Shown piece by piece: positions 1 through 64,000 of a stretch of DNA of 64,000 bases (positions within the stretch are counted from its first letter, which is position 1; every line of letters begins with the position of its first letter). The notes under the pieces are model-generated. The model was not told the origin of the DNA. It saw only the letters and a program-made list of their open reading frames with translations, and searched no databases. This DNA is from Trichoplax adhaerens (Eukaryota; Animalia; Placozoa), in NCBI RefSeq assembly GCF_000150275.1, contig NW_002060946.1, forward strand, positions 4,917,454 through 4,981,453. The letters run 5' to 3'. Made by a program: the position numbers and the translations under genes.

Positions 1-1667
1 AAAAGATTTATAATTATTCGATGAAAAATATAGTATACTCGCTTAGAAATGAAAGCATTAAAAACATTGATAAAAGCATATAAATGCCTCTTCAGCCCTA
101 CAAATTTAGCTTACCGTTATACGAACAAAAGTATTAGCTACATAAATTAAAATGAAAGTTTACAGCTGCAGGTAGTTTTGGATTTATGTTAAAATAATTC
201 AATTAATCACAAATTTCAGCCATGGAATAATAAATAGAATCTCTGCCATCCTTTCAATTTGTGTTCAGAACGCACAATTTTTGCAAAAACTTCAAATTCA
301 TCGAATCTATTTATAAACTTAATTTCGGGAGTACTCAAAACTTGAAGCTAGTTTCTGTTTATTAATGTAAGCAATACTTAAATGTAGCGATGCTACAACG
401 GTCCAGCTTAAAGATCCTTCTTAAGAACCAATCTTTAAAGCCAGTATTCTTTACTTTCCAAGTAACTAAGTTGCACAATTATACATTATATTACGCGCAT
501 GACAGATACGCTGACTGATATGTTTTAATATTGTAGAGAAAGAGCAAACTAATTTGTACACTCTGTTCAAATCCTGTAGTCTATACAATATCAACTAGAG
601 TTAATTCTACTTTACTGCTTTAAGGATTATAAAATATTAATTGCTGAAATAACTGAAGGTGCCACATATTTATTGTAGCTATTTCTTTCAGAATAGAATT
701 TCGGCTTATCTAAATAAAACGTGAAATACTTTTATAAAATGACCGCAATAATATTAATGTGTTACATGTTTCAAAATAGTAATGAGTAAAATGAGCGTTA
801 TTCTATCAGCTGGCGATAAAACTCATGTTAATTTTATTATTCGTTCGATTACAAGTACTGTAATAGTTTTCCGATGAAAATTGCGACTAATTTTTAACAT
901 TATGACTTGAAACGAACGCTGAGTTAATAATATAGTACGTTTTTACCAACATGATCAGATCCGTTCAATTACAAACAAACACAACATTACAAACAAGAGT
1001 GTTAAAATAGCCATAATAGGAGCAATTATAATTATAAGATAAAAAAATTCAAGTTAGTATAATATTAGAAACAACACATCTCTAAATAGATAGACATCAT
1101 TAAGAAAAATTGTGATGATACCTCTTCAAAATAACTATATAAAGCTGATGCTGTCTATCACTGTACCAATAAAGTATTAGATGAATATTTAATATTTAAT
1201 ATCCCTTGGGAAAAAATTTAATGTGATTACGTACTTGCTTATTTAAGTAGGTTGAGAATATCATTCCTAAACAACACATACACTAAAAAATATTGCCTTT
1301 TTATGGCATTAGCAGAAGAAATGGCGAAGGTATCTATACCAGTTAAATATCTCTCCTATACTGATGGCCTCTTAACTCTATCATGTACTGTTGGTATTAC
1401 GATTCTTAGACAAATAGTAATCAAGGTCTTATAGATATATCGCAACATTAGCAACATCATCAGTATTAATATAAAAAAACATGAAGATTAAAATAAATCT
1501 AAGTCTTAGAAACCAAAATCTAGAACAATTATCATTATGTATTCACTACATAAACTACTACTTTAAATTTCGTTAACCGTCATACATTAAAATACTGTGT
1601 TAACTAATAACATATTACCAGTTATGCTGTGTAATGACAAATAGATCATGTTATTGAGGCTAAATTT

Positions 1668-4600
1668 CTAATTTCCGCCGTAGCCACTTTTAGCTGACTG
1701 TTGGCGAGCATAACCGTCGTATTTTCTTCGTTCAACGTCAGTTCTAATTTCATCTACCAAATCTATGTCTACGTCCTCATGCTGAAATTCAATTTCTTCA
1801 GATAAAATTTCGCCCGCTGCACTATTTCGTAATTCTTGCTCATCCAGATCCATTTGTTGCCGTAACTTGGCTAACATTTGATCTCTATCACTACTGCTGC
1901 CTGTGATGACAGTTTGCTTTGTTTGTACGATGTGACCTTCAGCCGTTACTACAGTATCTTTACTTCTTTTCAGTTTTTCAATTTCTTCCAGAGGTAATCT
2001 TCGCGAGATTTTCTTCTTAATAACAATTTGACCGCCAGGTAATTGAGTCTTTTCGTATGTAACTCCACTTGCTACTTCTGATTCAAAATGCTCGATGACG
2101 TCTTCTCTTCCAATTCCAACCAGTGCAGATTCTAGTTTAACACCAGTGGCATCTCTACCTGATCTAACAGCCCATGTATGTAAAATATTCTGTGCAGCAG
2201 CTGTACTATTTGGTGAGCATTCTGCATCAATTGCTTTTATGTCTGATTCTTTTAACTGCAATTCCCTAGCTAACTGAGGCCAATCGTTACCGATCACTGC
2301 AGCCACGCTAGCAATATTACTCTGATCATCGTTTGACTCGCTATTACCGATACCATGCTCAGTAATTTCTTTAATAGCGACATCCATAGTTTCAGCAAAG
2401 ACTCGATATTCATGGCTGATAGTTACATTACCTTCGGGTCCTTCTCCTTGTGGCAATACAACACCCAAAGTGCACAACATCTGCGATACTGTTCTCCCGT
2501 CAACTTTAGCATCACGCACAAAGGACATTAACCCTTTTGGTGGATCGCTGGGTGTAGTTACACGAACGCTACCATCTAATACGTTCTCGCGATAAGGTTT
2601 GAAATCCATTTGCCATGAAGCAGATTTGGCTTTGATAGGTAATAAATTTCCACTACATTGTATACTAACTCGGCTTCCATCAATGATTGGAACATTTTCC
2701 TTACTTGCAATTTGGACCATCCCTTCGTGAAAATCTAAACTATCATATAGACCATCATTGGTCATGCAGGCAATACGCATGCTAGCTTCTCCAGGCTGAT
2801 AGGAGTTAGCAAAAATTGCTACATTAGCTAAGTAAGGGACGGCAGTTATCTTGCGGTATAATGTTGATCCTTTATCTTTCGCAGTCAAAGCTTGTCGGAC
2901 TTGGATAATCCAATATCTGTTTTAATCAGGAAGATTAATTTCACAAGAGTTATTATTATTGAAATTTAGCATATACTAATCGTTAAATTTTGTTACAATA
3001 GAACATTTACAAATATAAAATATACAATAATATACATGCCAAAATAAATTTCAAATTTTTTACCAACTAATTCGTATTAATTATACCTACCGTGCAAATT
3101 GATTGGTACTAAAAGAAAGTATGCCATTTCCTTCATCAATAATTTCTGTTGAGTCAGTGATATCTTCCCATTGTGGTTGCTTATCGTAAGGGGTTATGCT
3201 TCTCAGTAAGCGGATAGGACTATTAGGATCTGCCTTAGGATGTAATACCAGATCGGGAAGAGTTATCGTTACAGCTTGCTTCAATCGAATTCGAGGCTCC
3301 AATGTCACCACTGGTGTTGCACCAGACACACTAGTTACTGATAAATCATCAGGATAAACCGGTAAGACCTGGATATAAGAATCACTTTCTTTATGAAAGC
3401 ATCCTGGAGGAACATCAACTCTTACGAAGGGAACAAATGAAGAGAAAATTGCACCGCCATCGTTACTTATGTCAGCATCTTCACGACAAATGCGACTAAT
3501 TACGGCAAAGTAAGAGGGGAGACTTTGTGTACTGATGGCAACGTAGTATTCATCGTCGTCGCTGTTTTCATCAATTGGCAACACTCTACAGGACTTACAA
3601 TCACTCCAGCCGTCACCTCTTTCACTACTCATAACACAAATTTCTCGACTATAGCCTTCAATAGCGATATAATAAGGTATTTCGATGCTGACAGGCTTCG
3701 AAAAGTATGTACCTGCTGGACTAATTTCTAACACACGATTTGCCAAAGCTTCAGCGTCTTTTAAATTGGGTTGTATAGTTCGTCCACTATTACCCTTTTT
3801 CTCTAATAATCTGCATTCAATTTTAACCGGCGACTGAACTGAGTTTGGTGGTATTATAATTCTTATGCCAAAACGTGAGCTAATTAATGTACCCCCTTCA
3901 GGACCAACAACCGTACCTTGGTGAGGATTACTAACTTCATCAAATTCCACGTCAATACCTTCAGGTGGTGGTAAATTAGATACACTTTTATGTGAAGCAG
4001 TTTTCTGTGAAGCTTCCGCTTTCGCTTTTTCCGCAGCTAGCATTGCCGCTCTAGCAGCTGCTTCTTCCATATCTTGGTCTTCATCATCGATCAATCGATA
4101 ATCATGAACAACATTTGTAGTAACGGTATTATAAGTTGTAACGCGACTAGCAGGTTTGAGTGCAGGTGTATCTTGACGTCGCCACATTTTACTATTTTCC
4201 GGAGTAGGGACAACAAAAGCTCGACCGGTTTCACCTGGTCCTGCGATCGAATCTCGTATCTTATTTTCAAACATCGAACGACGAGCCGAGAAATCTTGCT
4301 TTTCAGGAGATTCAGGAGTTTCATTAGTATAATTTTCCTCAGGTGGTGGTACTCGTCTTAAAGCAGCCATATCCATAACAATTTCATCTTCTTCAGGAGG
4401 AGGAGGCGGAGGAATAGGTGGTGCATCCTGCTCTTCCGGTAATTCCACTTCACTTATAACATCAACAGGTGGTGGTGGTATAGGAGGAGGAGATGCGTCA
4501 TCACTAGGTCGAGGTGGTACCCGAGGTGGCGATTGATCCTTTCTACCTTTCTTTCTAAAGGAGAAAGTTTTCTTTAGACGTTTCCCGAAACTTGGCTTCT

Positions 4601-7600
4601 TAGTAATCTTAGTACCAGATGGATCCTCGGGAGGTTCTTCAGCTATTGCTCCTAACCTGCTTTCCATGACAGGTTTACTAGTCGAAGGTTGTATTGTATT
4701 TGTAGTAGGACGACTTGACGGCATAGATGTAGATTCAATGATATACACTATGGTGCCATCAGCTCTTTTCATCATTTTATACGGACCTGAGGTAGGCATT
4801 TTGGTCGTTTCTGTAATGTAGACCGTAGTTCCATCTTCTCTTTTTACTTCAGTAATACGATCTTCAGCTGCTGACTGAGGACGATATTGTTGCTCAGTTA
4901 TATACACAATTGTACCATCTTCTCGTCTCATTGCACGGAATTTACCAACAGCAGGCATATACGTACTTTCAGTAATATATGCGACCGTACCGTCAGCCCT
5001 AGTAACCTTCTTGACTGGTGCAGGCATGTATGATTGTTCCCCGTAATATTCAACTGTACCATCTGAGCGTTTCATAGCTTTAAATGGACCTGACGGTGGT
5101 AGATACGTAAACTTCGATATATAAACTACTGAACCATCCGCACGTCTAACAGGTGCCATTCCTTTCGATGCTGGGTCCTGATTTGATGGTGGAAGATTCT
5201 CATCCAAGAAGACAATAACTCCATCATCTCGTCTCATAGCACGATACTTATCATCACTAGGGATATATGTAGTTTCACGAATATAGTATACACTGTTATC
5301 ATCGCGAGTTACTGCTATTATTCGCGGTTCTGGAAGACGTTCATCAAGTTGTTGGCGGTAAATTACAGAACCATCCTCTAACTGAATGGTTTCATGAGGA
5401 CCTTGAGGTTGATAATAGGTTTCTGAATATAGCATATTCTGACCACTGGGTAATTGAACTTCACGCACAACTTCTTCACCAAGATCATTAACCGGTACAT
5501 AATTGACTTCAATAATATAAATAATTGTGCCATCTGGTCGTTTTGATTTACGATAGTTACCTTCAGGTGGTTTAAATGTTGTTTCGGTAATGAGTGTTAA
5601 ACTACCATCACTATGGCGTACTTCGCGAGTTACAGCTTCACCAGCTACTTGATCTTCAGGTAAGTAAGTTACCTCGGTAATATAAACTACACTACCATCA
5701 GGTCTAGTTTCAGTTTTATATTCACCTTCTGGTGGCGGTGCAGTCGATTCGGTAATATAAGTAACACTACCGTCAGCATTAAGAACTTCACGGGTATAAA
5801 CTGTTTCATAGCCATCATCATCGGGAGGCATATAAGTTGTTTCAACAATATAAACAACGGTACCATCAGCTCTTGTTAATACCTTATATTCACCAGATTC
5901 CGGTGGCTGACTCATCTCCGTTACTAGAGTTATGCTACCATCAGCATTTTTGACTTCTCGTGTATCACCACTAACAAAATCCATGGGCAGGTATAAAGTT
6001 TCAATGACATAAAGAACGGTACCATCCTCTAAGCGGACGGTACGATAATCGCCATGACTCGGTTTGATTGTCGTTTCCGTAATATACATTATACTACCAT
6101 CAGCACGAACAAATTCTCTAGCATGCATTATTTCATTTTTGTCACGTCTCTGTCTCATGGATACATAGCGTTCACTCAAGCTAGTGTAGTATCTTTCCAG
6201 ATTCGTTCGATGTAAATCACGCCAATCATTATCTTCTTCTGGATAATAAACGGATACATTGTCAGAAGCATTATCTTCATCATCTACCTTCAACACTTCC
6301 GGTCTTAAATTCATTTCCATAACAGCAGCACTACGCATTTGTGCCATTTGTTCATCGCTCATATATTCTTCCTCTGTATATTGTTGTAATATCCTAATAC
6401 ATTCTTCCTGGTTAGCAAAGTATGCAAGTTGTAAGGCCGTCAAATTACTAGCTGTTCGTAATTGACAATTTGCACTATATTCTCGTGCTAAAGCATCCAC
6501 GATATTTGCGTGTCCTTGCTGAGCTGCCATATGAAGCGGTGTTAGACCGTCTTTAGTTTGATCATTAATGCCAGCACCACGGCAGATTAATAATATTGCA
6601 GTGGCAATATTACCGTAGTAACATGCAACATGTAGTGAAGTATATCCTGCTAATGTTACTGCATTGATTGGTGCTCCATAATCGAGTAATCTAGCTGCCA
6701 TATTGACAAAGTCTTCTTGTGCTGCAAGATGAAGTGGAGTCATGCCATTCTTAGCTGGTATGCCAGTCTCTGCATCGTATTCAATCAATACTTTAACTAT
6801 ATTATCGTAGCCATATTGGGCTGCTAAATGGATAGGGGCAATTCCATTCTAAATCAAGATGTAATTAAGATTTGTATTACTTTCTGTAATCGTTATAAAA
6901 TTTTGAATAAAATCATAGAAAAGAAAATATCAATTGTATAGAGAGCATCCTCTATCGTAATATTTTAGTATTTTATGGTATTAATATTTTTACCCTTGTT
7001 TGTTCATTCGGTAATGCCTTATGTTCTAAGAGTATCTTAACAATCTTCAAGTGTCCTCGTTTACAAGCAATATGCAAAGGTGTAAATCCATTCTAATTAT
7101 AAGACAAGATATTCAAATGCTATAAGTACTGGTAATATATAAGAATAAAATTTTATATATTAATATTTTCAATCATTTGATTACTTTCACTCTGAGATAA
7201 GGGCTTGCGCCATGTCCTAAAAGCAACAACGCTATCTCGACACGATCATAATGTGCAGCGACATGTAGAGGAGTGATCCCGTTCTAAAAGATAAAATTTT
7301 TAAGATAAATTATACACCACTCTAGTAAACTATGACCAAAACTACTTTGACTGTTTAAAATTTAGAAAAGAATATCCAAGAAATTATAATTAATATAGAT
7401 ATAAAATGGTGTATAAAGACATAATGTATTTATCGTACTTTTCCTTCGGCATCTGGTGAAGCAAATTTTTTCAACAGCAGAGATACAATTTTTGTTCTAC
7501 CATGTTTCGTAGCTGTGTGTAATGGCGTATAACCAACCTAAATATAATCATTTCATTGATAAAGAAGATTAACCTATTATATTACGTAGCAGATACAATC

Positions 7601-10600
7601 AAGATTATTGTATTCTTACTTTAATAAATATTTATTATGTGTGTGTTTATAGGTAATTGCAAACCTTTGTCGTTAAGCTAAGTGATGCACCATTTTGGAG
7701 TAGAACATCTACGACATGAATATGGCCTTCCTTACAGGCAATTTGAAGTGGTGTTTGGCATGACTATTTAAAATTTAATAATATAAAAAATATAAGAAAT
7801 AAAATCGTATCCTATTTTGATACACTAACAAGTTTGTATAACAAAGGACTGTATCTTTTTACAATTACGGAAAATTCTATCAAAAAAAAATTCTTATACC
7901 TTTGTCATTGCATCTGCTTGCGCTCCAAAATCGATCAAGGTTTGAACCATTTCACCATGACCTAAATAGCTGATAATATGCAAGGGTGTAATTCCTTGCT
8001 AAATGATAAATAAACGAATAAGAAGTTAGTTTAATTGGTTATTATTGTCATTAATTAAAAAAAAAAGAAGGTGTTTCAATCGGAAATGTAATCAACATAT
8101 TCGATTTTAATTAGTAATACAATTATTGTTTACGAATTGTAGATACGGTGTATATTTTAACCGACTGTAAAAATCTTACCCGAGCCTTTGCGTCGGCATT
8201 TGCCCCCATCTTGAGTAGATACTGAGCAATATCTTCGTGGCGAATACGTCCGGCAACATGCAATGCCGTTTCACCTTTCTAATATTGTTAAATACATATA
8301 TAACAATAATTGGTCAGTTTAACATGTTAAAAAGTACGATAATAAACTTATCTCAATTCAAAAAATGACGAATTTCATTCATTATTTCTCACCCTGTCAA
8401 CAGTATCAATTGATGCTCCTTTACGAACTAATAATTCAACTATATCATAATTGCTGAAAAAAGTTGCAACATGTAATGGGCTTAAACCAGCCTATGATAA
8501 AAATTTAATTATAAAAGCAAACCATTTAAATATTTATAAATTAAAAAAAAAAAATACTTTGTCTAGTAAAATTGATCTACGTATCAATTTAATAAGGGTA
8601 TACCTGAGTTTGAGATTGTATTGATGAACCTCGATCTAATAATAGTTCTACAACTTCATATCGATTTTTCTTGCAAGCAACATGTAATGGAGTAAAACCA
8701 TTCTATAATAAACAAACACAAATTATGTCTTCATATTGAATTTTGTATTAGGCACAGGGCAAGGTACACAATATCTTTTCTATAAATGCGATGGACAAAT
8801 TGTATTTTTGAATTAATTACCAGAGATTTAGCATTTGCGTCGGCACTGCTGTCAAGGAGATAACGTGCAGCATCAACGTGACCATAATGAGCAGAAATAT
8901 GTAACGCTGTAATATTATCCTATTCAATATATTAATAATAAAAAAAATAAGTTGAGTATCATATACGTATACTTACTTTACCCCTAATATACGTATATTA
9001 TATTAAAGTACGTTAACTAGCGTAACATATCCTACTACTAATTCATTGTTCATATAGGCAAAACATTAGCAGTGATCAAAAATGAAATTACTACATACAT
9101 TTGTTAATGTGTCAACATATGCGTTGAAAGCCAATAAAAGCTTAATAACACGGACATGATTATCTTGTGTTGCCATATGTAGAGGAGTCAATCCACTCTG
9201 AGAAAAAAAAAATTGAAAAAATATTTGATGTATTAGTTGTCAAAAGCATGTCTTGATACTAAAGTTTGACATTTATGTAAAGTAATGCATAGTATGTATA
9301 GTATAGTTGATGTTAAAGCCATCATATGCGATCACTTTGCTTACTTTGGATTTGTGCTCAACTAAGTCATTACGATCATGAAGTAGTTCACCCACAACTT
9401 CATCTTTACCAAATCTTGAAGCGGTGTGCAAAGGGATTAAGCCATCCTTAGTATGAGCTTCTTGATCAGCTTGATGATAGAGCAGGAGACGGACTAATTC
9501 GACAAAACCTTTATTGGCAGATACGTGCAACGGTGTGATATTATTCTATAAAAGTACAGTTGTGGCGTTAGTCATAGGCCTTTTATACCAGGTACAACTA
9601 ATAGCAATGTATCTATCGCTACATCACTTTTAATTTCATTTTATTGAATGGTTACAAGTAGATTCAAGGTTATTTTTACTTACTGATGCAAAGATATTAA
9701 CTCTAGCACCATATTCAATTAAAATTCTAGCTACGTCTGCACTACCATAATGGCAAGCAACGTGCAATGGGGTAAATTTATGCTAAAATTATGAAAAGAG
9801 AAATGTTCAAAAAAAGATATTTGCTTACAAAATTGGATATAAACTTGTATAATATAAATAAAATGAAGATGAAATAGGTGTAAGCGAGTCTATTACCTTG
9901 GCCATTCCTTCTATTTCAATATTTTCTTTCTGTAACAGAAACATGGCAGATTTTCCATCATTTCTGCGTGATATATCATGCAATAAGGAAAATCCTTCTT
10001 TAGTATCGTGTTCACGAAGAACTGCAACAACATCTTCATGGCCTTGTTGTAAAGCTACAGCAAGTGGAGTAAAGCCGTCCTAAATAATGAAATGATAAAT
10101 TTTTAAAATTAATTTTCAGTGACTAAATAATAAATCAATTCATCCATTGGAAAGGTAAGCTAAACCTCGGTCGCTTTTCTCTGATTGGCACCATTTTCTA
10201 AAAGGAGTCTTACAACATCAAGATGGTTCTCTTGAGAGGCCATGTAAAGCGGAGTAAAGCCACTCTATAACCGGTAAAAAAAAAAAAAATATCATCAGAA
10301 ATACTCCATCTGGTCGAATTTCGTATTTTCCTTTCGATTATCTACCGTAAATAAATTACATAAAACTAACTCGAGAGCTTGAATTGACTTCTGCACCCCT
10401 TTCCAATAACAATGTTGTCGTTTCATATTGGCCGGCTAGGGAAGCAATATGCAACGCCGTATTTCCTTTCTAAATTGCAAGTTGTAATAATATATGTCAT
10501 TCAATAAGATTAATCGCTACAATGTGGTCATTTTAATGGTTACATTGGAAAAAGTATGAATGCCGCATGATGGCCAAAAGTATTACTTTAGTTTCAGCTT

Positions 10601-13600
10601 CAATATCTGCACCACGAAGCAATAACGTTTTGACAATTTCAGTATGACCTTCTTTCGCCGCTAAGTGTAAAGCATTCAATCCATTCTAGATAGTATAAAG
10701 TAAGGTTCATATTAGCCAATGTTCAAACTTGAATACTTTTCTAACATTTCTAGTCGATGTTGTTACTTACACTATTACATGTGTTAATAGGTATTCCATT
10801 GCTTAAGGCTTGAAGAACTTTGTCCTCTTCACCTGAGCGTGCAGCTCTAAGAAATGCTGCGCTGTTTTCCGACTACAAGTGATTGAACAACAGCTATTAT
10901 TAGTACATTTTCGTTTCGCATGAGGTAAAATAAACAAAGATTAAACATCCTCAATATCCATCTCTATCATAGCTAATACAAGCATACATTACAATAAACT
11001 ATGAATTAACTTTATCGATTGCGTCTTAATATCAGCTGTGTACTTCTACTCTACAGTATCATATTGTGGCATTATGTGGTCGGTCGTTGAGAAATGAGGA
11101 TATGATTCTGAATCATGGTTTCTCTTGAACCAACGATTGTCAAGACAACATGGGTGTGTGTTGACTACTAAGCCTACGAGTTACGGCCTGCCTGATGCTG
11201 CTACATTAATAACGTGATTTATTCTTCGCTCAAGGTGTCCCCACCGACTCTTTCTGGAAAGAGCTTTCGTAAGCATTACCGAGATAGGAGTCCCAGGGAC
11301 TCGTACTCTGCTATTGTTGAGGTCACGTGCACTATACCATGTCCACAATCAGCGTAACGCGCAAGCGTGACAGGATAGCGGAGTGGTCGCACTTACTGTA
11401 CTGTACAAACACTAACAGTAGACTCAGAGTGTAGCGACTGGTGACAAGGAACGCTCTTCACTATCTACACTCTATAACACTCGCTCTTTTTTTGGGGGGG
11501 GGGGGGAACTCAGTCACAGTGTACAGTACGTTACGATAGCGTACTCAGATGTATAGCAATACTGTACAGTACAGCAGTAGCACCCATCAGCGTCTGCAGT
11601 GGCTGTAGTAACGCGAATGAAAAAATTCTTGGTGTTGCGACTGTTGCAACATTTCATAAAAATGATGATTGTAGAATAGTAGAATTCCAATTACTGGAGT
11701 ACCCCCCCAACTGGCAATACAATCTGACAAATGATCTAAACCCAATTTATCCACGATATTTGCATAGCACAAACAAGATTGCAATTTACAACCAGAATTA
11801 AACCGATGCATTACAGTAAAGTAGTTCGCTACTGTACCAGGGTTCGATGCCATTTCATTTCATCATTGTTGTTGTGCTGCCGCAGTTTTACGCTCATGGT
11901 ATGTGGTCGTACTGGAGTAGTAAAGTTGATGGAACTGCCAGATACCAGTATTAGCAAAACGAATTTAGCCATGTCTGTGGATATCATCATCATTTATTAA
12001 ATATAGTACGTGTTTTAGACCTCCCTGAACCACTGCACTCATTTAGTCAAACTATAATAGTAAGCAGTCAATAGCATTTTTTCTTTCTATATTCAAGATC
12101 AAAGTTAAAACTGCGCTTTTTTACAGAAGTAAAGTGAATTGTAATCATTCGTCATAAATGCCCGAAAACGAAGAGGTATACGTCTATACTGTACGATAAC
12201 ATGGCATACACTATATCATATAACTAGTCGTAACTAGTAATAGTTCTACAATTTCAATTTTTCAAAAGTACTCGCCATCACCAAGATCAATTTTGGCTAC
12301 CGCAGCTAAAACTTAATACTGTATGTTACCAATGTTAAGCCATAATTTTAGTTCCGGCTCCATGCAAAGTGCGATGTTATATCAACATACGTAGTTGGAT
12401 CATTCATAAACAGTAAACAAAAACTCCCAAAGTACTGTTGCGGAATATAATGTGGACTGCAATTAAATTGTAACAATTACTGAATTGCTAACGTTTACGC
12501 TTAAGTAGCTCGCAATTTCTTACAAGCGCTGTTGTAAACTACCGTACTGTACTGTACAAATTTAAAATACGAACAGCGAATATGTTTGATTGCAAACAAG
12601 TATGACTGCATTCCTTACACCGACTGTTATTGCTTTTTCAGTTATCATTTAATTTACATACAGCACCGAGAATTGATTTCCGTGCTTTTGACATAAGATT
12701 GGATGGGGCCCCATCAACAGCTAACATTAGGAAGAGTACTAACAGCTTTCAAAAATATCAAGGTGTGTCTACATCAATAATATTTATTTACGATATGTGA
12801 ATTTCAACAAAGTGAAATATGGGCATTTATCACAATGCAGTATTATCGATCTAAGCTGTGGCTGCTGTGTTCGATATTCCGTTTCATCGATCGAATCGGT
12901 TGGATTGTCACTCCTATAAATTGTTGGCAATTACAGTAAATCATAACCATGGACTACTTTTTCCAGTAGTCCACGAATAACTTTAGCATTAGTTAAATGA
13001 TTCACAAGGAGATTTCTAAACTAATGGAGAAAATTGAAGGACGCTGCCTTAGTGGTGTCCGATGACTCAGGTGCTTAGGCGTGTCAACGGTGAGTCACGG
13101 TGCTATGTTGATGAGTCAAGTTCCGGTCATTTTTATGTAGGCCTTGGTCGTATCCATTTAAAGCTAGTTTGACGTATAGCCTAAAACCATATAGAACTTG
13201 GGCATAAAATTCCCATGGAAGATAGTAATAGGCATGGAGTAAAAGCGTACGGCGGTCAAACATAAAATATGTGAGTGTAAGTTCTCAAGCGTATTCGCTG
13301 TTAACACGAGCAGGTGGTGACTTGAAATATTCACATTGCCGTATGCACGGGATCGCTTTCCTATCAACTCCTCGCTACAGAGTTTAATTTTCAACAAATC
13401 AACATTAAATTATGACTTCAACTATCAATTCTAATCATTATAGCACTAAAAATGGGGAAAAATTGAAGTAATCAAAACGAATAAACAGCATGTTATCTTG
13501 ACTCTTTACACCTTTCGGCGTCAGGGCGTTAGAGGAAATGCAAACTGTTGAAAAAATGAAAAGGAGTTAATCAAAGTCGGTAATGGTATTGGCCCTGGTA

Positions 13601-15058
13601 CAGTAGTCTGGGTACTGGATGTAGTACAGTACTGAATTACTGAGTAGGCAATGGTATTGGCGTTCTTGCCTAACGCTGACAAGGCCCAGGAGAGCAGTGC
13701 AATTTTGCTTTCCATGACGCCTCCCATTAATTGCTGTTGAATTCTCTCCATCAGCTTATGGCGTGGCTGATCAATTACTTTTGCATAATTATGAAACGAT
13801 TACGCGTCTCAGCTAGTCAGGGTACTGTACACGATTCTTATCATCTCCATGTCCAAATTAACGTTTGCGTGCACTTTATCGATGGCCATAAAAAAAAGTG
13901 ACATCCCGATAGGTAGTACAGTAGACTCCGACTGTGATATGAAGTAAAATGCGATACGGTACCATCGATCACCAGTTTTAACTACTCTCGTCAGAAGCAT
14001 TTTCCTTTTAAGCCATTTTAGCTTCACGTGGTATAGGATTGTCATTACTGTGATATTTGGCGCATAACAAGTAGCAGTATGATCCGATAGGAGATAAAAA
14101 ATGACTCCAGCCAGATACGAGCGTCGAGTAAGATAGAGATAGAGTATTCTGGTAATCTTCAAGTTGTACTTTCCCCCCCAAAAAGTTGGTAGCAATTTTG
14201 TAATCTTGAACAGTGATGCAGTTGATTTAGCGCTAAAATTTCTCTATCTCAGTCAGGGGAATTGAACAGCTAGAAACCGCGTTTTACTCTTCTACAATAA
14301 TGTGTTGTGTAAAATACAGTAGTTGGTATACCTTTTTAAAATACTTTCAAAAGAGAAATACGCTATATCGAATTGGGATCATTTTCATTGTGAACAAGAG
14401 GTTACAAGTCATCATTGAACATGTAGTCTGCATTGCATTTTCGGAATGCTACGCTATAATACAGCGTTGTGATATCGCATCCAATCACGTATGCAGTAGG
14501 AAAGCATCGAAGATCGTATGGATATTTTTTTATTTCTTTCATTTCCATGAAAACTATTGCGTGTCGCGTTCAAGCAGAATTGCATCTTGTTGTAAAACGG
14601 CATAAGCAATTGATATTGCTAACTCATCATTTTACTCGTATGCGAAAGAAGAATGTGATGTCCAGTCTGTGTGTCTGTGGTTGGGGTTTTGCCTCTTTCC
14701 AGAATTCATGGTGTCGTTTTCTGCACTGGTTGGAGACTGTACACCGCAGGCAGATATCTGCCTGTGGTGAATAAATACTACGTTACCGTTATATTATCAT
14801 CATTTGTTGAATTGATGGCACTAAACTATTGCATAAGTATAACTTGAACGGTGATGATCTCAATCATCATCAGTAGTCAGGCAATTAGTAAGAGTTGAAT
14901 TGCCATCCAGATTGGATAGGTTATGATTGGATTTTTGATCAGCGGAAAAAAAAAAAAATGAATTAACGTCCATCTACTAGACGGAACCATCAGACGATCG
15001 TTTTCCATTTTAATCTACAATTTAGATACGCTTCGATACGAATTACCTGTGTGGACAT
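1668..15058 (-). CDS. ANK: Ankyrin (ANK1/2/3-UNC-44 family): 24 ANK repeats, novel repeat insert, ZU5-ZU5-UPA, death domain; about 2,300 aa
   Basis: Spliced exons: putative first exon 15058-15047 (MSTQ, CAG|GTAAT); 10872-10771 ([26 protein letters not shown]); sixteen phase-0 exons, mostly 99 nt, between 10686 and 6994 ([56 protein letters not shown]...); giant exon 6848-3091 (ANK20-24, insert, ZU5 x2); last exon 2916-1668 (UPA, death domain [33 protein letters not shown]). Repeat order matches canonical ankyrins. The first exon is inferred. Confidence 0.93.
4720..6125 (-). repeat. Coding tandem repeat in ankyrin: 9 units of ~48-56 aa, each with two xxRxDG[ST]xxYIxE half-units
   Basis: Translation shows REVxNADGSxTxITExxxPPxGxYKxxxRxDGTxxYIxExxYxP nine times, from REFVRADGS to ..[14 protein letters not shown]. 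Confidence 0.9.
13063..13118. promoter_or_regulatory. Cluster of three AP-1 consensus sites (TGA[C/G]TCA) in the putative ankyrin intron 1
   Basis: TGACTCA 13063-13069, TGAGTCA 13091-13097, TGAGTCA 13112-13118. Function not shown. Confidence 0.45.
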
Positions 15059-15439
15059 GATGCCGCCGATAAGTAGGCCAACGTCACAGAGTCGTTTGAA
15101 GTAGTCTTTGGCTAATCAAAGTGAATTTACAGGAGTCTTCTTTCAATGACTGCAAAGGAGTAAAAGCAATGAGTATTTTCAATTGAGATATACCGTAGTT
15201 TTAAATACTAATCGCTGGTGACTACCGTCACTACCTTGAGATCAAAATTGGGTGCTGCGCCGCCGCCAGCGAGGGAGTGTGTAGCGTTTAGCGTAGATTG
15301 ACTGGCGTCTGCTTTTATTTTACAATTCAAATTGGATTTACAGTTCAACGCTTAAATCAATAATGCCGTGTTGGGGTTTTTTTTCCCCTAGTCAAGTCAG
15401 CGCTAGCGTTGGATACAGTAGCTTGTAGACTATTGTGCA

Positions 15440-16020
15440 GTATAGCGTAGGTGGAAAATGAGTGTATTTTCGACCTACACCCAGTTTACGGTGTTGAGTG
15501 CAGACTGGAGTCTGCGTCTGAATCAGTTTGTACTGTGCACTGTGCAGTACGGTACTGTACACGGACGACCATGATACAGTGTATAGTACTGTAGACTACA
15601 GTACACAAGGAAAAAGAAATCAAGCAGCAAGGTACCGCTTACTGTACACGACACGAGTACACCTGTGGAGCCAGCCTACTGTAGTGGACGCTATGCTACA
15701 CACTCCGTTGTCGGACCGACAGTATGGCCAAGGTGGAAAATGACTTCTTTTTGACCTCGCCATGCTACACACTCCGTTTTGGACCGACAGTATAGCCAAG
15801 GTGGAAAATGACTTCTTTTTGACCACGCCATGCTACACACTCCGTGTTAAACCGGCGTATAGTACTGTACTGTACAGTACGGTAGAAAAAACCGTCTTTG
15901 GCGGTAAACAAGGCAAAAGACTGGACATTGTACTGTACACTGTACAGACCACGGTCTGAGCATACAGTACAGTACTGTACTGTACAACTGTACAGTACAA
16001 TGCATCGTCTAGTACTGTAG
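15440..16020. promoter_or_regulatory. Putative ankyrin promoter region rich in TACAGT/ACTGTA
   Basis: Dense TACAGT/ACTGTA/TGTACA words 0.4-1 kb upstream of the putative start exon. The same signature occurs at the two divergent gene pairs. Confidence 0.5.
15692..15848. repeat. ~68-69 bp tandem repeat, about 2.3 copies
   Basis: (C/T)ATGCTACACACTCCGT..GGACCGACAGTAT(G/A)GCCAAGGTGGAAAATGACTTCTTTTTGACC starts at 15692, 15761 and 15829 (partial). Confidence 0.9.
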
Positions 16021-18995
16021 AAATATCCGAACTCCGAATTTTACCCAATCCGAATCCGATTCATCAAATCTGTTTTGGATGGTTGGGAGAGAAATTTTGA
16101 CATCATATTTGCAATTGGAAAATGGTGTTTCACCCAACTCGACAGTGTAAAAAATATCAGCGGCAGTACACTGTCAAGTTAACTTCATCCTTCGTCATAC
16201 TGTACTATTGAGGAGACAACAGACTACCGACTCGGTGTAGTAAACGTCTAGATCCCCAAGGATTTTTTTTTTGGCGGGGGGGGAGAAAAATCATGACCAC
16301 TTTCACCCGTAACCAGACATCCCTCTACAGTACTGTGGCTAAGAATAGCATGACTATATTTATCACCACTGGTGGTCTTGATAGTCTCATGGCAGAGTTG
16401 ATCATGCAATCCATCTTGGTGATTGGATGTACTCTATCCATTCAGTAACAATGTATAAAAACGATTGGTTTACACAAGCGACTTGCGCCAGCGTCCAATA
16501 TTCCTAATGATGGCATAGGCTTGGTCAACATTTCTTTTCTCACTCACCAATGACAAAAGCAATGTCATTATCCAACTGCTAATCCATGCACATACACGTC
16601 ATTTGGACTAGAGAAAAATGAGGATAATTTCAAAAATTCATCATTTACAATCCTAGAAAAAAATTCCCATTGCTCCACCAACAATACTGAATAACGGCAA
16701 AAAAATGCCATTTTGCAAAGCAGCCATGTTTATCACTCAATGAATAATTGCATTGTTTCTATGTTCAACCTCTATTGTCCATTTCATTCTTGTCTTTCAA
16801 ACGATATTATTGTAACAATGATAATGACTCATTACTAATGACTAATGAATGACGCATGAGGAATATCTAATAACCAACAAGCAATGAGGTTGGAAGGTGA
16901 TAAAATGATCGGTTAAGTCATGGTGATAATGACCTTGCTTTTTATTGATTCAATATCGTTAAAACAACAACATACTATTATCAAATATTGCACATGGAAA
17001 ATACTCTGATCATCTAAATATGAGCGTTGATCAGTATACAGTGATAGGTTAGAGTATATTTAAATAGCCCAATTTCCATCAATCAATAACAAAGCGGTGA
17101 TGATGCAATGATTGACAGTCCACTATTTAATTACCGTATTTCCACTTTATTATACGAAAGTTCCTAGCCTTTGTACTACCATACTTTAAAGTAGACAACG
17201 ATGCCCTTGAGCATCACCTAGTTCTTGTATCCTACTTTTCCCTTTGACGCGACGAAATCAATCGCTCTCTGATTATATTTCGCATCGTCACATACCTATC
17301 ATATATTGTAATACTGATTATCTTGTAGAGTAGTCCATGAAGTTGGCTAAAATAAGTACCATTGAATACTGTATATATCGTAATCCCTTCATAATCCTTT
17401 TACAAATAGAATAAACTGGATAAGTTTGCCGCTAGTGAACATGCTTGTAGGATTAGTTAATTTACTTGACGGTCATATAAGGAATTAGTAATCTCTCCAA
17501 AATGATCTATCTATCTACAGATTGTTTCTATTTGCTAATCGTAATGACGACAATCTATCTTTATACATGTAATATCACAGCTATGCTAAGTAACTGAATA
17601 ATCACCAGTAAAAGATGTAGATGAACACGCTGATAATAGAATGGGATTCATTAAATGCATTGCCAATAAAATGAGACAATATCTTTTATTTCATACAATT
17701 ATCTTCAATGTCATTATCTTATTTTCAATATTTAAATATAGCTAAAGCTTGAAATTCATTCAGTAAGTATGGGCTTCTTCATCTAGCATATAGAAAAATA
17801 CAAAAGTATCCCTATTTAAACAAATGGTAACAATCAAGAGTAGTTTTACTGAGATACACGTATAGTACTTTTAATGAATTATCTAGTAAAATTGTATTAA
17901 ACTGACATTAACTTTTAATTGCTACCAATTTTACAATCGAAAGTACAAATTATATATCAAGATATTTACTACTTGCTGTATAGTGTGTTGGCGGGTTTAG
18001 TGCGACACAAAGCAAAAATCGAATATAGTCCTATTTACGAGGTAGTACACTCAAGGATACATAATTCTATTTTGGAATAGAAGCGATCAAAATTTAGATG
18101 ACACGAAAGAACTCTGGGGCATGATACAAGTGCAACATAATATGCTATTAATTAATTACTAAAATAGATCGTTTCACTATCAATCGTCTTGACATCGTAA
18201 AGTGCATAATAGTATAACCACGTACAGTATTACGTATTCAATTCGTTGCAATAGAATCAGCAAAATTGTATGGTTAAGCTTTAATTTTCACCTTACTCTT
18301 AACTAATAACTGTTTAGCTATTTTGGCATGCCAATTTCGGTAGGTATAAAGATGTTAATCATTGGAAAATTGACAACGGAAATGACGTTAACATTAAGCA
18401 TGAGAGCAGTTCATTCCTGAAATTGTGAAATATAAACAGTGGAATACTTTGACAATATTTAGATAGACAACTATTAATAGCATTTAAAGTAAGTGGCTGG
18501 CCTATTTTAATCCTCAAAAAGTTCATACATTAGTCGATCGAGCTTATACTTACTATAACTTTATATTACTAAATTAATTGGAATATCAAAATAATAGCAT
18601 ACTACAATAATAGCTGTAATCTGGTGAGAGAAACAAAATTAAAATTATTAAAATGCTAAGGTCTAAATTTATTTTGGAAAAAAATTGATAGCTTTGTTTG
18701 CCAGGCTACATATATCGGTGTTTGTCTTTAAAATTTCTCTTAACATTATATGCATTAAAGTTCCTTCGGAATAATAATGTAACTAAGTATAATATTTCTC
18801 TTTCTTTTATATTATTAGAAAACGTGGAAAGAGCTCATCTATGAATTATGTACATGTTATAAATTATTCAGTAACTCTAATATTGCGGAAGTTGTAGGCA
18901 AACTTCATTTTTTTTTAAAATTTAATCTGCCAATTTTATAATTAATGAATTCCACTAATACAGTCACAGCGAATTGATGATATTTTTCTCGTAAT

Positions 18996-21226
18996 TTAGT
19001 TGGCTTCCGATAAAATTCGAACAACATTTTCATGACCTTGCTTTTGGGCAACATGTAGAGGAATAAATCTTCCAACCTAAAAGAAGTATGTTCGAAAGAG
19101 ATCAATTTTTTAATATGCATACATAGTTATCAGCATCAATTTAATTTGCCATGGTTAAGTTAAAAATTAAGTGATTAAGCTTTTTGAGCACCGTTTTCGT
19201 GCGAATCAGTTAGTAACTATTGCGCTACTGGACTTGTTATAATTATATGCTCAAAGCGCAAATTATTTAAAACATTTAATAATGGGCTTTATTTTTACAT
19301 TGTTATGAAACTAGTTTGTGTAACAAGGCCATTTCATCATCTTATGTAAGCAAATTATAGCTACACGCGTATTTACTAGCAATAAAATTTAGATTATTGG
19401 ACGAAAATTTGTATGTACCCGTAAAGGTCTGCGATGATCGGCTCCGTGCTTTAACAATAACTTCACTATATCGACAAAATTTCCTTGAGCTGCTACATAA
19501 AGCGGAGTAAATCCTATCTATAACATGCAGTGGTAAGATAATACTAGATTATTACAAACAAATTTATCATCTGTTGTTATACAGATAGTTTACAAACATT
19601 TTTAAGACAGTAGTCAAATTAATAATTTTTATAGCTAACTGTAAAGCGTCTACTAGTTAGAAACTCTAATATCATTAACATGTTAAGGCAATACATCAGT
19701 AAGATGGGAACAAATTAGATGACGACTTACTGATGACATTGCATTAACATCTGCTCCTTTTTCAATTAAAGTCTTGGCACATTGAAATTGACCTTCTTTG
19801 CATGCATAATGTAAAGGAGTAAACCCTAACTGAAAATAAGAAATTTACCAAATAGAAGCACTTAATAAATAAAACGAATGGAATATGTTTATTTCTATTG
19901 ATTTTGAGTTATAGCTAACCTTAGAGTTGATATTTAAGTTAGCACCACGATCGGCCAGGATTACAACGATATTATTGTATCCCATTGCAGCGGCTAAGTG
20001 TAGAGCACTTTGGTATTCCTAAAGAATTTATTCTAACTTTTAGTTTATTCTAATTAATATTAAAGTTAGATATGCATATCTTATAGAAGCAGTCATTTTA
20101 ACATCCTAAATTAATTACAACTGCTACAAGCTAGACGTACATAGATCAAAATTTATTCACTGTATGATACATGCATTTATACTTTCGGAAATTGAGAATT
20201 TGGTAGTTAATATCTGAGTATCAGATATTATATTAACTAATTACTGTATTTTTTATCAATATGTGGCACAATAGATAAATTGTTAATATAATACTTCCAG
20301 TATATCTTAATTAACATTAATATATAGCTCACATGATTTTGAAAATCTATTAATTGACCACCATTTAGGTACTGTTGGATTTTTTCCTCGTTACCTATTC
20401 CGGCAGCATATAAAAATTCTAAACCTTGTAAATTCTGACAAATTAGAGAGATAAATGATTAATGTGCTAAAGATTAAAGAAATTATGTTTATTTGAATAA
20501 GAAGAATCGACTGTAAGCATATAATTAAACGAAAATCTATGATATAATTTAAATGACTTATTTCATATACTATTGCAAAAGTACTCAGGGAAAGTTGGAG
20601 TAAAAGTAAAATTTCAGGTGTACAAATAACATTCTTGTTCAGGTTTATTTTGAAACCTTAAATTGTTAATGTTGCAACTGAAAATTAGTCAATGCAACAA
20701 AATTAATAGTCAGTGATTACGATAATAAACTACTCATAGAGATTGATGTAGGAGTGCCATGTCATTAGTTGGTGGGTTATCGGTAATCGATCTCATTGGC
20801 AATCTTTCGATATCGGATTGCTACTGATTTATTTAATATGAAAATCAAAGCTCATAATTTGCATGGCTATCATAAAACTATAATCTCTTGTTATTCAAAT
20901 TAACAAGAGATAAGGTTTAAATAAGTAAAGATGCTATTCGTATTCATAGCTTTTAAATGAAAAAAAGGACTTTGAACTTGGCGCTACGACCTATAGTAGT
21001 AACTGGTTGGGTTTTGTGTGACTGTTTAATAGTAAAAAGATTATCTAGTTCGAATTTCGACAATGTGTACTAGACTTATCCTATCTTATCTCTGATGTGA
21101 TCTTTTAAGATAAATGATTTAAATACATTGAATAACTTGATATACTTGATTAAGAATAAAAAAGATCGATAATTAATTAACTGGTCATCATTATTACATG
21201 TCTTATTGCCTTACCGGTTGCATCAT
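18996..21226 (-). CDS. Mini-ankyrin: five-ANK-repeat protein paralogous to ankyrin repeats 1-5 (about 163 aa)
   Basis: Phase-0 exons 20434-20333 (NLQGLEFLYAAGIGNEEKIQQYLNGGQLIDFQNH), 20018-19920 (EYQSALHLAAAMGY..), 19829-19731 (LGFTPLHYACKEGQ..), 19517-19419 (IGFTPLYVAAQGNF..) and 19076-18996 (VGRFIPLHVAQKQGHENVVRILSEAN*), all GT-AG. The start exon 21226-21215 (MMQP|GTAAG) is only a candidate. Confidence 0.8.
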
Positions 21227-23507
21227 TATTTTTTGTTTTACGAGTATTTATTTAAATTCTTGACGATTGGAGAAAACTAGACTTTCACTTATCGCGTCTT
21301 CAGTAACGTTAATTCGAACCGTAACATTAATTAAATAACTTGAACGGTTACGAGTAAAACGGCATCAAAGTTTGAAGTGTTATACAGTATGTATTGCATT
21401 AGTAGTCTTTGACCGTCAAGTAACGGTTTATAAATTATTTCTAAGATTTAAAGTTATAGTAGATAAAGGCAAAAATGAATTAACATAAGAACAATAGGTA
21501 AATTACAGTAAAAGTGTTATCTTTACTATCCTAGTTGTTGATTTTGCTATTATTGCTATTAATTTTTTTAAAACAATGTCATTACAATTGATGAATATGC
21601 AAGCATATCGATGATGAATAACAGGTATGCATATTTCCTTGATATTCATGATATCAAGGATCAATAAGAACGGTTTATAGCTATCACGGTATGAATAAAC
21701 TTAAATTTTTCCTTGATTAGCATCTATTCTTTATTTTTTTAAATACAGGCAAATGATGATGATCTGTATTTACTTTATTCATTGCTTAGCTGAGAAGATA
21801 AAATAGATATTAGCTTTAGCTGAAAGAGAATACGTGACTAGTATATTGACACTACGAAGGGCATTTTAACGACTGCTTCTATAATTCTTTTATATGACAA
21901 ATTGAACTAAGCATTGAAAAGAGATGATTTGATGCATTGGCAGGATGCAAAAAGTGCCTTACTTTTTGTGTAGAATAGCTTAGAATATTGTATAAGCTAC
22001 AAAGTCTGTTTCTAGTTTATTTGTAATGAAGCATGCTGTGTTAAAGGGCTCTGTAAATTGTTAGAAGTCGATTTATTATCCTTCTACAAATTAATACAAA
22101 TGCGCTTCGTAAGAAAATAACCTTTTAACTGTACGGAACGTTGCCAATTATGTAAAATTCAAGTGATTAGCGAGATCAGCATATAAATTATTATGAGATG
22201 ATATGGGTATTAGCAACTATATAACTACAATAATCGAGATATAAGTAGAAATCAACGGCATATTTACATCTTTTTGGAATAGGAAATATGCAAAGAGCAA
22301 TGTTTAGACAATATCTTTTAAAACTTAGTTACAGTGCTACGCGTTATACTTTACAGCAACTTATATTTCGCTAAAGCAAACATGTATAGAATTGCGTGTT
22401 GGACTAGAAGGAAAAATTATTCATCGAATTGCCAATACGGTACCTACTGTATACCATAATGACCCAGATAACAAGGTCAACGTTATTTACTGTTGCCAGT
22501 AACAACAGCAAGACAGAATAAATTTCTTGGTTGTTTACAGTAAACCCAATTAGAGAAATAATATACGAATACTGTGATTTTATTTCCTTAGTCGTGTCAT
22601 GTACTAAAAATCTTTAAAGATAGGCAATATAATAAAACACCCTATAACAATTCATTTAAGTACTTTTTCATCAGGTAATCAGTTCGATTTACCGTTACTC
22701 ACTATAATACGATCAATCTGATTTACCATTATTCATTAATACATTATATGGTATCAACACAATTAGTATATTTCCGATTATAAATAATGCATTCTGTTTG
22801 TAATATAACAGTAGTAAAATTGGTATGGTCACATATCCATTTAAACAATAATACCTAAATTTTCGCAATTCAATGCAATGGAACTAAAAACAGCTGTTAT
22901 ACTCAGTATTATAAAGACAAAATTTCTCGATATTGATAGCTGCTTCGGTAAAAAAAGTGAAGGTATTGTGAACATTTAGAAATCATAAAATGGTTACCGC
23001 ATTTAGTATTTAATGTTATAGCCTGATACTGTTAATTTTTATATTCTCCTTCTGCCTAGAATGATATATGTTACCTACGAAAGACAGATTTTATAACATT
23101 TTTCTTATATCCAGTCCAATTGTTTGACTTTTAAGGTACAATCATATACACCTTATTAATATTCAAAATTGTCCTATACCTGTTTTATAGTTAAATTGAC
23201 TATATATACAGTACAGTACATGCATTAATAAATTTATTTAGAAAGTTCAACGGGTTGTTTTTTTTCTTTCGCAGTAGAAGGTAAATCTAATTAATGTAAT
23301 AGGGGAATACTTTTAATTTTTAAGATGCGTTTAAAGTGTAGTCGGGTAACATTCTAAAACAATTAACAAACCGATTTCTAAAACTACTATACTTTGGCTA
23401 AGGGTTGTACCCTTTGAATCGCTTGTACGATATTCTCTATCCATAAATCATTTAAATTTATAACAATGTGCACCGTTAATGATATAGTATTGATTTGTAC
23501 GAGATAG

Positions 23508-26500
23508 TTATAGCTCGGTAGTGTTAATATTTTCGGTTGCTAAATCCACCGATTCTTGTTCCGCTGACTCCGTTTTTGACACTTTTCCAATATCGTATAA
23601 TGGATCGTAATGTGAAGTATGATCTACAGTCCAGTCAATCCATACTTTTCTCTTTTGCATCTCCTTAATCTTACTGCTAACTACATCCAAAGTCTGAGGG
23701 TAGGTGCCATTAATTTGTACGGAACCTTTTTATAGCAAATAAAGATCATGATAATTAACTTTTAACCTTGAGTTGATTTCGAATTCATTATACTACTATT
23801 GATTTCTGAAGCTCAATATATAAATAAGGCAAAATAGGCAATTGACAGTTATAAGAAGGTAATTGATAGTAGATAAGGATATCTCACACTATTTTTAGAG
23901 TTACTGTAGACCTGAGATTTTATTTTTATGAGATTTTAACCATCCTAATGATTTTTCTATCATAGTTGCTGCTTCTTCTTCTGATATACTGCCATCAATA
24001 CGTCTAATCATAACAAGATCAACATTACTGATAGTACAAGCATGGAAGATACCTAACAAGTACCGACAGCTCAATGCAATTCGATGCAATCTGCTTATAT
24101 GAGTTAATTTGAATCTTACAAGATGTCATTAGTGCTTCGAAATTCCAAGTATAAAACGATAGGGTGAATAGAGACGTTTATTAATCTATCCAGTGTAGCT
24201 TCATCAAATACGAATATAGCATGGACCTAAATAAGCACATTCGATGATAAACAAGGATTAATTCATCTAAATCTAGCTATTTTAAAAGCCTGATTAATGA
24301 CTCGTAATTTGAAATAGTATCCTAGACCATACCTTGCTAGCTAATTTCATTAGGTTTTTAATGCTAGTACACCGAAAGAAATTTGGACGATCTTCATTAT
24401 ACTCAGCAATCATATTATTACGAAGAAGTTTGTTCATCTTATCTTGAGTGGCAAACAGTGTAACTAAAGTAGAATACAAGGATAGAATAATTTCTGGTAA
24501 GATTAACTAAGTACAAATAGTCTGTCTATCTTGAAAAGAGTATCTTAAATCAATGTATTAAATATGCTATAAGGAAATCAGTTACTTGCCTTGAGTACAT
24601 CTTTGAAAACTGTCTCCATGTACCTTTAATAAACCATCTGAAAACATGTGGGCTAGTGGACCTAACAGCATCACCGGCCTTTGATAACAACCTGTAAATT
24701 ATTTTACGGAATAAAGCAGCAAAATTTTAATATTTTAGTCAGAATCAAAGCAGAATCTTTCTACAATTAAAATATTATATTTCAGTACGCTCTGATAGTT
24801 TCAGTTTACGACTTACATTGTTGGCGAACTAGTCGAGTATAACATATTTTACTGGGTGGGGATAGGACTGATATTAAAAGAGAATTTAAAATGTTGTTCT
24901 TTACCTTTAATCCAATTTGTCAAATGCAAAACTTCATTTCGATGCTATTACTAATTGCTACTGTATCTACCTGAGTCTTTAACGGGTAATATTTCTTCGA
25001 TTTTTAAATCATCTATTGTAGTCGATTTCTCGGGTGCTGAATTGCTTGACGATAGCAATTTTTTAGGTTTTAATGTTTTCTTCATTTTCCCCCAAATTTT
25101 GCTCTTGTTCTTGGCACTACCTCGAACTATTTTACTACTTTCAGTTGTTATAGACAAATCATCACCTTCTTCAATAGAGAAGCTAGACTGAATACTATCA
25201 TCAGAGTTTTTTCTATTGGATCCATTAAGATCATTTGACTCGTGGGCATCAATCACAATTTCAATTTTCCCTACTTCAGTGCTTTGGAATATCAAAGGAA
25301 ACTTGATCAGTTAATTACATGATATAATACATTTATGCAGCATAACTTGCTCCAATTTTCAGTGACTTATTTAGATTTTTTACTGTCTTATGAATTATTA
25401 CCGTTGCATAGACAAATCTGTGCTACTTGGCACTAATGCAGGTTTACCATCGCCATTATCTATCTCAACAATGGATGCTTTCCAATATCCAAGTCTATTG
25501 CCAACAAATGTATCGATAATATGCAGTATTTGTTCTGCTTGAAAGCTTAGTTCCTTTGCTGTCTTAGCGGTGTAGCCTGATAGAGCTCTGTAAGGAATAA
25601 AAAGGCAGGGACTATGTAATCTTTGCTAGCGTATTGATTAAGCATCTTAATATAGTCTCTGGATACTCTTTTTACGAAAAAATTAAAGATGCCGGACTGT
25701 AACTACCTGACATATACGTCATCCCATGGCTTGTTTATTAACATGTTGCTGTAATCTAAAATAGATTTAAGAAAAATACACTTAGAACCTTTGATTGCAT
25801 TATTGAGATATATTCTTTAAAATATCAGTGTTATGACCAACATTACTTTACTAACTAGTAGTTTTTGTAAACAGTTTTAAGTGTCTACGTAGTATCAACT
25901 AAGCATAAAAAAAAGAAGTGGATTCTAACTTGAATAATTTTGCACGACGGTAGCTAAAGGTGAATTTTCTCTCGAATTAAAAATAATTTCCATTTCTTCC
26001 CTTGTCGCACCCCTAGTGTTAATGCCTGCACACTAGAAATTAGCGGTAGAATAGTTCATGACATTAACTCAATCAGTACCAATTTGAGATCATCATCAAT
26101 CTGCTTGTAGCTATAAATGATAATAAAAGAGTGCTTACTTCAATGATACGATCTCCTACAGCTATTCCAGCTAAGCTAGCTGATTTATCTACTTCTGTTA
26201 CGAATAATCCAACTTTATTTCCACCATTAATGGTTATCTTAAAATGTTTTTCAATGACTACAAATCGACATTTACTATAGGAAAAAGAATTTGCATCAAT
26301 AGGAGGAAGAGCTTATGATAAATGCTTATATGATGAAAACGATATTCAGATATTACCTACTGCAGAGACGATCTCCTGTTTGTTGGCGGACTATAGATTT
26401 AATTTTTATTTTGGGAGTTGAAATGAGACACAGTTTGTTAGTAAGTAGAAATGAAAATAATTACAACCAATATCTGGCAATTGCCAGATTAAAAAAAATA

Positions 26501-29500
26501 CCTGTAATTTTAAGAAGGGAGGTAGTGTTGAGTAATGTGAATAAATCTTGGCGGGTGTATTTAATAATAGGAACTCCATTAATCTGTAATATAAATCATA
26601 TTAATATTATTGAACTTCAACTTGTAATAGAAAGAATAATGAAAAGGTCTTATTTGAAATAGAATTCTGCTTGATATCTATCATTACTTACCATGAGCAA
26701 TTTATCTCCACATAGAATACCTTGCTGCCAAGCTGCTGAACCAGCAGAAACACTTGATATGTAAACTAATCCATTATTTTGTGGCATTACTTGAAAGCCT
26801 GGAAAAATACTATTTGATTCCTTATCGATGTTATAAGTTCTTAGGTCCCCGTCACCGTAAATACTTGTAGAAAGGATAAATTTAAATGGACATTATTTTC
26901 GAGTATAGGCTACGGTAACTAAAGTATAGACGTGCATGTGTTTATTTATCTATATGCGGAAGCTTTAAAATAGGACTAGAAACGTAATTATTACACTGTA
27001 TTAAATACAGATATATTAGAGAAATATTACTACTACAGGACTTACCCACTAAGAATACCAGCCTTAACACTATTTTCGAATCCAAGCATCGAAAGATTAT
27101 TAGTATCGAATGCGTCAAAGAGATACTTTTGAAATTTACTTTTATCTTCCAGTTTTGCTATAAGTTGATTTGATATTTTTGATCTCTTAAATGTCGTACC
27201 ATCTGATGTATGCGCTCTTTGGAGAGAACTGAAGTCATCATTAGATAGATTTTTCTGCAAATTGCCAGTTTCTGAAAGTTTAAATAATAACGTTTACTAT
27301 TTTAAAGACTTCTTCTGGTACTAATACACTTATCTTGTAAACTTGCCTATAAAAGATAGTTGATATAGGAAAGGGAAATTATTCATTTTATAGCTATACC
27401 TGATAGCGATCGATGAACTTGTATAGATTCTACACGGATTTCTTCAGTAGATGTTGCAAATTCTGTCAAATATTGCTCGTCTGTAATTAAGCTACCATTG
27501 TTAGATAAATTTCCAGTACTGTTTGACCTTTGTGTGGTACCATCGATCTGTACAAGATTGGATTCAGATACGGCTCGATGTCGTCGATATTTACTCAATC
27601 TAATGCGACCAGACGCCGTTAATGAATTCGATTTTTTTCGATTCAATTTTGAGTTATCTGGAGCTAAATTTGTTTCTCCATTTTGGGCTGATAACTGGCT
27701 GGCCGAGACGATAGAATTTAGGGAATCTAATGATAAGTTTGACCCATAAATACCATGCGATACTGAATCTCCGCTATCGCTGTAAGATGAATATTGATCC
27801 ACTAGTACGGTAATATTGTTTACAGCATAATTTTGTGTGTTGGTTGGCTATTAATTTAAGAAAGAAACCTCATTTTATGTTTCGTCATGATTATAGAGCA
27901 TATAGTAATATTCAAACAGAACAATATAAGTCTAACCTTGGATTGATTTAGTTGAGTAATTTTTTTAGTTAAAGCCAGAGTTAAATGTTTTCTATTTTTT
28001 TTCAATAGTTTTTCAACTGATGATATGGACATATTATGTATTTTTTGCCCATTTATAGCTTTTAATTTATCTCCGACACTGAGGCCAAAGTTTTCTGCTT
28101 CGCTGTCTTTCTCAACTGATTTAATGATGTATTCACCTTCGACTGTAAAGCCTAAATCTGTAAATGGATATCCAATGGATTAATTGCAAAAATTTGCTTT
28201 GGGTTGGAAATAGTAATGGTATTTGATATTCAATTATGCAGTATAATATAAGTGCTACTATTTTAAGGCAATAAACAATGTTTCTCTATCTTATTTACTC
28301 GTATTTATGAAGGAATACTTTTCTTAATTTTTAATAGTAAAGATTTACGTTTAGCTGAGGGGCTATTCTATTAAAAGATCTTTATATTATAATTCAACTG
28401 ACCTTTGGGAGCAATGAAAGAGATTTCTTCTTCGTAGTTAGTGACTTCCCACTTTTCATCAGGAACATCGGATGACTGTAATACACAATACAAGATTTAG
28501 CTATCATAACTGTAATCTTTAAAGATGTAAAATGATGAAATGTTAGCGGCGATTTTAAAGGCTGCTTAGCGACAATGATATTCTAGGTTTCAGTATTGAA
28601 ATAGATATTTAAGGTTAATGCATTATTATTTTTACCTGCATACTATCACGACGATCATTATCATTGGAAGAAATCGATTCTTGTTTTATTATTTTCCTTT
28701 TGCCTTGATATCCTGAAGCTTCCATCGTTAACTGTTCTTTATCCGTCATATCGTAGATCGAGACTTGAATCGAAGCATCGCGTTTGCTAATGGAACAAAA
28801 TTATGAAATTAATTTAACAATGATTAAAGATTATTTTTATTATTTAGATATCCAGTCATGACATTGAGTCATGTTTAAAATGTAACTATTAAAAGGAAAT
28901 ACTATAACTGTTGAGGGAATTAGTAGGTGGATTTATATTCTTATGATCAGAGTATTACTTTTAGTTTTAAAGTACATTTACGTGGAATTAGATCTAGGCA
29001 ATCTAAAAACTGTCTAAATAAAAAGTATTAGAAAATATTAATTCAAATTTTATTGGATGTCAGCAGTTGGTTACCTTGGACTATGAACAGAATTTCTTTT
29101 CTCGCTTAACGATTTTAAAGTTTCATTTTGTGACTTTAGTATCGCATATTCTGATTGTATATTGAGTAAACGTGTAGTAGTCGTTTCCAACTCCCTTCGT
29201 AACATGGCGATTTCTTCTATACGATCATGATTGACTTTGTCCGTTGTGTGCATAGTATAATCGTTTCTTTGATTAAAGCTTGCAATATTATCGTCAAGGG
29301 TACGATTGCGATCATGGCTGTTGCTAAAATCTTCATTCCCTTGCTCTTCTTCTTGTCTTAAAGTGAAGATAGCATGTTTATAAATTCTATCATCCTGGTT
29401 AAATCTGCGGTTAAGATAATCTTCCTTGAAGTTGATGTTGTTAGTAGCACTAGACTGGAATTCTGGAAGTGAATGCCTTCTTCTGGTGTTGTTATATAGA

Positions 29501-30234
29501 TGTTCTTCGTGCTCTTTTCCGTCATGTATGTCATGGTCATATGGAGTAGGTTGATTTGTTGAATTTAACCGGCGTGGTTTAACAATTCGGTAAATGCCAT
29601 CAATGCGCTTTTCTGAAGTTCTACCCTGAGTGGATCTTTCACTATGCTGTTGTTGGCTACTATTGACGGCGTAGGGTAACTGATTTGATCCTCTTTTATA
29701 TTCGTCTTGGCATAATTGTAAGCAATTTCTTAATTCAGAGATCATTGCATCCATGACTTGTGTGAAAGTAATGGAATTAAATCCATTTTGAATTTCGTCA
29801 TTGAGTTCATTTAACATAGAGCGCACTTCTTCTAATGCTTGCTGAGAATGTGTACGTAATTTATGATGAGTTGTTGATGGTTTCATTTTATGACTTCCAT
29901 ACCATGATTGTGACCGTTGAACTTGATTATCGTATCTTCTCCCTCTTTTCTTGTTGCCACTATCATGATTATTACTATGACTGTGTTGATTGTCATCTTT
30001 GAGAGTAGAAGCCTGACTGGAGTTGCTAATATTTATTTTGCTATTTTTACTGCCATAGGGATATAAGTTTTTCGATATATTGGATAGATACCGATCAGGA
30101 ATGTTTGCTAAGCTATCGCTATGGGCTTGTTTTATATCCTTAGGGTCGCTATTTGATCTTCGATGAGATTGTGTAGTTTCTTTGTCACCTTTATTTACTA
30201 GCCTATCAGGAGACTCTCTTAATGCCGCTGCCAT
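23508..30234 (-). CDS. DLG5: DLG5-like MAGUK scaffold (coiled coil, 3 PDZ, SH3, guanylate kinase-like)
   Basis: Coiled coil in the 29071-30234 exon. PDZ domains at ~27940-28160 (DLGFTVEGEYIIKSV..GLSVGDKLKAING), ~26500-26860 (VYISSVSAGSAAWQQGILCGDKLL) and ~25930-26276 (INGGNKVGLFVTEV..GIAVGDRII). SH3 at ~25400-25590 (KELSFQAEQILHIIDT..YWKA). GuK: RPVMLLGPL, FRCTSIKNL, IHPIVLYL, C-terminal KVWID. The 5' end may extend upstream of 30234. Confidence 0.8.
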
Positions 30235-33200
30235 AATTGAATCTTGGATGGGATAATCCTTGCTATCATGAATTGATAATTTTCGAATCTTTACTGATTA
30301 ATACTAAAATATAAAGTAAAAATAAAATAGATCATAATGATATTGTTTTAATGCCGTTATCCTAATGGTTGTATACTTATCCATTATTTATTATTGTTTA
30401 ACGGAAGTAGATAGATAGGCGCGTATTAATTTGTAAGAATTTATAACGAGCTAAAGTAGACATTGGTTTCCTGAATTTTTTATTAGAGTTTAGCAGACGT
30501 CATTTTGATTGTTTGATTAAATATGTATGTTCTAGATACTAGTCAAATTAGAATAAAATGTGTATTAGCGTGCACTTCTGTGAAACAATATTATGTTAAA
30601 ACTTTTTATAAACGTGATGTCGTTATTGTCAAAGGATTAGAACATTTGTTGTGTTGATGACAAGTGTTATTGTATCGATTTCTACACTTATGGGCTAAAG
30701 CTTTATTTATCCCTTTCAGTCGTCCTGTCCTTTTATTGATTGCTACTTGTGATACATTGAGGAAAATGTTTGTTGTCCAACTTTTATTTAATTAATTGTG
30801 TGTAGTAAGGGATATATTATAACCAAGTTTCTTTCCTCCAATTCTTAATAGTACGTGTAATTGGAATTGATACGAATTATCCTAGTACGAAGTAAGTTAT
30901 GAGTTTGATTTGAAAGGTATTTGTCAATAATATTAAGTGTAGCATTCATTCAAGGATGAATGGTATTAAGGAGTATATGCCACCTCTGCACCGCTAACGT
31001 TTAATGATTACTCTATACAAATAAGAATAGTAATGGTGCTCGCATCGATGTTACTGTTCTTGAAATCTCCTACAGTCTAGCCTGGACAAAATAATTAAAA
31101 GTAATTAATACACTGATATACGTGCATTGACCTTACTGTCAAAATTCTTCTCCTAGAAAGTGATTAGCATCAGTTTTTATTTGAAACAACAACATCGATA
31201 GCTAATATTAGATGGTGACATGTCAACGTGTAATACACGAGAGCGAGGTATGGTAGGCACCGTGTATACTTCGTCGAGTGATTTCCTGGCGATTACTCAA
31301 TCTACATATTGCGAAGACAAAACTGTATTTGATTATATAATATCTGCTGATAGTACAATATAATAAATGAGTTAAACTTCGTTTACTGTAAATTATTATT
31401 GATTACATTTGCTATGATGATTTATACATGTAAAGTTATAATTAATAAATGATTTCGTTCTCTGCAAGACGATCGTATCGTGGTCATAAAAAGTAAAAAG
31501 TATTTTCTGATGGTTCCTTAGGATTGCGGATAACAAATTTGGTGATTTTTTTGTTGCATTAAAATCTTTTTATTGTAGATTATCATCATCATTTCAAGTT
31601 GAGCTCCAATTGCAGTCTATTCATTACTCAGAATTTATTTTGAATTTGTTGAGCTTGTGGCGTTCGTTGTATATTATTTTAATAGCGATTAATTAGAACA
31701 ATATATTTTACAAATAATTAAAACGACTACTAATCTAATTTTAGGATGGGCACGGTATAAGATAAAAACTATGTGTGTAATATCTGTAACGGCAGTTAAA
31801 CACAACATAAAATTGGGTGTGTAAGGAATAAGATGATAGTGATAAGATTTTTTCTACGTTAGAACCATGACTTAAGGTTAACTCAACAGGAAATGAAGTG
31901 AATGATTTTAACAATAAGGAATAAGTTTATTTTTTGTCCATAATTTGGGTACATTGAAGTTGTTATTTAAAATTAATTATACACTATGACAGTTGAACCA
32001 GGAATGGAGCATCTATGGGTCGTTCTATTATCAGTGGGGTGATAGGTAAAGTTTAAGGTTATACACTAGGTGTTATTACTCCATTATCCTCGTTGTTAGA
32101 GATTTGATGGCGGTGTTTTCCAAATAATTAAGCTATGGTTCGATCCGAATTTTATGGAATATTTACTGGTGAGTCAAAGGTAGACAGATATAACATGAAC
32201 TTAACCGCATCCGATGAAAGGTAAAAAAAAAATGAATTAAAAGAACACAATATGTAGACCTACCGGATCTGGTGATAATACCTTGGATTAAAAATCTGTT
32301 TTATTGGCGTTGGAGGACACTTGCTTCAAAGCGAGAGGAATGATTTAACGCAGACAAAATGTTTCGTTCGATTGAACCTATTGAATTGTTGTAATGATCG
32401 AGTAAGAGGGGGAAAAATCACTACGGTGGTTACTGATTACAGTATTGTAGATAGACCATTTTAAAGTGAATCATTCCAGAGTGTACAAAATATCTAGTAC
32501 TATTTACAGCTGGAAGCGATGGTGCTCAACGCGATTGGACGGAACAATTTAACTATGGTTGGTAAGATTTTAGCGATTTCAGATTACTCATGACATAATA
32601 TTGTTGCATATTCTATTCTAGCAATGGCATGCTTTGTTATGCATTTAGTAGCATAAATTTACTACTAGACAATACAATCCTGCATGAAAAATGAGTCTCA
32701 GTATAATAGGTACCACTAAGGTAGACGACTTACCTTTGACCAAGGGACTCGGTTACTGTCGGTTAGAAAATTGATACTGTTTACTTGAACTGATCTAATT
32801 TTGTGCTTGATTACATTGAAGATGGAGGGATACTAAACCTTATTGTCCAGTTAAAACAATTCATTAAAGCAACAATAGCAATTCTTTCTATTAGCATGTG
32901 ACTAAAGTCACTAAGTGTACATTTTATTCTTATAGCATTGAATATAATTCAAGCGACAAATAAATTGCGTAAACAGTCCAAGTGTAAAAATGCCTTATCA
33001 TATTCACTGGACAATAACGGTTAGGATTAATTAATAATAACATTAGCGAAGTGAAAACATGCAGTAACGTGAAAGATAAAGGAGAGAGAGAATAATATCT
33101 TAGTTTAATGATATATAATAGAGTTAGAATTGAGTTTTGCTGACGATGAGAGAGGAAAAGCACCTTAAGTTTGAAAAGTGTGAAATTGAGAGAAAAGGTT

Positions 33201-34354
33201 TATTTATGATCCGTAATAGTGGATCGTACATCCGTCATCTTGATACACGCAAATTAGAGTCGAGGCTGACTGTTGCAGGTAGAAATGATGGTGAATCGTT
33301 GTAATAAAGAGGGAGGGATTATCCCATTTTTCTTCCATTTGTGTTTTAAATCATTTTATTATGATGACGATTGTTTTGCTACAATAATAAAATATTGGTA
33401 TGACTAAATTATGCTCTCTGTATAGCATACACAGAAGAAGCCTTTTAAGTTGAGATTGTGTCAATAGGTTACAAATGTGTGTCACAATAGTAATGCCTAA
33501 TAGCAGTCAGTTGTATTTTAAGCTTTCATTTTTTGATCGGCGAATTAACTCTCTTCTCTCGTCGTAGATGGTGATGATGTCGTCATCATGTGTAAGTCTA
33601 TCATAAATTCATGAATGACTGCAATACACAGACGTCAAAGTCAAGAATCTTCTCGGACTAGATTGCTCATCTTTAATGGCAAAATAGTTGTTGCCGTTAC
33701 AGCATTATTCGAGCATGACCTGATATGTCTTGATCATGGTACTATGTACAGTGCAATCGTTCGTTAATTTGTCTTATTTTTGTTGACTGTAAACATCATT
33801 ATAAGAGTTTACCCATGCACGTAGTGTCCTTACTATACTATTATTATTCGATGGCATTCATAAGGCACACACACACTTCTGCAATTTGCAAAGAGCAAGA
33901 CTGCCAATAATTATCTATACTAGGAATAGTCATGATTTGGTTTCAAAATGAAATTATGTTTGTAACTAATTCATTAATCCAAGATGAAATCTATGTGTGC
34001 ATTGAAGACGCCTCTACTACTGTAATAGTTTATGATGAAAATGATCAAGCTTCCATTTCATCAGAAATGCCCTCATCCACTCTATCAACTATTCATTCCA
34101 GCATTGGCAATGTTAATACAGCAATGCGTGTTGCATTGATAGACATTGCTTTCCTGTTGAAAGAAGAACTTTTATTTATTATTTACTAGCAGGTCCTTTT
34201 TTCCACCTATATCCATACTTGAAAAAGTTGGACTGCTTTGCATAGCATTAGAAATAAACAGAATGCAATCCATAAATAGCGCATATACAATGTTGTAGAA
34301 CAGGAGATCCAATATTCTCTCAGGTATGATTGGTTTCGGAAAATGGAATAGACT

Positions 34355-34850
34355 ACGCGTACTGTATGTACAGTACATTGGACAGTAGGTCTCCAGTACC
34401 GTCGGGACTACCACGCTTTTGGATGTACAGTACTGTACTGTAGTGTACGCACAGTACTGTACAGTATACTGTAGTACAGTACTGTAAAGTAATGTCCAAT
34501 TGTCCATTGCAATGTACAGTACATTGTACTGTCGACCAGATGAGATCAGAGGACGTTCAGTCAACAAGTCTCAAAGAAAGAAAAGATATGGGACCGAACT
34601 GGTTCGGTCCCATATGGTCCGTGTGTACGGTGGCCCACGGCCGGCCACACGTCAATCCATCATACCGTGCCGTACTAGAATCACGTGAGTGCAGTACAGT
34701 GTACAGTACTTTACACTACAGTATAAACACTGTACTGTACTGCTATACAGTACTACTCGATCAACTACAGTATGCTATACTGTATGGGACTACTGGATTT
34801 TAATGACTTGACTATAAAATACGGTACTGTACATACTGTACTGTATGGAG
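34355..34850. promoter_or_regulatory. Putative divergent promoter (DLG5-like / BLOC1S2) with TACAGT arrays and a central 14-bp perfect inverted repeat
   Basis: TACAGT/ACTGTA arrays at 34360-34530 and 34690-34845 flank a GC-richer core with ATATGGGACCGAAC-TG-GTTCGGTCCCATAT (34586-34615). The region ends about 170 bp upstream of the BLOC1S2 ATG. Confidence 0.55.
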
Positions 34851-35019
34851 CAATCATAGCAAGGTTTTCAAGTCAAAATACTGAAGTCCTCTGTGGTCAG
34901 AGGAGTGCAGAAAATAAAATAGAGCCAAGAATTGTTTGGATATTTCAGCAGATTAGCAGGATCGCTTAAAGGTGAAAAAAGAATCAAGTAGCCAGAAATT
35001 TGACCTACATTAGACTATA

Positions 35020-36397
35020 ATGGAGGCGAAGCAAGACCCGACTGCTCCTGATGAGACAAATAACAATTTAGAGGCTCTGTGTACTGATATGTTCACTAAA
35101 AGTACAAAGTATCTTCAAGGTGAACTAAATGGTAAGCGCAAAGTGTGATGTAGGATTACGTTGTAAAGTAATATGGGATAGGCATACAGGACAAGTACGC
35201 ACGCAGAAATTTATAACGCCAATAAGTAATAAAAAGTCCAACAGAGTTGCTTTCCTTTTATGAATGGAGGATAAGGCGACCATTGCTATGGTATCAATCA
35301 TGGACTTTGTGCCGACAGTATGAAGTACAAGCGTCTGATCGTATTTACAATTATCCACAGTTATGTACAGTGCTGTACAGTTGATCATTTCCGCGATGAT
35401 TGTTGAACCAAAAGTATAAATGTTGTGGTATTATGTAAAATAGACTAAATATACAGTATTCGAAAGCATACATTACTCTCTTGTTGATTATTCCAAGCGA
35501 TATATTAGCATACTGTTAACACTAGCGGATGTATTCGCTCTGTCTTGTTTACTCCTGCTATGTAGTCTCTTCCGATATCGTATACACGTGCAATTGTGCA
35601 TGTATTCTAATTTTCTTATGATTGTTTATTTTTAGCTACTGTTGGCGAATACGAGTTGTTACACGATCTCAACGATGCTGCTGTCGTCAAATATAGTGAT
35701 ATGGCCACGCTGGTGGGCTCATTGAAAGATACAATGCAAGATGTGAATGAAAAATGTAAGTAGAATTGATGTAATAAAGTAACTGTCGTAAATATACATG
35801 ATTATCTGAAGTAATACGTTGTTCATGATAGTTTATTTACCTACTGTAAGTCTACTTGCTGCAATTATTGTTGAAATATTGTATATAGCAGTATAGTATT
35901 ACCTAATACTGAAATGAACTGTAGAGAAAAGATCATCAGTCTTATCCTGCAGGAGAGATTTGTATAAAAATAGGATCGTTTGGCTTGTAATTATGACGCT
36001 AAAATTTCATAAAAGAAGACTGGATTAAGTAACAGTGATATCAAGGAGAGCTAACTCTTTGCATATACCTATTGTAGATGTTAAACTGCTACCCTATCTG
36101 AAAAAGATCGACGAACTTGAGAAAAGTATTCAAAAATTAGAAACTGTGGCTAAGGATCTTGATAGTTATTCTAAAAGACTTGGTATGATGTCTATGAAAC
36201 ATTTGTAGTCTTACTCTCTGGTTATATATCAGTGCGTCTGCTTGACGCTAATCTAATACAATTATGATGTAATAAAACAATTGTAATATTATCATACAGT
36301 TATATCATGGGTGTAACTACTTCGTGTATATCTAATAGTACTAATTCTATTAATTTTTTGTGCAGAGATGAAATACAAGAAGTTGGTCAGAACGTAG
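35020..36397 (+). CDS. BLOC1S2: Biogenesis of lysosome-related organelles complex 1 subunit 2
   Basis: Four exons (35020-35131, 35636-35755, 36079-36182, 36366-36397) give MEAKQDP..LCTDMFTKSTKYLQGELNATVGEYELLHDLN..LLPYLKKIDELEKSIQKLETVAKDLDSYSKRLEMKYKKLVRT*, matching the BLOS2 pattern. Absent from the ORF track. Confidence 0.9.
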
Positions 36398-39300
36398 CTG
36401 TAAAATGCAATAATATACTAAACTGTCTATCCTGTGTAGATCTTGAAAATTTATTTCTACATTTGAATTATTATCTCGGCGTACTCAAGAGATTTCTAGC
36501 AGTACAATTTATTCTAGTAATTGAATTGTAGGTACTACGTAAATGTATATACTAATACTCTTATATAGTAGTATTATGGTAATAGCATATAATTTTCGAA
36601 TAATTTAGTTATGATTGAACTCCAAGCGAAGAATATATGTACGTTCTATTATTAAACAATAGCAGTTGTTGTAAATACGGTGTAATAGTATTAAATTCAT
36701 TAATAAGTTATATCCATAATCGAAGGATGATATTGTATTCTATGGCTCAGACTTTGCCATTTATAAGAATTCATCGATTCTGCCATCAGAATTGGTCAAT
36801 TAGTACTTATATTTTAGTATGATGTAAACATACAGCATTAATGATACTAATAGCAGCTTTTGTTCTTGGTGATTGCATTGCTTTTCCATTTGTATTTTTC
36901 CAATTCTAAGTTCAAGCGAACCTAATTCTCTGATAATTTCTCATTCGATTTACGAGTACCTTCCATATTTGCAGCAATGTTATGACTTACGCACATATCT
37001 CGTGTTTTATTAAAGAGCAGTATCTGAAAATGCAATGTATGAGTACTAATAAAAATGATTACTTAGCAATTGACCGTCTTTGCTTGTCTAGATTAATATA
37101 TATGAATATACCCGACTGCGTTTCTGTTCAGTAGTTGGATTTGTAAAGCGTAGTCATCATTCGTGAAGTCCCTACAACTGTTTTACCTACGAGATGTACG
37201 GTATAGCATTGCAATGCATTGCTGGGAGGTATCTGTATGCCGTGTACACAAAAAAATGTCATTTTATCTCAGGCGTCCTCTCTCTATACAGGGATGAGGG
37301 ATATGTGTAAGGACAACGCAAGTTAATAAAGAAATTTAAATTCAGAATATTACCGATTTGGGCATAGCGCAAGGCCCAGCTCCTAGTTAAAATCTAAATT
37401 TTTTGTCATGATTAAAGTTCATAGGATCGCTTTTACTCAACATTTATTTAGGCACTAACTAACTAATACAATTATATATTATTTCCCAAGCCTCCGTATA
37501 ATCAATCTACAATACTGTATAAAATTGTAAAATTTCAAGACATAACCTTTCTTGAAACCCTGTAAACATCGATAATTAATTACCTTTTTGTATTGTTAGT
37601 GTAATTAATAACTGCATGTATAATGGGCATACACCTATCTCATTTTTATATTTGAACTGCAATTTGATGTCGTCATTATCATTCAAAGTTGCGTATTCCA
37701 ATTTTGAACTTCGTATACAGTATCTAAGCATAAACTGTGCAAACTGGGCTTCATTATCGGTATACCGTACTATAAGTACCCTATCGATGATGAGTACTGC
37801 GTAGTCGATCTCTGCAAGATATTAAGAATTGTTCATCAAGATTAATTAATGTAGACTACGCGCCCATTGTATATCATGAAATGTTTAGCAGCTGGGGGCT
37901 GGACACTAGTTCATTATTATGCTAGTAGAACTTACGCTTGGTTTACTTGGTGTACTGTATGCGATCTGTATGTGCTCGTACTTGTCCTTTTTTAGTTGAA
38001 CATACAGTCTACTATACGGTAGTGCACATTGTATACAATACAGCATAAGAGCCATTCCCTTACGAGGTTGGAGAGCAAGTTAACTAGGGGACTGCTGGCC
38101 TGGTTAGTAACACCCAGTTGTCTGTTTATAAAACTGATCAAAGTAAGCAGGAAGACTTCCGAAGATTGTCAAGGTATGTGTGAATGGAGGAAACTATGTC
38201 TTATTCAGCTCGTGTGTATTGCGTAGATATCCATATACAGTAATTTACTACAGTATTAGCTAGATTAAAGTTGCCTGCTGGCTGTGACTTTACTTGTTAC
38301 CTTACTTTAAAAAGTTTAAAAAGTGTTTGTGTATATATATATTTTATTGTGTTGTCTATTGTACATACTAGACGATCAATTATATTATAATTTATATAAA
38401 ACTTATGAGCTAGCGATTGAGTCAAAGCTTAGATTATTATTTTTTAGCGTACGCTCTTTACGCTGAGGTTTTGCTTTATGTGCTATTGCATGCAGTGATT
38501 GTGTCGATCGATCATTGCAAGTGCATCATACTATAAACATGCTTTCCTGTCAACGAGGATTATCATAGAAGGTTTAGCAATGAGCGCGCCATTTTTTTAT
38601 CATCGAAATGGATGACATCATAATGACTTACTCGTACAAGAGCGTTTATTAACTTTATTCAGCCAGTCGGTTGATATCTTTTATAAGCTTTATTATTCCA
38701 TTTCTTCGACGCTTTGAATTTCAGATTAATTTTAATTTCAGTGTACTTGTAAATTGTAATAAGGGCGTAAATAGTATACGTATACACGTATATATATATA
38801 TGTTATATGTATATATCATATATACATACGACTATACAATATTTATATACAGCATAACATATATATAAGTACGTGGCATTACCTTATCATTCATGATGAA
38901 GGAGACATAAGGTGTGAATTGTAATTATTGCAGTCAATACATTCAATGTTAATATGCTCTATGTAGGTAGCATGTTTTGCAGTTATTTTTACTGTTTATA
39001 ATTTAGAATGAGAATTAGTCTTGTTCAGTTATCTTATGCAAGTATGCATTGACCCTTTGGAGGGGAAAAAATTAAAAACTTTTCTCTTATTGATTCGCTA
39101 CGGCTGTCAAGTTTGCCATACTGTACCATAGTCAGGAGTCACACTGCCGTGCAGCAGTGAGAATGGGACAAGACAAGTTTACTAGTTAGTTTATAGTAGG
39201 GAGTCTATAGAATAGACTCCATTATTAATGATCTGTCTAGGCTGCCAAAATGGAGAGTGAAAATTGTCATCAGGCTTCAGATCGGATAGCTCGCGCAATT

Positions 39301-41247
39301 TATCACGTATTGAAGTGATATCACTGAGACTAAGAGCTATGGGCAGAAGGCGTGCCTTTCTGACATTGAGCATCTTATGATTGTTGATTGTGTTTGATTT
39401 ACCGTAGGTGGTAATATTGACCAGTCACACAAATTAGGCTATAACTGTTGGCTAGTAAAAGTGAGACTTGCTATAGAGATTAAAAGGAATGAAAGTGCTC
39501 TCATTTTAGTAGTCTATGGTATTAGTGTTACATTAAGAATGGTGTTTTTACTGTTATGATATACTATAGGGGATGATAAAGGAAGTTTTATATCATACGA
39601 TTTTGTTTACTAATTAATTATCATAGTATGAGCGGGAGGATTTAGTATTTAATGTTACTATGATCCTAGTCAAGGCTTCGACAATCCTAGATATGAATTT
39701 AATGAATGCATGCCAAATGGATACATGGTAGTGATACGCTATTAATATGCAGAAGCATAAATGATCTACATTGTAACTGTAATAAATATAGTACGTACTG
39801 ACTATTAATGAGTTGCAAAAATACCAAAAAAGTCGCGTAATGATAAAAATTAAATTGTATTAATTATAATAACAGAGACTTCTAAGCTTTTCTCTTAGAA
39901 GTCCTTAATTATGACGTATAAGAAAGCTTGTAGAAGGTAACTTTTCCTTGCTAAGTATGTGCAGTATCTACCAGCAAGTCATAATTAAACATGAATATTA
40001 CTGTTAGCTTGAAAAATGGATTATAATTATACGGGTGACTAATTGACTCAATGAAACAGAAGTTATATCTTATTTCACAAATATTAATCAATTCACATGT
40101 CAACACGACTATCACATTTATATGGTAATCTTGCTATGCTTATACGTCGAAATACAGTATGACTGGAAATTGCTCTTAACTTTTAATAATTGCTATAGAA
40201 CTTATTATACGATATATTAATTTGTAACTTATCATACCATCTTTCATAAATTTTTTTAACTATTGCTACGTTATTACCTCGACTCATGCATAAATCCAGA
40301 CAAGTTACTCTTTGTATTCATATTTTATTCTAATGAACGTCATCAATAACATAGATCTCCAGTCAAAGAGTATTAATCTTTAGAATCGTAACGCCATAAC
40401 TAGGACGTAATTGACTAAATTTTTGAGTCTGTAAGTGGATAGTCATTTCTGTAATTGAAAACCTATTCACCCATCTAAATAATCTTTAGGACGGTACAGT
40501 TACAATACTTATTTTATAGAATCTAGTTTTATGAGAAAATGGAGGATTCGTTGGATATACCTCTAACATTTTCTGCACTTTGCAACAACATATTTTTAAG
40601 CTATAATGGAATATGTAGGGCTAACGACACTAGCTTGCATGGAACCTGCGATTCTGGTATGAGTTATATGTCATTAAATTGCATGTACAGTATTGCAATA
40701 CAGATACGAGATGATGACTGTGATCTTTCGGCAGATTATGTTCATCACAATTGAAAGAAATGACAAGAAAATAACTTAGTCAAAAAGTAGTCTCTATTGC
40801 AGTACGTGTGAGGAGAAAACTATGTAAGGTTATAGGGCGTATAACGACATAAAGTAGTCGAATAACTATAGTAAAGTAGAGTAGGTAAAGGATGTAAGCT
40901 TAAGGTGTAATTTGTAGAATTAACGGACGTGATAGATATATGAAGATAGCTTTTATAATGCAAGAAAGACAACAGGAGGGAATTATTTATAAAATATGAA
41001 TGACTGATAAGAATATCTTCTCTATGTTAAGGTAGCTCTACCATATAATTCAACTAGAATATAAAGAGATTTCCACTGTATAAATTGTTAAATATAAATT
41101 GTACATATATGAAGTTATACTTCCATGTCGTGGACAACAACTTTTGCTAAGAATAAACTATATCGTATTTAGAAGCATACGTTACAATGACAAAACACGA
41201 TCATAAAATCTTAGTAAGCATAGCATTGATACTTTTCCTTTAGCAAG

Positions 41248-43617
<2,370 letters not shown>

Positions 43618-46342
43618 ATTTTTATCGCTTACGAAAGTAGCTACGCTACATTGGGTTGCATATTATCCTCAGCCATTAGCGTAGTTTCTGACTACTCTAT
43701 ACAGGAGCTCTAGTATTACGCTCATTAACGAGTTAGGGTTTGTTTTGACAATTGTTTGCCTGATTAAACTTAGCCTACATTTTCGTTTTTAAGGTTAAAG
43801 GGTCAGTATTAGTCGCTAAGATATGCTAGTGGCTTTTATAACGATAGTTGACTGATCAACAACATTTTAATATTTAGAGTGATAAAATCAATTATTAGAA
43901 TTGTATATGGCTACAGCATTCAATAAATTTAATATTTAAACGATAAATCTTGATTCTATAAATTGAAATTGTACTCGAAAAGCATTATTATATAGTGAAA
44001 TTATGGATAAATATCATTAAGATCATCATCAAAGTCGTATTTTGATCGAATATTTTAATTTAGATTGCTAGCAAGAACATTAAAGATTAGGAAGGTTGCT
44101 TCAACACCTTGCAGTATCAATATTGGATTTCGATCGTTCTCTTATTGAGATACTTGCATTGCTATTGGGGTTGGCAGTAATTTTGGCGATTTCTTTTGTG
44201 ATTAGCATTCGATTGGAATTACTGGTATGAACGAAGAGATTAATACAGTACAACAAATGTAGATTTTGAGCTTCTATCTCAAGTCTGGAGGGATAGTTTA
44301 CTTTATGTTGAGATAATGCACTTCCATTAGAGAAAGTTTAAATCTTCATTAAAAAAATCATTGAGAAAAGATTAAATCGCTAAGAATTTGATTTATACAC
44401 CTATATTAGGGCTATTTGCCTATATACTGTTCAACATACATGTTCTAATTTATATATACGTACGGTGTATTTGTCCTTGGTATATATCAGTAGTCATGAA
44501 AATGTAGTGAGTAAGTATGAACTACTGATCTCTTTCTACTAACGTATTAGGGTTGGTGTTAGATCATTGATATCTATCTCTATTTCATTAGCGATTTCGA
44601 TGAGTAGCCTTTTATTTTACTGTGGATGTGAAGTATCTAATCCGCTCATTGGCATTTAGAATATTGCAACGTAATTTTAAATTTTGTAGCATTTTAAATC
44701 TTAGGTGACAGTCAGCAGTTACTTCGTACTAGTATTAACAGAATATAGCGTAAGATCAGATTTGACTGGCACTTTCAATATAATCAAAGTCTCTCTGTTT
44801 ATCTCCTAGTATGCGGTAGTACTGCCGTAGTAGTGGTTTATACTACATAATGAGGCTCTGGGGGCTATGATTAGACTAGACAAATATGAAAAATTTTGTC
44901 CTTTTTATCAAACACTTTCCCGACAGCTAAATTTCAAGATTAGTGTACTGTACTACTATCGATGGTGGGTATGAGATTGCAGTAGAGATTGGAGTATCTC
45001 AGGTAAACTGGCATTTACACTTTAAGTGGACGCCAAGAAGCTAATTAATAGTACTGATAGGCTTACATAAACGCTGCCTGAACGTTTTATAGATTCATTC
45101 TTATTCTTTTCATATATGCCACGTAATAAAATGATCATAGCAAGTAAAAATGATTATCTCAACTAGTATAAGTTATATGTATACCTATAACATATACTTT
45201 AATAAATTTAGTAGCTAAGGCTAATCAACGCTTGCATGATTCGTTTATAGCTTAAAAATATAAACAAGTAATAAGGTAATAAATACGATACAAACAACAA
45301 TATAGATAAGGTAATCATTGGGTTCTGCCTGCTATAGTCACGTAATCAATTCCTTTTTAGTCTATAGCTTTGGCGAAAGTCGATTGAATTTGAACTAACT
45401 TTATCCGTTATCAAATTGTTAAAAGTCTATTTTGCTGTAATAGAAAGTTGAGTAAAATATGCTTTGGACTCATGCGACTGAAAAGCGCAATTCTGTACAC
45501 TTTATGTTAAATGAATATTGCAAGGCACTATCATGCCACTGTCCTCATTAGAGGATACATGATTGTGAAATTAAATTTTAACATATTTGGATAGCCAATA
45601 ATCAGATCACTGTTGTACAGTATGTAGAGAATACAATGGTGGTGATATCAGTGTTGATAGTGAAAAGGTATGTTTTCACCAATGAGAAGTCGTTGTAGCA
45701 AGTACTACTTGATTTATACGTTAATGATTGATATAGTTATTTTTCTGTTAATCTTAATGAGCTATAATGATTTTGGTGGTGAAAATTGATGCTTTGAGTG
45801 ATGCTAACTATCGCTTTGTCTTAGCGACTAAAAGAGCTGATTAATTTGTAGTGTTATTCTATTTCCTGCAATAGTCACAGTAGATAAACTTTACCGAATA
45901 GTAATCGTATTATGCATTATCGATTATCAAAGTAAACAACTGCGGTAAGAAGATTTACCTACATTACTGGTTCTAATTGGTAATACATTGTAGCTATTAA
46001 TGATTAGTATGTATTGTATTCGTACAGTATTATTAATCATCTCAGTACGATCTTACTGAACGCGTATTTATGCTGCGTTATTAATTAGCTGATTGTCAAG
46101 GTTAGTGGTTAGCAGTAATAATGTTAAAAGCTTATTCAGTTATTGAATACGTAAGTCAAACATTTTTATTACGTATCTTATCATACGACGCTATAATTTG
46201 GGGTAACTTTGCAAATATGAATTACAAAGCTACGAAACAAAATAAAAAAAAATGATACCGCAAGACAGTCCGAGAGCCTGAAAGGCCTCAAAATGAAATA
46301 AACCAAAAAAAAAGCGGGAGAAAAACTTCGTTGCCGTAGGTC

Positions 46343-49300
46343 TTATCGGCTGTAAGGGTGATAACCGGATGCTTGTGATCCAGTATATCCAGCGGCTCTG
46401 ACTGGGCCATAACGGCTGCTAGAGTCTGTCAAAGTTGAAGATATTACAATATTTAAAATCAATTGTTTAATGGCGTTACAGTTGAGAAATATGCAATAGT
46501 ACTAGTTAATATAATGCTCGCCTGGGTACGACGCAGATTCTCGTCCTCGTCCTGCACCACTAGCCACAGTACTATTAGGACTGCTAGTATTACCGTATTG
46601 AAAATCAGCAGAGCCATAATTTCCAGGATAAGCAGCTTGGTAGCCTACATAGGCAGCGGTGGTAGTATAACTAGGATAAGCAGCGTACGGATATCCTTGG
46701 TAGTAATTAGGGTAAGCTTGTTGGTACTGGGCATTAGGATAACCAGAATATTGAGCGCTTTTACCGCGGCTTGCTTGATCTTTTGGAGTGGCACGTTTGA
46801 TTTCCACCTGCATATTTAGCAAAATAGGAAAAATGCCACTAATATTATTACGGACAAGAAAATGACACAGTACAATAGCAAGCATTTTATTGTTGTATCT
46901 CACGAACCTGGCGCCCAGAGACTACATGAAATTGCTTTTCACAAGCTTTATCTACAGCTTCTTCGGTATCAAAACTTAAAAAGCAAAAACCTACAAAATG
47001 TAAAAAAAGTTAGACAATCTAATCTACTGTTTATGCCAATCGAGTAAGATAGGTTCATACCGCGACGTTTCCTTGTAAGCTTATCAGTAACAAACTCAAC
47101 ATCCAAGATCTAATGTTATTGGAAATATATTAATGTTGTGTTGTGTACAATTAAATTGAATCGCATTTGCCTAGCGGTTAAGTTTATGTTTGCTTACATT
47201 TCCAAATTCGCTAAAAAATTCTTTTAAGCTACTTTCAGTATGTTCAGCACCTAAGCCACCAATAAATATCTTCTTAGTTCTATGTTGCCCCTAATGAAAT
47301 AAAGCATATTTTATAATCCATGAAGAGATTATACCATGAATACTCCTCTAACTGTACTGGTAAGAAGTAGTTTAAAGCCGGTAAACATGTAAAATACGTG
47401 TAGTAAACAAGTCTTATCTTCCTACCTTAAGTTGTATTTGTTTATGAAGAGGTAAAGCACGTTTAGGATCAACCTGTATTAACAGTCAATGAATCAGAAA
47501 TTGTTATGATAGCCGTATTAATCAATAATAGATTCTTCAGTCATCATTCACTACTGTGTACTTCTACGCGTATACGTACAGTTCTGTTATCCAACTGATG
47601 TGGGCCACTTTCGAGAACCTAAAGATGGAAAACAATTTTAAAGAAACACTGAGTATTATTAGTTAGGGGATCTCAGAAAGGACGCTCTGTGTTATCACCT
47701 TGTCAACGTCAGCAGGATTAGCGAAAGTCACGAATGCGAAACCCCTGTAATAATTTCGATTATGATACTCTTAATTGATTGTAGTCATGGGTCGATATTT
47801 AGTAAAATAACGATTCAAAATAAAAACTCCTATTCTATAACATGGACTTTACCTTGAACGGTGAGTTATTGGATCATTTTTAATTGTTGAGCTTACGATA
47901 GTACCAAATTTAGAAAAATACTTTTGTAATCCCTCTAACATAATTAATCAAAAGAGATTGATATCAATTTGGATGTCAACTTGTTGGAATAAACAAATCG
48001 CGATAAATTGAATGGCTTATCCGAATTTAAAATTCTAGCCGATAATAAAGATAAAAGAGATTTCAATTGCATTATACATTTTACCTTCAGTAGTTTCCCA
48101 ATTTAAGCCGCCAATGAACATTTTGCTGTGAGATGAATTTATAGAGATTGAACAGAAAAGTCATTATTAGTACGGCGAAATGATGTACGTATTCTTATTT
48201 ATGACTATGCATATGGTGGCATGATGCTACATTATGCAGGAAAGTGGCAAGATGCAAGTAGTGCTTAGATCTCATAACGCTACAGTATTCTTATTTGGCG
48301 GCTCTAGTCCTCATCCATGTCTTGATCAATTGTGCGTTAAATTTGATGTATCCATTAACGCTACATTCATACCGATCGTTGGTGATCATTTGCTATAGGT
48401 GAGTAGTTAGCAAGGTGTAGATGACTGTACTACACGCAACCAATGGGTTTCGTAATTTCTATCTTGAATACAATTATTATACTAATAAATAGACCTATTC
48501 TGTTGATTAAAGTGTTGTTGAATTTGATTACTACTTTCTGAAGGAAGGTAAAACGATATTGTCGAGTAGGATTACATTGTTTATAATTGGATGCCGTCTA
48601 TTGATGTCGTTTGCACGTAACGCTTAGACCGTAGTAATGTTGAGTTTTCCATTAGTTAATGTAGACCTCTGTTGGTCGGTTGACTTGAAATGGATACAAA
48701 TTATAACAGTGACTACAGCAACTGTACAATACATTTACTTTATTGATATTATCTATCGTTACATGTATAAGAGAGAGTTGTTGTAAAAAGGTCTAGACGT
48801 CTTTCTCTTTAACCCAGCAGATACGAGTATCATCCCATCATGTTATTGTGTCTATTTTTTTATAGGAACATTTTCTATTATGGCTCGATAAACGTATACT
48901 GTATGTTAAGTCGACACCACTTTCAATGTTCAAGATACAAGAATATGGTGAAAAGTTGTCAGTTTCAATCGTTTCATTAGGGACGTATGTGATGATTTGA
49001 TCGTTAATTAAGAGAATACGCTATCACGAGTTCTCCATTGCGGCCGATGAGTGTCCGTTGAAAGTTTAATGGAAGTTTTTCAAGTTGGATTGTGATTTTG
49101 GGGTTTATTTTTTTTTTTATTTTTGACTGTAGTAAAAGTTAAACTATTAACGTGCTTCCTTTCTGATGAGATTTGAATACTGTAGAAAGATTTCGATTGG
49201 AGTATTTTGAACGACTTTGACCATGATTAAGTTTGCAGTTTGTACAAGGTGTCCAAGACGTCGATGGTTATTTTCAAGACTCATAGAAAGTCTATTACTA

Positions 49301-49986
49301 CGATTGACGAATTTTTGATAGCATTACAGTCACTATTCGTCTTTCAATGCATCGTCAAGGAAATTTTACTTGTTGCAAAGGAAGCGATGAACGTTAACAA
49401 AAGGAATTCTGACTCTGGGAAGTAGACCAACAGTGGGAAATTTTTCTTCTTCTTCATAGTGATCGTCTACACCACTACAATAGGATTGTACCCTAGTACA
49501 GTATGGGATCATGCTATCGATCGTTGCAAGTCCGTTTTGCTTGATTGTATTATGGTCAAAGGATCGATTTTGGCTCATTTCTTGGCTATTCAAGGGTATC
49601 AAGCTATTAAGCTATGAAGAAAGTTTTTAGTCCTAACCGAAAGTACTACAACACTTGAAAGGTGATGGAAAAAAAAGAGGAGAGTTATCTAGGTTGAGCG
49701 TTCTCCATCTTGCTGACTACTGTAACGTCTGTATAGAAAAGAGTATCATCAAGGCGAAAGGGGGGGGGGAAAGAGGAAGCAAGTGTACAAGACTTGTAAA
49801 CTCCATTTGCCACTGAAAGAAAATCCACTTAGATCCACACTAAAACTGTCAATAACAACACTCTCTACCATTACAAACTCTAGATATCTACCCTTCTTCG
49901 TTCTCAGCACCGTTCTTATTAGCGCCATTATCTGGTGACATGCTAGCAGGATCCGATGTCCCGGTATAAATTTCCGCTTCGGCCAT
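46343..49986 (-). CDS. Two-RRM hnRNP D/AB (Squid)/DAZAP1-family RNA-binding protein with Tyr/Gln-rich tail
   Basis: First exon 49986-49892 (MAEAEIY..NEEG); RRM1 KMFIGGLNWETTEEGL..DPITHRSRGFAFVTF; RRM2 KKIFIGGL..KRRGFCFLSF..VEIKRATPK; Y/Q/A-rich tail; last exon 46425-46343 ends GYHPYSR*. Confidence 0.88.
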
Positions 49987-50228
49987 CTTGTGTGATGATG
50001 TTGTAGCTACAGTACGTACGGTACCTGTCGTTGGGGTGAAGTGACAATTTCCACCGCGATGCTTGGCTGTACTGTACCCTGTGCGCAGGTCAACTGGTCA
50101 CAACGGGTCAGCTTGAAGCAAGTCAAGCGTGTAGCGTCTACCGTCCCTTGACTCTACTGCTCTCTATGATAGCTAGTGTATGCGCTAGAATGGCAACGCA
50201 AGCAGCCACGGTTACAGTAGGTTGACGC

Positions 50229-50562
50229 CACAGCTATTGTTGGCTTCAAGGTACAGTGGGGTGAAAAAATGCCACTTCACCTCACCCTACGGTCGTACTA
50301 CTCATTCACGACGACGCAGCTATTGTTGGCTTCAAGGTACAGTAGGGTGAAAACATGCCACTTCACCTCACCCTACGGTCGTACTACTCATTCAGGACGA
50401 CACAGCTATTGTTGGCTTCAAGGTACAGTGGGGTGAAAACATGCCACTTCACCTCACCCTACGGTCGTACTACTCATTCAGGACGATACAGCTATTGTTC
50501 GCTTCAAGGTACAGTGGGGTGAAAAAATACCACTTCACCTCACCCTACGGTCATACTACTGA
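50229..50562. repeat. 86-bp minisatellite, 4 copies, in the hnRNP/DNAJB12 intergenic region
   Basis: CAGCTATTGTTGGCTTCAAGGTACAGT(G/A)GGGTGAAAA(A/C)ATGCCACTTCACCTCACCCTACGGTCGTACTACT; units start at 50229, 50315, 50401 and 50487. Confidence 0.95.
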
Positions 50563-50689
50563 TTCAAGACGCTATGGTTGATGGATGTACCCAGATGATG
50601 AGCAAGTTGTAAGCCAAACGAAGGAGAGAGTTTTTTCTCTTAGTAAATGCCTGCTCGCTGGGTGTAGTACGAGATACTCGATAGTACTG

Positions 50690-52050
50690 GATTACAGTGT
50701 ACAGTACAGTAACTTGGCGTACTTTTAGGAATAGACTGTACTGTACACTGTACAGTGCAGCTTTTTGACACCACTGTACACTGTACACTCAGTACAGTAG
50801 TAGTAACACAAGAAAGTTTTTCAACATTTTCTACTGCTAGTACTGTATGGGGGGCGGCCCACAACCATGCAGTACTACGACCAGAAAATCCAGTGTATAC
50901 TTAATGACAGTCCAAGGCAGCTAACAGTATGTTGCCATCATAGCCACTAGCGTCCACTCCAACGCAAGAGAAGGACTAGACAGTGGACACGGCCCAAAGC
51001 TGCTCCCAAAATAGGAAGGCTGACTTTTATGGGTAGTAGTCATTTTACAGTACGCTACGACTGGAACCTTGCGCCGTACTGCGCAAAATCAACCTGCTAG
51101 CGGAGTACGGTCGTAAGTACTGTACACAGTGCACAGTAAATGTACTGTACACTGTAGACTCTGCCAAGGACTACTAAAAAAGAAAGAGGCCGAGACCAGG
51201 ATAGGAAAGGCTAGACCTGATTGTTGGCGATGCTAACAACGGCGAGGCTATTTGCTTTACTGGTCATTTCAAGTGTATCGCATATCTGTAACGGTACACT
51301 ATACTGTCTACGTTGGACGTGCAAATTAGCTGCTATTAGCCCGCTAGCTTGGTTTTGTGCAGTATAGTATGCGGTTTCTTCGGTAGCGTGGAGTAGAATG
51401 AGGCAAAAAATGATAAGCCTGCATATTATTTTGCAATGTGGTCGTTTCTCTGTCCAGTCCTCTTTCTTTTTAGTAGTCCTGACGATACAGTTGCGTATGG
51501 CCTTCTAGATTAGGTAGTCGTGGTACAGTATATAGCGTACGCTTACCGATGGTCAGTATTGCCGACGATCGTCTCCTATCCCCCTTTGTCTTCTTTCCAG
51601 TAGTTCCTGATGATACTGTAGTCAGTTAGTTATAATATCAGGCGAGTTAACAAGCACAAGTACAGCACTGTACAGTACATAAAGTAAGGGTTAGGAAATA
51701 ATCAAGTCCACCAGCCATTTTTTTTCCTAGGATGACGCCTGTACTGTACAGTGTACAGTGTACAGTGTACAGTACTGTATGTCCAATTCGACACGAAACC
51801 TTATAAAATACTGTACAGTACTCTACTGTACAGTGTACACTGTACAGTACAATACTATAAAAGACTGTACTCCCTAGTCAGTAGAATGTGAGTAATGAAA
51901 TTTCATACTCAACGTGGTACAGCTCGCTCTTACTTAGTACCTTGGATAGCGCGACGACTGACTGAGCTGAGATTGTCCTTGATTCATTTTCGAGGACTTT
52001 TGAGTACTGTACTGTACACTGTACTACTGTACTGTAGTACTGTAGCATAG
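50690..52050. promoter_or_regulatory. Putative divergent promoter (hnRNP / DNAJB12) with TACAGT arrays
   Basis: Arrays at 50695-50845, 51115-51155 and 51660-52045, including (GTACAGT)n at ~51745-51775 and a perfect 26-bp palindrome at 51824-51849. Lies between the head-to-head ATGs at 49986 and 52371. Confidence 0.55.
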
Positions 52051-52370
52051 TAGCACACTGTCCATCGCCATTTTAATGTACCAGTGCTCCCCAAAATATC
52101 CAAAGCAGTTGTCGTACGTGACGTAAAAAATCAACTTACTCTATTAACACATCACCACACTCAATCACGACATCTCTTTTACACACAATGTCCGGTACTG
52201 TGCTTGTCCTGCGCTATGACTCGAGGTGAGTGTGAAGCCTCAAGTCAACCACACGACAGTACACTACAGTACAGTGTCAGTCACCACTTGACTCACTTGA
52301 CAGGTGTACAGACTGTATACGGTATAGTACGCACACTCCATGCGCAGAGGCAGACGATATCGGTACCAAA

Positions 52371-55300
52371 ATGGAAGGCAATAAAGATGAGGCTTCGCGT
52401 TGCCTATCTCTAGCAAAAAGAATGTTTCTCGAGGGAAACCTAGAGAAAGCTCTCAAATTTGCCAACAAGAGTAATCGTCTCTATCCGTCCAGGCCAGCTG
52501 CTGGTATAGTATATTATTTTTTTCCATATCAAATCATCTATTCTGCATACATTATTTCATTTTCTCAATTTTACCAATGCGGCTATCAAATACAAGGCAG
52601 TGAATGGAGCCAGTCAATACTGGACTCTACTCGTTTTCCAATACAGTAGCGTTCAACACGTTGATGGTATCTTTTACACCCATGATCATAGACATGACTA
52701 CAGAATATACACATTAAAGTTAGTGTAATGGAATAGTCGCTACAGTCAAGCAATTCTATGCCAAATAAACGGTAGAAAAGTAGACAAATGCGAGGTGAAA
52801 TGGCTGGCCACTACGCATTCGCTGTCGTCACTCTAGTTGTGTGTCAACCACGATGGATCATCACTAGGGTTGCGTAGAAACCGATTCTTCATCGATAGAT
52901 TGGAAGAGTGATGAGGACGATAGTAGTCGTAATAGGAATATCAGCCCAAGGTGTAAGATACATTAATGGAATCAGCTTGGTGTTAGTGTGGATAGATACT
53001 GTTCTTTATGAACCGACAATCTACGTATTCTTACTTACTGTACAGTCTACTTAGAATGGCAATCATGGAAAGGAAATCACTTCGGCCATCTTATCGCTCG
53101 CTATCTATCCATGATGATTATTGTTAACAAACTACCATTGGATATTGGGTACATGACTGTACAAAGTGGATAATAGTATGATCCTTCTTCTTAATTGCTA
53201 ATACTCTTACTCGATAGTCGGAGGAGACTATAGGCTATAGTTTTCGTCAATGCAAGATGATTAATTGAGTGTTGAGAAGGTGCTGTAGCATACGGTAAGA
53301 TAAAGGTTGGAAAGGGCCGTTTTGTATGTTGTCGTCAACACGGATGACTATTACTTTGACTGTTAGTAAGGGGATTTGATCGTACTTTTAGATGTTGTAA
53401 AATTTAGATATGCTATATTGATCGCCAGGATAATAAATTTTGTATCAGTGTCATCCATAGCAATAACATTGATATGATAGATATATTACAATAGCCTAGT
53501 ACTGTCTTCGAGTACTGTCGTGTATGTTGATGCTTGTTGTAAAGCTATCGAATTAATTATCATCATTGAGTAGTTAACCAGTAGCTGACATCTAGCCAGC
53601 CTAGCTTATAAAAATAATCATTTCTTACTGAAATTGTAAAACTACAACGATGATGGAAAACAGTCTGCAGTGCTCTGTTGTGGCAGTCCATCATTTTCAT
53701 ATCACATCGGTAGGATAGTTATACTGTACTAGGGACTTCTCTCTTGAAATGTCCCCGGTTATGCTTAGTAACCCTTTCAATAATCTTGGCCATTTGAAAA
53801 TTAATAGTTGTACCACATCGGTTTCTTACTAATGGTATAGCTAATTAAATAAGATAAGAGGCTGATGCTTTATTAAGATACAGAAACTTGCAGTAAAGTG
53901 GAATATGTTATCGTACTCACTTCGTCTCTTACGCAATACATACTCTATCATACAAGGATGGTAATTGGAATGCGGGTAGTAATTCTCCGTATGTTAGATG
54001 ACTCTACAGGTTTAAATGGTGACAGTATAAAATCAGTGATAAAGTTATAACTGAAATGGACGAAATACCAACTAAAAATGTCAAGGGATCCCATTTCTAT
54101 CACTATCAAAGATAATAATTCGAGTGTCTGGTAATGAGAGGGATAACAATAAAGCTGCATCATTTCCAAACAGAGTTCGACATTGAAGTTTAGCCATTAA
54201 ACTAATGAATGAGCATGTACTGTCCGAGTTACTATTTTATGATGCATTGTACGATGTTATAATGTGTGATTGATTACTTATTGAAAAGTCTATCTTATTG
54301 CTATAGCAAACGGTAGGAATGTAGTCAAGCATGGGTTCAAAATTTAGTTCCCCGCATAGTCAACTTGTTCAATAGTTGATGTATTGATATCCATCAAAAA
54401 TAGATTCTATCCTGTTACGACACAGCATTATGTTTTAGTAAGTCGTATTGCCTATACCCTATTACGACATGTTGTCTTGATTTTGTCATTGATGCTTTAA
54501 TTTTTAGAGTTATTACATGAAATTAATGAACGATCCAAAAGTGATGGCAGTAATAAGAAAGAAACTCCTGAAAATAATAATATTAGAAATAGGAAAGTAA
54601 GGACTAATCAAAGAGAAGATAACACAGCAGATAGTAATCAAAAGAAGAATTATACTCCAGAACAGCTAGATGCTGTCAAAAGGTTTTTGTTGCATAAATG
54701 ATTACCAAATATTTATTATATATTAAATTCTAAAGTTAAATGCAATACTCTGATGACTAATAGACGACCTTGCTATCGGAGTATATCATCTAATTTAATA
54801 TATGCAATATGCGTGATTTAGAGTTACGTATTAAATAATCTTGGCCTAATTTTTGTAATGTTGTGCGATAATCCTTTATACTACAGAATCAAAACTTGTA
54901 AAGATTATTATCAAATACTTGGCGTAGAGAAAGATGCTACCAAGGTTGATTTGAAGAAAGCATATAGAAAGGTAAACGCTGACAATGTGCAATCATGATC
55001 TAATAATCAGCTTAAAGTCTCGTTTATCTATTAGTTTTGAATTAAATTCAGTATACAGTAACTCGCTATCGTATATACCTGTAATCATACGTTGTTGGGC
55101 AAGAAAAGGAAATCTATAATGCTAGAAAAATGTCACATTCATGACGCATACGATTGTTCGTATTAACTTAATCGCGTTGTACCTCTTTAATACTACGTAT
55201 ATACCTGTAATCACACGTTGTTGGGCAAGAGAAGGAATTCTAATGCCAGAAAAATATCACATTCATGATGCATAAGATTGTTCACATTAACTTAATCGCG

Positions 55301-57474
55301 TTGTACCTCATTAGTACTACGTATAGATTGCTTTTATATAACACTCATATTTAAAAATCATCATCAGTTTTTAGTTAAAATACGATATGGTTGTAATTGA
55401 AAGCAATTTTTGATCACTTCATATAGTTGGCTCTACAACTACATCCTGATAAAAATGTGGCACCTGGTGCTTCAGAAGCTTTTAAAGGTATGACTTTAGC
55501 AATTTGCGTCGATTAAGCTATATGAAGTCTATTACCTATTGCGATACTACACCATTAGCTTAGTAGTCTACAGCTGATATTAAAGTCTAAAAGAATATGG
55601 TAACCTCAATCTTGTTATACGGTACTGCATTGTTTTGAAGTAGTTATCAAAGAGTTTTGCTGTTTTCGTTACCGGGCAGTATACTGTCAGTACAACTCTA
55701 GTATGGCTGATGATGTATTACCTTGAACTTTTGTGCAATGGCAAACTTTTAATAAACGACATCTTTTAATAGCTGTTAGTAATGCATTCGGAGTACTAAA
55801 TGATGATCAGAAGAGGCGTCGTTATGATCAATTCGGAGAGGAAAAAGATGTTCCAACACAGCATTATCGTGAATATTATACTAATGATTTTGAATGTAAG
55901 TTTAATTGTATCATGAGGCATTGCGATAGTTTTGTAACTGATCGTTACATCTATATCTTACGGAGAAAATATTTTACTTTAATAATATTTTTTGGCTAAT
56001 TTAGCTGATATTTCGCCAGAGGATTTATTTAATATGTTCTTCGGAGGTAGCTTTCCTTCAGGAGGTATGTTGTGCCCATTATACCGCTGTTGTTAATGCT
56101 TGTTAATTGCCATATGATTTCAAATAAAGATTTTTTTATGCGTAATGGTGTAATCTGACAATTAAGTAGCTGTAATTTTGTGCTTGACAAAGCTATACCT
56201 GTTGATACATTAAATATTTTAAAGTTTTAAACTAATGATACATCACTAAATTTGCCCCAATCATATAATTCTTGCCATGAAAGTGATGGGGTAATTAATA
56301 AAATTAAAAGTTAAAAATCTTGAATAATTGGGCACGTATGCTTCTCCATTTTAGGGCGTGTATATGTTCATAGGAATCATCGACGTAGTAGTCGCCCTAG
56401 ATATCATCAGGAACAAGAAGAACCAGCTGTAAGTTCTGTTATTTACTGAAATAATTTATATTATATTAAATAGTCATTAATGGTATAGCAGCTTTGAAAG
56501 TATTTAGCTGTATCTTTGGTTTACGGTATATTATGTAATAATTTGGTGTATGATTTTTTCCTAAGAAGTGAATAAAATAACATTACGCATATTTCATTTT
56601 ACGATGGTGCAACTTCGTACAACTAACACTTATTTTCGTATCTGGGGTTAGATGCCCTCATCACATGAATAAAAATTTGCGAGTAGTATACAATACATTG
56701 TACAGAATATTGTATTTATTTATATTCTATCGTTGGCTATGTACTGTACTGAGAGTAATTAGCGTTATGTTTGATGATTTCTGCTTGTATTTAGAGTAGT
56801 AACTTATTTGAAAGTGCGCGCGTTTCCGATAGTCGCCTATTTTCTAGAATTTACTTGCTAATCTCTTATTACTTTATTTTAAATTTTTTATGCAGACATT
56901 TAATTGGCTTCCAGCTTTGCAATTTGTGCCTATATTAATATTGTTTTTAATGGGCGTAATAAGCCCTTTACTAGTGGATCCATCTCCTTATAGTTTATCT
57001 CGTTCTTTGTAAGTTGACTAAATTTTCTGCAATGCCTCAATGTATTGCATTGTTCAATATAAGTTCTATTTTTTAATTTTGTTTTACATTTGAATGATAC
57101 GATGACTTAACGCATTTGTAGGTATTATCCTCAGCAACGATCTACTGCTGATGGTGTTAGCTATTATGTTGCTAGTAATTTTGAACGTAAGTTCGATTCT
57201 GCCAAGATATACGAAATTGAAAATGATGTAAAAAGAGAGTACTTAGGACTGTTGCAAGAAAGATGCTGGCGGGATAAGCGACAACGTATGTTGTAATATG
57301 AAACAGTTAAACTGTTCATTTATTTATGTGCTTAGTAAATACTTACAGCTTTCATGTTAATTAGGGGAACTATTGATTCACCAAGCGAAGCTTTGGGGAG
57401 ATGAGAAAAAAATAGAAGAATATAAGACAATGACTTTACGTTCTTGCAATGAATTGGAACGACTCGTGTCATAA
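52371..57474 (+). CDS. DNAJB12: DnaJ homolog subfamily B member 12/14 (ER membrane J-protein)
   Basis: MEGNKDEASRCLSLAK..LYPS N-terminus; NYTPEQLDAVKRIKTCKDYYQILGV; J-domain LALQLHPDKNVAPGASEAFK; ISPEDLFNMFFGG; TM segment LQFVPILILFLMGVI; DUF1977-like tail ending RSCNELERLVS*. It is the co-orthologue of DNAJB12 and DNAJB14. Confidence 0.92.
55070..55326. repeat. ~125-bp tandem duplication in a DNAJB12 intron
   Basis: CGTATATACCTGTAATCA(T/C)ACGTTGTTGGGCAAGA... starts at 55070 and 55196, with a CGTATA remnant at 55320. Confidence 0.9.
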
Positions 57475-58754
57475 CAGACTCATTAATTAAGTTGTTGGAC
57501 GCTGGAAATTATTACGTAGTAGCCTGTATCGCTGGTATCAAGTAATAAATGATAGCGTCGTAAAAGTTTTAACAGTACTCTTCTTATCCTTAATGTACGT
57601 ATGATAGCGATTAGCTTTGAAGATATATTTGGTATCAACATTTTTAATCAACTTTATCGATCTTAATTTAAAATTTAGAATTCTAATAAACAACATGAAT
57701 TTTTCATTGCAAATGTTTATCGATATATATGCAATTGCAATATAAAAATTTTCTATTTTACGATGCAGTTGTGTATCATAAAGGATCATAATGATATAAC
57801 TGCATTACGGTTATCAAGTTACTCTGATTTTACATCTTCTTTGTCATATTGCAATGCCTTTCGGAGTTAGCTACGGTAAATTACCGACAGTGTAAATCAC
57901 GCTATATCATATGTCCATGATATTTATTGCTGTACTGTCTAATACCTTTGTAATATTTCATACCCTGTGATATGAAAATCAGCTAGATGTATCTACCTAG
58001 TTATTGCTGTGCCACTTTTTTAGGAAAACTTGTTTTATTTAGATTGCATCTGTATAATTAATATATTGGTTTATTAATACGGCGTAACCGTAACCACCCT
58101 GACGGTCTAACATGTGTGGATTGGGAAACCATTGTTGAACGCTCGTTGTAAAATAGAAACTGATAACTCTTAATTGAAAATGACTTTGCATTATCTTGAA
58201 TTATATAATCCGTTTGGTAATTAAAGGCCATGTACTACTGATTTGTGATACGCTAACACACTTAATTTTAAAATAGAATATTTATCGTTACAGTAAATTA
58301 AAGTCATCTTCAAATTAAGGCAAACTGTAATAAATACTTGTTATGAATATTATGAAATAGATATTATCAATAAACTGTAATTATTTACCGCCATTTTACG
58401 AGTATGTTAAATTTTTAATTAAGTTGAAGTTAGTAAGTTATATCGGTAAATTTGTAATCTAGTTAATGAATAGTATTGCGCTCTATCTGCGGCTACTTTA
58501 TTCGATTCACCTGATTAGATCTTTGTACATTTCTAAATAATACTATATTATTTTTTGTGGTATAAAAAAATTTTTAACCATATAACACAGTTGTAGTTGC
58601 TATAGTTTAGAATTACTTCATGTAAAGTACTGATCAGTAGGAAAGGAATTATTACGGTATTAGCAGACTTGGATATTCGATATGACAATGATCGCCCAAA
58701 TAATTTTAGTTATCACATTTACAAATGTGATCATTGTCATCAATATTTTAGCAG

Positions 58755-61700
58755 TTATAAGTTATCCAAAGACCATTCCGGTAGTTTGGCTTCGAACTCC
58801 CAGTCTGGTCCCTAAATTATGTTTAAGAATAGGGAGTATCATTTCCGGTTCTAGAAGGAATGGGCTATTTTGTATTACATTACTTACTTTATATTTTAAA
58901 GCATGTAACCATAAAACCATTTCTTCAGGTGTAGGATCTTTGTACGTTAATCGACATTCAACGCAGTCTTGATGGACATTATTCTCTAATGGGGATACCA
59001 TCGGGGATTGATTTACATCTTCACTAGCTTGAATTTTTTCGGTAGTAATGTGTGATTCGGATTTATTATCTTGATGCTGTCTAACTTGACTAATATTTTC
59101 GCAATTTTGTGACGAGGATGAAGAGTTATCTTTGTCCAATTCATCTACGCTATCCAAGTTCTTAATTTCATCCACTTGTTTTGGAATCACATTGTCGTGT
59201 CGGTGAAACTGTAGTAATGTCAGAACAATCTGAAATAGAGGTATCCATTGCGAATGACCAAGAGTGATCACGTTGATTTACTTTACACATATTCTGTTAG
59301 CATTATCAGATTATTTTATTAGCTGTGCCTTACGCTATCAACATCTTTATCTATATGGCCAGCTTTGCCTTTGTTAGGACCCCAGGCTTCATGGTTATAA
59401 ATTGGATCATTTACAATCGGGTAACCTAGCCATTGTAAATGTACACGGATTTGGTGCATTCGACCTGTAAGCGGAATACCTGTAATGAAAAATGTTAAAA
59501 GTGTTATACATATGTAGACTTTCAGAAGGTAAAGCGTACAACTATAAAAGATTGTTAACTAATATAACTTACACTTTACCAGACTGGTTTTACCATTGTA
59601 AGAAAGGCGTTGAAATATAGTTTGGCAGCTTTTACCTTTAGGACTTACACGACAAACTCCAAGTTTATGCGAAACTACATCAATCGGTTCTTTACAATCG
59701 ATAGTTTCTCTATGGATGGAATGAATAACTGCCTTTAATATGATTAACTGCAATTATGTTTTTAATTATACAGTACATATACTAGTATAAACGTACGTTG
59801 GAAATTCTCCGTCGACTCGACAAACATACTGTTTTTCAATCTGCCTATCACGAACTTGCTTTTCTAATTCTTGAGCTTTCTGAAGTGTTCTTTTAGTAAT
59901 TAATGTTTTCAATTAAGTTTTTATCGTATGTTAAACATTAATCTCTTGAAATTTTAATTGTTCTATAAATTACAAATTTACGACGAAATAGTGATACCTG
60001 GCGAATATTAATATTCCAGAAGTTAAACGGTCTAATCGATGAATGGCTGTATCCATGCAAATATGTCACACAAAGTAATAGGTTATCTTTAGTATTTAGC
60101 ATGTCATTAAGTTAAATATCTGCATTCCTAAATAATAATACTAACTATGTAAATTTTGTAATCCGTAATCTCTAGCAAGCATGAATACCACCGAGTTATG
60201 TCGATAACGTCCACAAGGATGTACCTAATGACAGAAAGTTAATATGATAATTTAAGATATAAATTATTAATCGTGCAATATATCATCAATTATGACATGT
60301 TTAGCAGTGGTATCACATCGTTATAGGATGTATGTAACCTAGACGAATTAGCTGCCTAATCTAGTAATATTGTTAATTGGTTACAATTTTGTTTAAGAGT
60401 GATTTAGTTACTACAGGTTAAGAATATAAAAACTAAGTAAAAAGATTTCTTTCGCAAAATTATGATATCTGGCATTGTTTCGTTTACCGGTATAGATGCT
60501 GGCTTGTTAATTACAACAATGTCATCGTCCATTTTTATAATTTGTATTGGATTTGCTGTAACCGGTGGTTCATGTCTGTAATAGACAATTAGGCTAAGTC
60601 ACTTAATGGAAAATAGGTACAATATATCTGAAGGTGCTGTTACATTTGAACTAAGTTCAATTTTTAAGATAGTTATAATAAAATTTATATTCTTTAGTAC
60701 TATTAAGAAGATAACGGGACGTTGTAAATTGGAAAAAGTTGATCTAAAATTTGACATGATTTTATTAATTATATATTTATTTAGTTCATAATTAATTGTT
60801 AACTCGAAGGTGATGAGTTATGATTATTCTTTACTATGATGTAGAGAATGTCTGGACTTACAATAAAATCAAGAGCCTATTATCGGATAGAGACTTAGAG
60901 ACACCGTTTTAATATTATTAAATTGCTTTTATAATTAAACTACAGATTTAAACGTTATAAGCTTTGAAATAAGATTTTAATTACCTATGGACCGTGTTAC
61001 GAATAACATCATTATCTCGGACTATTGTATTTGCTGAGGGAATCTTGTTGTTAACTGTCATTGGATTAAAAGTTTATAAATTGCAGTGACCGACTCACAT
61101 CTGAATAGATTATATACTTGTGTGAGATAAAAATGAGTTCCTTAGATTTTATTACTTATTCTTGGACGATACAATATAGCTAATAGCGCTTTCAAATAAT
61201 TGCTACATTTCTAATATATTTAAAGATCGTAAATTACCACCTCAACGAATAAATTTCTTAAGTAAGACACTATTTAGATTAATAGAAGCGAACTTAAGTA
61301 ATAAGGATAAGCACAATGTTTAAAATTCTATCATAAACTGACCTGTTATTTTCCCATTCTGTATTGCGTTTATCTAGGATTAGCGTGCAGGATAATATCC
61401 ATATCAGTCATTAAATCGATTATGATACAATATAAGAAGTGATAAAAATTATAATTGACTGTGTCATTATCATCACTCTATATAGTAAATCATCAGTCTA
61501 CTGTATACTATACATAGTATTCCACTGGGCTAGAGCTGAATTCATTTTTGAAAATGTCGATTAACTTCTTGCCAACCCATCGTCCCTTCGCGTGAGTTGT
61601 AAAAGTGAAATTGTAAGGTCTTATATGACGTAAACCTATAGTTAATGGATTATATTTGAGTATTTATTTAGTATTTAACAATATAATATACTGTACATAA

Positions 61701-62350
61701 ATCGCTTTAATTTTCACGCAATTGTGAAATGGTACAAAAATGATCAAATTGTTTCCATTCAAGCTACAGTATCATTTTATAATCTACTAAAAATAAAGGC
61801 TATTATAATGTGAACGTATACAATTTGATTGTATCAAATTTGGCAGATGCTTGCTGACATTATATTCTTTGGTACTGTAATTACTATCAGTGTCTTACCA
61901 TTTTCTATGTAATAATTGGTTTCTTGAAGGATTTCTTCCCCAAATCCCTTTTTCTTTTCTTTCGCAGCTGCTTTACGTTTTTTTCTGTCTTGCATTGGCT
62001 AAAAAATACGCAGATTAGAATAAATTACTACCATAATACTTAGTGATAGTTTAATTAATTGTAGGGTTATAGACTCGAGCTTAACCACTGTGTATGATGT
62101 TTATAAAAAAATTTTGAATAACATCGAATAGAAATAATATGATCAAATTGCCATATTACGATATCTTTCCATAATGAAAAGGTAGTGTATGAATATTGTG
62201 ATCTTACTAGAATCTCTTGCAATGATTGTTATATTCTAGGTCATGTACTTATTCGTTTCTAAACGAATACCATTAAAAGGATTGATTTTAGCTAGGAAAT
62301 ACCTGGCTTGTTTCTGGATCGATAGATCTTTTACACGTAGAATCAGCCAT
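58755..62350 (-). CDS. RPUSD2: RluA-family RNA pseudouridine synthase RPUSD2
   Basis: Spliced motifs [55 protein letters not shown], catalytic [70 protein letters not shown]; stop at 58755. An alternative start at 62602 is possible. Confidence 0.92.
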
Positions 62351-62706
62351 TTTAGCAGTAAATATACTGGTAGCTAAGTTTGCCCTGTTATTCGTAGTCA
62401 ATGCCAATGCAAGATTACGTAATGATAGATAGCCAACAGCCAGGGTTAGTAATGGTGATTGTGAATAAATTCTTGACGGGGGTATCCTTCCAAGCTCGGT
62501 TAGGCTACGATATCTGATTGAAAATTTTCTTTAGTAAAGTGTACAGAAGACAGAGTGGAAACTAACCGACAACTGGAAACATGTTTACATTCCAACAGCC
62601 ATATTCAATTCTACACAGCACATTTTATCAGATTGCCAGGTGCAACTTAATTAAATGGATTAGCTCCATGTTTATACATCATCGATAATGTCGATATTAT
62701 TTACAT

Positions 62707-63854
62707 GCTCTACGTAGCAGTTAGTCAGTTACAATATTCTTCATTTTTATGCAGTATATCTATCCGATTACAGTACAACTGATTGAATAGTTTGTAGTAT
62801 AGTTTATCTTTGCTGAGGTTAGTGTCGATGCTCTACGTTGCAGTTGGTCAGTTACAACATTCTTCATTTTTACGCAGTATATCTATCAGATTACAGTACA
62901 AGGCATAACTGATTGAATAGCTTGTAGTTTAGTTTTATCTTTGCTGAGGTTAGTGTTGATGCTCTACGTTGTAGTTAGTCAGTTGCAACATTCTTCATTT
63001 TTACGCAGTATATCTATCAGATTACAGTACAAGGCATAACTGATTGAATAGTTTGTAGTTTAGTTTTATCTTTGCTGAGGTTAGTGTCGTTGCTCTACGT
63101 TGTAGTTAGTCAGTTACAACATTCTTTATTTTTACGCAGTATATCTATCAGATTACAGTACACAGCACAACTGATTGAATAGTTTGTAGTATAGTTTATC
63201 TTTGCTGAGGTTAGTGTCGTTGCTCTACGTTGTAGTTAGTCAGTTACAACATTCTTTATTTTTACGCAGTATATCTATCAAATTACAGCACAACTGATTG
63301 AATAGTTTGTAGTATAGTTTATCTTTGCTGAGGTTAGTGTCGATGCTCTACGTTGCAGTTAGTCAGTTGCAACATTCTTCATTTTTACGCAGTATATCTA
63401 TCAAATTACAGCACAACTGATTGAATAGTTTGTAGTATAGTTTATCTTTGCTGAGGTTAGTGTCGATGCTCTACGTTGCAGTTGGTCAGTTACAACATTC
63501 TTCATTTTTACGCAGTATATCTATCAGATTACAGTACAAGGCATAACTGATTGAATAGTTTGTAGTATAGTTTATCTTTGCTGAAGTTAGTGTCGATGCT
63601 CTACGTTGCAGTTGGTCAGTTGCAACATTCTTCATTTTTACGCAGTATATCTATCAAATTACAGTACAGTACAACTGATTGAATAGTTTGTAGTATAGTT
63701 TATCTTTGCTGAGGTTAGTGCCGATGCTCTACGTTGTAGTTAATCAGTTACAACACTCTTCATTTTTAGTAGTTCATCTATTAGATTACGAGGCACAACT
63801 AATTTAAGTTCATAGTTTGTGGTTTAGTTTATTGAATCTTTTGCTGAGGTTAGT
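62707..63854. repeat. Tandem array of nine 123-131-bp units upstream of RPUSD2
   Basis: GCTCTACG starts at 62707, 62830, 62961, 63092, 63222, 63345, 63468, 63598 and 63726. Length variation falls mainly in an ACAGT/ACAAGGCAT segment. Confidence 0.95.
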
Positions 63855-64000
63855 ATACGCGTATATTAACGTCTACAGTTTTATATCGTACAGAAGTAGA
63901 ATATTTAATTTTATGCAATGCCAGTACAGCGGATTTCAATTTATTCACTTTTATATCTTACCTCGATTTGGCTTGAGATATTGCTGAAGTAAGAGCATTG

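What the first reader, a model, noticed from the sequence alone, without database searches (positions are those of the whole stretch)
4720..6125. Unrecognised tandem double-beta-hairpin repeat domain inserted between the ANK and ZU5 modules of ankyrin
Seen: nine ~50-aa units (18 half-units) with consensus strand-[R/N]xDG[ST]-strand-YIxE..P, about 470 aa in total, in frame and diverged at the DNA level, so it is an old coding repeat. Established: in vertebrate, fly and worm ankyrins the ANK-ZU5 linker is a short, largely disordered autoinhibitory segment, and the giant neuronal inserts lie between UPA and the death domain. Inference: the xDG turns flanked by alternating hydrophobic residues suggest an elongated beta-meander or beta-zipper. 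This would be an independently evolved 'long ankyrin' spacer or ligand-binding rod. I do not recognise the repeat as any named domain.
Basis: partly seen in the sequence, partly recalled or inferred. Interest (0 to 1): 0.8.

Follow-up and report, generated by a model that had tools for sequence, protein, structure and literature searches.

The report
Beta-hairpin repeat domain in Trichoplax ankyrin
The single ankyrin gene of the placozoan Trichoplax carries a strongly conserved, unnamed domain of 18 beta-hairpins (nine 53-residue modules) between its membrane-binding and spectrin-binding parts, so this ankyrin is lengthened at a different site and by a different kind of sequence than the giant ankyrins of bilaterian animals.

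Summary
Window 4698-6125 (minus strand) encodes nine tandem ~53-residue units, each made of two hairpins. Every unit scores far above its own shuffles against a profile built from the other eight. The units lie inside one 3.76-kb exon (3091-6848) of the Trichoplax adhaerens ankyrin gene, between ANK repeat 24 and ZU5.

The repeat is old. Synonymous sites between units are saturated. It is also under strong constraint: against a second placozoan contig, dN/dS is 0.058, the same as for the ANK repeats and lower than for ZU5.

AlphaFold2 predicts one unit, with the nine units as its alignment, as four beta-strands (pLDDT 86). How the units pack together is unresolved.

No Pfam family, solved-structure sequence or fold search identifies the repeat. 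Only the 13-residue hairpin core resembles other proteins, such as the ZNF143 "15-aa repeats".

The sequence is already public inside the Trichoplax sp. H2 model RDD47015.1. The T. adhaerens model TRIADDRAFT_24276 omits it.

Best reading: a placozoan-specific folded hairpin-repeat array that serves as a structured spacer or binding platform within an 837-residue ANK-ZU5 linker. The domain is well supported; its function is inferred. Expression of this segment was not tested.

The parts
3091..6848 (-). One long coding exon (3758 nt, 1253 codons) of the ankyrin gene. It runs from the last ANK repeats through the linker into ZU5-N and the start of ZU5-C.
   Evidence: Open frame 6848..3090 with acceptor ...TTTAG|AATGG and donor ...CACG|GTAGGT. 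100% identical over 1253 residues to residues 647-1899 of RDD47015.1.
6414..6848 (-). C-terminal ANK repeats of the 24-repeat solenoid.
   Evidence: Pfam Ank, Ank_2, Ank_4 and Ank_5 hits. Aligns with vertebrate ankyrins up to P0060 residues 788-806. dN/dS 0.057 against L010.
6126..6413 (-). Acidic linker segment directly after ANK24, about 96 residues. It is the most constrained part of the exon.
   Evidence: 92.7% amino-acid identity and dN/dS 0.02 against L010. No Pfam hit.
4698..6125 (-). The beta-hairpin repeat domain: nine double units (18 hairpins), 476 residues.
5967..6125 (-). Unit 1 (hairpins 1-2).
   Evidence: Alignment A1. AlphaFold2 with A1 as alignment: pLDDT 85.9, strands 2-6, 12-18, 28-31 and 37-45.
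5799..5966 (-). Unit 2.
   Evidence: Alignment A1. Leave-one-out score 66.7 bits.
5634..5798 (-). Unit 3.
   Evidence: Alignment A1. Leave-one-out score 79.9 bits.
5472..5633 (-). Unit 4.
   Evidence: Alignment A1. Leave-one-out score 71.1 bits.
5325..5471 (-). Unit 5, the most degenerate (SG in place of DG in its first hairpin).
   Evidence: Alignment A1. Leave-one-out score 15.9 bits, against at most 5.7 for shuffles.
5163..5324 (-). Unit 6.
   Evidence: Alignment A1. Leave-one-out score 41.9 bits.
5019..5162 (-). Unit 7.
   Evidence: Alignment A1. Leave-one-out score 61.3 bits.
4860..5018 (-). Unit 8.
   Evidence: Alignment A1. Leave-one-out score 79.3 bits.
4698..4859 (-). Unit 9.
   Evidence: Alignment A1. 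Leave-one-out score 77.3 bits. Units 7-9 have dN/dS 0.024.
4539..4610 (-). Polybasic amphipathic stretch (K/R/F/S-rich) in the post-repeat linker.
   Evidence: Read from the translation. Identical in L010 while its flanks diverge.
4341..4532 (-). Proline-rich segment with two polyproline tracts.
   Evidence: Read from the translation. The tracts are conserved in L010. The surrounding linker has dN/dS 0.23.
3621..3914 (-). ZU5-N domain.
   Evidence: Pfam PF00791, E 1.1e-22, ORF residues 959-1056.
1671..2921 (-). Next exon: remainder of the ZU5-UPA module, the death domain and the C-terminal tail.
   Evidence: Pfam UPA_2 (4e-59) and Death (1.5e-13). Open frame 2921..1671.

Best explanation
SHOWN. 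The segment is a constitutively coded part of the single canonical ankyrin of Trichoplax. It consists of nine tandem ~53-residue modules. Each module is two DG-turn beta-hairpins (strand, R/x-x-D-G-S/T turn, strand Y-I-x-E) joined by a short proline-containing loop. Modules are joined by more variable acidic or proline-containing linkers. The repeat arose by ancient internal duplication. It is conserved between two placozoan lineages as strongly as the ANK repeats themselves. The hairpins change least and the inter-module linkers change most.

INFERRED. The modules are folded four-stranded beta units. The array forms a structured, probably elongated beta-rich segment that turns the usually short, disordered ANK-ZU5 linker into an 837-residue multi-part linker: a conserved acidic segment, the hairpin array, a polybasic stretch, polyproline tracts and a charged segment.

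Most likely function: to set the distance and geometry between the membrane-protein-binding ANK solenoid and the ZU5-ZU5-UPA module, and to offer a repeated, conserved surface for binding partners. Other hairpin arrays, such as MORN repeats and the CPAP G-box, work in this way.
For: Repeat and context:
- Repeat anatomy and statistics.
- Ankyrin context: ANK, ZU5, UPA_2 and Death by Pfam.
- Organism and gene: 100% identity to TRIADDRAFT_24276 over its overlap and to RDD47015.1 'Ankyrin-3' over the whole exon. Motifs of the published Tadh ankyrin model lie upstream on the same strand.
- The frame is open for 1253 codons and has canonical splice sites.
- The duplication is ancient: pS 0.70 against pN 0.46 between units.

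Constraint against the second placozoan contig L010 (82% nucleotide identity; the intron does not align):
- All 18 hairpins are kept and there is a single 1-residue indel within the array.
- dN/dS is 0.058 for the repeat (dS 0.74), 0.057 for ANK, 0.076 for ZU5 and 0.17 for the post-repeat linker.
- Amino-acid differences are 5.2% in hairpins, 9.9% in intra-module loops and 15.2% in inter-module linkers.

Structure:
- AlphaFold2 of one unit with the nine units as its alignment gives pLDDT 85.9, pTM 0.61 and four strands.
- The single-sequence run of all 476 residues gives 35 strands in hairpin pairs at the expected places (one hairpin of unit 6 is incomplete), though at pLDDT 38.
- Single hairpins of solved proteins match the core: FecR-like 4m0h and ribosomal uL14.

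Linker length: 837 residues unaligned here, against 139-180 in vertebrate ankyrins.
Against: - The full array was not modelled with any confidence (pLDDT 38). A rod, a closed propeller-like body and beads on a string all remain possible.
- The confident unit model rests on an alignment of only nine paralogous units.
- No partner, localisation or transcript data were examined. The only expression-related support is that the H2 model, which contains the whole exon, came from an evidence-based MAKER prediction (PMC6057997).
- ZU5-N lacks the DAR motif that vertebrate and oyster ankyrins carry at the aligned position. Spectrin linkage in this animal therefore cannot be taken for granted, which weakens the 'membrane-to-spectrin spacer' picture.
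- Distribution beyond placozoans could not be tested on eukaryotic genomes.
Confidence: 0.6

Rival explanations
1. The nine four-stranded modules close into one or two beta-propeller-like globular bodies, each module being a blade. The domain would then be a compact ligand-binding domain rather than a rod.
For: A unit of about 50 residues with four strands is blade-sized. The weak profile hits include RCC1-like and WD40-like repeats (P0004 and P0012). Both faces of the second strand of each hairpin carry hydrophobic residues, which suits face-to-face packing.
Against: No Pfam propeller family (WD40, PD40, RCC1, Kelch) reached even E = 1. Fold searches with the unit gave no blade-specific match: Foldseek E at least 0.8, best VIA Z 4.8. 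The two hairpins of a unit are near-copies of each other, which is unusual for blades. The single-sequence model did not close into a ring, but its confidence is too low to count.
Confidence: 0.15
2. The units are distant members of an existing hairpin-repeat family: the ZNF143/Staf '15-aa repeats', MORN repeats, or the Tcp10_C/G-box. On this reading the domain is not new.
For: The profile of the units hits several ZNF143-type proteins at E about 1e-4 against 1.84 billion proteins. These hits cover two hairpins at a similar ~26-residue spacing. The half-unit profile gives 10-16 bits per ZNF143 repeat. Other weak hits (P0005, P0014, P0016) themselves show sub-threshold Tcp10_C matches.
Against: The similarity is limited to about 13 residues of the hairpin core (profile positions 5-17 of 25). 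MORN and Tcp10_C do not appear at E up to 1-10 for the Trichoplax sequence. The same core also matches unrelated hairpins in uL14 and FecR-like proteins, as expected for a recurrent DG-turn hairpin. The own genome holds no other copy.
Confidence: 0.1
3. The segment is an intrinsically disordered linker, as in vertebrate ankyrins, that carries 18 copies of a short linear motif. It would not be a folded domain.
For: The vertebrate linker at this position is an unstructured autoinhibitory peptide (PMC3663501, PMC5779224). The full-length single-sequence AlphaFold2 model has pLDDT 38.
Against: The composition is T, V, E, Y, I-rich with alternating hydrophobic residues. The unit model reaches pLDDT 86. 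Constraint covers whole hairpins, which differ at 5.2% of residues, and dN/dS is as low as in the ANK repeats. The flanking, plausibly disordered linker evolves three to four times faster.
Confidence: 0.08
4. The segment is not part of the mature protein: it is removed as an internal intron or is an annotation artefact.
For: The public T. adhaerens model TRIADDRAFT_24276 starts downstream of it, at Met916 of the ORF. No RNA data were examined here.
Against: The frame is open for 1253 codons in AT-rich DNA. It is in frame with ANK on one side and ZU5 on the other. dN/dS is 0.058 with dS 0.74 against a second species, in which the true intron does not align at all. The evidence-based H2 gene model contains it (PMC6057997).
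Confidence: 0.03

Closest known systems
MORN repeats (PF02493), as in junctophilins and MORN4
   Same: Tandem beta-hairpins with a period of about 23-25 residues. By my own knowledge of the published structures, they build elongated beta arrays used as spacers and protein-binding modules between a membrane and a cytoskeletal or organelle partner.
   Different: There is no sequence match: MORN is absent from the Pfam results at E up to 1-10. The consensus differs (MORN is YxGxWxxGxxxGxG). Here the hairpins are paired into 53-residue modules separated by proline loops.
CPAP/SAS-4 G-box (Pfam Tcp10_C, PF07202)
   Same: Tandem PDG-turn hairpins. By my own knowledge of the published structures, they form a single-layer extended beta-sheet. 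Some weak hits of the unit profile (P0005, P0014, P0016) have sub-threshold Tcp10_C matches.
   Different: The Trichoplax units themselves give no Tcp10_C hit. The G-box strands follow one another without the 8-14-residue proline loops seen here.
ZNF143/Staf N-terminal '15-aa repeats' (mRNA activation domain; PMC3282657)
   Same: The hairpin core of the form hydrophobic-x-L/R-x-D-G-S/T-x-x-Y-I is shared, at a similar spacing of about 26 residues. The profile hits have E about 1e-4.
   Different: ZNF143 has only four copies, sits in a nuclear transcription factor, and the similarity is limited to about 13 residues. It has no paired-module organisation. No copy occurs outside the ankyrin gene in the Trichoplax genome.
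ANK-ZU5 linker of vertebrate ankyrins (the B-linker; PMC3663501, PMC5779224)
   Same: It occupies the same position in the protein and, as here, is encoded within a single exon.
   Different: The vertebrate linker leaves about 139-180 unaligned residues and is unstructured and autoinhibitory. Here the gap is 837 residues and contains a folded repeat. Whether the conserved acidic segment at 6126-6413 is the counterpart of the autoinhibitory peptide was not tested.
Giant ankyrin inserts of bilaterians (PMC5135030)
   Same: A single long exon of more than 3 kb lengthens an ankyrin.
   Different: The giant exons lie after UPA (vertebrates) or after the death domain (protostomes). From my own knowledge, they encode largely extended or disordered sequence. 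That paper searched placozoans only downstream of UPA and reported no long exon there. The long exon found here lies upstream of UPA: it runs from the last ANK repeats into the ZU5 region.

Membership tests
Canonical ankyrin (ANK24 - ZU5-ZU5-UPA - death domain) | ANK repeats followed by ZU5, UPA and a death domain in one gene, on one strand. | tested here: met
   Pfam hits in the exons at 3090-6788 and 1671-2888. ANK exons lie upstream. The full-length public model P0060 aligns with vertebrate ankyrins over the ANK and ZU5-UPA regions.
Canonical ankyrin (ANK24 - ZU5-ZU5-UPA - death domain) | The DAR motif of ZU5-N. [quoted passage not shown] | tested here: not met
   VDARGG of three vertebrate and one oyster ankyrin aligns with VGPEGG in Trichoplax. 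This bears on function, not on membership of the ankyrin family.
MORN repeat (PF02493) | A match to the Pfam profile. | tested here: not met
   No hit at E up to 1 for the whole region or up to 10 for single units.
Tcp10_C / G-box (PF07202) | A match to the Pfam profile. | tested here: not met
   No hit for the Trichoplax sequence. Only third-party weak hits show it, and below threshold.
Beta-propeller repeats (WD40, PD40, RCC1, Kelch) | A match to a blade profile, or a closed propeller fold. | tested here: inconclusive
   No Pfam match and no blade-specific fold match for the unit. The multi-unit fold could not be modelled, so closure is neither shown nor excluded.
ZNF143/Staf 15-aa repeat | Similarity over the whole repeat and a shared architecture. 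| tested here: not met
   Similarity covers positions 5-17 of the 25-residue half-unit only, at 10-16 bits per copy. The protein context is different.
Giant ankyrin (bilaterian long-exon isoform) | A long exon of more than 3 kb downstream of UPA or the death domain (PMC5135030). | tested here: not met
   The 3758-nt exon lies upstream of UPA: it spans the last ANK repeats, the whole ANK-ZU5 linker, ZU5-N and the start of ZU5-C.
Any solved structure | Sequence or fold similarity to a PDB chain. | tested here: not met
   phmmer found nothing at E up to 1. The profile search found only single-hairpin matches at E 0.035 or worse. Foldseek best E was 0.83. VIA-align best Z was 4.8, which is within the tool's stated background.

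The most novel reading that the evidence does not exclude
Placozoans evolved their own 'long ankyrin'. A lineage-specific, folded hairpin-repeat domain of a family not yet described forms a rigid rod or multivalent docking platform between the ANK solenoid and a ZU5 module that lacks the DAR motif. Ankyrin lengthening would then have arisen independently, at a different site and by structured rather than disordered sequence, in an animal without neurons.
Probability: 0.35. Interest if true: 0.65.

Novelty: new variant of a known kind. Interest (0 to 1): 0.5.

Why it matters
Ankyrin evolution has been framed around the 24 ANK repeats, the ZU5-ZU5-UPA-death core and the bilaterian giant exons. 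Placozoan ankyrin was described as a plain short ankyrin (PMC5135030).

This work shows that placozoan ankyrin carries a 3.76-kb exon and an 837-residue linker. The largest piece of that linker is a domain constrained as tightly as the ANK repeats, so it is doing something specific.

Three things follow:
- It gives a concrete, expressible module (53 residues, or the whole 476-residue array) for structural work on a hairpin repeat that has no family name.
- It offers a handle for asking what ankyrin binds in an animal without nerves or muscles, particularly as the DAR motif is missing.
- It corrects the public T. adhaerens annotation, which splits the gene and drops this part.

Tried and rejected
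Searches that gave nothing useful:
- Word-index protein searches with the repeat found nothing. This held with the exon ORF as frame (candidates of 678-2158 residues) and with the full-length H2 protein as frame (1273-4050 residues).
- The exhaustive profile search of 1.84 billion representatives found no true relative. Its top hit, P0001, is low-complexity junk. The second, P0002 (a 24-residue repeat), scores only 1.1 bits against the half-unit profile.
- These blanks are weaker than they look. The collection's clusters can have a short representative that hides longer members: RDD47015.1 sits under the 733-residue TRIADDRAFT_24276. I therefore dropped my earlier inference that no public protein holds the repeat.
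- ESM Atlas gave no usable hit.
- Tandem Repeats Finder found nothing at the DNA level, as expected for diverged units.
- The 476-residue single-sequence AlphaFold2 model was too poor for a fold search.
- Exact look-ups of TRIADDRAFT_24276 and of the L010 product found nothing on record.
- The supplement of PMC5135030 holds only a truncated copy of the Tadh model. I could not tell whether that model contains the repeat.

- I searched the spliced gene exon by exon, by reference, and did not build or search a joined model. The only full-length sequence used was the public protein that a tool returned.
- I took no contig for human. Having recognised some weak hits as vertebrate ZNF143-type proteins (the named cluster is avian), I used them no further, apart from one of them (P0008) being included in the Pfam scan of weak hits.
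Full report
**What is there**

The window is G000:C1411:4917454-4981453 of a 105.6-Mb assembly in 1414 contigs. The minus strand between about 1671 and 12700 carries an ankyrin gene. Pfam finds ANK repeats, ZU5, UPA_2 and a death domain in the two large open frames, which I searched exon by exon and by reference.

The organism is Trichoplax adhaerens:
- The ZU5-UPA part is 100% identical to TRIADDRAFT_24276.
- Motifs of the Tadh_p55755 ankyrin model of Jegla et al. lie upstream on the same strand.
- The Trichoplax sp. H2 locus is 99.4% identical over 15.7 kb.

The finding lies in one exon, 3091-6848. It has a canonical acceptor and donor and 1253 open codons.

The translation shows 18 half-units with a D-G-S/T turn (S-G in one copy, D-N in another). 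The A-to-B spacing is almost always 25 residues and the B-to-A spacing is 23-31, giving nine double units of 48-56 residues.

Statistical support:
- A profile of eight units scores the ninth at 16-80 bits, against at most 11 bits for shuffles.
- The turn-plus-aromatic pattern occurs 17 times, against 0.26 expected.

There is no DNA-level tandem repeat. Between units, synonymous differences are saturated (pS 0.70) and non-synonymous ones are not (pN 0.46). The duplications are therefore old and the amino-acid pattern has been kept. In its own genome the unit occurs only in this gene.

**It is a constrained protein domain**

One Logan contig, L010 from run SRR30664517, came to light through a cluster member. 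It carries the orthologous exon from another placozoan lineage. It shows 82% nucleotide and 86.8% amino-acid identity, and its intron does not align. I do not know which species this sample is.

All 18 hairpins are present, with one single-residue indel in the array. Regional comparison:

| Region | dN/dS | Other |
|---|---|---|
| Repeat (whole) | 0.058 | dS 0.74; 92.4% amino-acid identity |
| Repeat units 7-9 | 0.024 | |
| ANK repeats | 0.057 | |
| ZU5 region | 0.076 | |
| Post-repeat linker | 0.17 | |

Amino-acid differences fall on 5.2% of hairpin residues, 9.9% of intra-module loop residues and 15.2% of inter-module linker residues. This fits a module made of two hairpins joined by looser linkers.

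**Structure**

AlphaFold2 on the 476 residues alone gives poor confidence (pLDDT 38). It still places 35 strands in hairpin pairs at the expected positions, with one hairpin of unit 6 incomplete.

One unit, with the nine units as its alignment, gives pLDDT 85.9 and pTM 0.61, with four strands at 2-6, 12-18, 28-31 and 37-45. The alignment is shallow and made of paralogues, so this supports a four-stranded module but does not prove it.

Fold searches with the unit return only generic sheets: Foldseek E at least 0.83, and best VIA-align Z 4.8, which is inside the tool's stated background. How the modules pack was not resolved, and both prediction jobs are used.

**Comparison with known families**

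No Pfam family reaches its threshold for the region or for single units. MORN, Tcp10_C, WD40, PD40 and RCC1 do not appear at all. No PDB sequence matches the region. The unit profile finds only single hairpins, in a FecR-like protein and in uL14.

The exhaustive profile search gave 21 weak hits:
- The top hit is low-complexity junk.
- P0002 fails against the half-unit profile.
- The informative hits are ZNF143-type proteins (the named cluster is avian). Their known '15-aa repeats' (PMC3282657) share the 13-residue hairpin core at a similar spacing.
- A few unnamed proteins with PDGT-type hairpins also appear. These have sub-threshold Tcp10_C matches.

I read this as a recurrent DG-turn hairpin motif, not as family membership.

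**How public data treat it**

The T. adhaerens model TRIADDRAFT_24276 begins at an internal methionine, residue 916 of the ORF, and so omits the repeat. The Trichoplax sp. H2 model RDD47015.1 (2314 residues, 'Ankyrin-3') contains the whole exon, 100% identical. That annotation was an evidence-based MAKER prediction using transcriptomes (PMC6057997). The sequence is therefore public but the domain has no name.

Jegla et al. (PMC5135030) looked for long exons only downstream of UPA, and concluded that placozoans lack giant ankyrins. The 3.76-kb exon found here lies upstream of UPA and runs from the last ANK repeats into the ZU5 region.

**Context of the linker**

Against vertebrate ankyrins, the Trichoplax protein aligns through the ANK repeats to residue 788-806 and again from residue 1626. 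That leaves 837 unaligned residues, against 139-180 in the vertebrate proteins. The vertebrate linker is an unstructured autoinhibitory peptide (PMC3663501, PMC5779224).

The Trichoplax linker has five parts:
- a very conserved acidic segment (dN/dS 0.02);
- the hairpin array;
- a perfectly conserved polybasic stretch;
- two polyproline tracts;
- a charged segment.

ZU5-N has GPE where vertebrate and oyster ankyrins have DAR.

**Verdict**

- Shown: a real, ancient, strongly constrained hairpin-repeat segment of nine modules in the ANK-ZU5 linker of placozoan ankyrin, with no named family.
- Inferred: the modules are folded, and the array acts as a structured spacer and repeated binding surface, in the manner of MORN or G-box arrays.
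- Still open: a closed propeller-like fold, a distant link to ZNF143-type repeats, and alternative splicing.
- Limits: searches of protein collections cannot prove absence elsewhere, because short cluster representatives hide longer members. No eukaryotic genome collection was available.

Noticed in passing
window 4539-4610 (-): A polybasic, Phe/Ser-containing stretch of about 24 residues lies in the post-repeat linker. From memory, it resembles the MARCKS effector domain and the adducin tail. It is identical in the second placozoan contig while its flanks diverge, so it may be a membrane, calmodulin or kinase site.
   Followed up: partly
window ~4341-4532 (-): Two polyproline tracts (PPPIPPPP-like) are conserved between the two placozoans. 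They are candidate SH3, WW, EVH1 or profilin binding sites inside the ankyrin linker.
   Followed up: no
window 6126-6413 (-): The acidic segment directly after ANK24 is the most constrained part of the exon (dN/dS 0.02). It may be the counterpart of the vertebrate autoinhibitory linker peptide.
   Followed up: partly
window ~3883-3925 (-): ZU5-N has VGPEGG where three vertebrate and one oyster ankyrin have VDARGG, so the DAR motif is absent. This agrees with another first-stage note on this window.
   Followed up: partly
window 3087-6788 (-), ORF residue 916: The public T. adhaerens gene model TRIADDRAFT_24276 (XP_002112080.1) starts at an internal Met of this exon. The H1 annotation therefore splits the ankyrin gene and omits about 900 coding residues. 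The H2 model RDD47015.1 is continuous.
   Followed up: yes
protein collection (P0026 cluster): A 2314-residue protein is filed under a 733-residue cluster representative. Blank results from the representative-based searches can therefore miss longer members that carry extra domains.
   Followed up: yes
L010:3641-3913: The intron after the long exon is about 270 nt in the second placozoan, against about 170 nt in the window. It does not align at all, which confirms that neutral sites between the two lineages are saturated.
   Followed up: partly
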